In this document: positions 1 to 64,000 of the stretch, in pieces
Numbering within the stretch: position 1 is the stretch's first letter
Layout: every line of letters begins with the position of its first letter
Assembly: GCA_016191085.1 (NCBI GenBank)
Contig: JACPPJ010000013.1
Span: 9,415-73,414 of the forward strand
Direction: 5' to 3'
Source: Acidobacteriota bacterium
GTDB taxonomy: Bacteria; Acidobacteriota; Terriglobia; 2-12-FULL-54-10
DNA: 64,000 nucleotides
Notes under the pieces: model-generated
What the model saw: only the letters and a program-made list of their open reading frames with translations
Told to the model about the DNA's origin: nothing
Databases searched by the model: none
Made by a program: the position numbers and the translations under genes

Positions 1-690
1 ACCCTGCGCGGGACGCAACGCCTCGCCATTTTGGCCGTATGCCACCAGAACGTCTTCCATGGCCTTCTCCAGCGGAATGCTCTTCGTCTGCTTACCCGTC
101 TCCGCCCCTTCCGCTACCAGCCAACTCGCCTCTTTTTGCACGCCAGCTTCCTTGAGCAACACGGACAGCGGCACCCCGGTCCATTCGCTGCAACTGGTCC
201 GCCCGTGCGTTTCCTGGACTGTCTCCGCCTTCCGGTCTTCCAACCACAGGTAGCTGTTTGAGGCGCACTCGAGGAAATGAATCCGCGATACGGATGGCAA
301 GCGTTTCAGTTCCTCCAGGGCGAACATCAGAGGGCGGTCCACCAGGCCGTGGATCAGGAGACGATGCTGCCGGATGTCGATGTCCGGGAGGGCGGAACCC
401 TGGCCAGTGCCCGTTATGAAATGGAGCGCGGAGGGCGTGATGATACCGACCAAATCCTGAAGCGGAGTCCACCTAGATCCAGGACCGGAGTCACCAGGGC
501 GGGGCGTGCGTACCGAGTTTTCGAAACGGGAACGCTCGCCGTAGGCGAAGGAGTCTCGGGGACGCACTTCGGGCGTGATGGAAGCGAGGGTGGTCTGGCC
601 GCTAGTGGACCGTATCCCTCCCACCGCCAAACCGGCCAGCGCGGCACCGCGTTTCAAGAATCGCCTGCGACCATGTTCCATGGCATTCAT
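1..690 (-). CDS. Molybdopterin-dependent oxidoreductase, sulfite-oxidase family (N-terminal 230 codons; gene continues beyond the left edge)
   Basis: Not in the ORF track because there is no stop inside the window. Own minus-strand translation from ATG (688-690): MNAMEHGRRRFLKRGAALAGLAVGG... is a twin-arginine signal. It continues ...TPSALHFITG..., ...IHFLECASNSY... (Cys in the Mo-ligand context) and ...LVAYGQNGEALRPAQG. The frame is open for exactly 230 codons to position 1. Confidence 0.75.
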   Translation of the reverse strand, partial: MNAMEHGRRRFLKRGAALAGLAVGGIRSTSGQTTLASITPEVRPRDSFAYGERSRFENSVRTPRPGDSGPGSRWTPLQDLVGIITPSALHFITGTGQGSALPDIDIRQHRLLIHGLVDRPLMFALEELKRLPSVSRIHFLECASNSYLWLEDRKAETVQETHGRTSCSEWTGVPLSVLLKEAGVQKEASWLVAEGAETGKQTKSIPLEKAMEDVLVAYGQNGEALRPAQG

Positions 691-825
691 GCATCTCCCC
701 CTGCGACATTCACGATATATAAAGACCTGGTAGGTATCTGGTAGGTATAAGGTAAAGAGACGATCAATGTCAAGGGAAAAAGCCGCCATTCTTGGTAGTA
801 AACGTACTTGACGCCCGCAGCGCCG

Positions 826-2325
826 TCATGTATCGCTGCGGCGTGCAGTGGCAGCTCGCCACAGCAGAGGAGAGACCAGTACCAGCAGTGTAATTGCCAG
901 AATGGCTGCCGAAATGGGTCGCCGGACGAAAACAGTCAGGTCTCCTTGGCTGATAGCCAGCGCCCGACGAAACTGCGTTTCTGCAATCGGGCCCAGGATC
1001 ATCCCGATGATGACTGGCGCAACGGGCATATCGTAGCGCCGCATCAGGAAGCCAAGCAGGCCGATGATATAGAGCAGAGCCAAGTCGAACCATGAGTTGC
1101 GTAGCCCGTATGCCCCAAGAGTCGCGAAAATGAGGATTCCGGCATAAAGAAGCGGCCGGGGGATTGAAAGCAATCTGACCCAAATCCCCACGAGTGGCAG
1201 GTTCAGGATCAGCAAAAAGACGTTCCCAATATACATGCTGGCGATCAGTCCCCAGACCAGGTTCGGCTCGTTCTCGAACAGCAGCGGACCTGGCTGTAGT
1301 CCGTAGCGCTGAAATGCTGCGAGAATAATCGCGGCCGTCGCGGTTGTTGGCAAGCCGAGCGTGAGCAGTGGGACGAGAGTTCCGGCGCTCGACGCGTTAT
1401 TCGCCGCTTCAGGGCCGGCGACGCCTTCTATCGCTCCATTTCCAAACTCCTCGGGATATTTCGTCAACTTCTTCTCAATCGCATAGGAAAGGAAGGTAGG
1501 GATTTCAGCGCCACCGGCGGGCAGAGCGCCTAAAGGAAACCCGAGCAGGGTTCCGCGGAGCCACGGTTTCCACGAGCGCGCCCAGTCAGAGGCAGCCATC
1601 CAAACCGAGCTTCTGACCCGCTCGCTACGGGCAGGTGGTTGCCGGTTCAAATACGTCGCCACATACAAAGTCTCACCGACCGCAAAGAGTCCCACAGCAG
1701 CAATGACAACGTCTATGCCGTCCAACAGTTCGTCGATTCCCATCGTGAACCGTGCCTGTCCGGTCTGGGAGTCGAGGCCGATAAGTCCCAAGAACAAGCC
1801 TATGAAAAGGCTCGCGAGGCCGCGCGTGAGCGAAGAGCCCAGCACGGCCGAGACGGTGCTAAACGCGAGCACCATCACGGCAAAGTATTCCGCAGGCCCG
1901 AACATTAGAGCCACAGCCACCAGCAGTGGAGCGGTGAGCGTAAGCAAAGCAGTCGCCAAAGTGCCGGCAACAAACGACCCGATAGCCGAGGTCGCCAGAG
2001 CCGGCCCAGCCTGCCCGCGCTGGGCCATCTTGTATCCTTCTATGGCGGTGACGATGCTTGCAGATTCGCCCGGGGTGTTGAGAAGAATCGAGGTTGTCGA
2101 GCCGCCAAACATCGCTCCGTAATAGATTCCGGCGAACATGATCAGCGCACCTGCGGGTTCAACGTTGGCAGTGGCGGGCAGCAGGAGCGAGATGGTCAGT
2201 GCCGGCCCAACGCCGGGGAGAACGCCTACCGCGGTTCCCAGCGTCACTCCAAGGAATCCCCACATCAAATTTTTCAACGTCAGCGCGACCGCGAAACCGG
2301 AGAGCAGCGAATCGAGGGAATCCAC
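826..2325 (-). CDS. tctA: Tripartite tricarboxylate transporter, large permease TctA
   Basis: 499-aa polytopic protein. The N-terminus [44 protein letters not shown] is typical of TctA. It follows tctB and tctC in the same operon. Confidence 0.9.
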
Positions 2326-2846
2326 TAGAAAGCTCCCAGCGGACCGTTGGGTAGTTCCAATCCCAAGGCATAACTAAAGATGAAATAAACGACGGATACG
2401 AGGACCGCTGCAATCCCCAAGTCAACTACAGGACGGCGGCTGCCAAACGCGCGCGCCACCAGTGTGAACAATAAGATTCCGGAGATAATAAAGCCGGCCA
2501 TTCCGATCAGCGCCATGTGCAGCAATACCGCTATTGTGATCATTCCCGCGGCTTGGAAGTCGGGAGCATTAGTAGCGTCACGATCGAGCGGCACATTGTG
2601 CCAGCCCTTTGGTAGGGCCTGCGCCGCCAGGACAGATCCGAGAAGGATCAGACCGTTACCAACGATATGCGGAAAGAGGCGTGGTCCAACATGAGAGTAG
2701 TTCTGTGTCTCGGAGATGGACTGCGTGTCAATCAGAACATACGCACCCAGAGCAACCAATCCGAGAGAGATGAACATCTCGCCTGGGTGAGGAAATCGGA
2801 GCCTCATGTTTGTCTTCCTGGAAGCGTAACCATGGCGGCTAGTCAT
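2325..2846 (-). CDS. tctB: Tripartite tricarboxylate transporter, small subunit TctB
   Basis: 173-aa protein with about 4 TM helices between tctC and tctA. Start and stop overlap the neighbouring genes, suggesting translational coupling. Confidence 0.7.
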
Positions 2847-3832
2847 TTAGCGAGACCGGCGCGCTCCATGATTTTGGCGATCCGGATTTGCTCGGCATCG
2901 AGGAATTTCTTGAACTCGTCTCCTGGTAAGAACTGATCGCTCCAATCGTTACGCCGAAGTGTCTCCCGCCATGACGGAGTCTTTACCGTCGCTTGCAGAA
3001 GATCAATCAGGACTCTCTTCTGGGCGTCGGAAATCCCCGGAGCGCCAAAGACTGCCCTCCAGTTGGCAAGGTCCAAGTCGATTCCCTGCTCTTTCAATGT
3101 TGGGATATTGATTCCAGAGAGACGCTTCGGAGACGAGACCGCGAGCGCGCGCAGCTTGCCAGCCTGTATCTGGCCGGCGAACTCGGCATATCCGCTCAGC
3201 CCCACTGTGACGTGGCCACCTAGAATCGATGCCAGTGCCTCGCCGCCGCCGGAGTGTGCAATGTAGTTGACCTTTGTCGGGTCTACGCCTACAGACTGGG
3301 CGAGCATGGCCGCCAGGATCTGCTCAGGGGAGCCAGCCGACCCGCCTCCCCACGAGACGCTTCCGGGACTTGCCTTCAACCGAGCGACCAAATCTCTTAA
3401 AGATCGGATCGGAGAGTTAGCATGAACCGCCAGCACCTCATACTCGCCGACTAAACGCGCAAGCGGGGTCACCTGCGAAAGACTCACCGCCGACTTGTTC
3501 ATATGGATGGCGCCCATCATTGCCATGCCACTGACCAACAAAGCGTTCGTGTTGCCCTTCTGCGATGTCACAAACTGCGCGAGCCCAATGGTTCCCCCGG
3601 CGCCTGCTCTGTTATCAACTGTTACCCTGCTGGCCAGTTTTTCAGTTTGCAGAGACTGTTGTAACGCGCGTCCGAGTTGATCCCAGCCCCCGCCCGGGGC
3701 AGCCGGAACAAAGATTTTCAGGGTTGCGCGCGGCTGGCAAAGACCCGCGGCGGTGTAAAAAAGCGTCAACCCGGTTAGCGCCAAGGCACGCCAGATGTAT
3801 GGGAACCGAGAATTTCTTGCGTCAGGTTGCAT
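2843..3832 (-). CDS. tctC: Tripartite tricarboxylate (Bug/TctC family) periplasmic substrate-binding protein
   Basis: Bug-family core: KIFVPAAPGGGWDQLGRALQQSL...VDNRAGAGGTIGLAQFV. I place the start at ATG 3832 (MQPDARNSRFPYIWRALALTGLTLFYTAAGL, a signal peptide, with AGGA 7 nt upstream). The frame stays open upstream to a GTG at 4222 (see finding). Confidence 0.75.
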   Translation of the reverse strand: MQPDARNSRFPYIWRALALTGLTLFYTAAGLCQPRATLKIFVPAAPGGGWDQLGRALQQSLQTEKLASRVTVDNRAGAGGTIGLAQFVTSQKGNTNALLVSGMAMMGAIHMNKSAVSLSQVTPLARLVGEYEVLAVHANSPIRSLRDLVARLKASPGSVSWGGGSAGSPEQILAAMLAQSVGVDPTKVNYIAHSGGGEALASILGGHVTVGLSGYAEFAGQIQAGKLRALAVSSPKRLSGINIPTLKEQGIDLDLANWRAVFGAPGISDAQKRVLIDLLQATVKTPSWRETLRRNDWSDQFLPGDEFKKFLDAEQIRIAKIMERAGLAK

Positions 3833-4428
3833 TCGGGTGTCCTGTGGTGCCGTCTCGGTAGTCCCGAGCTTCACTTGCTGAGAATCGAAAGCCAAACGCC
3901 AAATCAATACGCACAACACCGCGGAAGCCAAACCGAAACCGACTGCCAAAATTCTTAGCAACCGGCCTCGCAGCATTGCGGGTCGGTGGCTGATGACGGG
4001 AGTGTCACGAATCACGCGATGCCCCGGCGGTGGATGTGCTTCGCGCGCAGCACCTTTGGTGGCGAATGACCAGAGATAAACGGCAAACCCGAACAATGGT
4101 GCGCACAACGTAGCAGCGGCCAGCCAAAGCACCAGCTTCGCCCGATGGGCTACTTCTCCAGGCTCCGATAGAATCCAGTCCCGGAGTGGTGTGCGGTAGC
4201 GCTCGAAGGCGATGATGAGCACAGCCCTATGAGTGCGCCGAAAATGACGATCATCACGGCTCGCCGTCGTGCAGTCGCGTCAGCTTTCGGAACCTCGCTC
4301 ATTCTTACTGCCTCAATAAGGCGCCGTACGACTTTCGAATTGCATGGCGTTAAAGTTGTAGAGTACCTTCGCGGACGCGGCTCATTAAGGCTTTTCAGTA
4401 TCGCATGCAGTAAGGCGCGGCGGAACGT

Positions 4429-5580
4429 CTACTCGCTTTGCTCGGGGAAGATGTGGATGAAGGCCTTAGGGAGCGTTGCCGTCCAATCTTTCCGCGTGGC
4501 GAGCCCCAGTTTATTGTATGCCGCGCGGCTGATTTCCGTCTCGATTTGCGAGGGAGTCCCGCTGCCGTTGCTACTGCCCGCTTCACCGTGCACTCGCAGC
4601 AGGAGCCGGATGGTGCTGGGCGTGGGTATCTCTTCGACGATGCTGACTGGAATTTGGTTGTCGCGAGCACGGTCATTTGCAGCGGCAGCACTCAGGGCCA
4701 CGTGCTCGCTCGAAATACAGAACCACACTTTGTCGCCACGAAGGCGACCAGGAAGATACGGCCCCTTCACAGGGAAGGTGCTAGTGCGTATAACAGACGT
4801 ATCGGACATGGGGTCGAGCTCTTCCACAGTCCCGGAAAAAACGTTCGTGATTCCCAGCAGGCGAGCCACGGCGGCGTTTCGCGGGTGGAGAAATACCTCA
4901 TCTGGCGTGCCGGTCTGCACGATGCGTCCGGCGCGGTAGACCGCTATGCGATCCGCCAGCACGAAACCCTCGGTCACGTCATGCGTGACCAGGAGAATTG
5001 GAATCTTGTAACTCTGGCGGATGTTGCGTACAACGGCATAGAAGTCGTGCCGCAGTTGGTAATCGAGACCTCTCACCGGCTCATCGAGCAGCAGCAGTTT
5101 GGGCTGGCGAATGAGAGCCCGTGCAATCGAAGCGCGCTGTTTTTCTCCACCCGAAAGATCTCGCGGCATCCGCGCGGCATGAGCAGTCAGCCCGAACAGG
5201 TCGAGCATCTCACGGATGCGCCGATGCCGCTCTAATGCGGGCGTATGCGCTATACCAAACGCGAGGTTCTGTTCGACGGTCATGTGCGGAAACAGGGCGT
5301 AATTTTGGAACACATACCCGATTCCGCGCCGCTGGGGAGGCATGAACACGCTGCTCTGCGAATCGAAAAGGATGCGGTCATGGAGCAGAATGCGGCCGCC
5401 ATCGGGCGCCAGAAAGCCAGCCAGCGAATCGAGCGTGAGTGTCTTGCCCGCGCCGCTCGCGCCGAATAGCACCGTGATCCCGGCGTCGCACTCCAGGCAC
5501 ACGTCTAGCTGAAAGCCGGGAGCTTCCTCCCCGCGTCGAAATGCCTTTTGAATGTTGCATTCGAGCTGGGCCATATACAA
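4429..5580 (-). CDS. modC: Molybdate ABC transporter ATP-binding protein ModC
   Basis: Walker A GASGAGKT, ABC signature LSGGEKQRASIARAL, Walker B LLLLDEP, plus a C-terminal TOBE/Mop-like extension. Lies downstream of modA and modB. Confidence 0.85.
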   Translation of the reverse strand: MYMAQLECNIQKAFRRGEEAPGFQLDVCLECDAGITVLFGASGAGKTLTLDSLAGFLAPDGGRILLHDRILFDSQSSVFMPPQRRGIGYVFQNYALFPHMTVEQNLAFGIAHTPALERHRRIREMLDLFGLTAHAARMPRDLSGGEKQRASIARALIRQPKLLLLDEPVRGLDYQLRHDFYAVVRNIRQSYKIPILLVTHDVTEGFVLADRIAVYRAGRIVQTGTPDEVFLHPRNAAVARLLGITNVFSGTVEELDPMSDTSVIRTSTFPVKGPYLPGRLRGDKVWFCISSEHVALSAAAANDRARDNQIPVSIVEEIPTPSTIRLLLRVHGEAGSSNGSGTPSQIETEISRAAYNKLGLATRKDWTATLPKAFIHIFPEQSE

Positions 5581-5582
5581 CC

Positions 5583-5629
5583 AGTGACGAGTGATAAGTG
5601 ATGAGTGACGAGCAAATCAGTTGTCACTG
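5583..5629. repeat. Tandem heptamer array (AGTGAYR x4) with a downstream inverted partial copy
   Basis: The modC-modB intergenic reads agtgacg agtgata agtgatg agtgacg, then ...gtcactggtcac, which can pair back onto the array. Confidence 0.7.
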
Positions 5630-5635
5630 GTCACA

Positions 5636-6307
5636 TCAAAACAGCCGGTCGCCTTCCAGGCGGTTCATGCCATATAGGATTGCAATAGCTACCGCGGAGA
5701 TGACCAGCACCATAGCGTTAGCCAACAGCGTGTTGCCGGATTCCACCGCGTCGTAAATGGCAACGGCCATGGTCTGAGTCTTTCCCGGAATATTCCCGGC
5801 AATCATGATGGTCACGCCAAAATCCCCGAGCGCCCGCGCGAAGGCGAATATGGTTGCCGCCATGATCGAGCGGCGGGCCAGCGGCAGCGTGACCCGAAAG
5901 AAGATACGCCACTCCGAGGCGCCTAACGTTCGCGCGGCATTCTCCATATTGCGGTCCACGCTTTCGAATGCCGCCCGCGCCGATTTTACTAAGAGCGGAA
6001 CGCTGTGAATAGTCGCTGCAACCACTGCCGCCTGCCATGTGAAGACGAGCGGAAAACCGAAAACAGCTTCAAAGGCACGGCCCAAAGGCGTGCTGCGTCC
6101 CAAGAGTACGAGAAGATAGTAGCCCAGCACCGTAGGTGGAAGCACTACGGGCAGCGTAACGACGGCATCGAGTATATTGCGTCCACGGAAGCGGCGTCGC
6201 GCCAGAACATACGCCAGGAGCAGTCCCCCCGCAAGCGAAATCGCCGTTGCGATTACCGCTACTTTCAGCGACAGCCACAGTGGGAACCAGTCAATCTGAC
6301 GCAGCAT
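5636..6307 (-). CDS. modB: Molybdate ABC transporter permease ModB
   Basis: 223-aa permease with about 5 TM helices and an EAA-like loop (ENAARTLGASEWRIFFRVTLPLA), between modA and modC. Confidence 0.9.
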   Translation of the reverse strand: MLRQIDWFPLWLSLKVAVIATAISLAGGLLLAYVLARRRFRGRNILDAVVTLPVVLPPTVLGYYLLVLLGRSTPLGRAFEAVFGFPLVFTWQAAVVAATIHSVPLLVKSARAAFESVDRNMENAARTLGASEWRIFFRVTLPLARRSIMAATIFAFARALGDFGVTIMIAGNIPGKTQTMAVAIYDAVESGNTLLANAMVLVISAVAIAILYGMNRLEGDRLF

Positions 6308-6313
6308 AGCGAA

Positions 6314-7120
6314 CTATTTCTCCTGATTCGAGGAGCTATACTCCATAAAACCGTATTCTCTAAGAATGCTCTGCGCTTCCGGAGTGAGAAGGAAGTCCAC
6401 AAAAGCCCTGGCCGTCTGCTTGTTCTGAGACCCTTTCAGCACCACTGCGGCCTGTTCGATTGGTTCATGCAGCGTAGGGTCCACGGGCAGGATAAACCCA
6501 TCGCTCTTATGGGCCAAGGCTATGGCGATGAGGGCAGCTTCGACATTGCCCGTCTGCGCCAATTGTAGAGTTTGTAAGACGTTTTCTCCAAAAACCATCT
6601 TCGGTTGCAGCGCTGGCCACAGCCCGGTTCTTTCGAAGGTCTGTTGCGCGGCCGCTCCATAAGGCGCGTGGCTTGGATTTGCAATGGCAATGCGTTCTAT
6701 GCGGGAATCTTTCAATTCGTCCAGTTTCTGAAGCTCGATCTTTTTTGACCACACGACCAAGCGGCCAAGGGCATACGGCTTCTCCGGCCCGTCTGTCAGG
6801 CCGTCACGCTCCAGCGCCTTGCAAAAAGAGCGCGCAGCCGGAGCATACAGATCGTATGGTGCGCCGTGGCGAATCTGTTGTTCGAGCTGCCCCGACGAAC
6901 CGAATACAAAAGTGACACGCCTCCCGCTGGATCGCTGGAACTCAGTTGCTAACGGCCGGCTGACTTTGGCCAGGTCGGACGCGGCGGCGACTAGCACTGC
7001 TGCCGTGCCACTATTCCTCCCTGAGCCGCATCCGCTCAAGCATGTTGTCAAAAGAAGTAAGCAAGACAGTGTGAATCGGCAGGTCGAACGACAACTCATG
7101 CGATGCCTCAGACTTAGCAT
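6314..7120 (-). CDS. modA: Molybdate-binding periplasmic protein ModA
   Basis: 268 aa. Lipoprotein-like signal (LLLLTTCLSGCGSG), then the ModA-type fold signature VLVAAASDL...VTFVFGSSGQLEQQI...DLYAPA. Confidence 0.85.
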   Translation of the reverse strand: MLSLRHRMSCRSTCRFTLSCLLLLTTCLSGCGSGRNSGTAAVLVAAASDLAKVSRPLATEFQRSSGRRVTFVFGSSGQLEQQIRHGAPYDLYAPAARSFCKALERDGLTDGPEKPYALGRLVVWSKKIELQKLDELKDSRIERIAIANPSHAPYGAAAQQTFERTGLWPALQPKMVFGENVLQTLQLAQTGNVEAALIAIALAHKSDGFILPVDPTLHEPIEQAAVVLKGSQNKQTARAFVDFLLTPEAQSILREYGFMEYSSSNQEK

Positions 7121-7157
7121 TGAATCGTTGACCCACCCAAGCGCATCTAATAAAATA

Positions 7158-7176
7158 TTGACAACGCTATACTCAA
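7158..7176. promoter_or_regulatory. HAIR-like inverted repeat (candidate HspR operator)
   Basis: TTGACA-acgctat-ACTCAA has the N7 spacing of the HspR-associated inverted repeat (CTTGAGT-N7-ACTCAAG), with two mismatches in the left arm. It overlaps the -35 box, and hspR is the last gene of this operon. Confidence 0.45.
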
Positions 7177-7186
7177 CTCTTATATT
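7158..7186 (+). promoter_or_regulatory. Sigma-70-type promoter of the dnaK operon
   Basis: TTGACA (7158-7163), a 17-nt spacer, then TATATT (7181-7186), about 80 nt upstream of the dnaK ATG. Confidence 0.6.
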
Positions 7187-7267
7187 ATTAATTGACTAAA
7201 GGTTTGCCTCAGGCACCCCTTTTCAGTCAGGAGAGGTAAGCTCTCCGGAGAATCAGGAGGTTTTGAA

Positions 7268-9226
7268 ATGGCTAAGGTTATCGGCATAGACCTCGGCACA
7301 ACCAACTCGGCAGTAGCGGTGATGGAGGGTGGCGAGCCCACCGTAATCGCGAACGCCGAGGGCACGCGAACGACGCCGTCGGTGGTGGCGTTCGCAAAGA
7401 ACGGAGAACGTCTAGTGGGGCAGGTCGCAAAGCGCCAAGCCATCACGAACCCCGAGAATACCATATATTCCATCAAGCGCTTCATGGGTCGCCGCTATGA
7501 AGAGGTGAGCGAAGAGATGAAGCTGGTCCCCTATAAAGTGGCTCAGGTGCCCAACGGGGACGTACGTATTGTGGTGGAGGGCGGAAAGCAGCAGCTTTCA
7601 CCGCCGGAGATCTCCGCCATGATTTTGCAGAAGATGAAGCAGTCGGCGGACGACTATCTAGGCGAAAAGGTCACTCAAGCAGTCATCACCGTACCGGCGT
7701 ATTTTAATGACAGCCAGCGGCAGGCCACCAAAGATGCGGGACGCATCGCAGGTTTGGAAGTGCTGCGTATTGTTAACGAACCCACGGCCGCGGCTCTAGC
7801 GTATGGCTTGGATAAGAAGAAGGACGAGACCATCGCCGTATACGACTTCGGCGGCGGCACGTTTGATATTTCCATTCTGGAAGTGGGCGAGGGCGTCGTG
7901 GAGGTGAAGTCCACCAACGGCGACACTCACCTAGGCGGCGACAATATTGACCAGCGGATCGTCGACTGGCTGATTGAAGAGTTCAAGAAGGATGAAAGTC
8001 TCGACCTGCGCGCCAAAGGCAATGAAATGGCTCTGCAGCGGCTGAAGGACGCGGCGGAAAAAGCCAAGATGGAACTTTCTACCGTAATGGAGACGGAGAT
8101 CAACCTCCCCTTCATTACAGCCGATGCGACCGGTCCCAAGCACTTGGTGAAGCGCCTCTCCCGCGCCAAGCTGGAAGCCATGGTGGAAGACCTAATTCAG
8201 CGCTCCGTCGGCCCATGCAAGAAGGCCATACAGGACGCGGGCGTTACCGCTTCGCAGATTGACGAAGTGGTTCTGGTGGGCGGCCAGACCCGTATGCCCC
8301 GCATACAGGCTCTCGTGAAAGAGCTGTTCGGGAAAGAACCCCATAAGGGAGTGAACCCGGATGAAGTCGTGGCAGTCGGCGCAGCGATCCAGGCAGGCGT
8401 CTTGACCGGCGAAGTGAAAGACCTGCTGCTGCTCGACGTGACTCCTCTGACGCTCGGCATCGAGACGCTCGGCGGCGTCATGACCCCGTTGATCGAGCGC
8501 AATACGACCATCCCGACCCGCAAGAGCGAGACCTTCTCGACGGCGGCCGACAACCAGACCTCCGTAGAGATCCACGTTCTGCAGGGCGAGCGCAGCATGG
8601 CTCGGGACAACCGCACGCTCGGCAAGTTCCAGCTCGTTGGCATACCGCCGGCTCCCCGTGGCATTCCGCAGATCGAGGTCACCTTTGATATTGACGCCAA
8701 CGGCATCGTGCACGTGACGGCGAAAGACCTGGGCACCGGCAAACAGCAGAACATCACCATCACTTCCTCCAGTGGTCTGAGCAAAGAGGAAATCGACCGC
8801 ATGCAAAAGGAGGCCTCTTCCCATTCCGATGAAGACAAGAAGCGCCGTGAAGAAGTGGAGGCCCGGAACAAAGCCGACCAGATGGTCTACAGCTCTGAGA
8901 AGCTCTTGAAGGAGAATCGCGACAAGGTGTCCGACGACGACGCGCAGAAGATCGAGTCCGCGCTGGAACGGGCGAAGCAGGCTTTGAACAAGGGCAACAC
9001 GGACGAGATCAACGCCGCCGTGGACGACCTGACCAAAGCCACCCACAAGCTTGCCGAAGCCATGTACCAGCAGGCCAGCGCGCAATCCGGCGCAGGCGCT
9101 CAAGCCGGTGGTCAGCAGAGCAGCCCTGGCGCGAGCCAGAATGGTCACGGCGCCAAGAAAGAGGGAGACGTTATCGACGCTGAATACGTAGACGTAGACG
9201 AAGAAAACAAGGGCAAGGGCCGGTAA
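7268..9226 (+). CDS. dnaK: Molecular chaperone DnaK (Hsp70)
   Basis: [22 protein letters not shown]..., [12 protein letters not shown] and [10 protein letters not shown] are full-length Hsp70 signatures. SD AGGAGG lies 7 nt upstream. Confidence 0.98.
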
Positions 9227-9273
9227 CTAGATGTCGGGTGTCGAGGTTGCTTGGCATCTGACACCTATTATTT

Positions 9274-10425
9274 ATGGCAGAAAACCACGATTTTTATGAG
9301 GTGCTCGGCGTCAATCGCAAGGCCAGCGCCGACGAGATCCGGAAAGCGTACAAGCGTCTCGCCCGCAAATATCACCCCGACGTAAATCCGGGAGATAAGA
9401 GCGCGGAGGAACGCTTCAAGCGGATATCGGAAGCATACGACGTACTGAGCGACCCCAAGAAGCGGCAGATGTACGACCGCCAAGGGTTCTATGGCGATGC
9501 TGCGCGCGCAGGGCAGGCCGGCGGTGGAGCGCGTTGGCAGCCCGTAGATTTCTCCGGCTTTGACTTCTCCGACTTTATGGGAGGAGAGGAGCAGGCATCG
9601 AGAGGAGGCGGAGGCTTCCGCGACATTTTTTCTCAAATGTTCGGAGGGCGAAGCGATGTCCGCGAAGATCAACCCACATCTGGCAGCGATCTGGAGTACC
9701 ACGTCAATATCGGGTTCTGGGAAGCCATCCGCGGAACCACCGTACGCCTGAACATCATGCACTACCGCGCCTGCGCCAATTGCAATGGCAAGGGTGTTAC
9801 GGGCGGGGAGATAACCTGTCCGGAATGCAAGGGCAGCGGAAACGTTTCCAAAGCCATGGCGAATATGCGTTTCAATGTGACCTGCCCGCGCTGCCACGGC
9901 CGGGGCAAGATTCAGAACCCGTGCCCCAGATGCGGAGGTGAAGGCCGCACCTCCGAGCCGGAACAGATCGAGGTTCGAATTCCGGCCGGTGTACAGGATG
10001 GCTTCCGTGTCCGTGTGGCAGCCAAGGGGAACGCCGGCACTCACGGTGGTCATCGCGGCGATCTGTACATCGTCACGAAAGTTTCGCCGCACCCCTTCTT
10101 TGAACGCAAAGGCGACGATATTCATACCACGATTCCAGTGACAATTACGGAAGCTGCCTTGGGTGCCAAAGTTGAGGTGCCGACCATCGACGGTAACCGC
10201 GCGCTACTGAAGATTCCTCCGGGGACGGCATCGGGGCAAAGATTCCGACTGCGAGAAAAAGGCGTCACATCCCTGAAGACCGGCCAGCGCGGCGATCAAT
10301 ACGTGGAAGTACGCGTGCATGTGCCTAGAGTTGCGGACGAGCGTTCAAAGGAACTCCTCCGGGAGTTGGCTCACCTGAACCCGGAGAACCCGCGGGCGGA
10401 AGTTTACAGGCAGGTCCAGGGTTAG
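9274..10425 (+). CDS. dnaJ: Co-chaperone DnaJ
   Basis: J-domain (DFYEVLGV...[16 protein letters not shown]), a G/F-rich linker and four CxxCxGxG zinc-finger repeats. Confidence 0.97.
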
Positions 10426-10434
10426 AGGAGACGA

Positions 10435-10842
10435 GTGAGTATGGCCAAGCGGGGCAAAGCCGCTTACATGATTTCAGCGGTGGCGCAGACCTACAACATC
10501 CATCCGCAGACGCTGCGTTTATATGAGCGAGAGGGCTTGCTAAAGCCGTTGCGCACCGAGGGCAATACTCGGCTTTACACCCAAGAAGATATTGAACGCT
10601 TGGAACTCATATTAAGTTTGACGCGCGATATGGGTGTGAATTTGGCGGGTGTCGAAGTCGTGCTGAACATGCGCGAGAAGATGGAACGGATGCAACGGCA
10701 AATGGAGGACTTTGTCCGGCTGCTGCAACGCGAACTGGCCAACCCTCAGCGGGGGACGGCTGACGAGATCAAGAATGCCCTCGTGCGGCTGATGCCTCGT
10801 CATCCAGCCCCGGTGCAACACCATAATAAGAAGTCACAGTAG
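10435..10842 (+). CDS. hspR: MerR-family heat-shock repressor HspR
   Basis: MerR HTH (YMISAVAQTYNIHPQTLRLYEREGLLKPLRTEGNTRLYTQEDIERLELI), located directly after dnaJ as in dnaK-dnaJ-hspR operons. Confidence 0.8.
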   Translation: MSMAKRGKAAYMISAVAQTYNIHPQTLRLYEREGLLKPLRTEGNTRLYTQEDIERLELILSLTRDMGVNLAGVEVVLNMREKMERMQRQMEDFVRLLQRELANPQRGTADEIKNALVRLMPRHPAPVQHHNKKSQ

Positions 10843-10962
10843 TGGCGACTCCTGCCCTGGTATGCGGTGAGGGGCACAAGCCCGCCACACTCGCGGAGCG
10901 AAACTTGCCCATCGGTTCGCGGGACCGCTAAGATAGATCTTCACGTCCCCCGGATGCAATAG

Positions 10963-11643
10963 ATGAAATTTCTGAAGGCGAAGCCCTCCATCGAGCTGCT
11001 CATTTTCGATCTAGACGGCACTCTCATCGATTCCAAGGCTGATCTAGTCAATAGCGTGAACGCCACGCTGGAATACCTTGGCCGCAACCGGCTCGAAGAC
11101 GAGACGATTTACTCCTACGTCGGCAATGGCGCGCCGGCTCTGATCGCGAAGGCGCTCGGTCCCCAAGCTACCGAGCGTGAAATCGAACAGGGCCTCGATT
11201 ACTTCCTTTCCTACTACCGCGAGCACAAGCTGGACAACACCACGCTGTATCCGGGAGTACGTGAAACTCTCGCCAAACTAGCCAATGGCACGCATTCCCT
11301 TGAGCGCATTATGGCGGTGCTCAGTAACAAGCCCGTGTATCCGAGCCGAGAAATACTGAGCGGCCTCGGCCTATCGTCGTTCTTCCGATATATCTATGGC
11401 GGAAACAGCTTCGATACTAAGAAGCCCGACCCCTTGGGCTTGAACTATATCCTCGAACAAGCTGGCGTCGAACCCTCCGCGGCGATGATGGTGGGCGATT
11501 CCGACGTGGACATCCTTACAGGCATCAATGCCGGCGCATGGACCTGCGCAGTCACGCACGGCTTCGGCACTCTGAGCCTCGAAACGATCCCACCCGACCT
11601 GGTCGTGGACAGCTTGCCTGAACTGGCGGACGCGCTGTCATAG
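10963..11643 (+). CDS. HAD-IA hydrolase, phosphoglycolate-phosphatase-like
   Basis: HAD motif I LIFDLDGTLIDS, motif II VLSNK, motif IV MVGDSDVD. Confidence 0.8.
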   Translation: MKFLKAKPSIELLIFDLDGTLIDSKADLVNSVNATLEYLGRNRLEDETIYSYVGNGAPALIAKALGPQATEREIEQGLDYFLSYYREHKLDNTTLYPGVRETLAKLANGTHSLERIMAVLSNKPVYPSREILSGLGLSSFFRYIYGGNSFDTKKPDPLGLNYILEQAGVEPSAAMMVGDSDVDILTGINAGAWTCAVTHGFGTLSLETIPPDLVVDSLPELADALS

Positions 11644-11777
11644 AACAGGCCATCACTTTTCCTCACACTGTACGGCAACAAGTCCGCCGCAATCAACCTC
11701 CACATTGGCAAACGCAGCGTTCACGGTGTAGAATCGCGCATACTTGGCCATCGGAACAGCCAGTCGGAGGTGAACCT

Positions 11778-12878
11778 GTGAAGCGTCTACATGTACTTAC
11801 ATTGTTGTTGTTTTGCGCTATCGCCATTGGCGTTTGGAACCCGTTCTCATACGATGCCCACGGGCAGGCGGCGCTGACGTCGCCCGACTTCCAGGTGGAT
11901 CCATTCTGGCCCAAGCCACTGCCTAATGACTGGGTGACCGGCAACGTCGGTGGAACCTGCGTCGACAAGAACGATCACGTGTTCATCACCAACCGCACCG
12001 CCGATCCCGAAAATCTTACGCCGAACGAAAAAGCGGTCGGCAGGCCGGCGCCGCCCGTCATCGAATTTGATCCTGAGGGAAATGTTGTAAATTCTTGGGG
12101 CGACTTCAAAGTGGTTCCGAGCGGCATTCACGACTGCTATTTCGATCACGAGGGTAACGTCTGGATCGGCGGCAATACGGACGCTCTCGCGCAGAAATAT
12201 TCACGCGACGGCAAACTGCTGCTCCAGATCGGAACCAAGGGCAAGTTTGACAGCGCGGATAATTCCGAAAAAGCACCTGGGTTGAACTCCAGCCATACGC
12301 TGCTCAACAAGCCCGCCAGCTTTGCGGTGGATCCAACTAATGGCGACGTATACATAGCCGACGGCTACGGCAACAGGCGCGTAGTCATTTTCGACAAGAA
12401 GGGCAATTATGTTCGCCAATTCGGAAGGCAGGCAACGAAGGACGAGACCGCGCAAGGCGTCGGTGGCGCCTTCGAGCAAGTAGTCCATTGCATCGTCATG
12501 GGCAATGATGGCCTGCTGTATGTTTGCGACCGTGAAGGCAAGCGAATCCAGGTTTTTGACAAGACCGGCAATTTCAAGAAGAACATCACCATCGGCCGCC
12601 GCCGCTCAGATCTTCCCGGAAACGGCAAGCCGTATTGGATTTTGCTATCGCGTGATCCGGGGCAAAAAACGATGTTGGTAGCCGATGGCCTCGATGAGGT
12701 CATCTGGACAATAGACCGTGAGAGCGGCAGGACGCTGCGCGGCTTTGGCCGGCTCGGTCACATGGCGGGCGAGTTTACATTCCTGCATACCATTGCCATG
12801 AATTCCAAGGGTGACCTGATCGCGGGTGAAACGATCGGCGGAAGGCGAGTGCAAAAATTTAAGGCTGTAAGAGAGTAA
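11778..12878 (+). CDS. Secreted NHL-repeat beta-propeller protein (amidating-lyase-like)
   Basis: GTG start, signal peptide (LLLFCAIAIGVWN). Repeated NHL-type units: VYIADGYGNRRVVIFDKKGNYVRQFG and LLYVCDREGKRIQVFDKTGNF. Confidence 0.7.
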   Translation: MKRLHVLTLLLFCAIAIGVWNPFSYDAHGQAALTSPDFQVDPFWPKPLPNDWVTGNVGGTCVDKNDHVFITNRTADPENLTPNEKAVGRPAPPVIEFDPEGNVVNSWGDFKVVPSGIHDCYFDHEGNVWIGGNTDALAQKYSRDGKLLLQIGTKGKFDSADNSEKAPGLNSSHTLLNKPASFAVDPTNGDVYIADGYGNRRVVIFDKKGNYVRQFGRQATKDETAQGVGGAFEQVVHCIVMGNDGLLYVCDREGKRIQVFDKTGNFKKNITIGRRRSDLPGNGKPYWILLSRDPGQKTMLVADGLDEVIWTIDRESGRTLRGFGRLGHMAGEFTFLHTIAMNSKGDLIAGETIGGRRVQKFKAVRE

Positions 12879-12953
12879 CCCTCAATGATGGCGTGGTGAC
12901 TTGCCGTCACGAGGGCACGGCGATAGTAAAGTTCAGCATGCTAGAATCGAGAC

Positions 12954-14189
<1,236 letters not shown>

Positions 14190-14203
14190 CTGAGGGAGGA
14201 CCA

Positions 14204-14464
14204 ATGAAGCGCCGGAAAATCAAAAAGGTTTACTCCTACCAGATTAACCTCGTCCCGGAAAAGGAGGGGGGATACACGGTTCTCGTACCCTTGCTGCCCG
14301 GTTGTGTCTCCTATGGCGCCACCATCGAGGAAGCCACGGAAAACGCTAAGGAAGCCATCTCGATGCACCTTGAAAACCTCGCCGCTCATAAACAGGCCAT
14401 ACCCGAAGGGCACGAAACTCCTGTGTTCACCACTCTGGTTTCGGTCACCGCCTCGCATGTCTAA
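14204..14464 (+). CDS. hicB: HicB-family antitoxin (UPF0150-type, no DNA-binding extension)
   Basis: YSYQINLVPEKEGGYTVLVPLLPGCVSYGATIEEATENAKEAISMHLENL is the typical HicB N-domain. SD GGGAGGA is upstream. Confidence 0.75.
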   Translation: MKRRKIKKVYSYQINLVPEKEGGYTVLVPLLPGCVSYGATIEEATENAKEAISMHLENLAAHKQAIPEGHETPVFTTLVSVTASHV

Positions 14465-14495
14465 AGAGCTTCCACACTCGGTTCTAATTTTGTGA
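14457..14495 (+). pseudogene. Possible hicA stub (12 codons)
   Basis: ATGTCTAA overlaps the hicB stop. It reads MSKELPHSVLIL-stop, and the opening MSK-LP--S resembles HicA N-termini. A shifted frame just downstream reads ITKSHP, which could be a remnant of the GSH motif. Very short, so weak. Confidence 0.25.
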
Positions 14496-14596
14496 ATTAC
14501 CAAGAGCCACCCTGCTTCCCATAACGGGTCATCCCGACCCCCGAATTCAACGCAGTCGATTAGATTTTAGCGTTCGGTATTGGAGAACAATCGTAG

Positions 14597-15556
14597 GTGA
14601 AGCCCAGAATTGAAGAAATCGCTCACGAATTACAAACTGACATCGATCCAATCAAGAGCGTCGATGCACTGCGTTTCGACAAACTTGTAAATCTATGCGT
14701 TGTAGCAGCAACGACGGCTCTTGACAACTCCGTCGGCCCGTACACGGAATTTGAACGTTGGCATTTTGCACAGATCTTCAAGTCCATGGGGCACAGCCAT
14801 CGATCTGTTCGGAACCTTGTCACCAAGGGCCGTGAGAACCCTGAGTCTGTGGATGCGTTGATAATCGCGAGAGCACAAATAGAGTGGGTCTTTACCGCGT
14901 ACGTTCTACTAGAGAAGCCGGAAACGTTTGCCGTTTTTCTTAAAGATGCCTGGCGGAAGAAATACATAAGATACCTCATCGAGAGGCAAGAGTGTCGCAA
15001 TCTACCACGGTTTGGCAAATTCCTAAACGAGCAAGCAGAACCCGCACTCGAAGCACTGAGGAACATTGTGAATGTGTCGGACGAGGAGAAGCAAACGATC
15101 GAAGCGGAATATCTCGGCACGGCTCTGCCAAATTCAGGCTCCAAAAAAATCCCAACGTTTCCCACACCCGGCCAAGCCTTGAGTCAAATGAAATCGCCCA
15201 CGAAGAAAGCTGTGCTTGATCGGCTTTACTTTGAGTATGTGTGGCTGTGCTCGTTCGTTCACGGCTCTCCCGAGTCTACGTTGGCCAGGGCGATGTTTGA
15301 CAAGCGTTCCAAATACATTGAATTGTTCTCAACGGACCAGCATGAAGACGCATGGCGGAAGGAGGTCGGCGAAAAAGCTGTACTGTTGAGCGTGTTGTCG
15401 GTAGGGGTTTGCACAGCCGAGTTGGTGGAAATTTACCGCTCAGACATTGAATTGCGAAGGGCAGCCGGAGAGACCTGTGGCGAGTTGGCAGAATTTAGTT
15501 TGCTGGCCCAATCCCTGTGGCAGCGTCGGCTGAAGCAAATCCTAGGAGTAATATAG
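14597..15556 (+). CDS. Hypothetical 319-aa soluble, apparently all-helical protein (unplaced; faintly AbiV/DUF5677-like)
   Basis: Long ORF (GTG start) in an AT-richer stretch. Protein-like composition, no signal peptide or TM. Segments ALIIARAQIEWVFTAYVLLEKPE and LYFEYVWLCSFVHGSPES. No motif that I can assign with confidence. Confidence 0.6.
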   Translation: MKPRIEEIAHELQTDIDPIKSVDALRFDKLVNLCVVAATTALDNSVGPYTEFERWHFAQIFKSMGHSHRSVRNLVTKGRENPESVDALIIARAQIEWVFTAYVLLEKPETFAVFLKDAWRKKYIRYLIERQECRNLPRFGKFLNEQAEPALEALRNIVNVSDEEKQTIEAEYLGTALPNSGSKKIPTFPTPGQALSQMKSPTKKAVLDRLYFEYVWLCSFVHGSPESTLARAMFDKRSKYIELFSTDQHEDAWRKEVGEKAVLLSVLSVGVCTAELVEIYRSDIELRRAAGETCGELAEFSLLAQSLWQRRLKQILGVI

Positions 15557-15605
15557 CGAGTGCGAAGGCGGGCCATTTCTGCCGTACGCTTGTGGTTTTA
15601 CGTAT

Positions 15606-15827
15606 TCAGGACCGGGGAAGTTGGTTTTTGGCGACTCTCATGAGAAAGCGAATCGCCTCGTTTACGGCCTGCGAATCGGGAAACACCGCAGCCACATCCG
15701 GCGCCAGTTGGATCGCTGGTGATGGTGGAGCCTTTCGGCCCGGTCCTCTGGCCACCACGTCGCGAGCGCGAAAATCATACTCGGGGCGGAGATCGTCCTT
15801 GGACATACCCGAAGGGTTCCTTTTCAT
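15606..15827 (-). CDS. Small BrnA-like / CopG-like putative antitoxin (orphan)
   Basis: 73 aa: ...MSKDDLRPEYDFRARDVVARG...IQLAPDVAAVFPDSQAVNEAIRFLMRVAK. This pattern (PEYDF ... LDPDVAxxFPDSxxVNxALR) is one I recall from small antitoxin-like proteins. It starts 7 nt after the cpaF stop, and no toxin gene is adjacent. Confidence 0.45.
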   Translation of the reverse strand: MKRNPSGMSKDDLRPEYDFRARDVVARGPGRKAPPSPAIQLAPDVAAVFPDSQAVNEAIRFLMRVAKNQLPRS

Positions 15828-15833
15828 GGACGA

Positions 15834-17171
15834 TTATACAGAAAGCGATTGCTCGAACAGCCCAGGCGAGACCTGCAGCCCGGCCAGGCGCATTCGTTCC
15901 AGGCAGCGCGGCTGGGCGCCCGTAGCGCGGAAGGTGCCCCGCACCGTTCCATCGGCCTCGACGCCGCTGCGCTGAAACACGAAGATATCCTGCACCAGAA
16001 TATCGAGATCGCTCAAGCCCAGGACCTCGGCGATGTGCGTCACTTTGCGGCGGCCGTCGCTGAGGCGCGCGGTCTGCACCACAATGTGAATCACTGAAGC
16101 CATTTGCTGGCGGATGAACCGGCTGGGCAGATCGAGCTTGGCCATCATGACCATAGTTTCGAGGCGGCTGAAGGCGTCCGCCGGAGAGTTGGCGTGAACC
16201 GTAGTCATGGAGCCTTCGACGCCTGTGCCCATCGCCTGTAACATGTCGAGCGCTTCGCCGCCGCGCGCCTCGCCCAATAGGATGCGGTCCGGGCGCATGC
16301 GCAGCGCGGTCATCAGGAGCTGCCGCTGCGTGATGGTTCCCTTGCCCTCAATGTTCGGCGGGCGTGTCTCCATGCGGATCACGTTCTCAAGCTGCAACTG
16401 CAACTCCGCCGTGTCTTCAATGGTGACCACGCGTTCTTCCGGGGGAATGAAGCGCGAAAGGCAATTGAGAAACGTGGTCTTGCCGGAGCCGGTGCCGCCC
16501 GAGATCACGATGTTGAAGCGGGCCTCAATGCATTTGCCCAGAAACTCCAGCATAAACGGCGCCAGCGTCTGTTTTTCGAGCAGCTCGTCGTTGGTCAGCA
16601 GCTTGCGCCCAAATCGGCGGATAGAGAGCGACGGCCCGTCTACTGCCAGCGGTGGGATGATGGCGTTCACGCGCGAGCCATCCGGCAGACGCGCGTCCAC
16701 CAGCGGCACGGATTCGTCAATGCGACGGCCCATGCTGGAAACGATTTTCTCGATGATGTGCGTAAGGTGCTTGTCGCTCTGGAAGCGGATACCCGTCTCG
16801 ACCAGCTTTCCGTGCCGCTCGATGTAGACGTTCTTACACGTATTGACCAGGATATCCGAGATGGTGGGGTCCTTTAGAAGCGGCTCCAGCGGGCCCAGTC
16901 CGAACACTTCATCGAGTATCTCCTCGACCAGTCGGTTCCGCTCGGTCATGCTGATGGGCAAGCGGTCCTCCTGAAGCATTTTCTCGAGGACGGAGCGCAC
17001 TTCGCCGCGCAGGCGGTCGCGGCTGACCGCCTTCAACGCATCCATGTTGAGCACGCCCAGGAGCTTGCCGTGAACGCGTGTCTTCAAATCAAAGTAGCGG
17101 TCCTGAGCTGCAGTGGTACCAGAAGCGATGCTCGGCGGCGGAAGGCGGTTGAGGATTGATGTGATAGCCAT
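15834..17171 (-). CDS. cpaF: CpaF/TadA-family secretion ATPase, orphan paralog
   Basis: Walker A GGTGSGKTT, Walker B-region DRILLGEARG. Roughly 60 percent identical by eye to the second cpaF at 31747. The His-box reads MGTGVEGSMTTVHAN instead of [15 protein letters not shown]. Confidence 0.9.
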   Translation of the reverse strand: MAITSILNRLPPPSIASGTTAAQDRYFDLKTRVHGKLLGVLNMDALKAVSRDRLRGEVRSVLEKMLQEDRLPISMTERNRLVEEILDEVFGLGPLEPLLKDPTISDILVNTCKNVYIERHGKLVETGIRFQSDKHLTHIIEKIVSSMGRRIDESVPLVDARLPDGSRVNAIIPPLAVDGPSLSIRRFGRKLLTNDELLEKQTLAPFMLEFLGKCIEARFNIVISGGTGSGKTTFLNCLSRFIPPEERVVTIEDTAELQLQLENVIRMETRPPNIEGKGTITQRQLLMTALRMRPDRILLGEARGGEALDMLQAMGTGVEGSMTTVHANSPADAFSRLETMVMMAKLDLPSRFIRQQMASVIHIVVQTARLSDGRRKVTHIAEVLGLSDLDILVQDIFVFQRSGVEADGTVRGTFRATGAQPRCLERMRLAGLQVSPGLFEQSLSV

Positions 17172-17185
17172 GGTCTAGCGCGAAA

Positions 17186-17314
17186 GGGCATGGCTTCAGC
17201 CATGCCGAAATCCTTGCTCTACGAGCGGCTTTAGCCGCTGAGGGGCCGGTGCACCTCAGGGGCTAAAGCCCCGTATTTGTTCCGCGTCTGATCGGCACGC
17301 CTGAAGGCGTGCCC
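17186..17314. repeat. Nested-palindrome repeat element, copy 1
   Basis: GGGCATGGCTTCAGCCATGCC ... GCGGCTTTAGCCGCTGAGG-(10 nt)-CCTCAGGGGCTAAAGCCCC ... GGCACGCCTGAAGGCGTGCCC. The outer hairpins are reverse complements of each other. Confidence 0.9.
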
Positions 17315-17393
17315 TTACGCGGACCGTGTCCATTGCAGTCATTACTCCAGTGTGCAGCACTTCGGCCTCATTGCGATGTGGCTCTGCTGCTCG

Positions 17394-20300
17394 CTAGTGG
17401 ATGGCAGCCACCGGGGCATCGGTGCTGGCGCTGCTAACTCCGCCGGTACTGATGATCACAGGCAGGTCGTCTCCCTGCTGCCGGTCGCCGGGGACGTAGA
17501 TGTTGATTTGGTAGGTTCCCACAAACCCGGGCGCTAACCCAGCATAAAGCACAGTGTACTCGCTGAATCCGATTCTGACGCTGACATTCTGCGTAGTAGG
17601 CGACAGCGGATTCGACCCGCCGGCTTGGCCGGAAGGCACGGCCGGTCTCACGGCGCCCAATCCGGTGGCATAAAGCACCAGAACTTCATCTCGACGCGCG
17701 GGATGATCGGGAGTGACGAGCGAGAAATCCCTGCTGTGATAGAGTAACGCCCGCCGTTCTCCGTTCAGGTCCATCGAGAACACGCCCGGCGCGGCGGCGC
17801 TAACTTGCACTTGAACTCCCTGGCTGACCAGTCCCAAATCGGTTGAACGCACGGTGAGCGTGACGCGGCCGGCGTTCAGTTCGGTCGGCAATTGGGCGTT
17901 GATCTGGTTGTCAGAGGTGTACAGCAGAGGGATGGCGATCTCATTGGCCGTGACACAAACACCGCCCATGGAGGTCGGCAACGGAACGGCGCTGGCGGAA
18001 TCGGAGCCCGATAGATTCGATCCAAAGATGCTGATCAGTGATCCCGGCGCAAGCTGAGGACTGTAACTGGCGCCGTTAACAACGCTGTTGGATCGGAACG
18101 ATGGCGCGCGCGGCGCCGCAGTCGCGAGCGGCACAATGCTGAGCCCGGAGAGCGTGAGCAGATAAGCATTATTGGCGCCGTCCACGCTGATGGCGCGCGG
18201 CAGCAACTGCGTTTGCCCGTTTACTCCAATTTCGCGCGATACGATGTTCGGCGGCCACAAGCGTGTGACGGTCGCGATCGATGTCTGCGTGGTGGGACTG
18301 ATGTCCATTACCTGCTCCGGGAGCTTGAACTCCCGCATAAGGACGAGATTGTTCAGGTTGATCATTTGCAACCTCTGTATCGGTACCTGGGGGTCGGCGG
18401 CCTGTATGCGGACTGCGTTCCTGCCTGCGGCGGAAGTGCCGAAGGTCAGTGTCGTCTGCGCGGCGGCACCGCCACCTCCGCCACCTACGACGGGCGGGGC
18501 TGGAGCCATTGTGCCGACAGGTCCTAACGCGGAATTGACCACCGTGTCATCCACGACGAAGAAACTGCCGTCGGGTGCTGCCGAAACCGTCCCTCGAAAT
18601 CCGGTTACCGCGCCGAGCCGTGACGCCACGAACGCGTCGGCAAGTGGATCGTACAGCCGCAGATTCCCGATGTTCCCGTTGGAATCATAAATGACAATTG
18701 CGCTGCCGTTCTCCGGCGCCAGCAAGCGGTTACGGCCCTGGATCACGTTGTTCACGTTCTGCCCCAGATTCAGACGCGGGAAGGCGCTGCGCGTTGCCAG
18801 GCTGAGTTGCCAAACGGAACCGTTACCCGGCGCCGCTCCTGCTTGCCCGGGCAGCGGCACGACCGTAAACAGGACGGCATTGCTGGATGCCGCAATCTGG
18901 CGCGGAAAGAGCGGCGTCGCGTTGATTGGGACGGGAGCCATGGGGATAGAATCCACCACCTGCATCTGGTCCAGGTCTATTACGGAGATCAGTTCGGAGC
19001 CGGAGTTGGCCACCACGAGCGTCGAAGGGTTGACCATCGCCATTGAAAGCGGGCGATTGCCCACACGAATCGGCGGCAGGAAGTTCTGATCCGCAATCGA
19101 GAACACCTCGATCTGATCCAGCGTGTAATTGGCGATGTACACACGTTGTCTGAGTTCATCCAACTGCGTCGCCACTCCCACGCCGTTGATCGGGGCGATA
19201 CTCCCGACTTGGTCGGTATCGCGGAAATTGATATTCACCAGGATGGCCGGCTCGATATTGACGGCCTCCGGCGACACCAGCACGACAGCAAATTGCTGCG
19301 TGCCGCGCGTGGTTACCGTCCGCGGATTAAATGTGATTCGCAAAGTGGAAGGAGCCAGTCCCGTTGATTGGCTGACGATCACGGGCACGTTGGCGCCGGC
19401 ATTGTTCAGCGCCGCGTTGAACGTAAGCCGGCCGCCGCCAAGATTCTGCACCTGCACTTGCGCGCTCACCAGCGCTCTATTGCAGATATTCACAGACAAA
19501 ACTACGTTCGAGGTGTCCACCGCTAAGACCGGCAGTTGGTTCAGCCGCCCGATGGGAATTACCATCAAGCCCGAAGTAGAGATGGCAAACAGATTTTGCC
19601 CATCCGGTGACGCGACGATCTTGGGGTTAATCGCTTCCGCCAGTCGCAGCCCAAGCAGCGGCGTCAGGCTGGTCGCCCTCATGAGCTGTAGGACGCCTTG
19701 GGTTGGCGCTCCCGGCACACGCCCGCCGATGCCGGGCAATACCGCCCCTCCCGGGTTCTGTGGGTTATTTGTGTTCAGTGGGTTGATGGGAGGCTGCGTC
19801 GAAAACGTCGAGTACACCGTGTTGCCATCTACCGAAAAGACGCTCCCGCCCGTCAGCACAGGGTTGAGCGAAGGCGTGCCCGCGCGGCCCAGAATAGACA
19901 TTGTCTGGGTGTCAAACAGGAATGGGCCGGCCATAAAGCGCGAGCCGTCTCCCGAAATCGAAAGTATGGCGCTGACGCCGGTCACGTTTCGCGCGCGCAC
20001 TACAGTCGCCGAGGCAACGTCATAGACGAACAGGCGTCCATTGGCGGCGTTCAACTGTGAAAGTCCGACGATCAGATTTCCGGCGGCTGAAGTTACCATC
20101 CCGGCGCGAAAGCCCGACGGAACGGCACTGCCCGGAATGTTGGGCAGCCCCGGGGGACTCGGCGGAACGGAAACAGGCAATTGAAACGGCTGGCCGGTCG
20201 CGGGATCAATACGGAACAGGCCCGCCGGTCCCAGCACCACAATTGCACCGTCATAGCCAACAGCAACGGCGTCCGGCCTGCTCGCAAGGCTGATCGTGTT

Positions 20301-20660
20301 CACGGGTTCCTGCGTATTCAAGTTGACGACGGTGATACTCCAGGGCTGGGCAGTATTGGCGTTAGCTACGTATAAGGTTTGCCCGTCAGGGCTGATGGCC
20401 AGACTCGCTGGACTGAGACCCGCGGAAATTGGACTGAGCAGCGTTCCGCCCTCGACAGAGTAAACGTCCACTCGGTTCCCGGTGAAGTTAGCGAGATAAA
20501 CCAGGCTACGTTGTTCGTCGTAGGCCAGATCGGCCACTTGCCCGACAACAGGCACCACCGTGCCGATATTTGCTGCGAAGGCACTGCTGAAGGTTAGAAA
20601 TGTCAGAAGACACATCAGCGGTAATCCGCCGCGCCAAAGCTGATTAAATGATGACTTCAT
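17394..20660 (-). CDS. Giant secreted beta-propeller-repeat protein with TIGR03437-like C-terminal domain
   Basis: Likely start MKSSFNQLWRGGLPLMCLLTFLTFSSAFA (ATG 20660). YVTN/lactonase-like repeats (LVYLANFTGNRVDVYS, TLYVANANT, RVYIANYTLDQIEVFS). C-terminus NGASYSPQLAPGSLISIFGSNL...LYAGLAPGFVGTYQINIYVP. Confidence 0.8.
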   Translation of the reverse strand: MKSSFNQLWRGGLPLMCLLTFLTFSSAFAANIGTVVPVVGQVADLAYDEQRSLVYLANFTGNRVDVYSVEGGTLLSPISAGLSPASLAISPDGQTLYVANANTAQPWSITVVNLNTQEPVNTISLASRPDAVAVGYDGAIVVLGPAGLFRIDPATGQPFQLPVSVPPSPPGLPNIPGSAVPSGFRAGMVTSAAGNLIVGLSQLNAANGRLFVYDVASATVVRARNVTGVSAILSISGDGSRFMAGPFLFDTQTMSILGRAGTPSLNPVLTGGSVFSVDGNTVYSTFSTQPPINPLNTNNPQNPGGAVLPGIGGRVPGAPTQGVLQLMRATSLTPLLGLRLAEAINPKIVASPDGQNLFAISTSGLMVIPIGRLNQLPVLAVDTSNVVLSVNICNRALVSAQVQVQNLGGGRLTFNAALNNAGANVPVIVSQSTGLAPSTLRITFNPRTVTTRGTQQFAVVLVSPEAVNIEPAILVNINFRDTDQVGSIAPINGVGVATQLDELRQRVYIANYTLDQIEVFSIADQNFLPPIRVGNRPLSMAMVNPSTLVVANSGSELISVIDLDQMQVVDSIPMAPVPINATPLFPRQIAASSNAVLFTVVPLPGQAGAAPGNGSVWQLSLATRSAFPRLNLGQNVNNVIQGRNRLLAPENGSAIVIYDSNGNIGNLRLYDPLADAFVASRLGAVTGFRGTVSAAPDGSFFVVDDTVVNSALGPVGTMAPAPPVVGGGGGGAAAQTTLTFGTSAAGRNAVRIQAADPQVPIQRLQMINLNNLVLMREFKLPEQVMDISPTTQTSIATVTRLWPPNIVSREIGVNGQTQLLPRAISVDGANNAYLLTLSGLSIVPLATAAPRAPSFRSNSVVNGASYSPQLAPGSLISIFGSNLSGSDSASAVPLPTSMGGVCVTANEIAIPLLYTSDNQINAQLPTELNAGRVTLTVRSTDLGLVSQGVQVQVSAAAPGVFSMDLNGERRALLYHSRDFSLVTPDHPARRDEVLVLYATGLGAVRPAVPSGQAGGSNPLSPTTQNVSVRIGFSEYTVLYAGLAPGFVGTYQINIYVPGDRQQGDDLPVIISTGGVSSASTDAPVAAIH

Positions 20661-20848
20661 GCAACCGGCCAATATCCAAATACCCCGTTCGGCTCCTAGA
20701 CTCAAACCACCGTGCCTGCGACGGGAACTGTGCGCGGCATGGCCCCTCAACGGTGCAGGCACCGCCCGGGCGCCACAATGCGTTAATACAATAACCCGAA
20801 TCGCCCTGAAAAGTTTCGCGAATTGTCGGCCCACGAAATGAGGTAGAG

Positions 20849-20975
20849 GTAGCGCAGAGTTTGCGCTTTTGAAACTCTGCGGCGTTAAATCGTTAATTTG
20901 CCACCCCGGAGTCGCCGGTAATAACGTGACTCAACAAAGAACCGCAGAGTTTGAAAAGCGCAAACTCTGCGCTAC
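20849..20975. repeat. 127-bp inverted-repeat element (34-bp arms, each arm itself a hairpin)
   Basis: Left arm gtagcgcagagtttgcgcttttgaaactctgcgg (20849-20882). Right arm ccgcagagtttgaaaagcgcaaactctgcgctac (20942-20975), with 1 mismatch between arms and a 59-nt loop. Within each arm CGCAGAGTTT pairs with AAACTCTGCG. Confidence 0.85.
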
Positions 20976-21143
20976 ACTCTACCGGCAAACCCTACCGCAG
21001 CTTCTCTTTTACATTGCCACCGGCCTGATATTTAGGTACTGTGGACAGGGATTTTTGGCTCTGGCCCGACCCACTGTAAGTCTGCGCGGAGCGTAGATTT
21101 CCGAAACTTTGTTACGGTTGCGGTGTTTAATGGTGGGGGTATC

Positions 21144-21551
21144 ATGTTGACGAACGCCGGAACAACGGCGAAGGAAAGTGAGAAAGCCACCCGGCGATTC
21201 GTGGTCCGGAACCGCACGCGTGGAACCATAGTGGCTGAGGACGTGCACGTTGCGGACACCCCGAGCGCGCGGCGGGTCGGTTTGCTGAAGCATAGCGAAC
21301 TAAAGCCCAGAGAGGGCTTGTGGATTTACCCCTGCCAAGCCGTCCATACCTTCTGGATGCGCTTCCCCATTGATGTGGCATTTCTCGACCGCCATCGTCG
21401 CGTGAGGCGGGTGTATCATCGGCTGCTCCCGTTTCGGTTGACGCGTTTTGTGTGGCGCTCGCGCAGTGTGTTGGAACTGGCTGCAGGCGTTCTTGAAGAG
21501 AGCCGGACGGAATCGGGAGATGAGCTCGAATTTTCTCGTCACGAAAGCTGA
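21144..21551 (+). CDS. DUF192 (COG1430) domain protein
   Basis: VVRNRTRGTIVAEDVHVADTPSARRVGLL...GLWIYPCQAVHTFWMRFPIDVAFLD...VLELAAG matches the DUF192 pattern as I recall it. The ATG at 21144 is preferred over the GTG at 21123. Confidence 0.7.
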   Translation: MLTNAGTTAKESEKATRRFVVRNRTRGTIVAEDVHVADTPSARRVGLLKHSELKPREGLWIYPCQAVHTFWMRFPIDVAFLDRHRRVRRVYHRLLPFRLTRFVWRSRSVLELAAGVLEESRTESGDELEFSRHES

Positions 21552-21603
21552 TTCGCTCCTTATCTAGTCAGTGATTACAATCAATCGTGACCGGACAATA
21601 TAA

Positions 21604-22758
21604 ATGACCCCTCCACGCTTACAAGGATCGCCCTCAGGAGTGCGGGTGTTGACGGTGGTCTTTCTTGCCGCGTTGACCCTGTGTTCCGGCGGGTGTGTGC
21701 GCCGCATCATTTCAAGCCGCGGTTTTGGATTGCTCCACTCTCAGCGCCAGAGGGCAACCGCTACCACGGCGAAGCGCTCGCCGCTGCAGTCCTCTGTACC
21801 CGACGATCTGGTCCGGCAGATATTTCTGCGACAGACCCGCGACGCATACGAGCCGCTGGCCGAAAGCAAGACTGTTTCCATGCTGGAAACGCGGTTGCGT
21901 CTCGACTCCAAAGATGTTCCGGCCCGACTCCAACTCGCCAGTATCTATGAGCGTTTCAGTCTCGCCGAGCAGGCCGCCGAGCAGTACAAAGTAGCGCTGG
22001 ATGACGCTGCCGGGCCATCGGAATCTGGGCTTCCCAAGAACCCCCTACAGGCGCAGTCCGCCGCCGAAGGCTTGGCGCGGTCGGCGCGCTCGGCGGGCCA
22101 GAGCACAGCCGCCATTCCCGCGCTGGCCGATTTCGTAAGGCGCTGGCCCGTCGCGGGCGTCTGGAATGAACTCGGGATGCTTTATGATGACGCGGGTGAC
22201 ACGTTGCATGCGGAAGAAGCGTTCAGGCGGGCCGTGGCGCGTGAGCCCACGTCGGAGAGTCTCCACAACAACCTGGGATACAACCTTCTGTTGCAGCAGA
22301 AAACAGGCGAGGCCGAGGCCGAGTTCCGTCGCGCGCTCGAGATCAATGGCAAATCCGCCGCTGCGCACAACAATATCGGCACGTTGCTGGCGCGGCGCGG
22401 AGAGGCAGACGCCGCATTCCAGCATTTCCGCATGGCGGCATCGGACGTCGCAACGGCTCACAACAATCTCGCTGTAGTGCTGCTTGAGATGGGAGCGTAC
22501 GAACGAAGCCGAAACGAGCTGGTGAAAGCTTTATCGGCGCGTTACTACTTTGCCGCGCCCATGCAGAACTTCAAGCTCGTGCAGGAGCTGTTGCGCCAGC
22601 GCGCGGAGCTGATGAACGCCGGCACGGGCCTGCCGCTCAGGACTATTTCTGCTTCGCTGGCGCGCGCCGCAACTCCCCCAACGTCGTTTACACAATCCGA
22701 CGCCCGCCTGCCTACCGCGTCAGGCGTCGCCAAACCGGAATTTTCCGAGGAACCGTAA
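21604..22758 (+). CDS. TPR-repeat protein, TadD-like (possible lipoprotein)
   Basis: N-terminal signal with Cys (LAALTLCSGGC). Several TPR units (WNELGMLYDDAGDTLHAEEAFRRAVAREP, HNNLGYNLLLQQKTGEAEAEFRRALEIN, HNNIGTLLARRGEADAA). The stop overlaps the flp ATG. Confidence 0.7.
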   Translation: MTPPRLQGSPSGVRVLTVVFLAALTLCSGGCVRRIISSRGFGLLHSQRQRATATTAKRSPLQSSVPDDLVRQIFLRQTRDAYEPLAESKTVSMLETRLRLDSKDVPARLQLASIYERFSLAEQAAEQYKVALDDAAGPSESGLPKNPLQAQSAAEGLARSARSAGQSTAAIPALADFVRRWPVAGVWNELGMLYDDAGDTLHAEEAFRRAVAREPTSESLHNNLGYNLLLQQKTGEAEAEFRRALEINGKSAAAHNNIGTLLARRGEADAAFQHFRMAASDVATAHNNLAVVLLEMGAYERSRNELVKALSARYYFAAPMQNFKLVQELLRQRAELMNAGTGLPLRTISASLARAATPPTSFTQSDARLPTASGVAKPEFSEEP

Positions 22759-22934
22759 TGAAAACTTTTTGGAAGCAATTTTGGAAAGACACTGAAGGTC
22801 AGGACCTGGTCGAGTACGCCTTGCTCGTGGCCGCGATCGCACTGGGCATGATTGCCACCATCCGGGGAATCGCCAACGCCCTGAACACGCTGTACGAGAG
22901 CATCTCGACCGGACTGGGCTCCATCGGCCAGTAG
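22758..22934 (+). CDS. flp: Flp/Fap-family prepilin (58 aa)
   Basis: Below the ORF-track size cut-off. Own translation: MKTFWKQFWKDTEGQDLVEYALLVAAIALGMIATIRGIANALNTLYESISTGLGSIGQ. It has the Flp processing motif G-x4-EY followed by a hydrophobic helix. TAATG overlaps the upstream stop. Confidence 0.85.
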   Translation: MKTFWKQFWKDTEGQDLVEYALLVAAIALGMIATIRGIANALNTLYESISTGLGSIGQ

Positions 22935-22961
22935 TTTGTTGCAGCCGTCGTAGGCGGAATC

Positions 22962-24539
22962 ATGAGCAGCTATTCGCAGGTCGTCACCATGCCCCGGCCA
23001 GCCATCCGCTCCAACACACGTGTGTCCTGGATGCTGTCAGCGATCATCCCGAGCGTGGGCGCCGCGATTTTCGCCGTGTCATTGGCGCATGTGCTGTTCA
23101 TCTCCGGAGGCATGCGGACACTGTTTCGCGATAGCGACGCGGGCTGGCACATCCGAACCGGCGAAGCCATGCTCAGCAGCTTGAGCGTGCCGCGCGCCGA
23201 TCCATTCTCGTTCACGGTTGCGGGAAAAGAGTGGTTCGCCTGGGAGTGGATCTCAGACGTGCTGCTGGGAACGGCACACCGCCTCGCCGGACCTGCCGGA
23301 GTGGCGCTGCTCGCGGCGTTCGTCATCGCGCTCACTGCCTGGGGCGCATCACGCTTTGCGCTGGCGCTAAGCGGGAATCTCTTGTTCACAGCGGTTGCCG
23401 CCGCCGTTCTGCTCGGCACAACCAGCATCCATTGGCTGGCGCGACCGCACATCTTTTCGTGGTTGATTGCGCTAGTGTTCTTGGCCATCGCGGAACGGCA
23501 TCGCCGCAGTCCATCGCCAAACACGTGGTACTCGCTTCCTGCGATTTCATGCTTGTGGGCAAATCTGCACGGCAGTTTCCTGCTCGGCCCCGGGATATTG
23601 TTCCTTTACGCAGCCGGTGAGTGGATGACCGCACTGCATGAAAACGGCGGGAGCCACAAGTGGCTCCGGCTGGTGCGCTGGCCCTCATCAGCAACGAGGT
23701 TCGCAGTCCTCGGCCTGGCGTCGCTCGCCGTTACGGTGGTCAATCCTTACGGCTGGAAACTGCACGCGCACATCGCATCGTATCTGCGCGACGGCTACAT
23801 CATGGACCACATCGCTGAGTTCCGCAGTTTCAGCTTCCACGCCCCCGGCGCCATTTTTGTCGAGCTGTTCCTCGCAATAGCCGTTTTGGGCACGGTGGCA
23901 ATGGCTCGCCAGCGCGCTTACGGACCGGCTCTCCTTGGAGTTGTTCTGCTGCACTTCTCATTGTATTCGGCGCGGTATCTTCCCGTGGCCGCTGTGCTGC
24001 TGCTGCCGCTATCGGTCGCAGCGTTGACGCGCGAGGCCGACAAGCTGTCTGCAATGCGCACGTTTATGCGATATTTTGAACGCGTGCGCAAGATTGATCG
24101 TGAAATATGGGGCGCCGTCCCGGTAATTATCGTACTCGCGTTGACTGCCGGGTTCGTCGTCAGCCAGGCGCGCGCCGGCCGCGTTGGATTCGACCCATCC
24201 AAGTTTCCGGTGCAGGCAGCGGCGTATTTTGAGAAACGCGACATCAACAGCAGGATCTACACCCACGACCAGTGGGGAGGGTATTTGATTTACCGCTTCG
24301 GCGGCCGGCTGAAGGTATTCATGGACGGACGCAGCGACTACTATGGCCGCGAGATGTTGGAGACGCACGCCACGATCAACGAAGTGAAGCCCGGATGGGA
24401 TGGGACGCTGGAATCCTTTGGTATTCAATTCGTACTGGTCCCGCCGGATCGCCCTCTGGCGTCGGTGCTGGCGCTGAAACCGGAATGGAATCGGGTCTAC
24501 GCGGATTCCACCGCCGCGATCTTTGAGAGGGTCGGCTGA
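22962..24539 (+). CDS. Polytopic membrane protein with C-terminal extracytoplasmic domain (GT-C-like or O-antigen-ligase-like topology)
   Basis: 525 aa, about 9-10 TM helices. The first external loop is acidic (LFRDSDAGWHIRTGE...PRADPFSFTVAGKEWFAWEWISD). Contains WANLHGSFLLG and a ~120-aa soluble C-terminal domain. Starts 27 nt after flp. Confidence 0.65.
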   Translation: MSSYSQVVTMPRPAIRSNTRVSWMLSAIIPSVGAAIFAVSLAHVLFISGGMRTLFRDSDAGWHIRTGEAMLSSLSVPRADPFSFTVAGKEWFAWEWISDVLLGTAHRLAGPAGVALLAAFVIALTAWGASRFALALSGNLLFTAVAAAVLLGTTSIHWLARPHIFSWLIALVFLAIAERHRRSPSPNTWYSLPAISCLWANLHGSFLLGPGILFLYAAGEWMTALHENGGSHKWLRLVRWPSSATRFAVLGLASLAVTVVNPYGWKLHAHIASYLRDGYIMDHIAEFRSFSFHAPGAIFVELFLAIAVLGTVAMARQRAYGPALLGVVLLHFSLYSARYLPVAAVLLLPLSVAALTREADKLSAMRTFMRYFERVRKIDREIWGAVPVIIVLALTAGFVVSQARAGRVGFDPSKFPVQAAAYFEKRDINSRIYTHDQWGGYLIYRFGGRLKVFMDGRSDYYGREMLETHATINEVKPGWDGTLESFGIQFVLVPPDRPLASVLALKPEWNRVYADSTAAIFERVG

Positions 24540-24559
24540 TGAATTTTCGCTATACGTCA

Positions 24560-24795
24560 GGGCATGGCTGAAGAGTGTGTGTGAAAACGTCGGATATGCG
24601 AAGGGCACGACTTCAGTCGTGCCATAAGTCGCGCAATATCAATTCGGCTTTAGCCACTGAGGTCAGCCGTTGCAGGTTGTCACACAGACTCTTTAGCCAT
24701 GCCAACGGCAGCGGAGATGAACCGGGCGCTTCAGCGCCTGAGGTCCAGGTTCCTCAGCGGCTAAGGCCATCGGTTTTGGTTGAAACCGTGCCCTG
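24560..24795. repeat. Nested-palindrome repeat element, copy 2 (extended/compound)
   Basis: GGGCACGACTTCAGTCGTGCC, GGCTTTAGCCACTGAGG and CCTCAGCGGCTAAGGCC, plus extra partial units. 24560-24668 is about 91 percent identical to the reverse complement of 33223-33332. Confidence 0.85.
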
Positions 24796-24817
24796 AGTTG
24801 GCGGACGCTTCACTGAG

Positions 24818-25366
24818 GTGACTATCACTATGACCGGCGGAAATCTGCCAATCGCGATCGCAGCAGCGATGGTCGTGGTGGTCATTGCCGCGGCCATTGC
24901 AGATCTAGCCACGCGCAGGATTCCGAACTGGATCACTCTGCCGGGAGCCGTTCTGGGCGTAACGCTGCATGCTTACTACGGCGGCGCACATGGCGCGATG
25001 CTGTCGCTCGCCGGCGCTGGCATGGCGTTCGCCTTTTTCCTGCTCCTGCATCTTGCGGGCGGGATGGGAGCGGGCGACGTGAAATTAGCGGGCGCGGTGG
25101 GAGCGTTAGTCGGCCCGCAAGCGTTTGTGATCGTGTTCATCGCCACCGGGCTGCTGGGCGGAGTGGCGGCGATAGCGCTGGCATTGCTTCGCAGGCGCTT
25201 GTGGCAGACGTTGGCGCAAACGATGGTGTTGCTCTCAAACTTTGGGCGCCTGCGCTGGAATGCGGTGCGGCGGAGCAGTTCCTTGAACCGGCCTGACGCC
25301 TTGCGGCTTCCTTATGGCGCGGTCATCGCCGGTGGCGCATTGGCGTTCCTGGCGTTTTATCATTAG
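24818..25366 (+). CDS. cpaA: Prepilin peptidase CpaA/TadV (A24 family)
   Basis: AAIADLATRRIPNWITLPG and GGMGAGDVKLAGAVGALVG provide the two catalytic Asp contexts of TadV-type peptidases. About 5 TM helices. Confidence 0.85.
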   Translation: MTITMTGGNLPIAIAAAMVVVVIAAAIADLATRRIPNWITLPGAVLGVTLHAYYGGAHGAMLSLAGAGMAFAFFLLLHLAGGMGAGDVKLAGAVGALVGPQAFVIVFIATGLLGGVAAIALALLRRRLWQTLAQTMVLLSNFGRLRWNAVRRSSSLNRPDALRLPYGAVIAGGALAFLAFYH

Positions 25367-25372
25367 AAAGTT

Positions 25373-26275
25373 ATGCAGCGTAATCGAGCATTGCTGGCAT
25401 TCGGAGTCGCCTGGCTGACGGCGTTACTGCTGAGCTGGGCCGTGTACAAGAAAACCGCCGCGCCGCAGGCGCGTCAGACTGTGCAGGTGGTTGCGGCCGC
25501 GGCTGATCTTCCCGCTGGAAAACGCATCACCGCAGCCGATGTGAAGCTGCTAACCATAGATCGCAAGGACGCACCAAGAGGCGCATTCTTCAATACCGCG
25601 GATGTAATTGATCGCGCCGTTCTCTCGCCGGTGGTCACCAATGAGACGGTGCTCGATGGAAAGATCGCGGCCAAAGGCGGCGGGGAGGGCATTACTGCCC
25701 TGATCGAACCTGGCATGCGCGCTGTCTCCGTCCAGGTAAACGAAATCTCGGGAGTTTCCGGATTCATCCAGCCGGGCACGCGCGTGGACGTGCTGTTCAC
25801 GCGGATGCTGACGAACGGTGATGCAGCCACCACAACCGTTCTGCAGAACGCCAAAGTGCTGGCGTACGGGAAACAGTTGGAGCCTCAGTCTAAAGTCGAT
25901 GTGAAGGATACGACGAAGATAACGGTTGCCACGCTGCTCGTCACACAAGAGCAGGCGGAAAAACTGGCGCTCGCAATGCAGCGCGGTCGCATTCAACTGG
26001 TGCTTCGGAATCCGCTCGACAACGAGATCAGCGATGGAAGAGAGCCGGTCAGCGCCGCCGACCTGGGGATTAAAGAGCCGGAGAGGAAGCCCCCGATGCG
26101 TCCTGCTCCAGTGCCGGTGAGCACCCCGGCTCCCCGGAAAACAGCTCGCAGTGGCGACAAACAATCCGACGCCTCCGGGAACGGACATATCACAGTGCGT
26201 GTCTATCGCGGCTCCAAGGCGAGCGAGGACGTTTTCGAGAATGAGACCCCGAACCAGCACGATGAGAACGATTGA
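25373..26275 (+). CDS. cpaB: Flp pilus assembly protein CpaB/RcpC
   Basis: N-terminal TM anchor. SAF-like segment VVAAAADLPAGKRITAADVKL, then an RcpC-like beta domain and a Pro-rich tail. Confidence 0.85.
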   Translation: MQRNRALLAFGVAWLTALLLSWAVYKKTAAPQARQTVQVVAAAADLPAGKRITAADVKLLTIDRKDAPRGAFFNTADVIDRAVLSPVVTNETVLDGKIAAKGGGEGITALIEPGMRAVSVQVNEISGVSGFIQPGTRVDVLFTRMLTNGDAATTTVLQNAKVLAYGKQLEPQSKVDVKDTTKITVATLLVTQEQAEKLALAMQRGRIQLVLRNPLDNEISDGREPVSAADLGIKEPERKPPMRPAPVPVSTPAPRKTARSGDKQSDASGNGHITVRVYRGSKASEDVFENETPNQHDEND

Positions 26276-26302
26276 TCCCCAAAACTCGTCGGAGTTGCGG
26301 AA

Positions 26303-26393
26303 GGGCGCGACTTCAGCGCCTGAGGTGAGTGCGGCCTCAGCGGCCAAAGCCGACAGCGTAGCGAAGCAATTCGGCATGGCTAAAGCCATGCCC
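26303..26393. repeat. Nested-palindrome repeat element, copy 3 (compact)
   Basis: GGGCGCGACTTCAGCGCC-TGAGG ... CCTCAGCGGCCAAAGCC ... GGCATGGCTAAAGCCATGCCC. The last hairpin contains the probable cpaC start codon. Confidence 0.8.
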
Positions 26394-27833
26394 TTTCCTA
26401 CCCTGGTTTTCGCGCTAGCCTTTTTGTTGTTTGGATTACCCGTGTTTGTTGGGGCGCAAGACAATCCTCCCGACTCACCGACGCCGGTGCGCGCTCCGTC
26501 GCGACCAGCGGTGCAGCTTCCTTCGCGGCAGATGACGGTGCAGGTTGGCCGTGGTGAGTTGTTACAGTTTACGGACACAGCCTCCCGCGTGTCGGTTTCG
26601 GAGCCGCTGATCGCCGACGCGGTTGTGGTTTCGCCGCACGAGGTGGTCGTGAACGGCAAATCTCCGGGTAATACAACGGTGATGGTTTGGCACGGCGACA
26701 CCATTTCGCGATATGAAATCACAGTCCAGGCAGACCTGACTGAGATACGCCAGGAACTGCACGCCACGCTGCCGAATGAGCAGATCCAGGTGTCCAGCAG
26801 CAAAGATGCGATTTTGCTTACGGGCGTGGTGACCAACGCGGAGGTCGCCAAACGCGCCGGCGAGATTGCCGCCATCCATGCAAAGAGTGTGGTGAACCTG
26901 CTGCAGGCGCCCCCGACATATCCGCGCCAGGTGATGCTCCAGGTAAAGTTTGCGACCGTAGATCGTGATGAGCTGACGCGCATCGGCGTGAACCTTTTCA
27001 GCGTGAATAATAAGCTCCTGAGCGGCTCAACAACACAGCAGTTCCAGTTTCCCCGCATCGGCCAGTTGCAGTTCCAGCAAGGCCCGGAGGGCCAGCCGGT
27101 GCTGGGAAGCGAGCAGGTAACTATCAGCGACCTGCTGAACCTCTTCGCGTTCCGCCCGGACCTGAACTTCGGAGCTACGATCGCGCTGCTGAAGAACAAC
27201 AACGTGCTGGAGATTTTGGCGGAGCCCAATTTGATTACCACCAGCGGGCACGAGGCCAGCTTCCTGGCCGGCGGCCAGTTCCCGTTTCCGGTGATTACAA
27301 GCACGGGCAGCGGCGCTCAATCTACGCCTGTGGTGACGATTCAGTTCCGCCCGTTCGGCGTGCGGCTCAACTTTACGCCCACCGTCAACGAGAACGATGT
27401 GATTCACTTGAAGGTGCGTCCTGAGGTCAGCTCGCTCGACTTTGCAAATGCGCTGACCATTCAGGGCTTCCTGATTCCAGCGCTCAGCACGCGCGAAGCG
27501 GAAACAGAAGTGGACCTGAAAGAGGGTGAGAGTTTCGCAATAGCTGGCTTGCTCGACAACCGTGTCACGGAGGCGGTCAGCAAGATTCCGGGGATCGGTG
27601 ACATTCCGATTCTCGGGCGCCTCTTCCGCTCCCGCCAGACAAACAAGGCGAACTCCGAACTGCTGGTCGTCATCACGCCACGTTTCGTGAAGCCGTTCGC
27701 GGCCGGGGAGACTGTTCCATTGCCGAATTTTCCCGTAAAGTTTCTCGACGGGCAGCGTCCCACCCAGACTCCTGAACCTCCGAAGTTCGTCGGCCCGCGC
27801 GGACACGAATCTTCCGAAGGAGCGGGCAAGTGA
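26376..27833 (+). CDS. cpaC: Tad secretin CpaC/RcpA
   Basis: Signal peptide MAKAMPFPTLVFALAFLLFGLPVFVGAQ. BON/pilus-formation N-domain, secretin core (LAEPNLITTSGHEASFLAGGQFPFP...IPGIGDIPILGRLFRS). The track start at 26151 runs through the repeat and overlaps cpaB, so I reject it. Confidence 0.85.
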   Translation: MAKAMPFPTLVFALAFLLFGLPVFVGAQDNPPDSPTPVRAPSRPAVQLPSRQMTVQVGRGELLQFTDTASRVSVSEPLIADAVVVSPHEVVVNGKSPGNTTVMVWHGDTISRYEITVQADLTEIRQELHATLPNEQIQVSSSKDAILLTGVVTNAEVAKRAGEIAAIHAKSVVNLLQAPPTYPRQVMLQVKFATVDRDELTRIGVNLFSVNNKLLSGSTTQQFQFPRIGQLQFQQGPEGQPVLGSEQVTISDLLNLFAFRPDLNFGATIALLKNNNVLEILAEPNLITTSGHEASFLAGGQFPFPVITSTGSGAQSTPVVTIQFRPFGVRLNFTPTVNENDVIHLKVRPEVSSLDFANALTIQGFLIPALSTREAETEVDLKEGESFAIAGLLDNRVTEAVSKIPGIGDIPILGRLFRSRQTNKANSELLVVITPRFVKPFAAGETVPLPNFPVKFLDGQRPTQTPEPPKFVGPRGHESSEGAGK

Positions 27834-27843
27834 GGGGAGGGCG

Positions 27844-27978
27844 GCGAGTGGCGAGTGGCGAGTGGCGAGTGGGGAAAATAGCGGGCGGCGAGCAACCGGC
27901 TCAAGCACCGTTCATCAGTCGCCAAGCGCTAATCGCGAATGGCCGTTCACCACTCACAACTTGCCACTCGCCACTCGC
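27844..27978. repeat. Inverted arrays of the heptamer GCGAGTG
   Basis: GCGAGTG x4 perfect (27844-27871). Downstream is the complementary array cactcac ... CACTCGC CACTCGC (27951-27978). Lies between cpaC and the tadG-like gene. Confidence 0.85.
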
Positions 27979-28000
27979 CCGGCACCCCGAGCGCGGCGCG

Positions 28001-29275
28001 GTGAACATCTACTTCATCGTGATCGCCGGTACGCTGCTCTTCGGCTTCATGTTCTTCGCGGTGGATTTTGGCCGCTTGTACTTGATTCAAGCCGAACTGC
28101 AGACCGCCGCCGATGCCGCAGCGCTCGCTGCCGCCAAGGGGCTGGTGGGAACAGCGAATTCCACCGTGCACGCGACCCAGCAGTTGAACGCGTCTTTTGA
28201 TAACACGGACGCAGGCGATAACCGCGTCAACCTGCGCCAGAACCAGCTTGGCGCGGGAGCCAGCGGATTCGACCCGCAGATTTCGTTTGACTTCTTCTCC
28301 ACGCGTACCGACGCGCTCTCGGCGGGCGGCAGCGGAGGCGCGACGGGGGCGGATGCGAAGTACGTGCGCGTCACGATGAGCGTTCAGGTACCGCTGTTCT
28401 TCGGGAAATTCATCAACACCAATTTGCTGAACCAAACGGTGGTGGCCTCGGCGGTAGCCGGCATGAGCGGACCTGTATGCAGCGCATGCGGGATTGATTC
28501 GCTCGCTGTTGTGGACCCCAGCGGCGGCTCCGACCCGGTGAACTTCGGCCTTTCGCCCGGCAACTTCTACACGCTGTACCTGACGAACTCGCTCGCGACC
28601 AGCACCGGATGCAATGTCACTGCACCGTCGGCGCTCAACGGAACCGATGGAAATATCTTGCTGGAGTATACGGTTCTCAATCGCACGCCCGCTATTCAGC
28701 AGAGCGATCCGGACAGTACTTTATTCAGCCTTGGCGCCGGTGGCATGCAGCAGGCGGATAGCGTCGTCATCGGCCAGCCCGAGACACCGGCCGCGGACTC
28801 CTACTCGTCTTGCCCCGGTCAGGAGATCCTTTGCGGGTTGAATACGCGTTTCGGCGTAGACTCGTCGTTAAACGCATGCGGCGACGGCAGCATAGCCGGG
28901 GGCCTGTTTGTGACCATAGCTTCGCAGTATATGGCTGACACAGACGTGGGGGCGAACACGTACAATGCAGGCGTGGGCTTGCAGGATTTTGCGACGGAAT
29001 ACGACCTGGACGACGCGCCGAGCAACCTGCGCCGGGTGCTCACGGTCCCCCTGGTGGACAGCGTGGACTCGCTGAACGTGGTGAATTTTGCGCAGTTCCT
29101 GGTCGAGCCGTCGGACACGGTGAGTGAAGGAGTCGATCCGAGTCTCAACACCGGCGCGTTCCGCGCTCAGTACATCACGACGCTGAGCGGGTCTAGTCCT
29201 GTTCCGCTGCGTTGCGTCGGGAGTGGCGGCGAGTGCAACGTGCAGTTCGGCGCCGGGCGAACCGTTTTGCATTAG
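28001..29275 (+). CDS. TadG-like pilus assembly protein (TadE/G-like N-terminus)
   Basis: VNIYFIVIAGTLLFGFMFFAVDFGRLYLIQAELQTAADAAALAAAKGL is a Tad_N-type hydrophobic N-terminus. I place the start at in-frame GTG 28001, since the upstream part of the track ORF is the heptamer repeat. Confidence 0.7.
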   Translation: MNIYFIVIAGTLLFGFMFFAVDFGRLYLIQAELQTAADAAALAAAKGLVGTANSTVHATQQLNASFDNTDAGDNRVNLRQNQLGAGASGFDPQISFDFFSTRTDALSAGGSGGATGADAKYVRVTMSVQVPLFFGKFINTNLLNQTVVASAVAGMSGPVCSACGIDSLAVVDPSGGSDPVNFGLSPGNFYTLYLTNSLATSTGCNVTAPSALNGTDGNILLEYTVLNRTPAIQQSDPDSTLFSLGAGGMQQADSVVIGQPETPAADSYSSCPGQEILCGLNTRFGVDSSLNACGDGSIAGGLFVTIASQYMADTDVGANTYNAGVGLQDFATEYDLDDAPSNLRRVLTVPLVDSVDSLNVVNFAQFLVEPSDTVSEGVDPSLNTGAFRAQYITTLSGSSPVPLRCVGSGGECNVQFGAGRTVLH

Positions 29276-29277
29276 CC

Positions 29278-29829
29278 ATGCACGATGATATGGAAGATCT
29301 AAGGAAATCGCGAGCATCGGCGATGCTCCGCGATTGTCGCGGGCAAGTGGCCGTGGAGATGGCGTTCCTGGCGCCGGTGCTGCTGTTGATTCTCTTCGGG
29401 GCGTTTGAGCTGGGGCGCGTGTACTATACGTATCACTCGCTGCAAAAGGCGCTGCGCGGAGGCGCCGGCGTGCTGGCTCGCACTGGTAACGTAAACTATT
29501 GCGATTCGGGTGACGCCGCCATCATCGACATCAAGAACGTGATCGTATTCGGAAACCTGCAAGGCACAGGCGACCCTGTCATACAGGGGCTTACGCCGGA
29601 GATGGTTGTGATTACGCCCGAGCGCACGCAGTCGGATTCAACGACTGTTGACCTGTGCCCGTGCGGCGACACGACCGGCTGCGACCCCGCCTCCGGCGGA
29701 CGAGCGCCCGATTTCGTGGTGGTCAGTCTCGGGCCAACAGGGTTCCCCATGAACGTGGCGCTCGCGTACATCAACTTGGGCACCTTCTCGCTGAAGGTCT
29801 CCGTTCGCATGCCGGTCACGGCTGGGTAG
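29278..29829 (+). CDS. tadE: TadE-family pseudopilin
   Basis: RGQVAVEMAFLAPVLLLILFGAFELGRVYYTYHSLQKA is the TadE N-terminal motif. ATG 29278 lies just after the upstream stop. Confidence 0.75.
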   Translation: MHDDMEDLRKSRASAMLRDCRGQVAVEMAFLAPVLLLILFGAFELGRVYYTYHSLQKALRGGAGVLARTGNVNYCDSGDAAIIDIKNVIVFGNLQGTGDPVIQGLTPEMVVITPERTQSDSTTVDLCPCGDTTGCDPASGGRAPDFVVVSLGPTGFPMNVALAYINLGTFSLKVSVRMPVTAG

Positions 29830-29830
29830 T

Positions 29831-30364
29831 ATGCAGAGGATTGAAACACGTTCCGCCGCACGCCCGCAACGCCGGAAATGTGCCGGACAAGCCATGGTCG
29901 AGATGGCGTTGGTGTTGGCGATTTTGTTGCCGCTCACGCTCGGTATTGTGGCCATCATGGAGGTGGTCTGGACCTATCACGCGCTGGCCACGTTGACGCG
30001 CCAGGGCGCGCGATACGCCGCGATACACTGCTACCAGGATGACGCAGGCACGAACGTTGCCGATTGGATGAAGGTCAACGCACCGGCATTTCTCGACAAG
30101 CCGCAGATCGGCAGCACGGTGCAGATACAGGTGACATACTGGGCGCACGACTTCGCCAACCATTCCAGCCAGGCGTTCTCCTGCGGCTCAGCGTGCAGTC
30201 CCACGTGCGTTCCGGATTCGGTGACGGTCGGCATCAGCAATTATCAGTTCACCCATTTGCTGCCGCTGCTGGGTTTGGAGCCGCTGACGGTTCCGTCGTT
30301 CTCGACCACCGTAGAAGTGCAGAGCGCCGGAGGCGATCCGGAATTGGGCATTTCATTCCCTTGA
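29831..30364 (+). CDS. TadE/TadF-like pseudopilin
   Basis: GQAMVEMALVLAILLPLTLGIVAIMEVVWTYHALATLTRQGARYAA is a second TadE-type N-terminus. Confidence 0.75.
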   Translation: MQRIETRSAARPQRRKCAGQAMVEMALVLAILLPLTLGIVAIMEVVWTYHALATLTRQGARYAAIHCYQDDAGTNVADWMKVNAPAFLDKPQIGSTVQIQVTYWAHDFANHSSQAFSCGSACSPTCVPDSVTVGISNYQFTHLLPLLGLEPLTVPSFSTTVEVQSAGGDPELGISFP

Positions 30365-30370
30365 GGGTTC

Positions 30371-31552
30371 ATGGCGATTCAGTTGATCGTAGCTAGTCCC
30401 GAGCCGCGCTTCCGCGATTTCGCGCGCGAGCAGGTGGCGCATATCTCCACCGTAGAACTGGTGGCGGAGTACGAGGATGCCGGCGGCAATCTGCATGTGC
30501 GCATCTTACATGACCGTGAACTTTACCCCCACGCGGCGGTGCTGCTGGATATCTCATCCGATCCCGAGCAGGGCCTGAGCACGCTGGAGCGGTTGATCGA
30601 AGCCGCTCCGGGCATGTACGTGATCCTCTCAGATCACCAGATGAGCGGCGATTTCCTCCTGCGCGCGATGCGCATGGGGAGCTCCGATTTCCTGCAGCTA
30701 CCGCTGAAGCTCGCCGATTTTCACGAAGCCATGGCTCGCCTCGAACAGCACATGGCGCGCTTACATTCTCAGGAGCGGCAGATCGGGAAGATCTACAGCT
30801 TCGCATCCGTGAAAGGCGGCATAGGTGCAACGACCGCTGCAATCAATTTTGCCGCGATCTGTGCGCGGCAGGGTAAATCAACTGTGCTGCTCGACCTGGA
30901 TCTCGATTCCGGCGATGCTGCGGCGTATCTCGGCCTGCGGCACCAGTACTCGATCGCCGACGCGGTCGAAAATTTGGATCGGCTGGACCAATCCATGCTG
31001 GAAGGCATTCTGGCGCGCGATGCGCTGGGCTTTTCCGTGCTTTGCGCTCCGGAGGAGATAGAAAAGTCGCGTCTGATAGGCGAGCAGCAGGTTCGCGACA
31101 TCGCGTCTATTCTTGTGGAACGGTTCGATGTAGTGGTGGTGGACGGATCGCGCGGCTTGGACGGCCTGCTGCTGAGCTGCCTGGAACTTTCCAATTCCAT
31201 CTTCCTGATGCTCACGCAAGAGTTCCCGGCGCTGCGGAACGCGCAGCATTACTTGAACGCGCTGGTGCGCGCCGGATTCGGACACGAGGCGGTGAAGATC
31301 GTGGTAAACCGTCACGCCAAGCGCGGCGCCCTCTACGCCACACTGGAGCAGGTTCAGCAAACGCTCGGCATGAAGCCGTTTTGGGTGCTGCCGAACCAGT
31401 ACGAAGAAGCCATGAACGCCGTGCACGAAGCCCGCCCCATCGTCATGCGGGCCAAGAGCGAATTGGGCCAGTCTTATCGCGGCTTCGGCAAGAAGCTCGG
31501 CTTTGACGGCCAGCCTGCAAGTGCCGCGGCAACAGCAGGCCGAGGGAAGTGA
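30371..31552 (+). CDS. cpaE: CpaE/TadZ (receiver-like N-domain + MinD/ParA-type ATPase)
   Basis: Deviant Walker A context SFASVKGGIGATTAAINFAA...LLDLDLDSGDAAAYLGL. The N-terminal ~120 aa are receiver-like. Confidence 0.8.
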   Translation: MAIQLIVASPEPRFRDFAREQVAHISTVELVAEYEDAGGNLHVRILHDRELYPHAAVLLDISSDPEQGLSTLERLIEAAPGMYVILSDHQMSGDFLLRAMRMGSSDFLQLPLKLADFHEAMARLEQHMARLHSQERQIGKIYSFASVKGGIGATTAAINFAAICARQGKSTVLLDLDLDSGDAAAYLGLRHQYSIADAVENLDRLDQSMLEGILARDALGFSVLCAPEEIEKSRLIGEQQVRDIASILVERFDVVVVDGSRGLDGLLLSCLELSNSIFLMLTQEFPALRNAQHYLNALVRAGFGHEAVKIVVNRHAKRGALYATLEQVQQTLGMKPFWVLPNQYEEAMNAVHEARPIVMRAKSELGQSYRGFGKKLGFDGQPASAAATAGRGK

Positions 31553-31577
31553 ATTATTGTGAATCGTGCGGATGAAA

Positions 31578-31733
31578 GGCATGGCTTTAGCCATGCCGAA
31601 ATCGTAGCTTAAGGTTGCGGCTTTAGCCGCTGAGGGACACGGCTAGACCTCAGGGGCTAAAGCCGTCTCTTCCGGCTTCTAATCGGCACGCCTGAAGGCG
31701 TGCCCTTCCGTCACTCGCGTCCGCGAAGCGAGT
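31578..31733. repeat. Nested-palindrome repeat element, copy 4, plus heptamer hairpin
   Basis: GGCATGGCTTTAGCCATGCC ... GCGGCTTTAGCCGCTGAGG-(12 nt)-CCTCAGGGGCTAAAGCC ... GGCACGCCTGAAGGCGTGCCC, then CACTCGC-gtccgcgaa-GCGAGTG (31711-31733). Confidence 0.9.
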
Positions 31734-31746
31734 GTTAGATTGAATT

Positions 31747-33078
31747 ATGAGTCTTTCACCGCGCCAGTTTCGAGGCCGCCAGGGGATAAAATCTCGGACG
31801 CCCACCGGCTCATCGGAGCGATACTTCGATCTGAAGACCAAGGTCCATCGAAAGCTCCTCGATTCGCTGAACACGGACACGTTGAAGCTGATCAGCAAGG
31901 AGCGGCTGCGGGTCGAGATCGGCAGCGCGGTGGAGCAGTTGCTGCTGAAAGAAAACATCCCGATGACGCTGCCCGAGCGGGACCGCATCATCGAGGAAAT
32001 TCTGGATGAAGTGTTCGGCCTCGGCCCGCTGGAACCGCTGTTGAAGGACCCGGCCATCACGGAGATCCTCGCAAACAACGCCCGCAAGGTTTACATTGAG
32101 CGCAACGGCGTGCTTCACCGCACCAACGTACAATTCAAGGATGACCGGCACCTGCTGCACATCATCGAGAAGATAGTTGCTGCGGCGGGGCGGCGCATTG
32201 ATGAAGCCAACCCCATTGTGGACGCGCGCATGGCGGACGGATCGCGTCTGACGGCGGCGATTCCTCCCGTCGTGCTCGATGGTCCTTCTCTCGCCATCCG
32301 GCGGTTCGGCGGCCATGTCCTGACCAACGAAGAATTGATTCAGAACGGCACTCTCTCGCCTGCGATGTTGCAATTGATGGGCGGTTGCGTGAGAGCGCGG
32401 TTAAACCTCGTCGTGTCGGGCGGCGCGGGCAGCGGCAAGACCACACTGCTGAACGCTCTGTCGCGATTCATTCCCGAGACGGAGCGCATCGTCACGATCG
32501 AAGATGCGGCCGAGTTGATGATGCAGCAGCGGCATCTCGTAAGGCTGGAAACGCGCCCTGCAAACATCGAAGGCCAAGGCGCCATCACACAACGCGACTT
32601 GGTTATCAACGCTCTGCGTATGCGGCCGGATCGTATCGTGGTTGGCGAGGCCCGGGGCGCAGAGGCGCTCGATATGCTACAGGCGATGAACACAGGCCAC
32701 GACGGCTCTATGACCACCATTCACGCCAACTCGCCGCGCGACTGTTTCCATCGCATCGAGACGATGGTGCTGATGGCGAACGTCGGCCTCACCGAGCCGG
32801 TGATTCGCCAGCAGATCGTTTCGGCCATCCAGTTGGATGTACAGATGGTCCGGCTGCACGACGGCTCGCGCAAGGTATCCAGCATCGCCGAGTTGGTAGG
32901 GCTCGATGCCGACGGCGTGATTGTGGAGGAGATTTTCCGATTTGAGCGCACCGGGGTGGACCAGAACAAGCGCGTGACAGGCCGCTTCCGTGCTAGCGGC
33001 TATCGGCCGCAGTTCCTCGACCGGTTGCATGCAGCAGGCGTGGACCTGCCGGACAGTTTGTTTGCTGAGGCGGAATAG
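31747..33078 (+). CDS. cpaF: CpaF/TadA secretion ATPase (locus copy)
   Basis: Walker [20 protein letters not shown], and the canonical His-box [15 protein letters not shown]. Confidence 0.92.
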
Positions 33079-33108
33079 CGTGGCATCGCGTTGGAGCGTG
33101 TTGAAGAA

Positions 33109-33332
33109 GGGCATGACTAATACGTACGCGGCTTTAGCCGCTGGGGGTTTGAACCTCAGGGCCTAAAGGCCAGAGTTCCAGGATGCAGCGGCGCACGGCT
33201 GAAAAGTGTGAAACCCTGCTATGGCTGACCTCAGCGGCTAAAGCCGAATTGATATTGCGCGACTTGCGGCACGACTGAAGTCGTGCCCTTCCGCAAATCC
33301 GACGTTATCACACACACTCTGAAGCCGTGCCC
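33109..33332. repeat. Nested-palindrome repeat element, copy 5 (extended/compound)
   Basis: GCGGCTTTAGCCGCTGGGG ... CCTCAGGGCCTAAAGGCC ... CCTCAGCGGCTAAAGCC ... GGCACGACTGAAGTCGTGCCC ... CTGAAGCCGTGCCC. The right part is an inverted copy of 24560-24668. Confidence 0.85.
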
Positions 33333-33347
33333 TTACAGAAACGTACA

Positions 33348-34313
33348 ATGATAACCATTCTGACAGTTTTGATTTTTACCGGCGCGTTCTTCGCGGCGGC
33401 GGAGTACGCCTGGTGGGGGCCCGAGCGTCGCCTGCATCGCGGCGTGCAAAAAAGATTGAGAACTCTGCGCGTGGAATCGGGCGGACGCCGCCCCCGGTCC
33501 TTGCTGCGTGAGCAGCAGTTGAGCGGCGTTTCGTTCATTCATGATCTCTACGCACGCCTCTCGATCATGAACAGGCTGCAGTCGATCATTGACCAGGGCA
33601 AGCTGCCGTACCGCGCGGGCAACATCGTCACACTCAGCGTAATCATCTTTGCGGCCGCGTATCTCGCGGCAGATCTTCTCGGACTATTCCCGTTCGCTGT
33701 ACTGCGAATCCTGTTTGCCTTTGGCTGCGCTACGCTGCCCTACGTGTATGTATGGATGATACGGCAGCGGCGGATGCGGAACATTGAACAGATGCTGCCC
33801 GATGCGATTGACCTGTTCACTCGCGCCATGCGCGCCGGTCACAACATCCACAGCGGGCTCCAGGTGCTGGCGGAGGAGACGCATGACCCGCTTGCCGGAG
33901 AGTGCAGAAAGATGGTGGAGGAGCTGGCGCTGGGCTCCACGGTGGAGGAGGCGCTGCACAATCTGAGCGACCGCGTGCCGCTGCTCGACATGCGCTTTTT
34001 TGCAACGGCCGTGGTGCTGCAGCGCGAGACCGGAGCAAACATCGTGATGGTGATGGAGAACCTCTCAATGGTGATCCGCGAGCGGCTGCAACTGCGAGCG
34101 CGGCTCCGCGCGCACACGGCGCAGCAGCGCTTTTCCGCCGGGTTGCTGTGCAGCTTGCCGCTCCTGACCGGTATCGTGTTTTACGTCTATCGTTACGACT
34201 ACATCTCGCTTTTGTGGACAACGCCCCTGGGCTCGAAGATGCTGACGTACTTGGTGATCTCGGAAATTGTCGGAATTCTGTGGGTCCGCAAGGTCCTGTC
34301 GGTGAGGTTCTGA
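33348..34313 (+). CDS. tadB: TadB (type II secretion system F-family platform protein)
   Basis: T2SSF-domain pattern (LPDAIDLFTRAMRAGHNIHSGLQVL...) with N- and C-terminal TM helices. ATG 33348 is preferred, because the track start lies inside the repeat. Confidence 0.85.
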   Translation: MITILTVLIFTGAFFAAAEYAWWGPERRLHRGVQKRLRTLRVESGGRRPRSLLREQQLSGVSFIHDLYARLSIMNRLQSIIDQGKLPYRAGNIVTLSVIIFAAAYLAADLLGLFPFAVLRILFAFGCATLPYVYVWMIRQRRMRNIEQMLPDAIDLFTRAMRAGHNIHSGLQVLAEETHDPLAGECRKMVEELALGSTVEEALHNLSDRVPLLDMRFFATAVVLQRETGANIVMVMENLSMVIRERLQLRARLRAHTAQQRFSAGLLCSLPLLTGIVFYVYRYDYISLLWTTPLGSKMLTYLVISEIVGILWVRKVLSVRF

Positions 34314-34314
34314 G

Positions 34315-35238
34315 ATGCCCGCATCAATGACTTTGCTGTTTTTCCTCAGCACGCTTGCGTGCTTTACTCTGTTCGTCGCGGGTGTGCAGTACTATCTGCG
34401 CACGCGCAACGATCCACTGGCGCGGCGCATCGAGGACTTGCAGGAACAGTCTATGGGCGCAAGCTCCGGCCCTCGCACCAGTGGCGACGTCTGGGATCTG
34501 TTGCTGGAGTCCACCTACGGACTAGTGTTCGGGCGAACCTGGTTCCGCCAGAAGGAAACCGAGTTGATGCGAGCCGGAATCCGGGGGCCATATGCGGTGA
34601 AACTCTATGGCGTCGTATCCCTGTTCTTGACGGTATTGCTGGTGTTTGCCGCGTATTGGTACTTGAAGAACGGCGACGTCGCGACGCTCCTCTTTGGCCT
34701 GGCAGGGGCTCTGGCGTTAGGCTACTTTCTCCCCGAACAGGTGGTAACCTCACTGCGCAACCGGCACCGGCTCAGCTTGATGGCGGCATTGCCGGATACC
34801 ACCGATATTCTCTCCATTGTGCTTGGAGCGGGCCTATCGCTGGACCAGGCGATCGCGCGCGTCAGCGAAGAGATCCGCTTCGTATACCCGGAACTAGCCG
34901 ATGAGTTTTACTGGATGACTCTCGAGGTCCAGGCCGGTCAGGACCGTGCGGTGGCCTTTCAGCACATGGCGCAGCGGACCGGCCTGCTTGACATCCGCTC
35001 GCTGGCCAGTATGATTGTGCAGGCGGAACGATTCGGCACGGGTCTTTCCCAAGCGTTACGTATCTACGCGGATTACTTACGTACGAAGCGGCGGCTGATG
35101 ATGGAGGAAAAGATCAATAAAGTGCCGATCAAGATGCTCTTTCCCATTGTGCTGTGCATCTTGCTGCCGTTCATCTTCATTGAGATTATTGGTCCGGGCT
35201 TTCTGATGATCTTGAGAGATCTTCAATCACTTCGATAG
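34315..35238 (+). CDS. tadC: TadC (type II secretion system F-family platform protein)
   Basis: Second T2SSF-domain protein (LPDTTDILSIVLGAGLSLDQAIARV...), directly after tadB. Confidence 0.85.
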   Translation: MPASMTLLFFLSTLACFTLFVAGVQYYLRTRNDPLARRIEDLQEQSMGASSGPRTSGDVWDLLLESTYGLVFGRTWFRQKETELMRAGIRGPYAVKLYGVVSLFLTVLLVFAAYWYLKNGDVATLLFGLAGALALGYFLPEQVVTSLRNRHRLSLMAALPDTTDILSIVLGAGLSLDQAIARVSEEIRFVYPELADEFYWMTLEVQAGQDRAVAFQHMAQRTGLLDIRSLASMIVQAERFGTGLSQALRIYADYLRTKRRLMMEEKINKVPIKMLFPIVLCILLPFIFIEIIGPGFLMILRDLQSLR

Positions 35239-35246
35239 GGGGAGCA

Positions 35247-35408
35247 ATGAGCACACTCATTCCTTTGCTGGCTCAGGCGGCTACCGAACCCGGAGGAGCG
35301 GATAACACATCTATGATCCGGATTATTGCAGGCATCCTGGCGCTGTTGTGCGTGATAGCGATCATCATCCGTCGCAAGAAAAAAGCGTCGAAAGAAGATT
35401 GGTCGTAG
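35247..35408 (+). CDS. Candidate 53-aa single-TM mini-protein
   Basis: Below the track cut-off. Own translation: MSTLIPLLAQAATEPGGADNTSMIRIIAGILALLCVIAIIIRRKKKASKEDWS. A purine run GGGGGAG lies just upstream, and the ORF starts 8 nt after the tadC stop. Coding status unproven. Confidence 0.35.
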   Translation: MSTLIPLLAQAATEPGGADNTSMIRIIAGILALLCVIAIIIRRKKKASKEDWS

Positions 35409-35433
35409 GGTTCTCAACATTGCTGCGAGCCCG

Positions 35434-35709
35434 CTAAGGCTCGGCTGTTGTAGGGTCGATGACGTTCTTTACTTGCGAGATCCGGTTGGCGGGAAATCCG
35501 CCGGCGCGCGCGTGCTCCCGCACCATCTCCTCATTAGGCGCGATGTACACGCAATAGATTTTATCGTCTGTAACATAGCTGTGGAGCCATTGTATTTCCG
35601 GCCCCATATTTCTGAGCACTCCGCAGGACTTCTGAGAGATGGCCTGAAGCTCTTGGGCGCCGAGTTTCCCGGCTCCCGGGAGTTCGCGTTCAATCACGTA
35701 CTTGGGCAT
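35434..35709 (-). CDS. DUF4242 domain protein
   Basis: MPKYVIERELPGAGKL...EIQWLHSYVTDDKIYCVYIAPNEEMVREHARAGGFPANRISQV matches DUF4242 as I recall it. Confidence 0.7.
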   Translation of the reverse strand: MPKYVIERELPGAGKLGAQELQAISQKSCGVLRNMGPEIQWLHSYVTDDKIYCVYIAPNEEMVREHARAGGFPANRISQVKNVIDPTTAEP

Positions 35710-35778
35710 CTATTGTCTCCTTCCCATCTGAATTGGATCATGATCTGATCGGTTTATACCTCTGAGGAACGCTCGGAA

Positions 35779-35923
35779 GGGCACGGCTTCAGCCGTGCCG
35801 TGATGATTCCGTTAAGGACACCGGCTTTAGCCGCTGAGGGTTCCTTTACGGGTTCTCGACCGTGACCTCAGCGGCTGAAGCCGCCCTTCTCCGTTGCCAG
35901 TCGGCACGGCTGAAGCCGTGCCC
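35779..35923. repeat. Nested-palindrome repeat element, copy 6
   Basis: GGGCACGGCTTCAGCCGTGCC ... CCGGCTTTAGCCGCTGAGG-(26 nt)-CCTCAGCGGCTGAAGCC ... GGCACGGCTGAAGCCGTGCCC. Confidence 0.9.
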
Positions 35924-35958
35924 TTCCGCCATTCACTGGCAGGAATGCGAAAAATGCT

Positions 35959-36552
35959 TTAGTGAAACTGGGCGTAGACTTCTGACGAGCCGCCGTGACG
36001 GTTTGCCACCCTCGCCAGAACAAACAAGAGATCGGAAACGCGGTTCAGATAAATGACCGCCTGATCATTCACTTTTTCCGCTCTTGAGAGGCTTACAATG
36101 CACCGCTCCGCCCGTCTCGCGACCGCCCGCGCAACGTGCAGCAACGCTCCCGTCTCATTTCCTGCGGGCAGGATAAATTCCTTCAGCGCAGGAAGCGTCT
36201 GGTTGTAGTGATCAATCTGCTTTTCGATCATCTCGACTTCAGCTTTGCTGATGCGTCGAATAGAAGCGGCGGCGGCCGGCGCCGCGTCAGGCGTGGCCAG
36301 ATCCGCTCCCAACACAAACAGGTCGTTCTGGACTTGTTCCAGGAGTTGCTGTATTTCCGTTCCGACAATCTTGGTCCGGACGAGCCCTAGCAGGGAGTTC
36401 AATTCATCAACTTCACCGTAGGCACAGACGCGCGGCGAATCTTTCCAGGCGCGATCGCCGTTTGCGAGGCTGGTCTGACCCTGATCGCCGGTCCGCGTGT
36501 AGACTTTGGTAATGCGCGTTAACCTGTGCCCGGTATCTGTGGATCGTGCCAT
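35959..36552 (-). CDS. ATP:cob(I)alamin adenosyltransferase, PduO type
   Basis: ITKVYTRTGDQGQTSL N-terminal motif and a helical-bundle remainder typical of PduO/MMAB-type transferases. Confidence 0.88.
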   Translation of the reverse strand: MARSTDTGHRLTRITKVYTRTGDQGQTSLANGDRAWKDSPRVCAYGEVDELNSLLGLVRTKIVGTEIQQLLEQVQNDLFVLGADLATPDAAPAAAASIRRISKAEVEMIEKQIDHYNQTLPALKEFILPAGNETGALLHVARAVARRAERCIVSLSRAEKVNDQAVIYLNRVSDLLFVLARVANRHGGSSEVYAQFH

Positions 36553-36570
36553 TATGCCCCTTCTGGCGCC

Positions 36571-37419
36571 CTATGGCGCGACAATCATATTGTCTATCAG
36601 GCGCGTTTTGCCGAATTGCACAGCGACGGCCACAAGCACTTCTTTGTCAATTTCGCGCAGACCCGCCAAGGTATCGCGATCCACCACACGAGCATAGTCC
36701 AGTTCCGCACCCGGGGCAGATTGGATCATTTCCCGCATTTTCGCTTCAACGTTGGGTGCGTCTCGCGTGCCGGACTGGATCATCTCACGCGCCCGCTGTA
36801 ACGCGCGATATAGGATGGTCGCGTTGGAGCGCTCGCCGGGACTGAGGTAAGCGTTGCGCGAACTCATGGCCAAGCCATCGGGCTCACGCACAGTCGGGCA
36901 GGCCTCGATCGTAATAGGGAAGTTGAGGTCACGGACCATACTCCGGATGACCGCCAGTTGCTGGGCATCTTTTTGCCCGAAAAAAGCGCGGTCCGCAGGA
37001 ATGATGTGAAACAGCTTAGCCACGACAGTGGTCACGCCATTAAAATGGCCGGGCCGCGACGCACCACATAATGTTTCCCCCAGGTTGCCGGCACATACAG
37101 AAATCAGCGGTGGTGATGGATATATCTCAGCCGTCTCGGGATGAAACACAGCGTCAACCTGTTCACGTTCCAGCAGCGAGAGATCGCGATCAAAGTCCCT
37201 GGGGTAGCGCTGGTAGTCTTCGCCCGGCCCAAATTGGAGCGGATTTATGAAGACGCTGGCAATGACACGGCCGCAGGTCTGGCGCGCGCGCCGGACGAGG
37301 CTCAGATGACCTTCGTGCAAAGCACCCATGGTAGGAACCAAGCCGATGGATTTGCCTTCGGCGCGTTGCCTCTGAACCCATTCTGTGGCTGCGGGAATGG
37401 TCCGGACCACCGCGGTCAT
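36571..37419 (-). CDS. panC: Pantoate-beta-alanine ligase
   Basis: GLVPTMGALHEGHLSL (HIGH-like motif), FVNPLQFGP, and GHFNGVTTVVAKLF. Confidence 0.95.
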   Translation of the reverse strand: MTAVVRTIPAATEWVQRQRAEGKSIGLVPTMGALHEGHLSLVRRARQTCGRVIASVFINPLQFGPGEDYQRYPRDFDRDLSLLEREQVDAVFHPETAEIYPSPPLISVCAGNLGETLCGASRPGHFNGVTTVVAKLFHIIPADRAFFGQKDAQQLAVIRSMVRDLNFPITIEACPTVREPDGLAMSSRNAYLSPGERSNATILYRALQRAREMIQSGTRDAPNVEAKMREMIQSAPGAELDYARVVDRDTLAGLREIDKEVLVAVAVQFGKTRLIDNMIVAP

Positions 37420-38342
37420 GTTTTATTCGCCACTGAGGCCGGAGGGGTTCCCAACGCGCCGGCAACCTCGTCGGATGAGAAGGAGTGCTCGGGAGTGGGA
37501 AACTTCTCGTGCCGCACTTCTTCGCTGTATTGCTCTACCGCTTTGCGGATGGCCTCTCCCAGCCGCGCGTATTGCTTCACGAAGCGCGGTCTCACCTTGC
37601 CCGCAATCCCCAGCATGTCATGGAGCACCAGCACCTGGCCGTCGCAGTGCACGCCCGCGCCGATTCCGATCGTCGGGATGGCAACGCTGCGCGTTACAGT
37701 GGCAGCCAAATCCTCAGGAATGCACTCCAGCACGATGCAGAACGCGCCAGCCATTTCCAGTGCCTTAGCGTCGGACAGAATCTTGCGCGCCGATTCCGGG
37801 TCGCGCCCTTGCAGCTTGTAACCGCCGAAGACGTTGATGGACTGCGGAGTGAGCCCCAGATGCCCGATGACGGGAATGCCCGCATCCACCAGCGCACGCA
37901 CCTGCGTGCAAACTTCCTCGCCGCCTTCGAGTTTCACAGCCGTCGCCCGAGCCTCTTGCAACAGCCGTCCGGCATTCCGCAACGCATCGGCTGCGCCAGT
38001 TTGGTAAGTCATGAAAGGCATGTCAGCCGCCACCAGCGCCCGATTTGAACCTCTTACAACGGCTTTGGTGTGGTGAATCATATCTTCAAGCGTGACCGGG
38101 AGAGTGGTGTCGTAGCCGAGGACCACCATCCCAAGCGAATCCCCCACCAGGATGATATCCACACCTGCATTATCGACAAGCGATGCGGTGGGATAATCAT
38201 AGGCGGTGATCATGACGATCTTTTCCGCCTTCTTCTTCATTTTCGTTATGTGAGTGGTAGTGATGCGCTGCAATTGCCCCTCCGGCTGCGGTAGCTGGCC
38301 CGGGGTATGGTGCGGGGTTTCTGTGGACCGCCGGGACGCCAC
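37416..38342 (-). CDS. panB: 3-methyl-2-oxobutanoate hydroxymethyltransferase
   Basis: KIVMITAYDYPTA...ILVGDSLGMVVLGYDTTLPVTLEDMIHHT...VKLEGG. The exact start is uncertain, as the N-terminal ~25 aa are not conserved-looking. Confidence 0.9.
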   Translation of the reverse strand: MASRRSTETPHHTPGQLPQPEGQLQRITTTHITKMKKKAEKIVMITAYDYPTASLVDNAGVDIILVGDSLGMVVLGYDTTLPVTLEDMIHHTKAVVRGSNRALVAADMPFMTYQTGAADALRNAGRLLQEARATAVKLEGGEEVCTQVRALVDAGIPVIGHLGLTPQSINVFGGYKLQGRDPESARKILSDAKALEMAGAFCIVLECIPEDLAATVTRSVAIPTIGIGAGVHCDGQVLVLHDMLGIAGKVRPRFVKQYARLGEAIRKAVEQYSEEVRHEKFPTPEHSFSSDEVAGALGTPPASVANKT

Positions 38343-38441
38343 GCCAGCAAATGTCCATTATAGCAAGGAAGACGCCGCGCCGTTGGTGTGGCGGCGCCAT
38401 AACTGATCGGCTGTTAGGTCCTGAATAATCTTCCGGATACG

Positions 38442-39650
38442 CTATCCGGACATTTGCGCAATGAGCTTGAACATTGGCAGGTACATGGCGATCACCACGC
38501 CGCCGACGCTGATGCCGAGGAACAAAATGATCATGGGCTCAAGCAAAGTCAGCATGTCCTTGACCGCCGAGTCCACTTCGTCTTCATAGAAGTCGGCGAT
38601 CTTCTGCAGCATGGTATCCATCGCGCCGGTCTGTTCGCCGACGCCGATCATCTGCGTCACCATGTTGGGGAACACTTCACTTTCCTTCAGCGGGTCGGTC
38701 AGCGTGCGGCCTTCTTCCACCGCCTTGCGGACCTTCATGATGGTGGCTTCAATGACCGCATTGCCGCTGGTCCGGGCAGTGATGACCAGAGCTTCCATAA
38801 GCGGCACGCCGCTGGTAATGAGGGTTCCCAGCGTTCGCGTAAACCGGGCGACGGCGATCTTGCGCAGCAACATTCCGAACACCGGCAGCCGCAGCATAAC
38901 GCTGTCTACGCTATAGCGGCCGCCTTCTGTGCGGTAAACGGATTTGAACGCAAAAAAAATGACGATGCCCGCGACGATGAAAACCCATCCAAAGGAACCG
39001 ATAAAATTACTCAACCCGATCACGATCTTAGTCGGCAAAGGCATCTCTACACCCAGGCCGGCAAACAGGTTTGCGAAGATCGGCACCACTTTCCACAGCA
39101 GCAGCGTGATCACCAGCACCGCGATGCTAACCACCGAGACGGGATAAATTAACGCAGATTTTACGGCCGCTCTCAGCTTCACGGCCTTTTCCACGTAGCC
39201 GGAGAGACGCTGTAAAATGGTATCCAAAATACCGCCGGTCTCGCCCGCGTCGATCATGTTCACCGTCAGCGTGTCGAAGACCTTGGGATGCTCATTCATT
39301 GCATTCGACAGCGTGGAGCCGCTCTCGACTTTCCCCCGCACCTGGGTGAGAACCTTCTTGAATGCGACGTTCTCCTGGTTGCCCGCGAGAATCTCCAGGC
39401 ACTGCACCAGCGGCAAGCCGGAGTCAATCATCACGGAGAACTGGCGGAAGAAAACGGCCTGTTCTTTTGCGGTGATTTTCTGAGTGCCGAAAGTGGGAAG
39501 AGCGAATTCCTTGCCCTTCTCTTTGATCTTGGTGGGAGTGATGCGTTCGCGTTGGAGAATAGATGCGAGCGCGGTTTTAGAATCGGCGATGCGCTCGCCC
39601 GTGACCTTCGTCCCCCGCATTGTTTTTCCATCGTACACAAAGACAGGCAT
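38442..39650 (-). CDS. pilC: Type IV pilus platform protein PilC (GspF family)
   Basis: Two T2SSF domains (FFRQFSVMIDSGLPLVQCLEIL... and FTRTLGTLITSGVPLMEALVI...), 3 TM helices, downstream of pilB and pilT. Confidence 0.9.
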   Translation of the reverse strand: MPVFVYDGKTMRGTKVTGERIADSKTALASILQRERITPTKIKEKGKEFALPTFGTQKITAKEQAVFFRQFSVMIDSGLPLVQCLEILAGNQENVAFKKVLTQVRGKVESGSTLSNAMNEHPKVFDTLTVNMIDAGETGGILDTILQRLSGYVEKAVKLRAAVKSALIYPVSVVSIAVLVITLLLWKVVPIFANLFAGLGVEMPLPTKIVIGLSNFIGSFGWVFIVAGIVIFFAFKSVYRTEGGRYSVDSVMLRLPVFGMLLRKIAVARFTRTLGTLITSGVPLMEALVITARTSGNAVIEATIMKVRKAVEEGRTLTDPLKESEVFPNMVTQMIGVGEQTGAMDTMLQKIADFYEDEVDSAVKDMLTLLEPMIILFLGISVGGVVIAMYLPMFKLIAQMSG

Positions 39651-39697
39651 CGGTGTTTTCCTCGCTCTCGTGCTCGATTCTCAAGGCTCCTTCAGCA

Positions 39698-40819
39698 CTA
39701 CCTCTTACCCGCCGCCGCAGGCGCGGGCGGCCGCGGCTGACTCATGAGTCCAACTCCCCGGTTGATCATGTCTTGCAGCTCGTCCTGATTATGCGAGCGC
39801 AGCAACGCTGTCTCCAGCGTGACCTTCTTCTGGAAATATAGCGTCGCCAACGCCTGATTGAACGTCTGCATTCCAAACTTTTCCTGTCCCGTTTGCATTG
39901 CGGAATAAATCTGGTGAATCTTATCTTCGCGGATGAGATTGCGGATGGCGGGAGTCGGCACAAGAATCTCCAGCGCCATGACGCGCCCATTACCGGCTAC
40001 ATTCGGCAACAGCGCTTGGCAGAGGATGCCCTCCAGAACGAGCGACAACTGCGCTCGTATCTGGGGCTGTTGGTGCGAGGGAAACACGTCCACGATACGG
40101 TTAATCGTCGAGGCGGCCGAGTTGGTGTGCAATGTACCGAACGTGAGGTGTCCGGTCTCGGCGATGCGCAGCGCGCTTTCAATGGTCTCCAGGTCACGCA
40201 TCTCACCGATCAGCACCACGTCCGGGTCCTGGCGCAGGGCGGCGCGGAGAGAATTTGCGAACGAGTGAGTATCAGAGTGGATCTCTCGCTGGTTCACCAG
40301 ACAATTCTTGTTCGGGTGCATGAACTCGATGGGGTCCTCGATCGTGATCATGTGCTCGTGCCGTTCCGAGTTGATCTTGTCGAGCATGGCCGCAAGCGTG
40401 GTGGACTTGCCGCTTCCCGTCGGACCGGTGACCAGAATCAGGCCGCGCGGCTTGTCGCAGAGCTTTGCGACTGTGGGCGGCAGACTCAGTTGCTCGAACG
40501 ACTTAATTTCGAAAGGAATAACTCGGAATACAGCGGACACCGCGCCCCGCTGGTTGAAAAGGTTTCCGCGGAAGCGTGCCATTCCCTTCACGCCGAAGCT
40601 GAAATCGAGCTCCAGGTGTTCCTCGAACCGATGCTTCTGCGCGTCTGTCAGAACGCTGTAAGCGAGCTGCTTCGTCTCCGATGCGGTAAGCGGCGGCAGA
40701 TCGAGCGGGTCCAATTCGCCGTGCACGCGAATACGCGGCGGGCTGTTGGTACTGATGTGCAGGTCCGACCCACCCATCTCGATCATTTTCTTCAGAAGCT
40801 CGTTGAGCGCTACCGCCAT
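39698..40819 (-). CDS. pilT: Twitching-motility retraction ATPase PilT
   Basis: GGSDLHISTNSPPRIRVHGEL, Walker A GPTGSGKST, LRQDPDVVLIGEMRD, and GHLTFGTLHTNSA. Confidence 0.95.
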   Translation of the reverse strand: MAVALNELLKKMIEMGGSDLHISTNSPPRIRVHGELDPLDLPPLTASETKQLAYSVLTDAQKHRFEEHLELDFSFGVKGMARFRGNLFNQRGAVSAVFRVIPFEIKSFEQLSLPPTVAKLCDKPRGLILVTGPTGSGKSTTLAAMLDKINSERHEHMITIEDPIEFMHPNKNCLVNQREIHSDTHSFANSLRAALRQDPDVVLIGEMRDLETIESALRIAETGHLTFGTLHTNSAASTINRIVDVFPSHQQPQIRAQLSLVLEGILCQALLPNVAGNGRVMALEILVPTPAIRNLIREDKIHQIYSAMQTGQEKFGMQTFNQALATLYFQKKVTLETALLRSHNQDELQDMINRGVGLMSQPRPPAPAAAGKR

Positions 40820-40887
40820 TCATTCCTCCGGAAACACTGACGAGCACCAACGTCTTTGTCAGCCACTCGTCTATCACTTGTCCGTGT

Positions 40888-42606
40888 TTACAGTACTGTC
40901 TCTCGAATCACTTCTTCCAGCGTCGTGACGCCATCCTTAATTTTGATCAAGCCGCTGCGCCGCAGCGTGATCATGCCTGTTTCGACCGCCTTCTTCTTCA
41001 ACTCCAGCGCCGAAGCCCCCACGAGGATCAACTCACGAATCTCATCGTTGATCTCCATGACCTCATAAAGACCGGCTCGGCCTTTATAGCCGCTGCCGTT
41101 GCACTTCTCACAGCCTTTGCCTTTGAACACCGAGGTTTCTTTCAGTTCCTGGGGGGTGTACCCGGCATCGAGCAGCGCCTGCTGCGGCAATTTGAGTTCT
41201 TCCTTGCAGTTGGTACATATGCGGCGAACAAGACGCTGCGCGCAGATGAGGTGTACCGATGTAGCGACCAGGAACGGCTCGATGCCCATATTCATCAACC
41301 GGCTGATGGTCGACGGCGCGTCGTTCGTGTGGAGCGTGCTGAGGACGAGGTGTCCGGTAAGCGCCGCTTTGATGGCAACCTCCGCCGTCTCGAAATCGCG
41401 AATCTCGCCCACAAGAATGATGTTGGGGTCCTGGCGCAGAAACGCGCGCAAGGCGGCGGCAAAGTTGAGACCGATCTGCTCCTTCATCTGCACCTGATTG
41501 ATGCCGACCAACTGGAACTCAACCGGATCTTCGGCCGTGACGATGTTGGTGTCCGGGTTGTTGAGGCGCGCGATGGACGAATAGAGCGTGTTGGTCTTGC
41601 CGCTTCCCGTGGGGCCTGTCACCAGCACCATGCCGTACGGCTTCAGAATCGCCTTTTCAAACTTGACCAGCGACTCGGCCTCGAAGCCCAGCTTGGTCAT
41701 ATCCAGGCGCAGGTTCTCCTTGTCCAGCAGCCGCATGACGACCTTTTCGCCGTGCAGCGTCGGAAGCACGTTAACGCGGAAATCAAGCTGCCGGTTCTTG
41801 CCGTTCTGGTTCAGGCGCAGCATGATGCGACCGTCCTGGGGCAGACGCTTCTCGGCGATGTCCATCTTGGACATAATCTTTACGCGCGACGTGATGGCAT
41901 CCTTCATCTTCATTGGCGGGCTCATGATGGTTTGTAGAATGCCATCAATACGGTAGCGGATACGATATTCCTTTTCGTACGGCTCCATGTGGATGTCGCT
42001 AGCTCCCCGATTCAGAGCCTCACGAAGGACGGCGTTCACGAGCTTTACGACCGGGGCCTCGGAAGCCTCCCTGACCAGCTCGCTCTCAGCCAGCTCCGCT
42101 TCTTCGGCCTCCAGCTCCAACGCTTCATCGCCATTTTCGGAGAAGGCCTCCATGGCTTGGGTGAGCGCGTTGCCCTGCGGCGTGGTATAGAGTTTCTCGA
42201 TGGCCTGCCGGATGGCGCTCTCGGACGCGACTACCGGCTCCACATTGAAGCCCGTCATGAACTTGATATCGTCCATGGCGAAAACGTTGGTCGGGTCCAC
42301 CATGGCGATGGTCAGCGCCGAGCCCAGGCGGCTGAGCGGCACCACTTCGTAGCGGCGCGCCGTGTCTTCCGGTACCAGCTTTACGACGGCCGAATCTACT
42401 TCAAAGTACTGGAGGTTAATGGAAGGAACACCGTACTGGCGGGAAAGGAACGTGGTGACATCTTCGTCCGAGATAAAGCCCAGGTTGACCAGACAGCTTC
42501 CCAGCCGTCCGCCATTCTTCTTCTGGTATTCCAGCGCTTGGACCAGGTGTTCGGCGGTAATGAGTCCGGCTTTAACGAGCAAGTCGCCGAGCCGAGTTCC
42601 CGACAT
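40888..42606 (-). CDS. pilB: Type IV pilus assembly ATPase PilB (GspE family)
   Basis: N-terminal MshEN/GSPII domain (LGDLLVKAGLITAEHLVQALEYQ), Walker A GPTGSGKTN, and the tetracysteine motif CTNCKE...CEKCNGSGYKGR. Confidence 0.95.
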   Translation of the reverse strand: MSGTRLGDLLVKAGLITAEHLVQALEYQKKNGGRLGSCLVNLGFISDEDVTTFLSRQYGVPSINLQYFEVDSAVVKLVPEDTARRYEVVPLSRLGSALTIAMVDPTNVFAMDDIKFMTGFNVEPVVASESAIRQAIEKLYTTPQGNALTQAMEAFSENGDEALELEAEEAELAESELVREASEAPVVKLVNAVLREALNRGASDIHMEPYEKEYRIRYRIDGILQTIMSPPMKMKDAITSRVKIMSKMDIAEKRLPQDGRIMLRLNQNGKNRQLDFRVNVLPTLHGEKVVMRLLDKENLRLDMTKLGFEAESLVKFEKAILKPYGMVLVTGPTGSGKTNTLYSSIARLNNPDTNIVTAEDPVEFQLVGINQVQMKEQIGLNFAAALRAFLRQDPNIILVGEIRDFETAEVAIKAALTGHLVLSTLHTNDAPSTISRLMNMGIEPFLVATSVHLICAQRLVRRICTNCKEELKLPQQALLDAGYTPQELKETSVFKGKGCEKCNGSGYKGRAGLYEVMEINDEIRELILVGASALELKKKAVETGMITLRRSGLIKIKDGVTTLEEVIRETVL

Positions 42607-42938
42607 TCGTCACGCCCTCCAAGACGATGCAACACTCCGACTCTGCGGCTTGGAGACAGATCGGAAGGAGAAATCCTTTTGCATGCTAATGAAAAGCTAG
42701 CCCTGAGTCAAGCCAAGCCGTGCATCCTAACTGGGGGGTGTACATTATAGCGAACACCGCGAGAGCTTCGGGCGGGGCGCCGCAATTCCGGTTTCCTAGT
42801 TCGATTTTCGGGTGCGTTCCCTAGCCGAGCATGCGTGCCAATCACCGCAGAAGGTTTGTAGCACGTCGACCTCAGCTATTGTACACTTTCATTGCGGACC
42901 TCGCTCATCTCATCTCCCACTAGAAAGGGTCCTTCCAG

Positions 42939-43400
42939 ATGGCAGAACGCGACAGGGAAGAGGAATCGCAGGGATTCAAGGTAGTAGATCGCCGCCTATT
43001 CACTCCTGAAGGCGAACGGCGGGTGGAGGCAGAACCGCAGCCACCTAAGACGGCAGAGAAGCCACCGGCCGCTGAGACGCGGACGCCGTCACGAAAAGAG
43101 CCCGCCGAGGCGCCATCTGCGCACGCCGAACCTCACGCGCATGGACCCGTAGGTTTCGAACACCTCGTCATGTCGCTTGCCACCACGGCCATGTATCAAC
43201 TCGGATTGGTGAAGAACCACGAAGAGGACCAACCCAGGGTGGACCTCGAAGCCGCCAAAGAGACCATTGATCTGCTGGACATCCTACAGCAAAAAACCAA
43301 AGGCAACCTGACGCAGGAGGAACAAGGACTGCTCGAGGGCAGCCTCTATGAACTGCGGATGATGTTCGTCGAGCTTTCCAAACCGGGGCGGAGCCGCTGA
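42939..43400 (+). CDS. DUF1844 domain protein
   Basis: FKVVDRRLFTPEG... N-terminus, a Pro/Glu-rich linker, then FEHLVMSLATTAMYQLGL...DLEAAKETIDLLDILQQKTKGNL. Confidence 0.7.
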   Translation: MAERDREEESQGFKVVDRRLFTPEGERRVEAEPQPPKTAEKPPAAETRTPSRKEPAEAPSAHAEPHAHGPVGFEHLVMSLATTAMYQLGLVKNHEEDQPRVDLEAAKETIDLLDILQQKTKGNLTQEEQGLLEGSLYELRMMFVELSKPGRSR

Positions 43401-43415
43401 TTTCGTGGATCTGAT

Positions 43416-44189
43416 ATGCGGATAGAGTTAACCGTTCTGGGATCGGGAACCTCCATGGGGGTCCCTACCATCTCGTGCCGTTGCGCCGTCTGCACGTCGC
43501 CCGACCCGCACGACAACCGTACACGCCCTTCCATCATGCTGCGTTACAACGAGCATGTTGTCTTGGTGGACACTACTCCGGATTTTCGCTTTCAGATGCT
43601 GCGTGAGCAGGTGGACCGGCTGGACGCGGTGCTCTACACCCATTCGCATGCGGATCACATTCTGGGATTGGACGATGTTCGCCCGTTCAATTTGCAGGAA
43701 ACCAAAGTCATTCCCATCTACGGCAACAGGCAGGCGATTGACGGCGTGCGGCGGGTGTTCAAGTACATCTTCGACGGCAATTATCCGTTCGGCGGCGTTC
43801 CGCTGGTGCAGGACCACCTCATCAACGGTCCCATCGACCTTTTCGGACTGGAGTTCGTTCCTGTTAGAGTGATGCACGGCTACCTGGAAGTGCTTGGCTT
43901 CCGCTTTGGCCCCGTGGCTTATTTGACCGACTACAATCGAATCCCGGATTCTTCTTATCCCTTGCTGCGCGATCTGGACGTGATCTTTCTTGACGCGCTG
44001 CGGCACATGTCACATCCAACACATATGACTGTGGCTCAGGCTTTGCAAGAAGTGGAAAAGATCGCGCCGCGCCGCGCCTTCTTCACGCACATCGCGCATG
44101 ACCTGGGCCACGAAGAAACCAATGCCAAGCTGCCCGATCACGTGCGGCTGTGCTACGACGGAATGCGCCTGGAATTCGACACGGATTAA
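43416..44189 (+). CDS. MBL-fold metallo-hydrolase (PhnP-like)
   Basis: LGSGTSMGVP...C-x-C-x2-C cluster...YTHSHADHILGLDD is the HxHxDH motif. Confidence 0.8.
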   Translation: MRIELTVLGSGTSMGVPTISCRCAVCTSPDPHDNRTRPSIMLRYNEHVVLVDTTPDFRFQMLREQVDRLDAVLYTHSHADHILGLDDVRPFNLQETKVIPIYGNRQAIDGVRRVFKYIFDGNYPFGGVPLVQDHLINGPIDLFGLEFVPVRVMHGYLEVLGFRFGPVAYLTDYNRIPDSSYPLLRDLDVIFLDALRHMSHPTHMTVAQALQEVEKIAPRRAFFTHIAHDLGHEETNAKLPDHVRLCYDGMRLEFDTD

Positions 44190-44194
44190 CCCGA

Positions 44195-45154
44195 ATGGAG
44201 ATTCTTCGTTCTCTTGAAGACGCTGCAAAGAGGCGCGGCCCGTCCGTCGTAACAATCGGCAACTTTGATGGTATACATCTCGCCCATCGGGACCTGCTGC
44301 GACGCGTCCGGGAGCTGACTTGCGACAGCGATGCGTTGAGCGTGGCGATCACGTTCGATCCTCATCCCGCAGAGATACTGCGACCCGACAGAGCCCCCAA
44401 ACTGCTAACACCTCTTCCCAAGAAGATCGAGTTGATGCAGGCAACCGGCCTTGATCGCCTGCTGATATTGCCATTCACCAAGGAGTTTTCACAGTGGAGC
44501 CCGGAGCGATTCGTGGAGGAGGTTCTTGTGAAATCGCTGCACGCTACGGGCGTCGTCATCGGCGAGAATTTCCGCTTTGGTTACCGCCAGGCCGGCAATC
44601 CGCAGACTCTCGAGGAACTCGGCAAGCACCACGGCTTTGGAACAGAGATTTTCCCGAAGATGTACGTACGCAACCTTCTGGTCAGCAGCTCCGAAATCCG
44701 TTCACTGCTCAGCAAGGGGAAACTGGTGCAGGCCAACCGCCTGCTAGGCCATTGCTTCAGCATTCGAAACGCTGTTGAATCCGGCTTGGGAATCGGCCGC
44801 AGCCAGACCGTTCCTACATTCAATTTGGCTAAATACTCCGGGTTGATGCCTGCTTCCGGCGTCTACATCACGTGGGCTACCTTTGAACACGGCAGCGAGA
44901 GATGCAATCTGCGCTCTGTGACAAACGTGGGCACGCGGCCCACCTTCGGCGAGCGTGAACTCGGAATCGAGACGCACCTGCTAGATCCATGGCAAGGACC
45001 GCCCCCAACCGACCTCGAAGTCACTTTCCCTTACCGCCTGCGCGACGAACGTAAATTCGACTCGCCCGAGGCACTGAAGTCGCAGATCATGATGGATATC
45101 CGCCGAGCCGAAAGCTATTTCCGGCGATTGGAAAGGTGGGAGGTAAAAGTCTGA
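44195..45154 (+). CDS. ribF: Bifunctional riboflavin kinase / FAD synthetase
   Basis: VVTIGNFDGIHLAHRDLL (FAD synthetase N-domain). C-terminal kinase domain GxGRxxxxPTxN context (GLGIGRSQTVPTFNL). ATG 44195 is preferred over the longer track ORF, which overlaps the upstream gene. Confidence 0.9.
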   Translation: MEILRSLEDAAKRRGPSVVTIGNFDGIHLAHRDLLRRVRELTCDSDALSVAITFDPHPAEILRPDRAPKLLTPLPKKIELMQATGLDRLLILPFTKEFSQWSPERFVEEVLVKSLHATGVVIGENFRFGYRQAGNPQTLEELGKHHGFGTEIFPKMYVRNLLVSSSEIRSLLSKGKLVQANRLLGHCFSIRNAVESGLGIGRSQTVPTFNLAKYSGLMPASGVYITWATFEHGSERCNLRSVTNVGTRPTFGERELGIETHLLDPWQGPPPTDLEVTFPYRLRDERKFDSPEALKSQIMMDIRRAESYFRRLERWEVKV

Positions 45155-45220
45155 AGTCGCCTCTACCCGCGCATCACTACTTATCTACCTCGTCTGTAGC
45201 AATAGCCCTAGTGCTCTCGA

Positions 45221-47710
45221 TTACTGAACAATAATCTGGCGTTTCTCTGGCGGCGGTGTGGCGGGCCGTTGGGATCCGAGCGGCTCGACCATTGTGTGCG
45301 GCGTCAGCGACATCATCCAGACGTCATAATTGGCGGCGATGGGCGCCAACAGAAAAGCTCGTTGCCCGTCGGCTGAAAATGCTACACGTTGCACCTCGCC
45401 AATCCTATCTAAGCTGCAGAGCTTGCGGATCTCTTTGCCAACAAGCAGCGACAGCACGGCGCGGCCTTGCCCATTCGAGTCTTTTTCCAATTGCACCATC
45501 AACAGCCGTTCCTCGTCGGGACTCCACTGTGCCGCGGAGATCGCCCCCAGATCTAACCAGCTCCGGTCGCGTCCATCATACACACGGCTTCTGCCGTCCG
45601 CCTGTTTCACCACTCCGCGACGCGAGATGGGCCCCCACACAACCTGGGCAACGCCGCTGTCGATCACTTCGGCAGCCGCATCCAAACCGTGCTGTACCCA
45701 CAAACGGCCCTGCCAATCCACCGCCCCCATTAATAAAAGGTCATCCGCAACCGCGACGGATCGCATCCCTTTCACTCCCTGCAGAACTTCGCGCAGCGGC
45801 TCCGCGCCTTTTTTTACACCCACCTTTCCAGGCTGTGCTGTTAGCATCTGTGTATCCGTGCCCGGGAAAACAGTGCCGGACCAGCCCTCGGGTACTTCGT
45901 AGTTGCGGTCCGGCGCTCCTGAAATGCTGTGGCTAATCAGCCCCGAGGGACTCTGGAGCAGCATTCTGTCTTTCGACCACCATCGCACAAACTTCAGCCC
46001 CGCCGGCAGCGGCTGTGGATTCGCGAGACGACGATCCGTCAGCACGAACTCACCTGCTTTTCTCTGTGGGTCGGCGAACAGAAGCACCGCATGCTGGCCG
46101 TCCGGAGCGAATTCCGCCCCGGCCAACGCCCAGCCAGAACGGAATGAGATGGGCTGCAAACGAAGCGATTCAGTATTGATGACGGCTTCGTTTCCTGGCA
46201 CACCTGTGATCACCTGCTCCCCATCCGGACTCACGATGAGCTGCGACTTTGGCAGCACACCACCGGTGATCCTGGAAAACCCGGTTCTACCTTCGAGAAC
46301 GATGCGGCGCGATTTCTCTCCGCTCGATTGGACGTTCAGGTGAAGCCGGAACAAGCCGGTGGGATCGGTCCCGGCAGTGACGTTGGGAACTCGGATGACT
46401 GTGCTCTGCCCCGCCTTGAGCGGCGGTATTGTGAGCGATCCGGTGGCCGCGACCAGTCCTATCCCGGCTTCAGCCGTAACCGGGAACGCCGGCGTGGAAG
46501 ACCCCGCGGGACCAACACACTCCACCTGCACCAACAGCGCGCCGGTTTTGCGTTGCTCCAGAATTCGAGTCGCACCGCTCGCGATGTACGCACGCGCTAC
46601 CAGCGATGGCCTTGGTTTCAGAGCCAACGGCCTGTAAAGCGGATCGCCGAGCAGCACCATATTCCACGACACATTGGGAAGCGCGAGCCAATAGCTCTCG
46701 GCGAGCGTAGCGCCTCTCAGAAGCGCCTCAACAAATATATCTCCGTGCGGGAATGCCGTTACGTACGGTTCGCGAACGGGACCGAGAGTCACCGCAGCGC
46801 CACGGCGCAGCAAGTTCATACACCAACCCTTCTCTCCGGCATCCCACAAATTGACCGCTTCTCCGCTGGCAACATGCCACGCAATGGCGCCCCGGGCGAG
46901 TCCTTGTTGTCCAAAGATGTCCTGGAACTCCCTGACCTTGTGCCAGCCGACGTAAAATGCAGCTCCGGCCGCTTGATTACCCGTGCCGGCGCGAGGCTGC
47001 GTCCAGGTTGCCTCTTTCAAATCCAGCTTGGCGTGGAAACCCGCGCCCGCCAGGCGGTCAATCGCGGCTCGAATGGAAAAGTCGCCCAGCCCGTATCCGG
47101 TGATGCTGTCGATGCCGCGCGCATCGCCGTAGGCAGGACCCTGCAAACCCGTCTTTTCTACGGCTGCGGTGTCCTGCGCCATGCGCGTAATGGTTTTCAG
47201 ATCGGGGCCGTCCAGCCGGGCCACGTACACCATGTTGAATTTGCGAGGATCTGAAACCGCTGCACCAATCGTGCGTTGCAGGAATAGCGGGTTGGTCTGC
47301 ATTCGTCTGCTGCTCGGTGCGTCCCGCAGTACAGCCGCGACTTCGTTGTCGAGCGCAGCGCCGTCGTCGCGCGGTGCGGCTAGGGTGTACGGAACTCCCG
47401 AAGTAGTCACGATGCACCTGATTGCGGGATGTGCTTGCAGGTACTTCTTTACCGGCTCGGCGACTTGCGAGCGGTAATTGGCCATGCTGATTTCTCGCGC
47501 AGTACCCAGCGAAAGCGTCAACACATTCGTTGCGGGAACGCCTCGGAGTTTCTGGTACATTTGCGCTATTTGAGACGAGATCGGAGTGTCTTTGTTGACC
47601 AGAATCATCACTTGAGACGGGTTCAGCTCCGCGCGGGCCGACGGAAGCATGGCGAGAAGAACCGCAATGGTAAGGCACGCAACATTTACTCGCCATGTTT
47701 GTTTAACCAT
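45221..47710 (-). CDS. Large secreted protein: TIGR03790-like N-region + TolB/WD40-like beta-propeller C-region
   Basis: Signal peptide MVKQTWRVNVACLTIAVLLAMLPSARA. VMILVNKDTPISSQIAQMYQKLRGVPATNVLTLSL resembles the TIGR03790 family opening as I recall it. The C-terminal half has propeller-like repeats. Confidence 0.6.
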   Translation of the reverse strand: MVKQTWRVNVACLTIAVLLAMLPSARAELNPSQVMILVNKDTPISSQIAQMYQKLRGVPATNVLTLSLGTAREISMANYRSQVAEPVKKYLQAHPAIRCIVTTSGVPYTLAAPRDDGAALDNEVAAVLRDAPSSRRMQTNPLFLQRTIGAAVSDPRKFNMVYVARLDGPDLKTITRMAQDTAAVEKTGLQGPAYGDARGIDSITGYGLGDFSIRAAIDRLAGAGFHAKLDLKEATWTQPRAGTGNQAAGAAFYVGWHKVREFQDIFGQQGLARGAIAWHVASGEAVNLWDAGEKGWCMNLLRRGAAVTLGPVREPYVTAFPHGDIFVEALLRGATLAESYWLALPNVSWNMVLLGDPLYRPLALKPRPSLVARAYIASGATRILEQRKTGALLVQVECVGPAGSSTPAFPVTAEAGIGLVAATGSLTIPPLKAGQSTVIRVPNVTAGTDPTGLFRLHLNVQSSGEKSRRIVLEGRTGFSRITGGVLPKSQLIVSPDGEQVITGVPGNEAVINTESLRLQPISFRSGWALAGAEFAPDGQHAVLLFADPQRKAGEFVLTDRRLANPQPLPAGLKFVRWWSKDRMLLQSPSGLISHSISGAPDRNYEVPEGWSGTVFPGTDTQMLTAQPGKVGVKKGAEPLREVLQGVKGMRSVAVADDLLLMGAVDWQGRLWVQHGLDAAAEVIDSGVAQVVWGPISRRGVVKQADGRSRVYDGRDRSWLDLGAISAAQWSPDEERLLMVQLEKDSNGQGRAVLSLLVGKEIRKLCSLDRIGEVQRVAFSADGQRAFLLAPIAANYDVWMMSLTPHTMVEPLGSQRPATPPPEKRQIIVQ

Positions 47711-47818
47711 GAATGATCCCATCGGCCCTGAATTCATGCTGAAGCTCAATTACCCGCTCGATTCTAACAACAATTTAGCGGAATCGGTTCTGTGGCGAGT
47801 ACCAAAGCTGAGTCTCTG

Positions 47819-56342: not shown

Positions 56343-56821
56343 CTATGAATCACTGTCTTCAAATGGTAGCACCTTCGCAAGTTCGTCCTCGACATCGATC
56401 TTATAGTGGACAGCCAAGAGTGCGACCTGAGGTCCTATTGCGCCTCGAAGCTCGCCGAGAGCCGAGTAGAAGGCAAATGAATCGTGAGGGTAGTGGAGGC
56501 AGCGTTGGTGCGCCTGATTACATTGCATTTGATCCAGAAACTTCCTACAGGCTGCCCGAACGGTGCGCGACGGCCCAGGAGATCGTTCCCATCATCGAGG
56601 CATTTCATCTCATCAGTCAATATCCGGGGAATTTCAATGACCGAATGGATACAGTGCTCGGGCTCCTCCCATGCGTAATCGTTGTAGAGGACACGTCGAT
56701 CTTCAAGAAATCGAATCACCCGGCGTGCGACTTCTGCGTCGGCTGGCTTAGCTGCTCATTGTGCGCCGATCGGACCGACCGTTATGCCATTCAGGCGCCG
56801 TGCAATATCCCGAAATTTCAT
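56343..56821 (-). pseudogene. Decayed conserved-hypothetical gene (in-frame TGA plus one frameshift)
   Basis: MKFRDIARRLNGITVGPIGAQ-[TGA 56756-56758]-AAKPADAEVARRVIRFLEDRRVLYNDYAWEEPEHCIHSVIEIPRILTDEMKCLDDGNDLL. It then continues convincingly only in another frame (...CRKFLDQMQCNQ...FYSALGELRGAIGPQVALLAVHYKIDVEDELAKVLPFEDSDS). AT-richer than the flanks. Confidence 0.5.
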
Positions 56822-56869
56822 CAAGTAACCTTTCCGCCCGCCGAGGATTTCCGTCAGAAGGTACGAGCG

Positions 56870-58150
56870 TCACTGCCCCGCGAGGGCTTTATCCAGAGCT
56901 TCCACGGCGCGGTCGAGGTCTTCGTCTGGGGTGACAAGCGGTGGCTGGATTCGGAGGACGTTGCCGTAAGCCCCTCCCACGCCGATCAGGAAGCCTTGCT
57001 CCAGCATGCGGTCTTGGACGCGCTCGGCGGCGGCAGCATCGGGAGTTTTCGCATCGCGGTCGGAGACGAGTTCGACTCCAATCATCAGGCCCAGACCGCG
57101 CACCTCTCCAATAGTGGCGTGCTTATCTGAGACACGTCGTAGTTTCTCGATTACACGTCTCCCTTTGATCGCGGAACACTCCGCCAGTTTCTCGCAGCGG
57201 AACAGTTCGATGTTGGCGAGAGCCGCAGCGCATGATACAGGATTGCCGCCGAAGGTGCTCAGGTGATCGCCGGGCGTGAAGGCTTTTGCGATCTCGTGAC
57301 GCGTGGTAAAGGCCGAAAGCGGAAAGCCATTGGCGATTCCCTTGGCTGTCACAACAATATCGGGCACAACCCGGTAATGCTCGATCGCGAGCATCTTTCC
57401 GGTGCGGCCGAAGCCGCTCTGCACTTCGTCGCAGATGAACAGAATGCCGCGGCGGTCGAGAATCTCTTTCACGTACTTAAAGTAGTTCGGCGGCGGGACG
57501 ATGATGCCGCCTTCGCCCAGCACGGGCTCGGCGATAAACGCGGCCACATCGCCCGCTGTGTTGAAGTCAATGGTGCGCTCGACATCGCGGGCGCACTCGC
57601 GCGCGCAGGTTTCCGGATCACTGCCATAAGGACTGCGATACGGATACGGTACCGAAGCGAATGCCGTGCCGGGAAGATATGGGCCGCCCTTCTTCTTGCG
57701 CTTCCAATTGCCGCTGACGCTCAGCGTGGCGGCAGTGCGGCCGTGGAAAGACATTTCGAGCGCCACAAACTCGCTGCGTCCGGTGTACTGCTTCGCCAGA
57801 CGCATGGCGCCCTCGATCGCCTCCGCGCCGCTGTTACCAAAAAACGATACGCGCAGCTCCGGGATCGGCATGATTCCGGCGAGCGCCTCCGCCAGATCGG
57901 CAGTGGGCTTGTTGTGATAGATGTAAGAATTCGAGTGCACCAGCTTGCGCATCTGCGCGGCGGCGGCGTCAATGATCTCGGCCCTGTTATGCCCGGCGTT
58001 GGCGACGGAGATGCCGGAGAAGAGGTCCAGGTACGCACGGCCGTTCTCGTCCCAAACCGTGCTGCCTTCCGCGCGATCAATGACTATGGGCTGGATCTTT
58101 TTCAGGAAATTGGTGTTGACGTAGCGTTGGTACTTTTCGATGGTGTTCAT
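56870..58150 (-). CDS. Class-III PLP-dependent aminotransferase (acetylornithine/GABA aminotransferase family)
   Basis: YLDLFSGISVANAGH, FIAEPVLGEGGIIVPP, and DEVQSGFGRTGKMLAIEH with the PLP-Lys context VVTAKGIANG. Confidence 0.9.
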   Translation of the reverse strand: MNTIEKYQRYVNTNFLKKIQPIVIDRAEGSTVWDENGRAYLDLFSGISVANAGHNRAEIIDAAAAQMRKLVHSNSYIYHNKPTADLAEALAGIMPIPELRVSFFGNSGAEAIEGAMRLAKQYTGRSEFVALEMSFHGRTAATLSVSGNWKRKKKGGPYLPGTAFASVPYPYRSPYGSDPETCARECARDVERTIDFNTAGDVAAFIAEPVLGEGGIIVPPPNYFKYVKEILDRRGILFICDEVQSGFGRTGKMLAIEHYRVVPDIVVTAKGIANGFPLSAFTTRHEIAKAFTPGDHLSTFGGNPVSCAAALANIELFRCEKLAECSAIKGRRVIEKLRRVSDKHATIGEVRGLGLMIGVELVSDRDAKTPDAAAAERVQDRMLEQGFLIGVGGAYGNVLRIQPPLVTPDEDLDRAVEALDKALAGQ

Positions 58151-58181
58151 ATACCAGAAGAGTATAACCCTGCGCAGCCTG

Positions 58182-58241
58182 ATACCGTCGCAGAACGCCG
58201 ATCACTTTCCCCTGGACCTTGACTTCGGCTGCCGGGACCAC
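58182..58241. repeat. Remnant copy of the lexA 3' end (direct repeat, left copy)
   Basis: ataccgtcgcagaacgccgatcactttcccctggaccttgacttcggctgccgggaccac, compared with 59071-59129, has 4 mismatches and a 1-nt indel. It translates (minus strand) as VPAAEVKVQGKVIGVLRRY, with the stop replaced by CAG. Confidence 0.85.
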
Positions 58242-58376
58242 GGTGGCGGAGGCCCATGCCAGATGGGCGCCCGCCGCTCGGGACAGCAGACTTCGTGGAG
58301 CCATCTAATACGCACAGGTCCACGGACTAGTTCCACATACAGCCGGTCGTCGCTCGATGCCGGTGAGCTTGTAGCA

Positions 58377-59009
58377 CTACCGTTTGCCGGGGGGAGGGGT
58401 AATGTTCTGAACCCTTACGCTGTTCTGCCCAGGCATGACAGCATAGATATGGTCCCCAGACACGGCAAGTTCAGCGCCAATAGGAAAGTCTACCGACCAA
58501 TAATCGTCTTCAGTTTGACCCCAATAGGCCAACGAGTCCGGAGCTTCGCGTTCTTCCGCTGTTATAGCCATTTCACGATACGCTCCCATATTACTTTTTA
58601 CGAGATAACCTTTCTTATAGGGTCTTATGTCCGCAAAAGTTGCCCTGCCATTTACGTTTGCTCTCCAAAAGGATCTTCCTATATCCGCATTCAACCGCTG
58701 AAACGTAAGGTCGAAACCGATGATCGCGATCTCGTTGCGGTCCGCGCGGTATACAGGCTGCGCCGTGATTGGAGCGTCAAGCAAGTAGGTCCATATGATT
58801 TTCTGATCAGGCCCTAGCATTTAGAGCGTATCACCCGCAATCACAATAATTCTGCCATCGGGCAAAGCAACCGGTGGAATCTTAGCGATTGGCTTCCCCC
58901 AATTGGGACCAGATTGTAGGGTAAGGAATCCCGGTTGCTGAGTCGGGCTGGGCTTCTCCAAATCGACTTGGAATGATCCTGCCGGTAACGCGATCAAAAC
59001 TGCTAGCAA
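58377..59009 (-). pseudogene. Decayed beta-propeller-like (PQQ/BamB-like repeat) gene
   Basis: Two track ORFs (58821-59009 and 58377-58820) are in the same frame, separated only by a TAA. Upstream, a strong SD+ATG (aggagggaaagaATG, MRTRTAS...) is out of frame with the rest. The sequence has G-x-I-W...repeat character. AT-richer. Confidence 0.4.
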
Positions 59010-59067
59010 GAGGCCGTGCGTGTGCGCATTCTTTCCCTCCTTCTCGGTCAGGAAAATTCCGAAGCCC

Positions 59068-59697
59068 CTAATACCGCCGCAGAACGCCGATCACTTTTCC
59101 CTGGACCTTGACATCGGCTGCGGGAACACGCATTGGGGACATTTGCGAATTGGACGGCTGCAGCCGGATGCACCCGCCCGGTTCGCGGTAAAGACGCTTG
59201 AGGGTGCTTTCGGTTTCCCCCACCAGGGCTACCGCCATCTCGCCGTCCGGAACGGTCTCGGCCTTCTGTACCAGAATGTAATCGCCGTCCATGATATGCT
59301 CATCGATCATGGAATCGCCTTTTACCTGCAACACGAATACATCCTTCTTTCCTGCAAAATCAGTCAGTGAAATCGTCTCGGGTTGCTGCGGCGCCTCGAC
59401 GGGACGGCCTGCAGCGATGCGGCCCAACAATGGAAGCTCGACGGCTCCGCCGCGCTCCTGTCGTGAGCGGCGCTGTTCCTGCAGGTACTTCGGTCCCGGC
59501 TCGAGCGAGCGGCTCTTGTTGTAGCCGCGACGGAGAAAGCCTTTTCGCTCCAGTGTCGAGATGTGTTTGTGCACAGTCGCAAGCGAGCGCAGGCGCAGAC
59601 CCGTTCCGACCTCTTCAAAACTGGGACTGTAGCCGTGTTCGCGCAAGAAACCCGCGATAAAGTCCATCACCTCTCGCTGCCGTCGCGTGAGTACCAT
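59068..59697 (-). CDS. lexA: SOS repressor LexA
   Basis: MVLTRRQREVMDFIAGFLREHGYSPSFEEV (wHTH), cleavage-site region LLGRIAAGRPVEA, and the S24 peptidase Ser/Lys (VKGDSMID...ALVGETESTLKRL). ATG 59697 with GGGAGG upstream. Confidence 0.92.
   Translation of the reverse strand: MVLTRRQREVMDFIAGFLREHGYSPSFEEVGTGLRLRSLATVHKHISTLERKGFLRRGYNKSRSLEPGPKYLQEQRRSRQERGGAVELPLLGRIAAGRPVEAPQQPETISLTDFAGKKDVFVLQVKGDSMIDEHIMDGDYILVQKAETVPDGEMAVALVGETESTLKRLYREPGGCIRLQPSNSQMSPMRVPAADVKVQGKVIGVLRRY
59071..59129. repeat. lexA 3' end (direct repeat, right copy, functional)
   Basis: Partner of 58182-58241, in the same orientation. The copies are 889 bp apart (59071 minus 58182). Confidence 0.85.
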
Positions 59698-59757
59698 TTC
59701 AGCCGCCTCCCTACTCTGAACGCACCATTGCCGTGTGGGCCGACCGTTGCTGCTCAT

Positions 59758-59786
59758 AGTATAGGTGAACAAAAGGCGAATCTCAA
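59758..59786 (-). promoter_or_regulatory. Candidate lexA promoter
   Basis: Minus strand TTGAGA (59786-59781), 17 nt, then TATACT (59763-59758). An imperfect inverted repeat TGTTCA-N9-TGAGCA overlaps the -10 box. Confidence 0.4.
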
Positions 59787-60016
59787 GTTTGTGTCAATAT
59801 ATTCGGCGAAAGTACCGGGATCAGCACGGCTGTTATCCCGCTATGGAACAGCGCTCTTCAAACGTATGTAGCCCGATTCCACTTACGCTCTCCGCATCGC
59901 GGCTACGAATAACACCTAAGTTCTCCGTTTATAATCCATTCCCGCCAACTGCATTCGTCGGCTGATTGCGTGCTTTGTGCCGACTGGAAAGAATCGGCGT
60001 TCCCGAAAGGACGGAA

Positions 60017-63000
60017 ATGCGAATGCGTACAACTGCGGCGAAGGGGATTCTGCTGTTACTCGTCACGACTGCGATGATTGCGTCAGCGATGGCGGCTGGT
60101 CCGCGGAACGGTGATCCCGCCCGATTTCATGACGCGAGAATTCTCGCTAAATTTCGTGACGGCGTGACACCTGCGCAGCAAAGCGCGATCCTGCAAGGTC
60201 TCGGCGCGCGTGGCAGCAAAACCATCGGTCCTGGCATCCACGTGCTCGAGGTCGGCAAAGGACGAGTACTCTCCGTCGTTCAAGCATTAAAAGCTTCCCC
60301 CGACGTCCTCTACGCCGAGCCGGATTACATACATAGCATCGACGCGGGCGTGTTGCCGAACGATCCCTCCGAACCGCTCCGGTGGGACACCCAAAACACC
60401 GGGCAGGCTGTCGACTTCACAACAGGCACGCCAGGCGCAGACCAGCGCACGCTCGGCGCGTGGAGCGTTACCACGGGGGGCAACTCCGTGGTGGTGGCGG
60501 TGCTCGATACAGGCGTGCAATATTCGCATCCCGATCTGTTGACCAACATGTGGGTGAATCCCGGAGGAGTGGGCGGCTGCCCGGCCGGGACATTCGGGTT
60601 CAACGTGATCAATAACACGTGCGATCCGATGGACGACGAGGTAAGCCCGTACGGCTACACCGGCCACGGCACGCATATGGCGGGCATCATTGGAGCAATT
60701 GGAAACAACGGAATCGGTGTCGCCGGCGTGAACTGGACCACCAGCATCATGGCCGTGAAGTGGATTCATCCCAACGACGACGGGTTTACGAGCGACCTGA
60801 TCGCGGCAATGGACTTCGTGCTCAAAGCCAAGGCCGCCGGTGTGAACGTGAGAGTCGTCAACGATTCAGCCAGCTATCCCGGTACGGCGTATTCGCAGGC
60901 CCTGGCGGACCAGATTGATCTGCTCGGCGCCAATGACATTTTGTTCGTCACCTCGGCGGGAAACACACAGGAGAATAACGACACGACGCCGCGGTATCCC
61001 TGCTCTTATAACCGTCCGACGGAAATCTGCGTGGCGGCCAGTGACCAGGATGACAGGCTGTGGGATTACTCCAACTCGGGCGTCAATTCGGTTGACTTGG
61101 CGGCACCCGGTGTAAACATCTTCTCACCGAACCGCTTCAGCGGTTGGGACCTCATCAGCGGCAGCTCCGATTCAGCCGCGCAGGTCTCCGGCGCCGCTGC
61201 TCTGATCCTTTCCGCGCAGAACCTGAGCGTCGCGGCGCTGAAGTCCAAAATCCTCAGCAATGTGGACCAACTGCCGGCATTGACCTCGGTGGTAGCAACC
61301 GGAGGGAGGTTGAACGTCTGCAAAGCGGTTCCAGGATGCAATGACGGAGTCACGGCAACCCCCGCCAACACCTCGCGCCCGGTGGTTGCGGGCACGCCCA
61401 GGTTCGGCTCGATTCTCAACGCTTCCACGGGCGTATGGACCGGCGTACCGACGCGGTACACCTACCAGTGGCTGCGCTGCGGTTCGGCAGGCGGTAACTG
61501 CACAGATATTCCGGGAGCTACTTCGGCGACATACGCGATGCTGGCGGCGGCCGATACCAATGCCACGTTCCGCGTAAACGTCACCGCATGGAACGCTGCG
61601 GGCTCCTCCACAGCGCAATCGAACGCCAGCGCAGTCGCGGCCTCAGCGGCATCGCCGTTCGCGATCACTTCAACGATTACCGGCGGTACGCTGAGCGGCA
61701 ACAGAGTATGGCAGGCGACTCCGGGGCAGCCCGTGGCGTTCGTGCAGTTCTACATTGACGGCGCACCCGCGCAGATGATCAGCTCTTCTCCATATCAGTT
61801 CAACCAGAGCAGCAGCGGCATGCTCGACACCACCACGCTCGCAAACGGGACGTATGTCCTTGGCATTCGCGCTCTCTCCAGCGATGCGAGAACGTACGGC
61901 TTCCAGTCGGCGACCGTGACAATCGCGAACGCGCCGCAGAATACCGGCTTGCCGGCCGTCACCGGTTCGCCTGTACAAGGACAGACCCTGACGACCTCCA
62001 ACGGCACGTGGACGAACAGCCCTACCAGCTTCGCGTACTCATGGCTACGTTGCGACGGCGCTGGAGCAAACTGCACCACCATCACCGGTGCGACCGCCAG
62101 CACCTATATACTCGTAGCCGCCGACGTGGGCTCCACGATCCGGTCCTCGGTGCGCGCAACAAATTCCAACGGTTCGAATACGGCAAACTCGTCGGCCACG
62201 GCAACGGTGACGGCGTCCTCCACTCCGTCCATCGTGACCAGCCCGTTACCCGTGGGCACCCAGTCGGTTGCCTACAGCGCCACGCTGCAAGCGGCGGGCG
62301 GCACGGGGACGTATACCTGGAGCATCGTGTCGGGGACGCTGCCTTCCGGTTTAGGCCTCGCGGCATCCACAGGAACGATCTCCGGCACGCCCTCAGCGAT
62401 CGGGACGAGCAACTTCACCGTACGCGTGACCGACTCGTCATCGCAATTCGCCACCAAGGCGCTCAGTATCAGCGTGGTGGCTGCGGGAGGAGGCGGCGCC
62501 GCCGCAATCAGGCTGATTCAGTCCGCTTCTGGTGAAAACCTCGGCCAGATTTCGCAGTCGGTCCCGTTCGCATCTTCCAATACGGCGGGCAACCTCATCA
62601 TCGCGTTCGTGCGCTACGGCACCCTCACTAACACCGTGAGTATCACCGACAGCGCCGGAAACGTATACACGGAAGCCGCCATGGTGCAGCAACTGAGCGA
62701 GGGCGATCAGGCCCGACTGTTTTACGCCAAGAACATCGCCGGTGGGCCGAACACCGTAACGGCTACATTCTCGGATCTCAGCGGCTTTACCTGGTTAGCG
62801 GTGCATGAGTATAGCGGTCTCAGCAGGACGAACCCACTCGACCAGACCGCTACCGGGTTCAACTCGACGATACAGGCAGCTACCAGCGCGACCGGACAGA
62901 CCCAGTCCCCCAACGAGTTGCTTTTCGCCGGCATCGCCACCCGACCGGAGCCGGGGCTGGTACTGACTCCGGGCGGCGGCTTCAGCGTCATGCAGGTGAG

Positions 63001-64000
63001 TTCGCCGTCCAACGGCGGCGCCACGGAATCGCGCGTGGTGACATCCACCGGCTCGTATCAAGGCAGCTTCACGCTGAACTTTTCCACCGAATGGGCCATG
63101 ATTCTGGCCACCTTTGCTCCCGATATACCGCTCAGCATCCCCACGAGCTCTCTGCCCGGCGCGGTGCAGAACTCCGGGTACGCTGCAACCGTCTCGGCGG
63201 CGGGCGGCGCGCCGCCGTACACTTGGAGCGTCACCGTGGGAACGCTGCCCGCAGGCCTGACGCTGGCCGCCAACTCGGGCATCATCTCGGGGACACCAAC
63301 CGCGCTCGGCACCAGCAATTTCACGGTGCAGGTGAGGGACTCGGCAGCACAGACGACCACCAGAGCACTGACCCTAACGGTGACGGCTCCCTCGCTCTCC
63401 ATCACCACAGCGACTCTGCCGATAGCCGTTCAGAACCGGGCCTTCAGCACTGCGCTCGGCGCATCGGCAGGAACGCAGCCATATTCCTGGAGCATCGCGA
63501 GCGGCAGCCCGCCTCCGGGACTCACGCTCACGGCAGGCACGGGAGAAATTTCTGGAACGCCGACCACAACCGGCACGTTTAGTTTCACTGCGCGCGTAAC
63601 GGACAGCGCCTCGGCGACGGCTACCAAAGCTCTGAGCCTCACCGTGAACCCGCCGCTGTCAGTCGCCACCAACGCATTACCTGGGGCAACGGTATCCACT
63701 TTCTACCATGTGTTCCTCTCCGCGTCGGGAGGCAACTCATCGTCCTACACATGGGCGATCACATCCGGCACGCTGCCGGTGGGCTTCACGCTGGCGCCTA
63801 CCATCGGCGCCATATCCGGCACGCCCAGCACGTTGGGAACGTCCAATTTCACGGTGCAGGTCACAGATGGAAACGGGCAGACCGCATCCAGAGCACTCCA
63901 GATCACAGTCTTTGCGGCAGGTTTCGTGGTCTCGACCACCTCGATGCCCAGCGGGACTGTGGGCACAGCGTACAGCGGCAACCTATTCGCCACCGGTGGA
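60017..64000 (+). CDS. Giant secreted subtilisin-like (S8) serine protease with Ig-like and He_PIG-type repeats (continues beyond the right edge)
   Basis: Not in the track (no stop in window). Own translation: MRMRTTAAKGILLLLVTTAMIASAMA (signal), an inhibitor-I9-like propeptide, and the catalytic triad contexts VAVLDTGV, HGTHMAGIIG and SGSSDSAAQVSGAAAL. Then 2 repeats of the G-x-W-x...Y-x-W-x-RC type and at least 5 repeats of the type Y-x-A-x-L-x-A-x-GG-x-x-x-Y-x-W-x-x-x-x-G-x-LP-x-GL-x-L...ISGTP...GTSNFTVxV. The frame is open for all 1328 codons. Confidence 0.85.
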   Translation, partial: MRMRTTAAKGILLLLVTTAMIASAMAAGPRNGDPARFHDARILAKFRDGVTPAQQSAILQGLGARGSKTIGPGIHVLEVGKGRVLSVVQALKASPDVLYAEPDYIHSIDAGVLPNDPSEPLRWDTQNTGQAVDFTTGTPGADQRTLGAWSVTTGGNSVVVAVLDTGVQYSHPDLLTNMWVNPGGVGGCPAGTFGFNVINNTCDPMDDEVSPYGYTGHGTHMAGIIGAIGNNGIGVAGVNWTTSIMAVKWIHPNDDGFTSDLIAAMDFVLKAKAAGVNVRVVNDSASYPGTAYSQALADQIDLLGANDILFVTSAGNTQENNDTTPRYPCSYNRPTEICVAASDQDDRLWDYSNSGVNSVDLAAPGVNIFSPNRFSGWDLISGSSDSAAQVSGAAALILSAQNLSVAALKSKILSNVDQLPALTSVVATGGRLNVCKAVPGCNDGVTATPANTSRPVVAGTPRFGSILNASTGVWTGVPTRYTYQWLRCGSAGGNCTDIPGATSATYAMLAAADTNATFRVNVTAWNAAGSSTAQSNASAVAASAASPFAITSTITGGTLSGNRVWQATPGQPVAFVQFYIDGAPAQMISSSPYQFNQSSSGMLDTTTLANGTYVLGIRALSSDARTYGFQSATVTIANAPQNTGLPAVTGSPVQGQTLTTSNGTWTNSPTSFAYSWLRCDGAGANCTTITGATASTYILVAADVGSTIRSSVRATNSNGSNTANSSATATVTASSTPSIVTSPLPVGTQSVAYSATLQAAGGTGTYTWSIVSGTLPSGLGLAASTGTISGTPSAIGTSNFTVRVTDSSSQFATKALSISVVAAGGGGAAAIRLIQSASGENLGQISQSVPFASSNTAGNLIIAFVRYGTLTNTVSITDSAGNVYTEAAMVQQLSEGDQARLFYAKNIAGGPNTVTATFSDLSGFTWLAVHEYSGLSRTNPLDQTATGFNSTIQAATSATGQTQSPNELLFAGIATRPEPGLVLTPGGGFSVMQVSSPSNGGATESRVVTSTGSYQGSFTLNFSTEWAMILATFAPDIPLSIPTSSLPGAVQNSGYAATVSAAGGAPPYTWSVTVGTLPAGLTLAANSGIISGTPTALGTSNFTVQVRDSAAQTTTRALTLTVTAPSLSITTATLPIAVQNRAFSTALGASAGTQPYSWSIASGSPPPGLTLTAGTGEISGTPTTTGTFSFTARVTDSASATATKALSLTVNPPLSVATNALPGATVSTFYHVFLSASGGNSSSYTWAITSGTLPVGFTLAPTIGAISGTPSTLGTSNFTVQVTDGNGQTASRALQITVFAAGFVVSTTSMPSGTVGTAYSGNLFATGG

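Follow-up and report, generated by a model that had tools for sequence, protein, structure and literature searches.

An AT-rich islet between ispG and a cpaF-type gene in an Acidobacteriota genome combines an extended DUF5677-like gene with two antitoxin-type genes

Introduction

Between the housekeeping gene ispG and a cpaF-type gene in an Acidobacteriota genome lies a short islet in which genes for two small antitoxin-type proteins bracket a gene for a 319-aa protein, an arrangement that raises the question of whether the three form a single system or are independent pieces lying side by side. The initial annotation of the window (the whole 64-kb stretch of DNA analyzed here) allowed two readings, a graveyard of toxin-antitoxin (TA) modules or a non-canonical module or defense gene whose effector is the 319-aa protein, and nominated the locus as a candidate undescribed system.

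Results

Layout and base composition of the islet

The islet is bounded upstream by ispG (GcpE; 12954..14189, plus strand; PF04551, E=2.9e-111) and downstream by the gene for a cpaF-type T2SSE ATPase (15834..17171, minus strand; PF00437, E=9.5e-58). The end of ispG is followed after 14 nt by hicB (14204..14464, plus strand), which encodes a short HicB-family antitoxin of 86 aa without an identifiable HicA partner, and the hicB stop is overlapped by the ATG of a 12-codon stub ORF (14458..14496, plus strand) that reads MSKELPHSVLIL followed by a stop. An AT-rich spacer of 132 nt (14465..14596; GC 0.477) leads to the 319-aa ORF (14597..15556, plus strand), which has a GTG start, and the 73-aa ORF (15606..15827, minus strand) closes the islet, starting 6 nt past the cpaF stop. 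The ORFs, the 132-nt gap and, as sequence, the stub were all found as first annotated.

The impression that the islet is AT-richer than its flanks was likewise borne out, both by windowed GC and by codon position. The GC and GC3 of the 319-aa gene (0.503 and 0.566) lie below those of ispG (0.622 and 0.78) and cpaF (0.611 and 0.79), and the islet is the lowest-GC part of the 64 kb: the six lowest values come from 960-nt windows that begin in the interval 14101-14601, with GC of 0.498-0.505 versus a mean of 0.586 (sd 0.025) across the window, and values of 0.503 or less occur in only 0.6% of all 960-nt windows. The drop in GC is genuine and exceeds chance by far. A scan of the islet for flanking repeats, tRNA genes, Rfam families, promoters and terminators returned nothing in excess of chance; within the 132-nt spacer, promoter and terminator signals did not rise above shuffled expectation and no Rfam match was obtained.

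A short HicB without a recognizable HicA

The 86-aa protein contains the N-terminal domain of HicB (PF15919, E=1.7e-13; 51.3 bits versus a cut-off of 27), is preceded by a GGGAGG ribosome-binding site 6 nt ahead of its ATG, and has annotated HicB homologues on 263 plasmids (41-52% identity by plasmid tblastn), so that its designation as a HicB-type antitoxin holds. It thus shares with the HicAB type II TA systems the N-terminal fold domain and a resemblance to annotated plasmid HicB. In contrast to long HicB proteins, it aligns only to profile positions 1-58 of 123 and ends at residue 86, with the C-terminal DNA-binding (RHH/HTH) domain missing. Short-form HicB proteins of 72 aa and 84 aa are also found in Marivirga and Leptospira, respectively. 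A Marivirga plasmid pairs a short hicB with a downstream hicA, whereas no HicA gene or recognizable remnant lies beside hicB in the islet; orphan short hicB genes exist elsewhere too, for example on Leptospira plasmid p5.

The stub had been described as a decayed hicA. No HicA is encoded anywhere in the 64-kb window, translation of the spacer in three frames gave no Pfam match at E<=10, and a tblastn search with three real HicA proteins against a 211-nt target returned a best E of 0.038 for an alignment lying partly upstream of the stub ATG. That the stub represents a hicA remnant is therefore possible but unproven.

A BrnA-type antitoxin separated from BrnT

Homologues of the 73-aa ORF directly follow and overlap a BrnT_toxin (PF04365) gene in two unrelated loci. 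In the first of these, L001, brnT (1417-1641, minus strand; E=5.5e-18) is followed by a 78-aa homologue (1184-1420, minus strand); in the second, a Kovacikia plasmid (L045), brnT (942-1217; E=5.3e-27) is followed by a 70-aa homologue (1201-1413). These homologues thus hold the BrnA position of a BrnTA type II TA module, downstream of and adjoining brnT, whereas tblastn with two BrnT proteins located no brnT in the 64-kb window and only the cpaF stop lies immediately upstream of the 73-aa ORF. No Pfam (E<=1), NCBIfam or PADLOC model matched the window ORF, and its homologues, all three, had no Pfam family at E<=10. Pfam holds a BrnA model, which the 73-aa ORF would accordingly fail as well if the Pfam copy searched includes it. 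Comparison with the L001 homologue gave a dN/dS of 0.15. Judged by the position of its homologues, the 73-aa ORF is an antitoxin of the BrnT-associated kind that is orphaned in the window, in agreement with the initial view of a BrnA-like antitoxin without its toxin, and from its C-terminal segment, IQLAPDVAAVFPDSQAVNEAIRFL, we infer a strand-helix-helix pattern resembling that of RHH antitoxins.

The 319-aa protein belongs to a sizeable family related to DUF5677

The 319-aa protein matches PF18928 (DUF5677) over residues 67-230 and profile positions 14-157 of 166 (E=2.2e-6) with a score of 28.3 bits, which exceeds the gathering cut-off of 27.1 by a narrow margin and makes its membership borderline. 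The same profile is matched at E<=0.01 by 33 of 65 family members. The family itself is large: clustering at 50% identity leaves at least 454 groups (E<=1e-3), which derive mostly from Acidobacteriota, and most full-length members among the 454 representatives are ~320 aa long. Compared with DUF5677 as defined by Pfam, this subfamily has conserved helices flanking the Pfam domain on either side (residues 1-66 and 231-319) and motifs of its own, namely DIDP, THxSIR, LxRxQxE, FPTP and RLYxEYxxLCxFxH. It is best described as a divergent, extended branch of DUF5677. In the family alignment R92, E96 and H222 are invariant and H68, Q94, E132, R209, E213 and Y214 are also strictly conserved, polar residues that together look like a putative catalytic or ligand-binding site.

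A GRAVY of -0.25 gives the protein a soluble character, and its single hydrophobic stretch, residues 261-279, is placed by the AlphaFold2 model as a buried core helix. This model is all-helical and very confident (pLDDT 96.6, pTM 0.93); Foldseek searches with it produced no fold match in the PDB (best E=0.18) and no match among the viral structures of BFVD, and PHROG gave no match to the family. A 756-aa ORF in L020 was considered as a possible domain fusion and rejected, because its extension is a low-complexity read-through of the sort that spurious frames produce. The 140-aa N-terminal extension of P0083 had no Pfam match. The only experimental mention of a DUF5677 ORF that we found in the literature concerns a Bacillota mobile element, where that ORF is not one of the five reported as protecting E. 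faecalis from six phages (PMC12632615).

The initial annotation had loosely compared the protein with AbiV/DUF5677-like helical proteins, and of this comparison the DUF5677 half survives, on the borderline score given above, while the AbiV half does not. Abortive-infection proteins of the AbiV/HEPN type are solitary, all-helical, accessory and AT-richer than their host, and the 319-aa family has in common with them a solitary, all-helical, AT-rich accessory gene. In contrast, the sequence, structure and motif matches expected of HEPN proteins are all missing. No PADLOC model recurs among the 65 members, Abi models included; none of the 65 matches a Pfam HEPN_* family; and no HEPN structure was retrieved by Foldseek with the model of the 319-aa protein. 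The Rx4-6H motif is not conserved, with at most 12 of the 65 sequences carrying one at any single position, and H68 and H222, the only conserved histidine columns, have no conserved arginine 5-7 residues before them.

Distribution, selection and residence of the 319-aa gene

Scanning with a hand-made degenerate DNA pattern, whose sensitivity is roughly 50%, located the family gene in 36 of 185,579 species representatives. The distribution is patchy, covering Acidobacteriota, Armatimonadota and Actinomycetota with some nearest neighbors from different phyla, and the gene occurs on neither plasmids nor sequenced phages. Its position is not conserved and its context differs in nearly every genome. 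Low GC recurs across the family: in 36 of 38 loci the GC content of the gene falls below that of the remaining locus (mean difference -0.069, Wilcoxon p=7e-11). The gene is split in 6 of the 36 loci; frequent pseudogenization of the family was given less weight because four of these six are in MFD MAGs, which we take to be long-read assemblies in which frameshift errors are common.

With a dN/dS of 0.08-0.21 for the 319-aa gene, both this gene and the 73-aa ORF are real genes under purifying selection. Between the window and L001 dS amounts to 2.4 for the 319-aa gene and 1.9 for ribF, values at which synonymous sites are saturated, and this ribF-like saturation indicates that the 319-aa gene is a long-term resident rather than a recent arrival. 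Amino acid identity between the two genomes is 73% for the 319-aa protein, 71% for BrnA and 57% for RibF. A recent horizontal transfer of the 319-aa gene together with brnA was considered on this account and was set aside as unproven, since all three genes have reached saturation at synonymous sites.

Neighborhoods of the family gene

All-against-all clustering of every ORF within 1.5 kb of the family gene (887 ORFs, ~36 genome loci) revealed no neighbor family that more than a pair of closely related genomes had in common. Clustering of all ORFs and Pfam censuses were used in view of the spurious antisense ORFs that greedy longest-ORF calling yields. In the window, such calling chose a 105-aa antisense ORF over hicB. 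Among the families listed in a Pfam census of ORFs up to 450 nt away, HicB occurs in 1 of 36 loci (the window itself) and BrnT in 1 of 36 (L001), amid diverse housekeeping genes and scattered TA and IS genes; gene calls here are simple ORF calls and the tables are limited to the 25 most frequent families, which may leave singleton TA or defense genes under-counted. Among the loci examined, BrnA/BrnT genes lie near the 319-aa gene only in the window and in L001. A recurrence of the 319-aa gene next to HicB- or BrnA-like genes, for which the initial annotation proposed a census, is thus not borne out.

Several loci do have TA genes, IS200 or known defense genes close to the family gene. Within ~2.4 kb the neighbors are mostly housekeeping genes, and the defense matches among 150 larger neighbors include AbiEii, a type I restriction endonuclease with MADS proteins, PtuA/PtuB, SoFic, SIR2 and PDC-S03, each represented by one or two ORFs in these raw counts.

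The closest relatives provide the most direct view of how the islet is put together. In L132, the closest syntenic relative, ispG is followed by a 53-nt spacer and then a 318-aa homologue; hicB is missing, and the 315 nt beyond that homologue contain no BrnA-type ORF. L003 has neither hicB nor brnA, and instead carries a gene for a DUF5615 PIN-like toxin upstream of the family gene and two small membrane ORFs downstream. In L001 the downstream side carries brnA and a stop-interrupted brnT, and the 79-nt direct repeat of the 3' end of ribF that flanks them looks like the footprint of a cassette insertion. The L001 contig also encodes a different DUF5677 protein directly after a Phd/YefM antitoxin gene, a pair seen in this single instance and with a DUF5677 copy that looks truncated. 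Four close relatives thus display four different arrangements around the 319-aa gene, and in three of the four TA-type genes of three different families adjoin it, which is more than we would expect by chance, although this estimate is unquantified.

In two genomes, the window and L001, the 319-aa gene and a BrnA-type gene lie side by side in convergent orientation, at different chromosomal sites, and the two genes are equally diverged between these genomes (72.5% and 73.7% at the nucleotide level); the shared pair could reflect linkage rather than coincidence. A metagenome scan for ispG synteny yielded 80 loci, with ispG at no more than 84% identity, none of which contained any other gene of the window.

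Discussion

The presence of hicB and brnA varies around a stable 319-aa gene. We consider it probable that the islet is an accessory-gene pocket composed of three independent pieces around a long-resident, solitary 319-aa gene, and not one system. The 319-aa protein would then be a soluble, all-helical, single-domain protein that works without a dedicated partner gene, around which TA cassettes would have inserted and decayed. One such piece would be hicB, present between ispG and the 319-aa gene in the window and absent from syntenic L132, its HicA partner either never having been there or having been deleted. Another would be the 73-aa ORF, left behind as an RHH-type antitoxin when its BrnT ribonuclease module lost the toxin gene; a relative still has the toxin, with a premature stop. 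More tentatively, the 319-aa protein may itself be a stand-alone enzyme with a role in conflict or stress, for example an effector of an Abi-like or addiction-like kind with nucleic acids or nucleotides as its targets, and both orphan antitoxins would persist as regulators or anti-addiction genes, a possibility to which we give well under even weight. Against such a role count the absence of PADLOC, PHROG, PDB and BFVD relatives, the mostly housekeeping neighbors and the DUF5677 ORF of the Bacillota mobile element, which is not among the protective ones.

Of the two readings first offered, the evidence therefore favors the TA graveyard over a module in which a toxic DUF5677 effector is neutralized or regulated by HicB, the BrnA-like protein or both, which we judge highly improbable. 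Such a module would account for the proximity of hicB, which shares the strand of the 319-aa gene, ends 132 nt before it and lacks its canonical partner, and for the retention of a BrnA-type gene beside the 319-aa gene in two genomes, under purifying selection and with brnT absent or broken; the Phd/YefM-DUF5677 pair of L001 could be read as a parallel. However, that pair stands alone with an apparently truncated copy, HicB lies upstream in 1 of ~36 loci among the families listed, and no neighbor family recurs across these loci. L132 carries the 319-aa homologue directly after ispG with neither antitoxin gene, L003 likewise lacks both, and both L001 and the Kovacikia plasmid show the BrnA-type gene plainly as a partner of BrnT. 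Its convergent orientation to the 319-aa gene also makes a shared transcript impossible. The proposal that two antitoxins bracket a 319-aa effector as a unit, and with it the candidate undescribed system, is consequently not upheld, the three genes forming no unit.

Less remote, though still rather unlikely in our view, is that the 319-aa protein serves metabolism, maintenance or regulation in a restricted set of lineages and has no part in conflict, its low GC arising from amino acid and codon constraints or from low expression and the nearby TA genes being coincidental. This would fit the preponderance of housekeeping genes within ~2.4 kb, the long residence implied by ribF-like saturation of dS (2.4 versus 1.9), the strong purifying selection (dN/dS 0.08), the absence of the family from plasmids and sequenced phages and the lack of defense-model matches. 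It fits poorly with a position that is new in nearly every genome, with a patchy taxonomy even allowing for the roughly 50% sensitivity of the pattern, with a deficit in 36 of 38 loci in which GC3 is depressed along with overall GC, and with the TA, IS200 or known defense genes near several loci. A more elaborate version of the accessory-gene pocket would make the ~320-aa family a stand-alone conflict effector, an abortive-infection-like or addiction-like enzyme with its site at R92, E96 and H222 and a fold without a solved relative, and would add either that its AT-rich flanks serve as a landing pad for TA cassettes or that the HicB- and BrnA-type orphans have been co-opted as modulators in this lineage; we regard this combination as improbable, if less so than the module.

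As an accessory-gene pocket, the locus illustrates how TA cassettes come and go beside one stable gene, with one relative apparently retaining the footprint of an insertion. The 319-aa family at its center is sizeable and uncharacterized, with a confidently predicted all-helical fold that Foldseek did not place and with invariant arginine, glutamate and histidine residues, and it bears the signature of an accessory gene in its family-wide AT-richness, patchy distribution and lack of a fixed position. It is thus a reasonable target for structure determination or for a toxicity or defense screen.

An AT-rich islet holds two orphan antitoxin-type genes

The islet lies between ispG (12954-14189, + strand; Pfam E=2.9e-111) and a cpaF-type ATPase gene (15834-17171, - strand; Pfam cpaF/T2SSE, E=9.5e-58) and comprises hicB (14204-14464, +; 86 aa; PF15919, E=1.7e-13), a 319-aa ORF with a GTG start (14597-15556, +) and, convergent with the latter, a 73-aa ORF (15606-15827, -), positions in exact agreement with the initial annotation. 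The AT-richness noted there was borne out by computed GC and GC3, which are 0.503 and 0.566 in the 319-aa gene against 0.622 and 0.78 in ispG and 0.611 and 0.79 in cpaF, and no 960-nt stretch of the 64-kb window has a lower GC than the islet, which lies more than 3 sd under the window mean. Because no tadB/tadC-type genes lie downstream, cpaF does seem orphaned, as first called; just past it, a 1146-aa protein with weak beta-propeller (lactonase/YNCE-like) repeats is encoded (17394-20834, -).

The window HicB is a short form matching only positions 1-58 of the 123 in the PF15919 profile, and all of its plasmid relatives that carry annotation are named HicB antitoxins. Thermus and Leptospira have hicA upstream of long HicB genes, whereas a Marivirga plasmid carries a 72-aa HicB with hicA downstream and Leptospira interrogans plasmid p5 (L048) an 84-aa HicB without annotated hicA. 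Just upstream of this 84-aa orphan is an 86%-identical, 14-aa HicA fragment (L048:553-594), and p5 is an independent case of a short HicB left after hicA decay. In the window, just 14 nt separate the end of ispG from hicB, leaving room for a partner only downstream. The 12-codon stub proposed as decayed hicA is indeed present across the hicB stop, but its HicA origin is possible rather than demonstrated, as no significant HicA similarity occurs in the 132-nt spacer (no Pfam match at E<=10; best tblastn E 0.038) and no hicA occurs anywhere in the window.

The 73-aa ORF has no match among Pfam, NCBIfam or PADLOC models. A 71%-identical, 78-aa homologue occupies the same convergent position in L001, a contig carrying a close relative of the 319-aa gene, directly after a BrnT_toxin ORF (PF04365, E=5.5e-18; 4-nt overlap), and on a Kovacikia plasmid a full-length BrnT gene (E=5.3e-27) overlaps at its end with a 41%-identical, 70-aa homologue. 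These neighbors place the 73-aa ORF in the BrnA position of a BrnT module; the BrnA likeness first noted was thus right in kind, and the ORF does lack a toxin beside it, brnT being absent from the entire window. The L001 brnT (1375-1641, -) has a premature in-frame stop with BrnT-like sequence beyond (...YTV*GRNLVEHVRMISAR), a decaying toxin gene beside an intact antitoxin ORF. The 73-aa ORF is under purifying selection (dN/dS 0.15). Its start lies 6 nt past the stop codon of cpaF (15828-15836) and no Shine-Dalgarno sequence is evident there, so it probably forms the last part of the cpaF transcript.

The 319-aa gene is the stable element among close relatives

In the window, ispG, hicB and the 319-aa gene run codirectionally toward brnA (the 73-aa ORF) and cpaF on the opposite strand. 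In L132, the closest syntenic relative (69% aa identity), the C-terminus of ispG (77% over 44 aa) is followed after 53 nt by the family gene (GC 0.508; flanks 0.645 and 0.613), with hicB absent and both brnA and cpaF absent from the 315 nt downstream. A GC-rich palindrome resembling REP-like elements occurs twice 3' of this 318-aa homologue (L132:1250-1480), as GGCACGGCTTCAGCCGTGCC and GGCATGGCTGAAGCCATGCC. In L003 (71%) the gene follows a DUF5615 PIN-like toxin gene and faces two small membrane ORFs and ribF, while in L001 (73%) it faces brnA, the interrupted brnT and ribF; the gene thus adjoins ribF in both. The L001 brnTA cassette (1184-1641) is enclosed by 79-nt, 86%-identical direct repeats of the ribF 3' end (1096-1174 and 1717-1795, the second at the real ribF), a pattern suggestive of a small TA cassette having inserted at the ribF end. 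The window has an orthologous DUF1844-LactB-ribF block (42954-45160), syntenic with L001 at 57-70% aa identity, with no islet beside it; there an 842-aa gene converges on ribF, 66 nt away.

Since the arrangements differ across the four relatives, the 319-aa gene is the stable element, and hicB, brnTA and DUF5615 are variable add-ons from different TA families. Its dN/dS of 0.08-0.21 indicates that it is maintained. Between the window and L001, synonymous sites are saturated in all three of the 319-aa gene, brnA and ribF, and this comparison gave no evidence of recent transfer. The proposal that the protein is an effector bracketed by two antitoxins is unsupported, given this variation in add-ons. 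That hicB, the 319-aa gene and the 73-aa ORF form one three-gene module in this lineage is likewise not supported, L132 having neither hicB nor, in the 315 nt downstream, brnA; for this lineage it keeps a small probability, because two genomes retain brnA beside the gene, each at its own chromosomal site. The evidence best fits a small accessory pocket around a solitary 319-aa gene.

A divergent DUF5677 family with conserved polar residues

Residues 67-230 match DUF5677 in Pfam narrowly above threshold (28.3 versus 27.1 bits), in keeping with the likeness initially suggested. A word-indexed search returned only 7 relatives, whereas an exhaustive search with a profile gave 454 cluster representatives at E<=1e-3 (128 at E<=1e-30), the full-length members being mostly ~320 aa and aligning end to end. 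Across an alignment of 65 sequences, with identities as low as 21%, R92, E96 and H222 are invariant and D15, H68, Q94, E132, F188, P189, P191, L207, R209, Y214, W294 and W308 nearly so; DUF5677 is matched by 33 of the 65 and is the only Pfam family to recur among them. AlphaFold2 with this alignment predicted a compact bundle of at least 12 helices (pLDDT 96.6, pTM 0.93, five models concordant) for a protein that is soluble in character. Foldseek found no match to the model in the PDB (best E=0.18, TM <=0.3) or BFVD, nor did a profile search of PDB sequences. The suggested AbiV/HEPN kinship is unsupported, as the family has no conserved Rx4-6H motif, and no PADLOC model or PHROG recurs in it.

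One member (P0083) carries a seemingly folded N-terminal extension (residues 1-140) without a Pfam match, perhaps a fusion partner, perhaps an upstream gene merged with it. Elsewhere in L001 (4337-5417), a Phd/YefM antitoxin gene is followed after 55 nt by a different, 235-aa DUF5677 protein, possibly truncated since its match ends at profile position 83 of 166; this is a single "antitoxin then DUF5677" case outside the 320-aa subfamily. Two passing mentions of DUF5677 were found in the literature; in one, an ORF from a Bacillota mobile element was tested and fell outside the five ORFs reported to protect E. faecalis (PMC12632615).

No partner recurs across the family loci scanned

A hand-built degenerate DNA pattern for the FPTP...R...EY...[FY]xH block (~39 bits specificity), which detects 38 of 80 full-length members and so about half of the family, was scanned against 185,579 species-representative genomes and gave 38 loci, 36 encoding a true member, mostly in Acidobacteriota with a few in Armatimonadota and Actinomycetota. 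All-against-all comparison of 887 ORFs (simple ORF calls) within 1.5 kb revealed no shared neighbor family beyond closely related genome pairs. Among the 25 commonest Pfam families in the matches listed, those within 450 nt upstream included HicB (the window only), DUF5615, HTH_37 and Fic once each, and those within 450 nt downstream Phd and IS200 transposase twice each and PIN, ParE, ParD and BrnT once each, the others being housekeeping; no recurrence beside HicB- or BrnA-like genes was found. Most of the 150 larger ORFs within ~2.4 kb are also housekeeping genes; the known defense proteins AbiEii, type I REase with MADS components, Septu PtuA/PtuB, SoFic and SIR2 are represented by 1-2 ORFs each.

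Across 38 loci, the family gene is AT-richer than the rest of the locus in 36 (mean difference -0.069, p=7e-11). None of 72,556 plasmids or 50,697 phage records contains it, and of 2.9 million IMG/VR contigs a single one does (UViG_3300050821_014180; L131:883-2287). There it lies 0.9 kb short of the contig end and precedes a 124-aa ORF resembling a Cro/CI-type HTH regulator; the locus may represent either a prophage edge or flanking host DNA. Members split into 2-3 ORFs occur in 6 of the 36 genome loci (L006, L008, L011, L012, L033 and L040), four of them from MFD MAGs, which we take to be long-read assemblies, so some may be sequencing frameshifts rather than pseudogenes.

The invariant R92, E96 and H222, along with further conserved polar residues that lie on helices, point to a putative catalytic or ligand-binding site. 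Our preferred, though tentative, guess is a stand-alone conflict or stress enzyme, because of the accessory-gene features and occasional TA or defense neighbors; a lineage-specific role outside conflict comes close to it in likelihood. On the overall reading of a solitary gene in an accessory pocket, a conserved, enzyme-like member of the DUF5677 family would have collected TA cassettes that later decayed to orphan antitoxins.
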